Of a stretch of 26,530 nt of DNA, positions 1 through 26,530 are shown one piece after another (positions within the stretch are counted from its first letter, which is position 1; every line of letters begins with the position of its first letter). The notes below the pieces were generated by a model. The model worked only from the letters and a program-made list of their open reading frames with translations, was not told where the DNA came from and ran no database searches. The translations under genes and the position numbers were made by a program. This DNA comes from Promethearchaeota archaeon. Lineage in GTDB: Archaea; Asgardarchaeota; Lokiarchaeia; Sigyniarchaeales; SOKP01. The stretch spans positions 117,047 to 143,576 of the forward strand of contig SHMW01000001.1 in assembly GCA_008080735.1 (NCBI GenBank). The letters are read 5' to 3'.

Positions 1-22
1 AATTTTCGATGATGTGAGATTA

Positions 23-319
23 ATGGGTAAAACAAAGAAAGTAGACGCGACTGGGAAATATGGAGCCCGCTATGGTTCTGTAGTCCGTAAGCGAGCTCGG
101 GACGTGTTTGTTCGTATGAAAAGCAAGAATATTAATTGTCCAAAATGTAGAACAAAAGGTTCTGTCCATAGAGTTTCAGTTGGAATTTGGCATTGTAAGA
201 AATGTGATGCTAAATTTACTGGAGGAGCATATGATATTGTCACCGCCAGGGGTGCAGAATCTTTCAGAGTTGCGCGAAGAAAACAAAGAGAAATTGAGTT
301 AATCGAAGAAGAAGAATGA
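23..319 (+). CDS. rpl37ae: 50S ribosomal protein L37Ae (eL43)
   Basis: GKYGARYG motif, CPKC...WHCKKC zinc ribbon and FTGGAY. ATG at 23 preferred: the GTG at 14 lies inside an SD-like GATGTGA 5 nt upstream of the ATG. Confidence 0.97.
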   Translation: MGKTKKVDATGKYGARYGSVVRKRARDVFVRMKSKNINCPKCRTKGSVHRVSVGIWHCKKCDAKFTGGAYDIVTARGAESFRVARRKQREIELIEEEE

Positions 320-588
320 GCGATACCTCCTTTTTTTCCATTCAATCGACAATTACATTTTCATTTGACGATAGTCAGATAAGGGATATTTCTTATGCTT
401 CTTATTTACCAGAGCATAAAAAGGCAAAAACTAAACGTTCCATTATATCAATGCAGAAAAAAGAACCTAATTCATTGGAATTCTCTGTTAAAAGTCAAGA
501 TATTACTGCATTCCGAGCCTCTATGAATGATATTATTTCTTTTGGAAAAATTATTGATAAAATTTTGAACCTTACTGCGTTGAGATAA
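316..588 (+). CDS. pcc1: KEOPS complex subunit Pcc1
   Basis: 90 aa with the LPE...RS...L.F.V.S.DITAFRASMN pattern typical of Pcc1. ATGA overlap with rpl37ae, a familiar archaeal gene order. Confidence 0.85.
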   Translation: MSDTSFFSIQSTITFSFDDSQIRDISYASYLPEHKKAKTKRSIISMQKKEPNSLEFSVKSQDITAFRASMNDIISFGKIIDKILNLTALR

Positions 589-806
589 ACTTTTTTCTCA
601 TATGTAGTTCGACTTTTTAATTGAAAAGTGTGAAAATATATTTTCGCCCAATGGCATTATTGCTGATTTTATTTTTTAACAATACTGAGTAGTTTTCAAT
701 AATGAATTGTTGATGAAAGTGTGTTAGAATTAATAATTAATTAAAAAAAAATTTAAAATTTAGTATATTATCTATTTCATAGAAAATAAAAACGATGTGA
801 AAAAGT

Positions 807-1169
807 ATGACAATCAATCCAAATGATATTAGCCCTGAATTACGAGAAAAGTTAATGAACTTACAAAATTTACAAAATAATTTAGAATTCATAGTGAATC
901 AGAGAATTCAATTAGAAAGCCAATTAAGAGAAACCGAATTAGCAATAGAGGAATTAGAGAAGACAGATCCTGATGAGATTGTATATAAATCGATAGGTGG
1001 GATTATGGTAAAGAGCAGCAAGGATAAACTACTTTCAGAGAAAAAAAATGCCAAAACTACGTCTGAAATGAGAGTAAAAACACTCAAACAAAAAGAAGAA
1101 AGAACTAGAAATCAATTACAACAACTAAGTCAAACTCTCCAGTCCGAACTACAACAACAGTCGGCATAA
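807..1169 (+). CDS. pfdB: Prefoldin subunit beta
   Basis: Coiled-coil / beta-hairpin / coiled-coil layout with the VYKSIGGIMV hairpin; follows pcc1. Confidence 0.95.
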   Translation: MTINPNDISPELREKLMNLQNLQNNLEFIVNQRIQLESQLRETELAIEELEKTDPDEIVYKSIGGIMVKSSKDKLLSEKKNAKTTSEMRVKTLKQKEERTRNQLQQLSQTLQSELQQQSA

Positions 1170-1173
1170 GCTT

Positions 1174-2184
1174 ATGTTTAGATCTGGACTCCATTCTTTT
1201 CATAATTTTTTAAAAAATAAAACACTATTTTTGATCACTTCTCATGATCTAGTGGATCTTGATGGATTTGCTTCCTCTGTATGTCTGAATTTTTTTTTAC
1301 AAACACAACATCAGATAGAGACATTTCTATATTTTTCCAAGATATCCAAGCACACGCAATTCTTCTATGAAATGGTGAAAAAAAAATTTCCTAATTTTCA
1401 AGTAGTATTCGAAGAATCTGTCGGAGATTTAAAGAAATTTGATGGTATAATTATTCTAGATGCTAATGAATTGGATCAAATTATATTTCTTGATAAATCA
1501 TTTCACGATTTTGATAAGATCCCTTATTTCTTTATTGATCATCATTTTAAGGAAGAATTTAAGAATGAGGAGCATATGAACGGAATATTTTTTGATGATT
1601 ATGCATCGACAGCGGAAATAGTCGTGCAGATATTAGATGAATATAATTTTCATATTCCAACTCCTTATCGATATCTTTTAGTGGCTGGGATTTTATCAGA
1701 TTCGGGTTATTTTAAGTTTGCAAATAATAAGACTTTCAAAACAGTCGCCAAATTACTTAATGATAAATCTGACTATCAAGAAATCTTAATGATGTTGAAA
1801 TCCAAACCGGATATTTCTAAGAAGATAGCTCAAATAAAAGGGGCTCAAAGAGCCGAGTTGATCAAGATAAGCGATTGGCTAATCGGAATATCTGAGGTGA
1901 GCAGTTTCGAAGCCAGTGTTGCAAACACTCTAACCAAAATAGGATTTGATATTGCAGTCGTCTTCTCTGAACGTACTAATGAATACCGAGTTAGCTTAAG
2001 AGCACGAAAAAAGGTATGCCTTGAAACTGGACTCCATTTAGGGAAAATATTAGAAGAGATATCAAAATCATATAATGCGAGTGGTGGAGGACACGATGGT
2101 GCTGCTTCTATTAATATTTTGAAAGAAGAAGGAAAGCTGAGAGATGTTATCTTGGCAAAAATTAGAGATGTTTTAAATAAATAA
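1174..2184 (+). CDS. DHH/DHHA1 family phosphoesterase (NrnA-like)
   Basis: Motifs HDLVDLDG, ILD, IDHH, GILSDSG, SLR and GGGH. Confidence 0.9.
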   Translation: MFRSGLHSFHNFLKNKTLFLITSHDLVDLDGFASSVCLNFFLQTQHQIETFLYFSKISKHTQFFYEMVKKKFPNFQVVFEESVGDLKKFDGIIILDANELDQIIFLDKSFHDFDKIPYFFIDHHFKEEFKNEEHMNGIFFDDYASTAEIVVQILDEYNFHIPTPYRYLLVAGILSDSGYFKFANNKTFKTVAKLLNDKSDYQEILMMLKSKPDISKKIAQIKGAQRAELIKISDWLIGISEVSSFEASVANTLTKIGFDIAVVFSERTNEYRVSLRARKKVCLETGLHLGKILEEISKSYNASGGGHDGAASINILKEEGKLRDVILAKIRDVLNK

Positions 2185-2215
2185 TACTTTATTATTAATA
2201 ATTAGTGGTATTGGT

Positions 2216-3067
2216 ATGTCTCCCCTTATTCAATTTCATAATTTTTACTTCAGATACAAAGGCAATGAAATTTATGCGCTAAATAACATAAACTTAAAAA
2301 TCAAAGAAAACAAATTCATCTTGCTTGCGGGAGAAACGGGTTCTGGGAAAACAAGCTTAATAAGATGCATGAATGGATTAATACCCCAGTTTTATTCCGG
2401 GTATTATAAGGGTTGGGTGGAAGTGAATGGAAACGATACCACCAAAACATCGATAGCTGATCTGAGCACTTTTGTTGGTATAGTGTTTCAGAATCCCGAA
2501 AATCAGCTTGTTTCTATGAATGTCGAACATGAGATTGCATTTGGTTTAGAAAATTTAGGGATTCCAAAGGATCAAATAAAGCAAAAAATTGATGAAGTGG
2601 TTCAATTAACTGGTATTGAAGATATATTAGATAAAGCTCCGTTTGAAATTAGTGGAGGAGAGCAACAAAGGGTAGCATTAGCTTCTATATTAGCCTTAAA
2701 CCCAAAAATCCTTATTCTGGATGAACCTACGTCGAATTTAGATCCACTTTTTGCGAGTAGAATTTTGACCCTCCTTGAAAAAATCCATCAAGAGCGAGAT
2801 ATAACTATTATAATTAGCGAACATAGACTGGATCTTTTGATTTCAATTGTGGATGAGATCATCCTAATGAATAAGGGAAAAGTTGTGGAGCATGGAGAAA
2901 AAGAAGAAGTTGTTAATAATATTAATTTCGAACAACTCAAAATCAATAAACCCTTTATACATTCTCTTTTTACAAATTTAAAATCTGAAAAAATATACGA
3001 TGGAAATATCCCTTTTAATTTATCAAAAGCCGCTAGAATAATCAAAAGACTAAAGGAGGGCTCTTGA
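2216..3067 (+). CDS. ecfA1: ECF transporter ATPase component A
   Basis: Walker A GETGSGKT, Q-loop VFQNPENQ, signature ISGGEQQR, Walker B LILDEPT, H-switch SEH. Confidence 0.92.
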   Translation: MSPLIQFHNFYFRYKGNEIYALNNINLKIKENKFILLAGETGSGKTSLIRCMNGLIPQFYSGYYKGWVEVNGNDTTKTSIADLSTFVGIVFQNPENQLVSMNVEHEIAFGLENLGIPKDQIKQKIDEVVQLTGIEDILDKAPFEISGGEQQRVALASILALNPKILILDEPTSNLDPLFASRILTLLEKIHQERDITIIISEHRLDLLISIVDEIILMNKGKVVEHGEKEEVVNNINFEQLKINKPFIHSLFTNLKSEKIYDGNIPFNLSKAARIIKRLKEGS

Positions 3068-3933
3068 TGATGGTTGAGAAAATTCCATTTATAATGATTA
3101 ATAGGGTGAGTTATACATACCCCACTGGAACTCTTGCGTTGAAAAACATTACATTAAGTATCGATCAAGGAGAGATGGTTGGGATCATGGGACCTAATGG
3201 AGCAGGAAAGACCACTCTTATCCGAACTCTAAATGGTTTAGTTAGACCTCAAAATGGCATTATTTTAATTAATGGTGAAAACACAAAAGACAAAACCATC
3301 GCTCAATTATCTAGAACTGTGGGAGTAATCTTTCAAAATCCAGATCATCAATTATTTTCCAATACTGTCGAAGATGAGATTAAATTCTCTCTGAAAAACA
3401 TCTATTCCGAAAAATCAGGAATTCAAGAAAGGACGAGTGCGATTTTAAAACAATTTAACTTTGCTCGATACAAAAATCGTTCTCCATTGAATCTATCTGG
3501 TGGAGAAAAGAAAAAACTTGCTTTAGCATCAGTTGTCTGTCGTGATCCTGACGTCCTTATTTTCGATGAACCGACTCTGGGCCAAGATAAAAAGGAAATA
3601 GAATTCTTTATTAAATTCATTCAAGAAGAGAGAGATAAGGGTAAAACAATCATCATTATAACCCATAATGTCGAATTTGCCTACGATTATATTCCCAGAA
3701 TTGTTTTAATGTCAAAAGGGAGTTTAATCGCTGATGGACCAACTCGGGAGATTTTAACCAAGAAAGAGTTAATCAAGGAAGCATCTTTAGTATCTCCTCA
3801 AATAACCCAGTTTAAGGTCATATTGGAAAAGGAAGGAATTCCTATTCCAAAACGTATCAAGACAGAGGAAGATTTAACAGAATTTCTTTTAGATTATTTA
3901 TCTGATAGAAAATTAAGCCCTGGGGGGGACTAA
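3067..3933 (+). CDS. ecfA2: ECF transporter ATPase component A'
   Basis: GPNGAGKT, FQNPDHQLF, LSGGEKK, FDEPTLGQD, ITH. SD-like AAGGAGGG about 6 nt before ATG 3067. Confidence 0.92.
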   Translation: MMVEKIPFIMINRVSYTYPTGTLALKNITLSIDQGEMVGIMGPNGAGKTTLIRTLNGLVRPQNGIILINGENTKDKTIAQLSRTVGVIFQNPDHQLFSNTVEDEIKFSLKNIYSEKSGIQERTSAILKQFNFARYKNRSPLNLSGGEKKKLALASVVCRDPDVLIFDEPTLGQDKKEIEFFIKFIQEERDKGKTIIIITHNVEFAYDYIPRIVLMSKGSLIADGPTREILTKKELIKEASLVSPQITQFKVILEKEGIPIPKRIKTEEDLTEFLLDYLSDRKLSPGGD

Positions 3934-3937
3934 AAGG

Positions 3938-4705
3938 ATGTCTTTCGAATTTCTGGATTCGTTTAAATTTCTTCAGAAAGACACATTTTTACATTCTCTT
4001 GACCCCCGTTCAAAATTATTTTTGGCGTTTATCTATACCATATCCTCACTCGTATTTACTGAAATTGTACCATTATTTTTATTATTATTAAGCCTAATTC
4101 CAATAATCATTTCCGGAAAAATATTAGGTCAATGGATGAAGAGCATCAGGGGTTTATCATTCCTATTTATATTAATTATTATTCTAAACACCCTGTTTAT
4201 CACTCTTTCCTATGCCATTTCTATGATAATCAGAATTATAACCATGATTACTGCGTTTTCAATTTTTTTTTTAACAGTTGATCCGAATGAACTATCATTA
4301 TCCTTAATCGCAATGAAGGTACCATATGAGTTTGCCTTTAGTTTTTCTTTGGCATTTCGATTTGTACCCACGATCTCTATAGAAGCTCAAAATATTATCG
4401 ATGCTCAGCAGAGTAGGGGGTATGAAATGCAGAAAAAAGGTCTTATTAATCAAGTTAAAAATTTATTTCCCTTATTAGTGCCCCTAATTATTTGCTCAAT
4501 TCGGAGAGCATTTAATGTAGCGGAGGCTTTAGAATCAAGAGGGTTCGGAAGTAAGAAAGAGCGCACTTATTATTATACAATCAAATTTTCCAATAAAGAC
4601 TGGATTTTTACAATATATTTGATTGGTCTCTTATTATTTTGTATCATCATTAGAGTATATGTTAATATATTACCGAGCTGGATTAGCTGGAGTTTGCCGG
4701 TATGA
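3938..4705 (+). CDS. ecfT: ECF transporter transmembrane component T
   Basis: LHSLDPRSK N-terminus, multiple TM segments, and the two Arg motifs AQQSRG and ALESRG. Confidence 0.93.
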   Translation: MSFEFLDSFKFLQKDTFLHSLDPRSKLFLAFIYTISSLVFTEIVPLFLLLLSLIPIIISGKILGQWMKSIRGLSFLFILIIILNTLFITLSYAISMIIRIITMITAFSIFFLTVDPNELSLSLIAMKVPYEFAFSFSLAFRFVPTISIEAQNIIDAQQSRGYEMQKKGLINQVKNLFPLLVPLIICSIRRAFNVAEALESRGFGSKKERTYYYTIKFSNKDWIFTIYLIGLLLFCIIIRVYVNILPSWISWSLPV

Positions 4706-5355
4706 TTCAAGAGGATTTTGATATAAAGCTATATAATATGCATTACACCGTCATCCTTAGTTCTCTAAAATTCAATGATTATCCTTCAGTGGAAGAGATA
4801 TTTGATGTAATAAATCATCTTCAAGAAAAATTTCACAATGCGATAATTCAATTTTTTAATTCCGACCTTATAATTAACCTACAACATATTTTTTATGCGA
4901 TATATTTCTCTCAAAGAGCATTTAGCCAAGAGATTAATATTTCAAATAAAATAAGCATTGAATTTTTATTATATTTAGCAGCAAATCACCAGATTAAAAT
5001 TGCAATTGATTCATTTGGGATTAGGGCCGAACATTTAAATCACGTTCCAATTTATATGTGCATTGTCTCAGAAAAAACTCAGTGTATGCAAATATTTGAA
5101 GATCTACTAAATCATTTTGATGCAGAAGAAATTAAACTTGAGTTTCCTCATTTCACATCTGAAAGAATTGACAAAATAAAAAAGTTCTATAACATCTCTG
5201 AATATCAAATAACCTCTATTCTTAGCACTTTAAATTCAGACCACATCTCAAATTTCAAAGACATAGAAAACGTTGAAATTATTCAAGATGCATTGCTGGG
5301 CGTTGTATGTGAAAAAATGGCTCTATTAAGTTTGGAAGGAGTCAAATTTGACTAA
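4702..5355 (+). CDS. cgi121: KEOPS complex subunit Cgi121
   Basis: IQFFN...H...A...S.RAF...NIS..ISIEFLLYLAA.HQI..AI..FG and C-terminal V.EKMALL, typical of Cgi121. Confidence 0.85.
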   Translation: MIQEDFDIKLYNMHYTVILSSLKFNDYPSVEEIFDVINHLQEKFHNAIIQFFNSDLIINLQHIFYAIYFSQRAFSQEINISNKISIEFLLYLAANHQIKIAIDSFGIRAEHLNHVPIYMCIVSEKTQCMQIFEDLLNHFDAEEIKLEFPHFTSERIDKIKKFYNISEYQITSILSTLNSDHISNFKDIENVEIIQDALLGVVCEKMALLSLEGVKFD

Positions 5356-5894
5356 GATTCTGATTCCGATTCCATGAATTCATTTTTCGGACTGATCACT
5401 TCACCGGGGTTTAAGAAAGAAATCCCGCAAATGTTTTTTAGCAACTCAATCCGAACAATCTTTTCGGGATTTTCTAAATCTACAGGATTATTAATATATT
5501 TCGCAACTGATTCTATAAGAGGTTTTCTCTCAATGAGTTTATTTTTTCTACGTCTTAGTTTAATCCGGAACCTTTCCCCGTTAGAAATATAGTTTGAGTA
5601 ATTTTCCTTGACCATGTTTTCTATTTGCTTCAAATTTGCTTCACATACAAATTGAATTGGCACTATTTTCAATACATACTTAAAAAAATATGGTTCTTGC
5701 GCTAGGATATTCTTAATTTTTTCTATTATCTCAAATTCATTCTTACTTGTTTTAGCGGTGATAAGGCCTTGAAACTCCAAATCTGAGATGATCGGATAAG
5801 GATCATCACATATTACCAACGTAAACCAGAGTTCTGCCTTTGCATTAGTTTCATTATACCGCGGAGACGAAACCAATAAATTGAAATTTTTCAT
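5352..5894 (-). CDS. Stand-alone THUMP-domain RNA-binding protein (Tan1-like)
   Basis: LKIVPI...FRIKLRRR...VDLENPEKIVRIE THUMP pattern. Strong SD GGAGGT upstream of the ATG. Confidence 0.88.
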   Translation of the reverse strand: MKNFNLLVSSPRYNETNAKAELWFTLVICDDPYPIISDLEFQGLITAKTSKNEFEIIEKIKNILAQEPYFFKYVLKIVPIQFVCEANLKQIENMVKENYSNYISNGERFRIKLRRRKNKLIERKPLIESVAKYINNPVDLENPEKIVRIELLKNICGISFLNPGEVISPKNEFMESESES

Positions 5895-5913
5895 TCAGAT
5901 TTACCTCCTTTTT

Positions 5914-6573
5914 TTAGTCAGATATTAAATTCAGTATTTCTTCCTTTCTAATCTTACCTTCTTTCATTATCTCAATTTGATCTTTTGTACAGTCCACAAT
6001 AGTGCTTGCTTCTTTTGATTCAGATTCTCCCGCATCCAGAATGAGATCTATAGGACCTAAAAATGTATTAGAAACCTCTTGACCACTTGTTGCTGGATCT
6101 TCACCCGAATAATTCGCTGAGGTTCCGATTATACCTCCAAATGTCCCTTTCTCTTTAAGAGTTTTTAGAATTTCAGATATTATCTTATTTTCCGGAACAT
6201 TAAGTTTTATGGTTTCTTCACTAGCTGAAACTTCATTAGGAATGATGTTGGGTTGTTTTTTGCGTAATTTTAAAATCAATTGTCCGGGCCAAAAATGAGA
6301 GGCTAATTTCAATGCTCCTGCATTAAATTCAGCAATTTTCTTTGCCTCTTCAAAATCTGAGACTAAAAGAGGAAATCCTTTAGATCTATCCCTAAACTTT
6401 AATCGGTATAATCTCTCCACAGCATTCAAATTGGTGGGATCGCATCCCAATTTATACTCCGATTCCGTCGGAAAGCTAATGATGTTTCCTTCAAGGATAT
6501 GATCTATTGCGATATCTAAGAAAACCTCAATTTCGTTGATTTCTTTATTTTTTATCTTTACTAAAAAACCCAT
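5914..6573 (-). CDS. TsaC/YrdC/Sua5-family threonylcarbamoyl-AMP synthase homolog (YrdC domain only, diverged)
   Basis: FPTE, KxR (KFR), FWPG, TSANYSG and STIVD present. No C-terminal Sua5 domain. ATG at 6573 preferred to TTG at 6585. Confidence 0.85.
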   Translation of the reverse strand: MGFLVKIKNKEINEIEVFLDIAIDHILEGNIISFPTESEYKLGCDPTNLNAVERLYRLKFRDRSKGFPLLVSDFEEAKKIAEFNAGALKLASHFWPGQLILKLRKKQPNIIPNEVSASEETIKLNVPENKIISEILKTLKEKGTFGGIIGTSANYSGEDPATSGQEVSNTFLGPIDLILDAGESESKEASTIVDCTKDQIEIMKEGKIRKEEILNLISD

Positions 6574-6657
6574 ATATAAGACCAATAAAATTGGAAATCC
6601 AAAAAATTTAATGTTTAAAAATAAAATAAAAATAAGATAACTATTAAAAATAAAATT

Positions 6658-7593
6658 TTATATTTGCTCTTGGCATTTTAATTCTGCTTCAAGCCTCTTC
6701 CATTGCTTATCTATTTGATCTTGAAGCTCCATTAGCGTTTTTTCCGATATTCCAGAAAATCGTTTTTGTTGAGAGATATATTCAATCAAGGGTACTCTTT
6801 TATCAGGATCTAATAGACGTCTACTCGGTTTAGAAAGTGTTTTTACTCCATTTTCTACTTCATACAATACCCAAAATCCTGACTTCACTGCTAATTTAGC
6901 AATCTCAATTGTATCTTCTGCAGAATATCCCCAACCTGGTGGACATGGGGCTAATATATGAATATATCTACATCCTTTAATTTCCTTAGCTTTCTTAAAC
7001 TTATCGTAGAGATCTAATGGTTCTGACACACTACAAGTTGCGACATAAGGAATATCATGTGCCTCCATTATCCTTGGTACATCCTTCTTAAATTGCTGTT
7101 TACCGAATGGTGTAGTTGTTGTTTTGGCCCCATGTGGGGTTGAACTACTTCTTTGAATTCCTGTGTTCATGTAAGCTTCATTATCATAACATACATATAT
7201 CATGTCTGTGTTTCGCTCAGCTGCACCGCTTAATCCCTGAATACCGATATCTGTTGTCCCTCCATCTCCAGCAAACGTCATAGCTGTCATATCTTTCCAC
7301 GGACCATCAGGAAATCTTTCTGCCTTAGCTTTAAATGCTGCATCAAGCCCCGTCGCTGCTGCCGCTCCCGCCGCAAATGCCATATTCAGGAAGGGGAAGT
7401 TTGGAGCAGTTTTAGGCCATAGTCCAACTACAACATTTAAACAAGATGCCGGTGCGACTAACGAGGTTTTCGGTCCTAAAGCTTTCATAGCCCAGCGTAG
7501 AGCTATTTCGAGTCCACAACCCGCACAACACGAATTTCCTGGGAGAAAATACTCATCACACGCGTCTTCCAAAACTTCTTTTATAGTTGTCAT
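6658..7593 (-). CDS. porB: 2-oxoacid:ferredoxin oxidoreductase beta subunit (TPP-binding)
   Basis: CAGCG, GDGG...DNEAYMNTGIQRS and PCPPGW. GGAGGTGA lies 7 nt before ATG 7593. Substrate (pyruvate vs ketoisovalerate) cannot be determined by eye. Confidence 0.92.
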   Translation of the reverse strand: MTTIKEVLEDACDEYFLPGNSCCAGCGLEIALRWAMKALGPKTSLVAPASCLNVVVGLWPKTAPNFPFLNMAFAAGAAAATGLDAAFKAKAERFPDGPWKDMTAMTFAGDGGTTDIGIQGLSGAAERNTDMIYVCYDNEAYMNTGIQRSSSTPHGAKTTTTPFGKQQFKKDVPRIMEAHDIPYVATCSVSEPLDLYDKFKKAKEIKGCRYIHILAPCPPGWGYSAEDTIEIAKLAVKSGFWVLYEVENGVKTLSKPSRRLLDPDKRVPLIEYISQQKRFSGISEKTLMELQDQIDKQWKRLEAELKCQEQI

Positions 7594-7595
7594 TA

Positions 7596-8855
7596 TTATT
7601 TCACCTCCAATTTGCCATGCCAAAGAGTACCATGAATCAAATCATCTGGTAATTCTCCAGTTTCATACATTTTTACAAGTATTTTTAATTGGTCTTTCTG
7701 TTCTTCGACACTTACTTCTCTACCGCCAAGTCCAGAAATCATTGGTAACACTTTGGTTTTAATGCCTGTATTATATAAAGATGTTTTAACTTCGCTACTT
7801 ACGGGACCGCCTGTAGGAGATCCAAAGGCCGTAGCTCGGTCAACCACACCTAGAATTTTCACCTTTTTTGCGATGTCTCTGATATCCTCAACCGGAAAAG
7901 GTCTGAAATGTCTTAATTTGACCATTCCTACTTTATATCCTTCTTGCCTCAATTCGTCAACCGCTTGTTCCATTTGCAATGCCAGATCGCCATAAATAAT
8001 AATCGCAACGTCCGCACCATCGAGTTTATATGGTCTTACCATCCCATTTCCGTAATCTCTACCAAATACTTCTTTAAATTCGTTAGCAGCGCTTTTTATT
8101 TTTTCTTTGGCTTTCATCATAGTATCATGTATCTTAAGCCGAAATTCACTATAAAACCCAGATGGCATAATCAGATTTCCATGCATCATCGGTCTCTCTG
8201 GATCTATAAAAATATGATCCCACCCTTTCTCATCAGGAAGCGGTGGCAAATAACTATCCACTAAATCTTGATCCTCAATAATTACTGGTTTCGAGGTATG
8301 AGAAAGAATAAACCCTCCATAGGCGACAAATTTTGGCAACATAACATCGGGATCTTCGCTTACTTTATAGGACATCAAAATCTCATCATAGATTTCTTGA
8401 TGAGTTGCACAGAAGGCGCTCATCCATCCCGTATCCCGAGCAGCAATAACATCGGTAAAATCTGCCCAGATGTTCCATGGGGGGGCAACCCCTCTACTTG
8501 CAATAGCAGTTACTATCGGCAGCCTACTTGAACTTGCCCAATGGATCATTTCATACATATAGAATAATCCTTGACCCGCGGTAGCTGTAAATGTTCTTGT
8601 ACCCGCAATACTAGCTCCAACAATCGAAGCCATAACTGAATGCTCGCTTTCCACTTTAATATATTGTGTCCCTGGCATTAATCCTCCATCAACAAACTCA
8701 CTGAGCTTTTCCACAACAGTTGTTTGAGGGGTAATCGGATATGCGCTTATGACTTGAACACGCGCAGATTTAGCGGCATATGCAGCAGATAGATTGCCTT
8801 TAATGATTTTCGTTTCTTTATCTTGTATAAAATCTTTCTGTTTTGCCTCAGTCAT
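7596..8855 (-). CDS. porA: 2-oxoacid:ferredoxin oxidoreductase alpha subunit
   Basis: AYPITPQT, VESEHS, TATAGQGL, FRPFP and GLGGRE. Confidence 0.93.
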   Translation of the reverse strand: MTEAKQKDFIQDKETKIIKGNLSAAYAAKSARVQVISAYPITPQTTVVEKLSEFVDGGLMPGTQYIKVESEHSVMASIVGASIAGTRTFTATAGQGLFYMYEMIHWASSSRLPIVTAIASRGVAPPWNIWADFTDVIAARDTGWMSAFCATHQEIYDEILMSYKVSEDPDVMLPKFVAYGGFILSHTSKPVIIEDQDLVDSYLPPLPDEKGWDHIFIDPERPMMHGNLIMPSGFYSEFRLKIHDTMMKAKEKIKSAANEFKEVFGRDYGNGMVRPYKLDGADVAIIIYGDLALQMEQAVDELRQEGYKVGMVKLRHFRPFPVEDIRDIAKKVKILGVVDRATAFGSPTGGPVSSEVKTSLYNTGIKTKVLPMISGLGGREVSVEEQKDQLKILVKMYETGELPDDLIHGTLWHGKLEVK

Positions 8856-9202
8856 TCTTCTATTTCACTCTCCCTGACCATTTCAATATTATTGGTGGGA
8901 CATTCTTTCGCACAGATACCACATCCTTTACAGAATATTAAATCTATTTCAAAAGATCCATCATCACCTTTCTTTATTACTCCTTCTGGACAATACATCC
9001 AGCAAATCCCGCACTGATTACACCCTTCTTTAATAATTGGACGAAACGTTCTCCAGTCTCCTGTGGTTCCGATACTTGCATCTATTGGTAGGGAAATTGG
9101 GATTGGTGGTAGTTCCCTCCAGTTTCTATATTCTTGAATTTTTGGTCTCTCTTCTTTTGATTTACAAATATTTTTCCACTTTTCATCTTCCGTTTTACTC
9201 AT
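8852..9202 (-). CDS. porD: 2-oxoacid:ferredoxin oxidoreductase delta subunit (2x[4Fe-4S])
   Basis: TGDWRTFRP, CNQCGICWMYCP and CKGCGICAKECP. Confidence 0.95.
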   Translation of the reverse strand: MSKTEDEKWKNICKSKEERPKIQEYRNWRELPPIPISLPIDASIGTTGDWRTFRPIIKEGCNQCGICWMYCPEGVIKKGDDGSFEIDLIFCKGCGICAKECPTNNIEMVRESEIEE

Positions 9203-9777
9203 TATTTAACCTCCTTCACGGATTTAAATGCATCCTCTGCGACTTTCATATTAATCTCTGATCGTTTTTCACCAAATTCTTCAGTGATTACCTTTTTCAT
9301 GGTATCTAAACCATAAAATCCCGTGATTTTTCCAAACGCACTAAGCATGGGGATGTTAAGTATAGGACCACTCGAAAGCATAAATTTATGATCGATACAT
9401 ATGCCAGTCGCATCGACGATATAAATTTTGATTTTATTCGGCAATTTAGTATCATCTATCGACTTATCACTATTTATGATTAAAGTGGTGCCCTCCTTTA
9501 CTGAATCACGAATTCGCGGAATTTCTAATAGCGAAATATCAAAAACCAGCATGTAGTCGGGATCAACCACACTATCATAGGTTTTGATTGGTTGTGATTT
9601 GGATATCTTAGTGAACGCAGAAATCGGAGCCCCTCGCCTCTCAGCACCTATAATGGGGATTGCGATAGTATCATGAAATCCCGTTTCATATGCAAATTGA
9701 GCTAGAAGCTGACTTGCGGTCACAGCTGTTTGACCTCCCCGTGCAGCGAATGAAATCTCTATTATTCCGTTTTCCAT
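9202..9777 (-). CDS. porC: 2-oxoacid:ferredoxin oxidoreductase gamma subunit
   Basis: RGGQ.AVTA, GAERRGAP and VDATGI. First gene of the gamma-delta-alpha-beta operon. Start at ATG 9777 (TTG 9789 also possible). Confidence 0.92.
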   Translation of the reverse strand: MENGIIEISFAARGGQTAVTASQLLAQFAYETGFHDTIAIPIIGAERRGAPISAFTKISKSQPIKTYDSVVDPDYMLVFDISLLEIPRIRDSVKEGTTLIINSDKSIDDTKLPNKIKIYIVDATGICIDHKFMLSSGPILNIPMLSAFGKITGFYGLDTMKKVITEEFGEKRSEINMKVAEDAFKSVKEVK

Positions 9778-10227
9778 CACTTTTTTCAACTTTTTTTCTT
9801 TTTTGATTTTGTTTTTTTATTCATCAGAAGCAACCAACAAAAAAATCCGATTCGAACGTTTTTTTGATTGCTTTATAAAGATAAAATAATTACTACTACT
9901 TGTAGTAATCCTAATATCACGCTTAACAATAATACAGAGTCTGAGACAAAATTTCCACTTTTAGGTGGTATTATTCCCATTTTGTTCAACCTTATATTAT
10001 TGTTAATGTGTATTTTAAAAAGTATTATTATCCTAAATCGCTCTTTATTAAAAAAATTTTTTGTTTTATTTCTTTTGCCAAATCTCTTTTTGAGATATAT
10101 TGACTGATCTACATACCTAATTTATGAAAAGAAACTATATGATGATCATTTTGCGCATAAAAATTCATTAATTTCAAATTATTTAGTTACTCTATAGTAC
10201 TCTACTACTATTATATGTGGATAAAAA

Positions 10228-10806
10228 ATGTCCGATGAAACCAGATATTCTAACGAGTCCTACGAGTTTCGGTGTCCAAAATGTAAAGAGGGACTGATTC
10301 AGATTTCCCAAACGGAATATGATTTACCAGATGAAGATAAAATGCTCATTATTAAATTAGAATGCAGTAAATGTGATTTTCTTAAAACTGATATTATTCC
10401 CATGACTGCTCGCACTGAACCTGGAAGGTCTATATTAAAAGTGAAAGAGGAAGCGGATCTTCGATCCAAGATCTATCGCTCTCCATCTGCTAAATTAGAG
10501 GTTCCCGAATTGGAATTAATGGTCAATCCTGGTCCTTATGCGGATTTTTATTTTACCAATGTCGAGGGAATATTGCTCAGATTTGAGAAGGCAGTAACTA
10601 CTTATAAGAACAGTTTAAATGAAACAGATCCCAAAAAGAAAGAGGTGATTACACTATTAAACGACATGAAAAAAGCAATGAACGGACAGATGCCATTTAC
10701 ACTCATTATCGAGGATACTGGGGGTGGAAGTTATATCATACCAGAAAATAAGCAAAATTACAAATTTTTAAAATTAGACCCAAATATGATGAATGAGAAG
10801 AATTAA
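10228..10806 (+). CDS. zpr1: ZPR1 zinc-finger domain protein (single-module archaeal type)
   Basis: CPKC...CSKC, PELEL.V.PG, TNVEGIL.R and FTLIIED..G.SYI. Confidence 0.92.
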   Translation: MSDETRYSNESYEFRCPKCKEGLIQISQTEYDLPDEDKMLIIKLECSKCDFLKTDIIPMTARTEPGRSILKVKEEADLRSKIYRSPSAKLEVPELELMVNPGPYADFYFTNVEGILLRFEKAVTTYKNSLNETDPKKKEVITLLNDMKKAMNGQMPFTLIIEDTGGGSYIIPENKQNYKFLKLDPNMMNEKN

Positions 10807-10880
10807 ATTTCTAAATAGGTAGGATTTTTAATATAGTCTAACTTAATTAACAAAAAAACCAATTTGAAACGTGAAAGATT

Positions 10881-12062
10881 ATGACAGACAAAAGAATAAT
10901 CGGTATTTTAACTGGTGGAGGTGATTGTCCTGGGCTTAACAGCGTTATATATGGAATTATGTTAAAAGCTTTTGATTCAGATACAGAATGCATTGGGATT
11001 ATTAAAGGATGGAAGGGTTTCATGGAAAATTTAACCATGCCATTGAATATTGCAGAACATGATGATTTACATACTGTTGGTGGTACATTGTTATACACCA
11101 GTCGAACGAACCCATTTTCATCGGTCGCCGTAGCAGAAACGGAAGAGAAGAAAAAAGAACTCGAGGAAAAAATAGCCAAGGAGATGGCAGGGAAATTTGA
11201 CGATCTAGGAATAGACGCATTAATTGCCATTGGTGGAGATGATACCCTCGGGGTCGCCGATACTATTTGTAAGTACACAGATGCGAAAATTATTGGATGT
11301 CCTAAAACAATTGATAATGATCTGTTAGGAACAGACTATACATTCGGATTTTGGAGCGCTGTTCAGTTGGCATCTAACTCAATGGATAATTTAACAACTA
11401 CCGCAAGATCTCATCAAAGAATTTTCGTAGTAGAAGTTATGGGCAGAGATGCGGGATTCTTGACAATTTATAGTGGAATATCCAGTGGAGCAGATATTAT
11501 ACTTATTCCGGAAACCCCTTTTAATCTTAGAAAACATGTAATAGAAGTTCTTAAACGACGGGTTAGAGCAGGTCATAAATATCATATTATCGCTTGTTCA
11601 GAAGGGGCATATCCATCGGATGAGTCGCTGAAACGAGACTTCGAAACCATTTCTCAAGAGACAATTGATAAATTGCCAAAGGACACTTTTGGAAATCCTC
11701 TGCTATCAAAACTGAATATGTCACAGATTTTAGTCAGTGAATTACGCCTAAATGAAGAGTTAGAAAAAGAGTTCCAGCAAAATAATACCAATTATGAATG
11801 TCGGAGTGTAGTGTTGGGTCATACCATGCGTGCAGGGACGCCCAATTCGTTTGATCGGATATTAGGACTTAGATTAGGGCTTGCTGCAATGAAATTGGCA
11901 TTAGAAAATAAGTTTGGTATGATGGTATCACTTCGCGGGAATGATATTAAGAGCCTTCCTCTTGCTGAAGGCGCCAAAAAGAAATATGTGGAAAAAGATA
12001 GTGATATTGTAGAGTTGCGGAATTTAATGATTAAGATCCGATATAAATCAAGAGAAATATAA
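10881..12062 (+). CDS. PfkA-family 6-phosphofructokinase, PPi-dependent signature
   Basis: TGGGDCPGLN, GGT.L.TSR, GGDDT, PKTIDND, EVMGR and LGH..RAG. Confidence 0.93.
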   Translation: MTDKRIIGILTGGGDCPGLNSVIYGIMLKAFDSDTECIGIIKGWKGFMENLTMPLNIAEHDDLHTVGGTLLYTSRTNPFSSVAVAETEEKKKELEEKIAKEMAGKFDDLGIDALIAIGGDDTLGVADTICKYTDAKIIGCPKTIDNDLLGTDYTFGFWSAVQLASNSMDNLTTTARSHQRIFVVEVMGRDAGFLTIYSGISSGADIILIPETPFNLRKHVIEVLKRRVRAGHKYHIIACSEGAYPSDESLKRDFETISQETIDKLPKDTFGNPLLSKLNMSQILVSELRLNEELEKEFQQNNTNYECRSVVLGHTMRAGTPNSFDRILGLRLGLAAMKLALENKFGMMVSLRGNDIKSLPLAEGAKKKYVEKDSDIVELRNLMIKIRYKSREI

Positions 12063-12137
12063 AAATATAAAAACTATTTTTCCTTATTTTTTGAATCTCG
12101 TTAATGAATGAATAAAAAGAAAGAAGTTGATTATATT

Positions 12138-13376
12138 TTAGCCAAAATGTTTTTCTTCTTCGGCTTCAGCTTCTAAAGCGTCTTGCTCAATATCCCGTCC
12201 AAGCCATTTTTCACTTAAAAGTTCATCGTAGTATTCATGTTGGATAATCAATGACATAATCTCTGAAGTTCCCGTCCAAATCATCGCCAATCGAGCATCT
12301 CTTAGAAGGCGTTCGATAGGATATACAGTGGAATACCCAATTCCCCCCATAACTTGCATGGCTAAATTAATAACTTCCCAACATTTTTCTGTTGAAAATT
12401 TTTTGGATTCTGAAACACATCTTCGCTGGACTTGTGGTGAAGCTCCCATATCGATAGCTGTTGCCGTATTATATACTTGATTGCGACATGCATCTAAGAG
12501 CGTAATTCCTTCTGCTATCTTGAAACTCACGGCTTCGAACTTTTTGATAACTCTACCGAATGCTTTTCTCTTAGAACTATATTTTGCGGCAATGCGTAAA
12601 CACGCGCGTGCGGTTCCAAGAATTCCAGATGCTGTTGTTAATCTTTCGGGTACCATCATTTGATAGAATATTTTTCCACCATCGCCCTCATTTCCGATAA
12701 GATTCTCTTCGGGCACTCTTACGTTATCGAATTTTAATCTTCCCGCACCGCCCCCACGAGTACCCATCAATCCATATACATATTCGGTGTTTACTCCATC
12801 ATCTCTATCAACCACAAATAAGCTTATGGATTTATGACGGTGAGCTTCTGGATCTGTTTTAGCGTATACCAAAAAGAAATCTGCGCCTTCTGCTCCCACC
12901 ACGAAACGTTTCTCACCATTAAGTATATATTCATCTCCGTCTTTTTCTGCGGTCGTGGTCGCACCAAAAAAATCTGACCCTCCTCTAGGTTCTGTCAGTG
13001 CCTCTGCCGTAAATTTTTTTCCGTTTAACATTGGAACAAGATATCTTTGTTTCTGGTCTTCGTTTCCGAATATGTTTAATGCTTCTCCACAAATACTCAC
13101 TAGTGAATAGAGACAGCCCAAACTCATTCCCAACACACCAATCTCCTCCAATGCAACTACTTCATGTCTCCAGTCTAAACCTCTTCCTCCATACTTTTCT
13201 GGAAATCGTAATCCGATAAGATTATGTTTTGCTAAATTTTCCACATATTCAGTAGGATATTGGATTTCATCCTTATCCATTTTTTTTAGAAGAGAATGAG
13301 GAACTTCGTCTTTAACAAACGCTCTAGTCTCATCCCGAACTGCTTTTTCTGAATCACTTATTATATAATCAAACAT
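12138..13376 (-). CDS. Acyl-CoA dehydrogenase family protein
   Basis: [33 protein letters not shown] and RDAR...IWTGTSEI. Confidence 0.95.
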
Positions 13377-13530
13377 TTTTGATCTTTTTTTTGAGAATTA
13401 TTTAAGAATTATAATCATCTTTTAACTAAAATTGTTATCTTCTTTTCAAAAAACTTGCAGAAAGAAATAAAGTAAAAGAAATTTAAGTCTGATTACATAA
13501 AAAGAGATCGTGAAAGGCGGGTTTCTCGAA

Positions 13531-13561
13531 TATCCACATATATCCACATATCACCCACATA
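13531..13561. repeat. Short direct repeat TATCCACATA x2 plus a degenerate third copy (ACCCACATA)
   Basis: Read directly: tatccacata tatccacata tc acccacata, between the NTase-like gene and the acyl-CoA dehydrogenase gene. Confidence 0.7.
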
Positions 13562-13586
13562 ATATTTACAAATTATCAAAAATAAT

Positions 13587-14732
13587 TCATTGTTCTATTT
13601 CAAAAACTACATTTTGATGTTTAAATTTAGAATTGAGTAATTCCAAAATAGTGTGGGTAAAAGTTTCTAGGTTTTTGGCATAATTCCTTTTCTCTTCAAT
13701 TTGCTCTACTAAAAAATTATGAATCATCTCTCTGGTGGCGTCGATCCCATTCATTTTAAGAAAATTTTGCCAATGAACTGAGATGTTACAAATTGATTTA
13801 ATTTCCTCATCTGGATATTTGGTCTCATCATAAATCTCCTCATGATATTTTTCAATTGCTTTACTCACATTTCTTGAATGTTCAGCAATGGCCATAGAAT
13901 AGCGACAAAGGCTTATCATATTTGATATAGTTCGGGTATTTCTCGTGTTCGCGGCTTCTTCAAAGGATTTTCTCGTTTCTCTCCATTCTTCTACGTCCTT
14001 TACGTCATCAAAACTATTTACCATCACCACGTTTATAATATCGCTTAAATCAACGTCATGCCCACGTTTTAATTTCTTCAGAAACACTTCTTTTAAACTA
14101 GCTCCCTCTAAATAACTGCCCGCTCCAAAATCCAATAATTGAGAAAGATTATTTGCAGCATAAAGAACCTCATTCCTGGTTTCTCCTGTTTTCGGATTTT
14201 TCCACATAATTCCTTTTTCCCATTCTTTTGATTTTTTGTTCCATTTAAATCCGCATTCTCTTAATGCAGCATCTAACAAGTTTATATGAAAAGTCCAAAA
14301 GTCAATGTCGTCCGTAAATCTTTTCCTACGCCAATCTCGTGAAGTGTATTTTCCCAAATAGATTTTTACCGTCCCTCTGAATAGGGATTCTTTACCCTCT
14401 TGAAGCGCATTTTTGGCTTCTTTATGATATATGCTATTCGGATTTTCTGAATATTTTACCACTTTATTGATAATCTTTTCTACTTCATCTGCGACAATAT
14501 CACAAGGTATATTCCCATCAGAAGGATAAGATCTTGAACCACCTTTCAAAAAATTTCGAAATAGCTGATAATCATCCTGGGGGATTTCATACCATGGATT
14601 GTTGAACATAGCTTTTTTAAAGACATAATGCGTCTTTCCTCTCTCATCCTCATAGATCTTTTCTGGAGAAATTTTCCGTTCGTCATCTCCTTTTTGTTTC
14701 GCATCTGCTCGAACATCCCAGATATGATTCAT
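13587..14732 (-). CDS. Hypothetical protein, probable Pol-beta superfamily nucleotidyltransferase (AbiEii/DUF1814/DUF6036-like core)
   Basis: 381 aa ORF. FRGT...YLG...RKRFTDDIDF resembles G[GS]...R.T.D.D; SLKEVFLKKLKRGHDVDLSDI resembles the K...R.KD..D motif. Family assigned by motif inspection only. Confidence 0.6.
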   Translation of the reverse strand: MNHIWDVRADAKQKGDDERKISPEKIYEDERGKTHYVFKKAMFNNPWYEIPQDDYQLFRNFLKGGSRSYPSDGNIPCDIVADEVEKIINKVVKYSENPNSIYHKEAKNALQEGKESLFRGTVKIYLGKYTSRDWRRKRFTDDIDFWTFHINLLDAALRECGFKWNKKSKEWEKGIMWKNPKTGETRNEVLYAANNLSQLLDFGAGSYLEGASLKEVFLKKLKRGHDVDLSDIINVVMVNSFDDVKDVEEWRETRKSFEEAANTRNTRTISNMISLCRYSMAIAEHSRNVSKAIEKYHEEIYDETKYPDEEIKSICNISVHWQNFLKMNGIDATREMIHNFLVEQIEEKRNYAKNLETFTHTILELLNSKFKHQNVVFEIEQ

Positions 14733-14821
14733 ATTAGTAAATAATCAATATTTGTTCTTATATCAAATAAAAAAATCTGCCTAATTAAGTATTTTTTTAA
14801 AAGAAGGAAAAAAAATAGAGT

Positions 14822-15124
14822 TTAACTGAGACCAAATATTTCCTTAGCTCGCTCCTCAACCAACGTGTTATTCTTAAGATCCCATAATTCCCCATAATGG
14901 AATTCTTTCTCATTTTTAACAACTATCGGCAAGCTCTCTACACAAGCACCCATATCACAATATATATTCTTAAAGGTTTCATTATCCATTAAAGGATCGT
15001 TAAAATCATCCGGATCTTGATAATCTAATACCTGATAATCAACCTCTTTATCCTTTAACCAATTTAACAACTGCTCACAAAAAAAACACTTTCTTTTTAC
15101 GATTATCTTAAATTCTGGACTCAT
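14822..15124 (-). CDS. Glutaredoxin/thioredoxin-fold protein
   Basis: Beta strand followed by CFFC and a helix (LL.WL....V.Y...D); cis-Pro loop SLPIVV. Internal ATG at 15124 preferred to 15157. Confidence 0.75.
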   Translation of the reverse strand: MSPEFKIIVKRKCFFCEQLLNWLKDKEVDYQVLDYQDPDDFNDPLMDNETFKNIYCDMGACVESLPIVVKNEKEFHYGELWDLKNNTLVEERAKEIFGLS

Positions 15125-15306
15125 ATTTGAAAAGTATAGATTTAGATTTTTAAACATTATTTTTATAAAATAATTGTTAATCTAGTAAAAAGAAAATTTA
15201 AGAGCTCCTAAAAAGATATTGAATAAGGTCACCTACAAATCGGAAAAGTTCTAATTTTTGAGTTATTGGGAATATATTATTAATTTTGCATTTCTTATAT
15301 GTATTG

Positions 15307-15984
15307 ATGACGAATTTTTTTGAAATCTACACTTACGATCCGGACAATCCCAGAAGTGAAGTATTATCAAAAGTGCGATTGCTCGCGATTAATGAATTAT
15401 TTGAAAAATACCCCGTAATAGAGGCAGAATTTTTTGATGATCTCACCAGAAATATCAGAAAATATGGACACTATTCTTTTTTAAAAACTCTTAAGAGAGT
15501 CGTTGGTCCAAATCAAGAGGATTACAAGATCCAAAATTGGCATCTGATTTGGGCAATGGACACAAGAAACCGTTTCTATCAGCTATTATTTCAAAGAGCT
15601 CGTCGAAATAATAAAATCCAAGGTATAATGGTGGCACTAGCTCCTCCGGAATTGGGAAAACTATATAATAAACACCAATACGATGCAGTGCTAAAAACCC
15701 TCACCTTACTCAATACTCATAAAAATATCAAATTTTTAAAGCTATTGGGAGCAAAAGGCAAATCTCTTGCTGAGGAACAACAAATATTTCAAATTAATCA
15801 AAATGATTTACAAAAAATTAAACTAGCTAATTATCTGAAAAATACTCCTAATATAGATGGACAATGGTTCCCAACATTTGCTCCAAAGTGCCCAATTTGT
15901 GGTGCAACTTTGCAAGATATGAAAGGATATCGAGTGGGGTTTGGGAAATTGATTTGTCCTCAATGCGGATTCCAAAAAATATAA
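15307..15984 (+). CDS. Hypothetical protein with C-terminal C4 zinc ribbon
   Basis: Long ORF ending in CPICG...CPQCGF. N-terminal domain not recognised. Confidence 0.75.
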   Translation: MTNFFEIYTYDPDNPRSEVLSKVRLLAINELFEKYPVIEAEFFDDLTRNIRKYGHYSFLKTLKRVVGPNQEDYKIQNWHLIWAMDTRNRFYQLLFQRARRNNKIQGIMVALAPPELGKLYNKHQYDAVLKTLTLLNTHKNIKFLKLLGAKGKSLAEEQQIFQINQNDLQKIKLANYLKNTPNIDGQWFPTFAPKCPICGATLQDMKGYRVGFGKLICPQCGFQKI

Positions 15985-16087
15985 ATAATTTTGGAAATTT
16001 AACACTTTTTAATAATGAAATTTATTTTTCATTATTTCATTATTTAGATCATAATAAAAAATTAAATTCAAGAGAGATTTAGATATT

Positions 16088-17632
16088 ATGTATGTATCTG
16101 CTTTAGATTTAGGGACAACGGGATGTAGAACGTATGTTTTTGATCTCGCTGGAACTGTGATTGCATGGGATTATAACGAATGGCAGAGTTTTTATCCAAA
16201 ACCTTCATGGGTCGAACAAGATGCGAATTCATGGTGGAACTCTATTAAATTGACAATTGATTCCGCTCTCGAAAAAAGTGGAATCGACATAACAGAAATT
16301 GTTAGTGTTTCTGTCACCAATCAGCGGGAAACCATTGTTCCAGTTGATAAGGAAGGGAATCCCTTACACAATGCAATTGTATGGCAAGACAGGCGAACAA
16401 CAGACCAAGTAGAATTTGTTAAGAAGAGAGTCGGAGAGGATAAAATCTATAACACTACTGGATTGACAATTGATCCATATTTTTCAGCCACCAAAATCCT
16501 GTGGTTTAAACAGAATAAACCAGAAATTTATAGAAAAACACATAAATTCTTGCTAGTGTCCGATTTTATTATTAATAAATTGACGGGAAAATTCATCACG
16601 GATTTTTCAAACGCTTCCCGGACTATGCTTTTTGACATTAATAATTTAAGATATTCTGAAGAGATCGCATCAGAACTGGAAATTGATCTTGATAAAATGC
16701 CAGAGCCTGTAGAAAGTGGGGTAGATATCGGGGAGATCGCCACGGATGAGACTGCTTTTGATAAAAAAACACTGGTCGTAACTGGTGCGGGAGATCAACA
16801 AGCCGCAGCACTAGGAGTTGGGGTGATTGGTCCAGGCGATATAAAATGTACAACTGGAACGGGAAGTTTTATTTTAGCATACTTGAGCGAACCAAAGCTT
16901 GATCCTGAGAAGCGGGTTCTCTGCAGCTGCCACGCTATTCCTGGCAGCTGGGTACAAGAAGCAAGCGTCTTTACGACTGGGGCGGTGTTAAGATGGTTTA
17001 GAGATGAAGTTGGTCATCTTGAACGTCAACAAGCGGAAAAAGAAGGTGTAGACCCGTATGATCTAATGACTAAATTAGCGGAAGGGTCCTCTCCAGGAGC
17101 TAACGGCCTACTTTTAATCCCCCATTTAGTAGGTGCAGGTGCCCCCCATTGGAACCCATATGGAAAGGGTATTGTGTTTGGTCTTTCTCTTGGACATCAA
17201 AGAAGAGATATTTATCGAAGCATTCTTGAGGGTGTTGCATTTGAAGTCAAGAAAAATATTGAAGTATTCAAACGGATTGGTATTGAGCCAGAAGAGCTAA
17301 AATTGACAGGTGGAGGCTCGCGATCGAATTTATGGAACCAAATAATGGCAGATGTATTAAATGTTTCTTGCGTTCGAAACGTGATAGAAGAGGCCACATC
17401 CCTTGGTGCTGCAATCTTAGCTGCCGCGGGTGCTGGAGTTTTTCCTGACATTTCAGAAGCCGCTGAGAATTTATGTAAAATCGATCAAAGATACATCCCA
17501 AAAGAGAAAAATAATCAGATTTATGAAAAAATATATAGATTCTCCTATGACGTATATAACGCTCTCAATGAAAAGAATTTATACAAAAAATATGATGATC
17601 TTTTTAAGTCGCTTGAGACATCAGAGCTTTAG
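16088..17632 (+). CDS. FGGY family carbohydrate kinase (xylulokinase/glycerol kinase-like)
   Basis: DLGTTG, WVEQD, TNQRET, WQDRRT, SNASRT, GDQQAA, TGTGSF, GGGSRS and EATSLGAA. Substrate uncertain. Confidence 0.93.
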   Translation: MYVSALDLGTTGCRTYVFDLAGTVIAWDYNEWQSFYPKPSWVEQDANSWWNSIKLTIDSALEKSGIDITEIVSVSVTNQRETIVPVDKEGNPLHNAIVWQDRRTTDQVEFVKKRVGEDKIYNTTGLTIDPYFSATKILWFKQNKPEIYRKTHKFLLVSDFIINKLTGKFITDFSNASRTMLFDINNLRYSEEIASELEIDLDKMPEPVESGVDIGEIATDETAFDKKTLVVTGAGDQQAAALGVGVIGPGDIKCTTGTGSFILAYLSEPKLDPEKRVLCSCHAIPGSWVQEASVFTTGAVLRWFRDEVGHLERQQAEKEGVDPYDLMTKLAEGSSPGANGLLLIPHLVGAGAPHWNPYGKGIVFGLSLGHQRRDIYRSILEGVAFEVKKNIEVFKRIGIEPEELKLTGGGSRSNLWNQIMADVLNVSCVRNVIEEATSLGAAILAAAGAGVFPDISEAAENLCKIDQRYIPKEKNNQIYEKIYRFSYDVYNALNEKNLYKKYDDLFKSLETSEL

Positions 17633-17822
17633 CTCTCTCTTCCTTTTTAATAACAGATTTATTCATTTTTAAAATAATCGGTTTTACTATTTTAACTATT
17701 TTTTCCATATTATATTCATAAATCGCAAAAATTGCATGTTATCAATCTATTTAGATTATTTTACTTAAAAATATATATTCTATAAACCATATTAATACTA
17801 AAAATTATTTTGAGTGAATACA

Positions 17823-18416
17823 ATGAACGAGGAATTTACTGAATATTCTGATAAAAAAGAAAAAGTTGCCACAGTCTTTTATATTATACTAGTTGCGGCT
17901 TGGCTCGTGACCATTGCGGGATCCATTTGGACAATTGCCGACATTTTAAATCCTACTGGAAAACTAGAAGCATTTCTTAACATCAATTTAGGGTATCAAA
18001 TAGCTATAATTGGTGGAATTCTGGCGGGATTATTCTTTTTACTCGTCTTCTTTATTGGCTTTTATAAGAGAGGAATAAAAACAATACTTAAGATACTTTA
18101 CAAAAAAAGGGAGTTGGAAGAAAAGTATAAGAACAGAATAGACGTTCAGATTGCCGCCGCGGGATTCTTAATAAGTTTAATTGTAGTTATTGTAGGTTTA
18201 GGAATTGCTTTACTCTGGGATACCTTTTCGGGTACTGATGAAGCAATTTTCTCCTTTACAACACTGATATTAGTATTCCCTAATGGTGTTTTGGTTCTAT
18301 TCGCTGGTCTTGGTCTATTTTTAATTATCGGAATAATCATATTTATCATTTATTTCATCCGGAATGGATATTACCTAGTACTGAAAATATTTGGGATATT
18401 AGAGAAGGAAGAATGA
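17823..18416 (+). CDS. Hypothetical membrane protein, about 4 TM helices, internally repeated
   Basis: Four long hydrophobic stretches. The two halves end in FYKRGIKTILKIL and FIRNGYYLVLKIF. Confidence 0.75.
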   Translation: MNEEFTEYSDKKEKVATVFYIILVAAWLVTIAGSIWTIADILNPTGKLEAFLNINLGYQIAIIGGILAGLFFLLVFFIGFYKRGIKTILKILYKKRELEEKYKNRIDVQIAAAGFLISLIVVIVGLGIALLWDTFSGTDEAIFSFTTLILVFPNGVLVLFAGLGLFLIIGIIIFIIYFIRNGYYLVLKIFGILEKEE

Positions 18417-18603
18417 GACGTTTTTAATTTAAACTTAAATCTCTCTTATTCAATTTTTTTCTGATTTACATTAAGTCAGTATTCTTAATTTTAAAGGTTC
18501 TATTTTCTTTCAAAATCAGAAAACTAACACACTAACTTCATTTAAATTACATCATTCCATCTAATGAGATTAAAAGTTATTTTTATCTTTAAGCGGATTT
18601 GAT

Positions 18604-20127
18604 ATGAGAAAAAAACAGGTAGGAACCGTGTTTAATTTTAAAGATTTTCCCGATGTTGCAAAATTTCCTTTTATCATTGGAAAGAAAGATGATAATCCCC
18701 CTGTGAAAAAAGGAGTTTTCGTCTATACGGAAAGCATCGAAGGGTTCCTAATAGGTATAATTGAAAAAATTTTGATAATTAATGAATATTTTGCTGATGC
18801 TTTGACCATTAAAGCCTATAATGAGAATACAAATCCTAATATTTTACAGGGGTTGTTTCCAAGTAAAGATTTCGAATTTGCAATCGCGATAGTAAAAGCC
18901 TTAGGAATTATTGAATTCAAAGCCCCAGAGACTACTCAAATCCAGAGAATCCATCGCATGACTTATCCCGCGACTCCAGGATCCAACGTATTTTTAGTCG
19001 AGCAAGAGATCTTAAATGAATTTATAGGATTTGATAATAATAGTGGATTGGATGTAGGTGAAGTGAAAATCACGAACTATAAAGCGAAAATAAATATGGA
19101 TAGACTTCTTAATAAGCATTTTTCCATCCTTTCTATCTCGGGTGGAGGTAAAAGTTATCTTACATCTATCCTAATTGAGGAGTTATTAATCAAGGAGAAT
19201 GGGAGTCCAGGAATAATTCTCATTGATGTTCATGGAGAATATCTATATTTAAAGGATATACCCGAACTAAAAGAAAAGGTGTATGTCCAAGATACGACTT
19301 ATTTTCAAATTTCGACTCCGAAATTATCCCCATGGTCTTTTAAACGATATCAACAGCAGATCTCCTACGTCCAAGTCAGAGAATTATCAAAATTTATCCA
19401 AAAACTCAAAAAGGATGAAAAGAAAAAGGGAAAATATTCTATACACGATATTATTCAATTGATCGATGATGATCCAGAGGGAAATAAAAGCACAAAACAA
19501 GCCTTGATAGGATGGTTATCTGAATTAGATCGATTGAACTTATTTGGTCCGCAAGAGAATCCCCGCATAAAAAATATTGTAGAGAAAGGAAAAATCACTA
19601 TTTTTTCATTAGAAAGAGAGATTAATATCAAAAAAAAGCAAATTATCGTAGAGTATCTTTGTAATCAGTTGTTTTATTTACGAAGGATGAACAAAATCCC
19701 CCCCGTTTTACTTATTATTGAGGAGTCTCATCAATTCTGTCCAGAAGCTGCACATGCTAAAGCGATTTCAAAAGGTATCATTGAAACCATCGCACGAGAA
19801 GGGAGAAAATTTATGGCATGTCTGTGTTTAATTTCCCAAAGACCAAAGAAATTAAGTACCACCGCATTATCGCAAATGAATTCAAAATTGATTTTAAATA
19901 TAAAGAATCCCTATGATTTGAAACATTTGATGGATAGCTCCGAGGCTATCTCTAAAGAATATTCTGATATGATCTCGAGTCTTGGGGTCGGAGAAATGCT
20001 TTTAATGGGGAATGCCGTGAATTATCCCATATTCATTGATGTGAGGGAACGAAAGTATAAATCGAAAAATGAAGATATCTCCCTCTCAGAGGTTTGTTTA
20101 GAATGGGAAGAAAGCCAATTAGACTAA
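18604..20127 (+). CDS. HerA/FtsK-superfamily (DUF87) ATPase, HerA-like
   Basis: N-terminal HAS-barrel-like region, HFSILSISGGGKS (Walker A), DVHGEY, IEESHQF.P (Walker B), IAREGRKF and ISQRP. Confidence 0.9.
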   Translation: MRKKQVGTVFNFKDFPDVAKFPFIIGKKDDNPPVKKGVFVYTESIEGFLIGIIEKILIINEYFADALTIKAYNENTNPNILQGLFPSKDFEFAIAIVKALGIIEFKAPETTQIQRIHRMTYPATPGSNVFLVEQEILNEFIGFDNNSGLDVGEVKITNYKAKINMDRLLNKHFSILSISGGGKSYLTSILIEELLIKENGSPGIILIDVHGEYLYLKDIPELKEKVYVQDTTYFQISTPKLSPWSFKRYQQQISYVQVRELSKFIQKLKKDEKKKGKYSIHDIIQLIDDDPEGNKSTKQALIGWLSELDRLNLFGPQENPRIKNIVEKGKITIFSLEREINIKKKQIIVEYLCNQLFYLRRMNKIPPVLLIIEESHQFCPEAAHAKAISKGIIETIAREGRKFMACLCLISQRPKKLSTTALSQMNSKLILNIKNPYDLKHLMDSSEAISKEYSDMISSLGVGEMLLMGNAVNYPIFIDVRERKYKSKNEDISLSEVCLEWEESQLD

Positions 20128-20385
20128 GTCTTTTATGATCTTTTTTCTGATTGCCTCTGTATCTCGATTTAACACGATCATTTTTTTGTTTTTCGAAACT
20201 CTAAAAACTTTAATGATATTCAAGCTCTCCATTTTCATAAAGATCTCTTGTAAAACGTCTGAATTCACATAGGGGTGCTCTTTTTTTATAAGCTCTTCGA
20301 TCCTTCTGTCTAAAGCTTCCCCTTTGGCATCTACAAGGATATCTATAATTGAATTAAACACGGGACGTTTTTGCCATCTGTCTAT
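20119..20385 (-). CDS. Small winged-helix protein downstream of cdc48 (start uncertain: ATA 20385 or GTG 20361)
   Basis: Three predicted helices, then MKMESLNIIKV and a beta wing. The frame is open upstream to 20388. SD-like GGAGTTGA at 20399-20392. Confidence 0.75.
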   Translation of the reverse strand: MDRWQKRPVFNSIIDILVDAKGEALDRRIEELIKKEHPYVNSDVLQEIFMKMESLNIIKVFRVSKNKKMIVLNRDTEAIRKKIIKDLV

Positions 20386-20483
20386 AAGCTATCAACTCCT
20401 TTATTATTTTTTAATATTTAATAGAAAAAGATATTATAATACATAGTAAAAACATGAATTTTTACTATTTAAATTTGTCTTCT

Positions 20484-22727
20484 TCAGACAAATAGTCCTT
20501 CTCCTTTTTTCGTTTCGATTTTCCGACGCTTTAGTTTTTTCCCAAATTCTTCATACCATTTGGTAATATCTGGGGTGATTGTGGGATGGATCTCTCCGTG
20601 AGCCTCTTCAAAATGTTCAATTGAAACTTTTCTTGCACGGATATTTTCTCGTAATGCTTTCATTGCAGCTTCACGACACCATGTTTCTATATCTGCCCCC
20701 GAAAATCCGTCTGTCATCTTTATCAATTTTTCTAAATCAACATTTGTAGAAAGCGGCATCTCCTCCGTAAAGATTTTTAAGATCTCTAATCTCTCTTTTT
20801 GATCGGGTGATGGAACGTATAATACTCGGTCAATTCTTCCCGGACGAATTAGTGCTGTATCTAAGATATCTGGTCTGTTGGTGGCAGCAATAACTACCAC
20901 ATCCTTCATAACTTCCAGCCCATCCAATTCCGTTAAAAATTGCGAGAGAACTTTTTCAGTTACCCCGGAATCAGTAGTATATCTTCCTCTACTTGGCGCG
21001 ATAGAATCAAATTCATCAAAAAAGATAATGCAAGGTGCTGCCATTTTTGCCTTTCTAAATACCTCCCTAATAGCCTTTTCACTTTCTCCAACCCATTTAG
21101 AAAGAAGTTCTGGTCCTTTTACCGAAATAAAGTTAGCCTTACTTTCACTTGCTACCGCTCGTGCAAGTAAGGTTTTACCGCATCCTGGTGGTCCGTATAG
21201 CAATATTCCTTTAGGTGGATTAATTCCCATACGTTTGAATATTTTTGGATTAGAGAGAGGCCAATCAACAGCTTCGATCAATTTCTGTTTTAAATCCTCC
21301 AATCCTCCGACATCCCCCCAGTTAACATTGGGGATCTCAACAAATACTTCTCTTATCCCGGATGGTAATACTTCCTTCATCGCCTCATCAAAATCTTCAC
21401 GTGTTACTCGAATTTGTTCTAAAAGTTCCGGATCGACTATTTCTGATTCTAAATCAATTTTTGGCAGGTAACGTCTTAATGCTGACATCGCAGCTTCTCG
21501 ACATACTGCCGAAATATCTGCCCCTACAAATCCGTGGGTTATTTGTGAAAATTCCTTGATTAGTTGCTTTTTATCGTCTAATGGCATATTACGTGTATGG
21601 ATTTGGAATATTTCTTTTCTCCCTTTTTCATTAGGAACCTTTATTTCAATTTCTCGATCGAATCTCCCTGGTCTACGCAAGGCGGGATCTAAACTATTCG
21701 GACGATTAGTAGCACCGATAACGATAACCCGACCTCTACTATGTAGTCCATCCATGAGCGCGAGTAACTGGGCAACGACTCTACGCTCTACTTCCCCGGT
21801 AACCGTCTCTCTTTTTGGGGCAATTGCATCAATTTCATCGATAAAAATAATAGAAGGGCTTTTTTCTTCTGCTTCAATAAATATTTTGCGTAATTTCTTC
21901 TCAGATTCTCCATAAAATTTACTCATTACTTCTGGTCCATTAATTGATATAAAATGAGCTTCGCTTTCATTAGCAACAGCTCTCGCGAGAAGTGTTTTTC
22001 CACATCCTGGAGGTCCTCGAAGTAATACACCTTTAGGAGGATCAATTCCCAATCTTTTAAATAATGAAGGGTGCCTCAATGGAAGTTCAACCATTTCTCT
22101 AACTCTTTGAATCTCCTTATCTAATCCTCCCACATCTTCATAAGTGACGTACATCCCACCTTTCTCTTCCTCTTCAGTTACATGTTCACTTATAGTCAAA
22201 TTCGTCTCATCTTGCTTTATTATACATATTCCCTTTGGTCTGAGATTAATTACTTTAAAAGTAATTTCTCTGCTGATTCCAATTGAAATTAGGATAATAT
22301 CGTCAATGGTAACTGGATAATTGTTAAGTTTTCTTTTCACGAATGTTTCAAATCGGGGGTTACTTCGAATTTTTACACTTGCGGGTGCTAAAACAATATT
22401 TTGCGCTACATCTGCATCCACTTTTTTAATTTTTACCGTATCATCAATGCTTGTGCCCGTATTTTTGCGTAATCGTGAATCAATTCTTACAATTCCAAGT
22501 CCGTTATCTTGAGGATAACTGGGCCAACTGATTCCAGCGGACTGCTTTTTACCTTCTATCGCAATTACATCGCCCGTTTGGATTCCCAGTTCCTCCATAG
22601 TTTTTGGATCGATACGAATAATGTTTCTCCCTATATCGCGTTTTTTTGCTTTTTGAACACGTAATTGTTTGCCCTCTTCTTCTTGTTCTTCCTTTTTCTC
22701 ATCATCGTTACTATCAGAAGCTGTCAT
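20484..22727 (-). CDS. cdc48: CDC48/VCP/VAT AAA+ ATPase
   Basis: Double-psi-barrel N domain and two AAA modules (GPPGCGKT twice, DEID/DEFD, RPGRFDR/RPGRIDR). Confidence 0.98.
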
Positions 22728-23016
22728 AAAATTAGTTATGAAAAATCTTTAATTCTTTAATATAGAATATCACTAAAATTAGAAAAATTTTTGTATTTTT
22801 TTCTATAATATTTTCGCTAATCAGTATTTTTTTTTACCTATAATTTAATCACCAGAACATAATCTTGGCTTTCTTAAATCTACCACCATTTATTAGACTT
22901 TTTCCATTTTTCGCCCTTCCATATATCATCGATACAAATTTAATGACGCTTTTCCAAAAAAGTATGGAACTAATGCACATTTTTTAAGTACAATTATTAG
23001 AAAATAGAATTTCACT

Positions 23017-24075
23017 CTAATCTTTTGTACCTAAAAAATGATCTAATGAAACTTGTTGCGATGAATCATCTAACTTTTTAAGTCGGTCTAAAGCATTTTC
23101 TACGCGATTCATGGAAAAATTATGGGCTTCTACAAGTAGTTCCGTAATATTTTCATATTGAATTTTTTTCCATGCGAAATCGGGATATTCATTATTTACC
23201 CTGGGATTAAGGAAAATATGTTTTATTTGGGCAACTAAATCTAAATCCAAAGCGATTGTTTTTCCCGCTGCCTTTACTTTATTGTTTACCATATTTTCAA
23301 TATTTCCGTGTTCTTGGATTAGATTTAGCGCCGTTTTCTGTCCAATTCCTTTTATTCCCGGAAAAAAATCTGTTCCTATTAAAATGCCCATTTCGATCAG
23401 TTGTTCTTGTGTAATGTTAAACTTCTCTAAGAATTTATTAAGTGATATATATTCAATATCTAAAGTGACTGTGGTATTTCTCACTTTTTTGCTTCTACTT
23501 ATCGCAAAATTACGAACTAAACGTTTCCCCCCAAATAAGAGGGTGTCATAATCTTGGGACGCACACGCCCATGCATCACCTTGCCGAACCATATATGCGG
23601 ACTGAGCTTCACCTTCTGAGGCCGCTTGGACCACTGGAATTCCCATATACTCTATCAGTTTTTTACTTTCATCAATCATATCGGAATCAAGTTTAGAAGT
23701 CATTTGAGCGAATTTTCTTGCATCCTCCATATTCCCTGCCTCTTGAGCTTGTATCATCTTTTTTTCTGCTTCCTTTTTCACTTCTCTTCGTTCTTGAATA
23801 GTGTCTAGCTTTAAATCCGAGGGCGTTCCATCGAACACGTAAATTGGCTTAATATTATGTTCAAGAAAGTTTATAGTCCTATAAAAGAGTCCTGATAAAT
23901 GAGAGGTAATGTTTCCTTCAAAATCTTTAAGAGGTGTACCATCTCGTTGTCGAATAATTGCTAAAAACTGATAAATTGTATTGAATGCATCAATCGCGAT
24001 TCTTTTCTGAAAAAGTTGTTCAAAAGTAATTGTCCTTTTGACTTTTTTTACTAAATCATTTATCTTAATACCGAT
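23017..24075 (-). CDS. fen: Flap endonuclease 1 (start uncertain: ATC 24075 or GTG 24087)
   Basis: IAIDAFN.IYQFL, TSHLSGLFYRT, VFDG, EGEAQ, SQDYD.LLFG, GTDF.PG.KGIG.K.A and a C-terminal PIP box QVSLDHF. Confidence 0.97.
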   Translation of the reverse strand: MGIKINDLVKKVKRTITFEQLFQKRIAIDAFNTIYQFLAIIRQRDGTPLKDFEGNITSHLSGLFYRTINFLEHNIKPIYVFDGTPSDLKLDTIQERREVKKEAEKKMIQAQEAGNMEDARKFAQMTSKLDSDMIDESKKLIEYMGIPVVQAASEGEAQSAYMVRQGDAWACASQDYDTLLFGGKRLVRNFAISRSKKVRNTTVTLDIEYISLNKFLEKFNITQEQLIEMGILIGTDFFPGIKGIGQKTALNLIQEHGNIENMVNNKVKAAGKTIALDLDLVAQIKHIFLNPRVNNEYPDFAWKKIQYENITELLVEAHNFSMNRVENALDRLKKLDDSSQQVSLDHFLGTKD

Positions 24076-24166
24076 GCTAATTTTCACCCCTAATTTTTTC
24101 TATTATTTTATTATATTTAATACTGAATAAAATTGTATCGAACCAATTTTTTCAAGTTCCAAATAA

Positions 24167-24400
24167 CAAAATCTTATTTTTGAATTCTTTTCCCAAAATA
24201 TTGACATTCGCAGTAAACCCCTCATTCGATATTTGATACGACAACTCATCCAACAGAAGTTTGTAAGAGGCTATTTTTCGTTTCTCGGCAACTATTATAG
24301 CCAGAACTATCTCATTTCAAGGCTTAAGAAGGATTTAGAGCAAGACGGAAAGATACACATTAAGAAGCTCTTATTCACCAGCCTTAAGTATGTTTCCTAA
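24167..24400 (+). pseudogene. Start-less open frame, probable remnant of a PCI/DDRGK-like winged-helix protein
   Basis: My translation: QNLIFEFFSQNIDIRSKPLIRYLIRQLIQQKFVRGYFSFLGNYYSQNYLISRLKKDLEQDGKIHIKKLLFTSLKYVS*. No ATG; in-frame TTG at 24233. Not in the ORF track. Confidence 0.4.
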
Positions 24401-24733
24401 AGAGCTAAAGGCTTCTCTGTGAGATAGATAAGATTGACTCTGTTAAGACCTGAGCTCTCCAACACATCACTTTTAGATCTTAGATCCCCACCTGAGAAAA
24501 ACCTTATATTTTCTATTTTTGAGATACTCGCCTCATAGACAAAATTCAACAAAAAGGAAATATCCTATTAAGACTGAGAGGTGAGGTGATAACTCCGATC
24601 TCACGTATGTGCAATTTTGTTCCAGTTAAGCGAGAGGATTTAAACTAAAAAAAAGAACTCGCAGACATTAAGAAACCTAAAAAACGATTCAAAATGAAAA
24701 AAAAAAGAGGATGTAAAAAATATTATCGGAGCG

Positions 24734-24967
24734 TTATTTAACTAAGTCTAAGAATTCTTGCTCGGTGATGATGGCGGTGCCTTGCTCTCGGGCTTTGGTA
24801 ATCTTGGTAGTCTCCTCTTCGGCGTTGCTGACCAAGTAATCTAAATCCTTTACGATGCTGGTCTTGGGGATACCGCCCTTCTGCTCGACCAACTCGTGCG
24901 CCTCCCTTCTGGTCATCGACTCGAGCTTGCCCGTGAAACACACCTTCTTGCCTTCAATACTTACCAT
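24734..24967 (-). CDS. Stand-alone BRCT-domain protein (LigA-type)
   Basis: CFTGKL..MTR.EA..LV...GG.....VK.LDYLV...K..KA...G..IITE..F. Own SD-like GGAGGG upstream of the ATG. Confidence 0.92.
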   Translation of the reverse strand: MVSIEGKKVCFTGKLESMTRREAHELVEQKGGIPKTSIVKDLDYLVSNAEEETTKITKAREQGTAIITEQEFLDLVK

Positions 24968-25024
24968 TTGTAGTTTTTTCCCTCCGTATATATGTAATTT
25001 TGGATATAGAACTATATGAAAGGA

Positions 25025-25040
25025 ACATATTTAAGCATAC
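25025..25040 (-). promoter_or_regulatory. Putative TATA box for the BRCT gene
   Basis: Minus strand reads GCTTAAATATG about 60-70 nt upstream of the BRCT ATG. Inferred from motif and position only. Confidence 0.3.
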
Positions 25041-25054
25041 ATAGAGTTCGAAAA

Positions 25055-25132
25055 TAGTGAAAAAAAAGATAAAATAAAAATGGAAAAAAATAAATTGAGA
25101 ACAAAAAGATGAAATAGAAACAAAAAAAATGG
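25055..25132 (-). terminator. Putative oligo-T terminator region downstream of ligA
   Basis: Several A-runs on the + strand (T-runs on the coding strand) directly after the ligA stop. Confidence 0.4.
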
Positions 25133-25140
25133 ATTAGGTC

Positions 25141-26529
25141 TTACTCGAGCAACTTTAAGAATTGGGCTTCGGTGATGATGGTGGTGCCCTGCTCTTGGGC
25201 TTTCTTGTATTTGGTGGTGCGCTCGGTCGAATTCGTCACTAAGTAGGAGAGATGTTTGGTCACGCTGCTCTTCGGCTCGCCTCCGTTGGAAATAACGAGG
25301 TCGTGTGCTTCTTTTCTTGACATCGTGATAAGTTTTCCCGTGAAGCAAAAGGTAAGTCCTTTCAGCTTTCCTTCCGTGATGGGTTCTGCGATCTTGACCT
25401 TCTGGGTTTTTAAGAGTTGTTCCATTTCGGGATATAGTTTCTCTACTCCTTGTTGTAGGGTTTGTGCGGTGATCTCGGCATACCCGTCGATCTGCGAAAG
25501 CTCGTGGATTGAGGCTGTTTTGATGGCTTCTAAGGTGTCGAATCCTGCCTTTACGGCTTTTTTGACCATCCGCTCTCCCAAACCCTCGATATCAAATCCC
25601 GCGATAAAGCGTTCTAAAGGGATCTGCTTCACTGCCAATAAGTTGTTAAGAGCTTTTTTAGCTGACTTCTCTTGGACCCCTTCCAGCTTCGTGAGGTCGG
25701 ATATCTTAAGAGTATAAAGGTCGGCAATTTTTTGAATTCTTTGAGTTTCATATAGAGGTCTGAGGATAAGTTTCTCGGAAAAATGTTTGATGTCGTTCTT
25801 TTTGATCCATTTGACGATCCTCCGATATCTGACGTTGGGGCAGTCCTCGTTCGGACAATAGAGGCGGCTCCCCTCGTTGATAAGATCGCTTTCACACGCC
25901 TCACATTTAATCGGGATCACAATCTCTTCTGCACCCTCAGGGGTTGCGATCACATACTCGATCTTGGGGATGATGTCTCCCCGCTTAGAAACCATCACTT
26001 TGGAGCCGATCTTAACGCCTAATTGTCCCATAATATCGGGGTTTGCCAAGCTTGCTCTCTGAACGGTGCTTCCCAATAGTTCCACTGGCTCGATGAGCGC
26101 GACGGGGGTATAATTAGCACCGCTCACGCTCCATTCCACATCGATAAGGGTGGAATCTATCATCTCGGCGGGGAATTTGAAGGCGATCTGGGATTCTGGC
26201 TTGGCTCGTTTCATATCCTCTCGGTCGATCTCCCTGCCTTTGATCACCAATCCGTCGATCTCGTAGTTTAATGAGTCACGGATTGAGTCGATGATCTCCT
26301 GGCGGGTCTCGATGACTTCTTGGATTGTATGCACGGTCTTGGTCTTGACCACCTCGAATCCTTGCTGTTGTAACCATCTGACTTTTTCGATCTCGTCGTG
26401 AAAGGTAATTTGCCTATTGGAAGTCCACGCGTCATAGACAATGAGATTGAGGTCGTCACTTCCCTTGTGATCTTTTCTCCGAATAATTCCCGCAGCTGCA
26501 TTGCGTGGGTTTTGATTATCGGAATATTT
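25141..26529 (-). CDS. ligA: NAD-dependent DNA ligase, 5' part outside the window
   Basis: The frame stays open from 26352 to the window edge (KYSDNQNPRNAAAGIIRRKD...). YEIDGLVIK, IAFKF, OB fold (RASLAN, KRGDIIPKI), C4 Zn finger (CEAC...CPNEDC), HhH repeats and C-terminal BRCT. Confidence 0.96.
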   Translation of the reverse strand, partial: KYSDNQNPRNAAAGIIRRKDHKGSDDLNLIVYDAWTSNRQITFHDEIEKVRWLQQQGFEVVKTKTVHTIQEVIETRQEIIDSIRDSLNYEIDGLVIKGREIDREDMKRAKPESQIAFKFPAEMIDSTLIDVEWSVSGANYTPVALIEPVELLGSTVQRASLANPDIMGQLGVKIGSKVMVSKRGDIIPKIEYVIATPEGAEEIVIPIKCEACESDLINEGSRLYCPNEDCPNVRYRRIVKWIKKNDIKHFSEKLILRPLYETQRIQKIADLYTLKISDLTKLEGVQEKSAKKALNNLLAVKQIPLERFIAGFDIEGLGERMVKKAVKAGFDTLEAIKTASIHELSQIDGYAEITAQTLQQGVEKLYPEMEQLLKTQKVKIAEPITEGKLKGLTFCFTGKLITMSRKEAHDLVISNGGEPKSSVTKHLSYLVTNSTERTTKYKKAQEQGTTIITEAQFLKLLE

Positions 26530-26530
26530 T

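Follow-up and report, generated by a model that had tools for sequence, protein, structure and literature searches.

Which codon starts the translation of fen1? In the window (the whole stretch of 26,530 nucleotides that was analyzed) this core replication gene is encoded on the minus strand, and gene callers place its start at a GTG codon (24087). A preliminary description of the locus proposed instead that fen1 initiates at an ATC codon, and had stated that there is no ATG near the N-terminus. The comparative analysis presented here supports that proposal on three grounds, namely the alternation of the codon among relatives, the existence of lineages that have an AUH codon (AUU, AUA or AUC) at this position together with an upstream stop, and the recovery of the same sequence in independent assemblies. 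Translation of fen1 thus probably begins at the near-cognate AUC (24075-24073), by means of a Shine-Dalgarno (SD)-like GGGGUGA located 8 nt upstream.

The 5′ end of fen1 in the window

Reading the frame back to the in-frame TAG at 24102-24100 confirms that it contains no ATG near the N-terminus. The minus strand from 24091 to 24064 reads directly as AGGGGTGA AAATTAGC ATC GGT ATT AAG, AAATTAGC being aaattagc, and downstream of the TAG the frame of fen1 continues as AAA AAA TTA GGG GTG AAA ATT AGC ATC GGT. GTG 24087, ATT 24081 and ATC 24075 are the only in-frame start candidates at this 5′ end; past the ATC, no canonical start occurs in frame until a GTG at codon 80 (79 codons on). The elements of the region are the following:

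24073..24075, minus strand: ATC, proposed fen1 initiation codon; aligned with the ATG, TTG or GTG of orthologs and with Met1 of solved FEN1 chains; the same in a second strain
24084..24090, minus strand: GGGGTGA, SD-like motif, 8 nt upstream of the ATC (GGTGA-to-ATC spacer)
24085..24087, minus strand: GTG within the SD-like motif, rival start chosen by the ORF caller, which would add the four residues M-K-I-S ahead of I-G-I-K
24079..24081, minus strand: in-frame ATT, minor rival start, just 2 nt after GGTGA and outside the functional plateau of spacings
24100..24102, minus strand: in-frame TAG that closes the frame upstream (direct reading)
23017..24075, minus strand: fen1 coding sequence if started at ATC, 352 codons and a stop; identified by Pfam and PDB alignment, catalytic motifs intact, dN/dS of 0.086 against the closest relative (L058)
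24040..24135, minus strand: recombinant 5′ module, from about -60 to +36, which matches the distant relative L051 while the remainder of the gene matches L058
24113..24134, minus strand: two TATA-like boxes, candidate promoter, AATTTTAT at 24134-24127 and TTAAATAT at 24120-24113 (direct reading), conserved in L051

Two further details of the preliminary description proved correct. The GTG of the ORF caller (24087-24085) lies inside GGGGTGA, and the SD-to-ATC spacer is 8 nt vs 7 nt at porB, the gene at 7593 on the minus strand, which reads GGAGGTGA followed by 7 nt and ATG. RNA folding around the start codon in three modules revealed no significant structure (z scores of -1.65, -0.76 and -0.31).

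Identity of the product and its N-terminus

The gene codes for FEN1. Its product matches the Pfam families PF00752 (XPG_N, 77.5 bits) and PF00867 (XPG_I, 94.1 bits), and PF01367 (H3TH/5′-3′ exonuclease C-terminal fold) at 37.7 bits, slightly below the 40-bit cutoff. The best PDB match is P. horikoshii FEN-1 (1mc8, E=2.6e-96), and the E-values against archaeal and eukaryotic FEN1 structures (1mc8, 1b43, 1rxv, 1a76, and 3q8k) range from 1e-96 to 1e-59. The metal-binding carboxylate motifs AIDA, VFDG, SEGEAQ, SQDYD, and GTDF align with those of P. horikoshii FEN-1, and none of the AUH-start genes has lost any of them, as judged by inspection of the alignments by eye. Most genomes of the family also possess a second FEN1-like paralog (about 34% identity, frames of 350-420 aa) with a normal ATG GGA start, for instance at loci L042 (G000:C64:746-1750, G000 being the genome of the window), L043 and L044.

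The glycine encoded next to the ATC aligns with residue 2 of the PDB chains 1mc8, 1b43, 1rxv, and 1a76. Gly2, at the processed N-terminus of FEN1, is part of the active site (PMC5490271), a premise on which the preliminary description had relied and which that source states. MG is called at the N-terminus in 115 of the 120 best homolog clusters. The sources of the homologs assign them to Lokiarchaeota or Promethearchaeota. Judging from these alignments, the FEN1 of the window would have a Met-Gly N-terminus only if the ATC is the start. Archaea do not follow this N-terminal rule without exception: in the PDB alignment, chain 2izo, the FEN1 of S. solfataricus, starts five residues further on than the others.

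The start codon among orthologs

fen1 is present in all of the related genomes searched (41/41). The 5′ ends of 42 whole-genome copies were read and 41 were counted, the copy at locus L029 being broken there. At the position of the window's ATC these 41 orthologs have ATG, TTG, GTG or ATC. Most have ATG; TTG is found in L003, L015, L022, L027, L030, L034, and L041, and GTG in L032. ATC occurs in L019, a locus from another genus (genome G022), as it does in the window. The neighboring codon specifies Gly in all 41, as well as in every other fetched copy with an intact 5′ end. A conserved-N-terminus pattern run over the 154 genomes of the order detected a canonical start in 92 genomes (TTG in 6, GTG in 1), and ATH at fen1 only in the window genome and in G022, ATC in both cases. 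AUH matches to the pattern in G090, G096, and G099 were rejected because they are short ORFs matched by chance and not fen1.

AUH codons at this position are also found in additional relatives. The 5′ end of a 78%-identical relative (L051, P0008) is GGGGTGA-ttagc-ATC GGT ATT, and six assemblies (L052-L057, P0067) carry an identical ATA module, GTGAT-gtatt-ATA GGT GTT, whose protein has been called ten residues short. In these six assemblies there is a TGA in frame three codons upstream, no canonical start between this TGA and the ATA, and an in-frame ATT directly before the ATA. In L019 an in-frame TGA immediately precedes the ATC; the first canonical start beyond the ATC is codon 56, the use of which would remove the first active-site region. 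Because of these stops, directly or three codons upstream, an intact FEN1 in L019 and L052-L057 requires AUH initiation. According to a maximum-likelihood tree, AUH arose at this codon at least three times independently: in the window and L051 (ATC), in L019 (ATC), and in L052 (ATA). The codon therefore alternates among ATG, TTG, GTG, ATC, and ATA across relatives, as the preliminary description had predicted.

A genuine N-terminal extension was looked for in the other fen1 orthologs and none was seen. P0043 is called with two extra residues (MAMG), but its ATG sits at the normal position and the additional residues are likely a caller artefact.

Some copies show peculiarities of their own. 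In L019 (also L061, G022:C126), a mini-ORF of three in-frame codons and a stop (ATG GTG ATA TGA) starts 12 nt upstream of the ATC and ends exactly at it. This mini-ORF shares sequence with the GGTGAT SD, and termination-reinitiation might take place there instead of SD-led initiation. The 5′ end of fen1 in L029 (G017:C132:3017-6751) is divergent: Met-Gly is missing, and AAT stands where orthologs have their start codon. The C-terminal part of this copy is split by a TAA, and the gene is possibly broken or its assembly faulty. Some genomes, such as G012 (L018 and L037), G060, and G103, have a pair of fen1-type copies that show the conserved N-terminus, and one of the G012 copies has a very long branch.

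A recombinant 5′ module

The genome of the window is a metagenome-assembled draft of 4.1 Mb (33.6% GC, 140 contigs). The closest relative of its fen1, L058, shares 93% protein identity and has an ATG start. From about codon 13 on, the two genes show 84-100% nucleotide identity, whereas the first 36 coding nucleotides of the window gene have 10 differences vs L058 and 3 vs L051. The ATC is thus carried on a distinct module of about 100 nt, comprising promoter, SD and start codon, which has been exchanged or retained across species. The recurrence of this module across species argues that it is functional.

The 5′ region of the window, including the ATC, is identical in the JGI metagenome contig L068. 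This contig belongs to another strain, since 37 differing positions and 7 gaps separate it from the window over 3 kb (98.6% identity). The L051 version of the module is likewise identical in three samples. An assembly error, which the preliminary description had named as a result that would overturn its proposal, is excluded by these independent assemblies. A metagenome scan found relatives, none of them of the same species. The dN/dS values between the AUH-start fen1 genes and their relatives are 0.05-0.10.

The surroundings of fen1 differ as well. In relatives, genes for PIN_6 and NAD kinase are found upstream of fen1, unlike in the window; upstream synteny has therefore been rearranged, approximately where the recombinant 5′ module begins. 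The window also contains a stand-alone 77-aa BRCT ORF (24734-24967, minus strand) just downstream of the gene for an NAD-dependent DNA ligase (25141-26529, minus strand), and this ORF closely resembles the C-terminal BRCT of the adjoining ligase.

SD signals and AUH starts in the genome

Of the signals found upstream of ATG in the window genome, motifs with a GTGA core show the strongest position specificity, and the spacing from GGTGA to ATG has a genome-wide plateau at 4-9 nt. This spacing was measured to the first ATG, because the GTG within GGTGA otherwise counts as the first start at spacers of 5 and 8 nt. At the AUH codons of fen1 the spacers are 8 nt (ATC of the window), 5 nt (ATC of L051 and L019) and 6 nt (ATA of L052); in L051 the in-frame ATT overlaps the SD itself. 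A simple regular-expression search of the draft genome for the 16S 3′ end did not find it, and the anti-SD is taken as a general archaeal assumption. The SD is missing from most genes of the genome, as also described in PMC12993045. The analysis of promoter and TATA geometry genome-wide, with a fixed motif set and de novo 6-mers, yielded only diffuse signals that do not place the transcription start sites.

The use of AUH codons as starts was studied with 271 SD instances, each at the 5′ edge of an open frame that spans 150 codons or more and has no canonical start in reach. SDs of canonical starts were left out and the results were profiled by distance, because codons beside true starts inherit their SD. 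In-frame AUH makes up 31.2% of the codons situated 5-7 nt after the SD anchor vs 11.3% further downstream (p=3.6e-15), and composition-matched control codons have a flat distance profile. The enrichment is found for ATT (OR 4.4) and ATA (OR 2.1); for ATC alone it is not significant in these 271 instances (OR 1.6, p=0.23). Of 43 SD-preceded AUH candidates that are followed by 15 or more codons free of canonical starts, 29 are ATT, 12 ATA, and 2 ATC. fen1, with its spacer of 8 nt, falls outside this 5-7 nt candidate set and is the only convincing ATC case in the genome. AUU and AUA starts seem to be common in this genome. Among the candidates in the window genome are C61:+ index 22458 (ATA), C46:- index 13132 (ATT), and C14:- index 37548 (ATT); one of the 43 is a crotonase-family protein that would lose its conserved N-terminal motif with any canonical start.

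The sole aIF1/SUI1 gene of the genome (L069, G000:C103:457-3672, frame 1414-1746) has a frame bounded by TGA. Its first canonical codon is a TTG at codon 16, inside the CPVC...CVC zinc knuckle, with none before the knuckle. ATT AGC is present at codon 4, 9 nt after GTGA, and the same pair of codons lies upstream of the fen1 ATC. From this arrangement, aIF1 appears to start at ATT AGC. In Sulfolobus, according to work cited in PMC6237735, aIF1 discriminates against non-canonical starts.

These observations suggest, with slightly less than even confidence on our part, a lineage in which start-codon selection is generally relaxed. AUU and AUA, and occasionally AUC, may start about 1/12 of the SD-led genes, including those of a core replication nuclease and of the fidelity factor aIF1. 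The fen1 start codon could then be an evolutionary tuning knob (AUG, UUG, GUG, AUC or AUA) exchanged between species via recombination of the 5′ module.

Which codon is used?

Certain data speak against AUC. An in-frame GTG and an in-frame ATT are present upstream in the window, as they are in L051, and the AUH peak of this genome lies at 5-7 nt after the SD, not at 8, with no enrichment of ATC alone. Initiation at the GTG, perhaps on a leaderless or nearly leaderless mRNA with its 5′ end in GGGGUG, would extend the protein by four residues (three in L051), and we consider it unlikely. The two known copies of the module, those of the window and L051, differ by a 3-nt indel that falls between this GTG and the ATC, yet both keep the GTG in frame, as would be expected of a coding stretch. 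Spacers of 2, 5 or 8 nt, however, automatically bring a GTG within GGTGA into frame, and this is also the case in L020 and L027, whose starts are normal; the frame of the GTG is thus only a weak argument. The TTAAATAT box, 33-26 nt before the GTG in the window and 31-24 nt in L051, has a geometry compatible with a leaderless GUG mRNA, but there is no sharp leaderless TATA signal genome-wide and a second box, AATTTTAT, stands further upstream. In a leaderless mRNA, transcription would begin only a few nt from the start codon, and the TATA box would have its centre some 26-27 nt before it. GUG is accepted as a start in all archaeal mRNA types, leaderless included (PMC7531240), and the scarcity of SDs in this genome and the choice of the gene callers fit a GUG start too; the later start of 2izo also counts against AUC. 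Nevertheless, no SD precedes the GTG, an upstream start is unusable in L019 and L052, other fen1 orthologs lack a genuine extension, and an added MKIS would bury the Gly2 amino terminus that is used in catalysis (PMC5490271). We infer from the comparison that AUC is used over the in-frame GUG.

Initiation at the ATT (24081), giving M-S-I-G-I-K, is very improbable. It could be expected from ATT being the most enriched non-canonical codon after SDs and from the apparent start of aIF1 at the identical codon pair; however, the distance to GGTGA is just 2 nt in the window, the codon overlaps the SD in L051, and the conserved FEN1 N-terminus would again be extended. It is hardly credible that the ATC is a sequencing or assembly error for ATG, or part of a decaying pseudogene backed by the FEN1-like paralog. 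The draft nature of the genome, with its 140 contigs, and the existence of that 34%-identical paralog (G000:C64) would be in line with such readings, but another strain, assembled separately, carries the identical ATC module, three samples contain a related one, and the ATC sits on a distinct recombinant haplotype. The ORF is intact, and the low dN/dS values exclude a pseudogene.

Initiation at AUC could proceed as follows. GGGGUGA would pair with the 3′ end of the 16S rRNA, putting AUC in the P site, where the initiator Met-tRNA would pair with it with a third-position mismatch. The protein would begin with Met-Gly-Ile-Lys, and removal of Met would expose the Gly2 amino terminus. Such a weak codon would mean low output and might hold FEN1 production down. 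The many weak TTG starts of fen1 orthologs suggest that a low rate of synthesis is tolerated or preferred.

If confirmed, the AUC start of fen1 would indicate that near-cognate initiation is physiologically used in this lineage, in a core replication gene with a recurrent AUC/AUA start. It would also mean that standard gene callers systematically mis-annotate such N-termini, by four residues too many here and ten too few in relatives. Because the FEN1 N-terminus is functionally constrained, fen1 would be a clean test case in which a single N-terminal peptide decides. The question bears on the stringency of aIF1-dependent start selection in the lineage from which eukaryotic scanning evolved.

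Comparison with known systems

With archaeal and eukaryotic FEN1 proteins (1mc8, 1b43, 1rxv, 1a76, 3q8k) the window gene has in common the domain architecture, the catalytic motifs and, if started at AUC, the M-G-[VI] N-terminus. It differs in the start codon only, although some crenarchaeal chains (2izo) have a shorter N-terminus.

AUU starts are known in bacterial infC, which encodes IF3, and in E. coli pcnB. They likewise consist of a near-cognate AUH after an SD, and their weak initiation can be regulatory. infC is autoregulated by a factor that discriminates start codons, whereas no such loop is evident for fen1; in the window genome this analogy would fit aIF1 rather than fen1. In E. coli, the codons AUA, AUC, AUU, and CUG yield about 1-2% of the output of AUG (10.1101/063800).

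The closest parallel in kind is dnaA of Deinococcus, for which an ATC start was proven by N-terminal proteomics (Baudet et al. 2010, PMC2830850). Like fen1, it is a core gene of DNA replication that regains its conserved N-terminus only when ATC is taken as the start. Its N-termini had been called heterogeneously, and Met is removed before a small second residue, as would happen in FEN1. However, the dnaA case is bacterial and rests on proteomics, and the ATC is conserved across the genus; that of fen1 comes from an Asgard archaeon and rests on comparative evidence, and its codon toggles among ATG, TTG, GTG, ATC, and ATA between close relatives. In a literature search, neither AUH starts in Asgard archaea nor a non-AUG start of fen1 turned up, an absence that is in itself no proof. 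Near-cognate starts are thus already known, and the AUC of fen1 would be a further case, within what looks like a lineage-wide habit.
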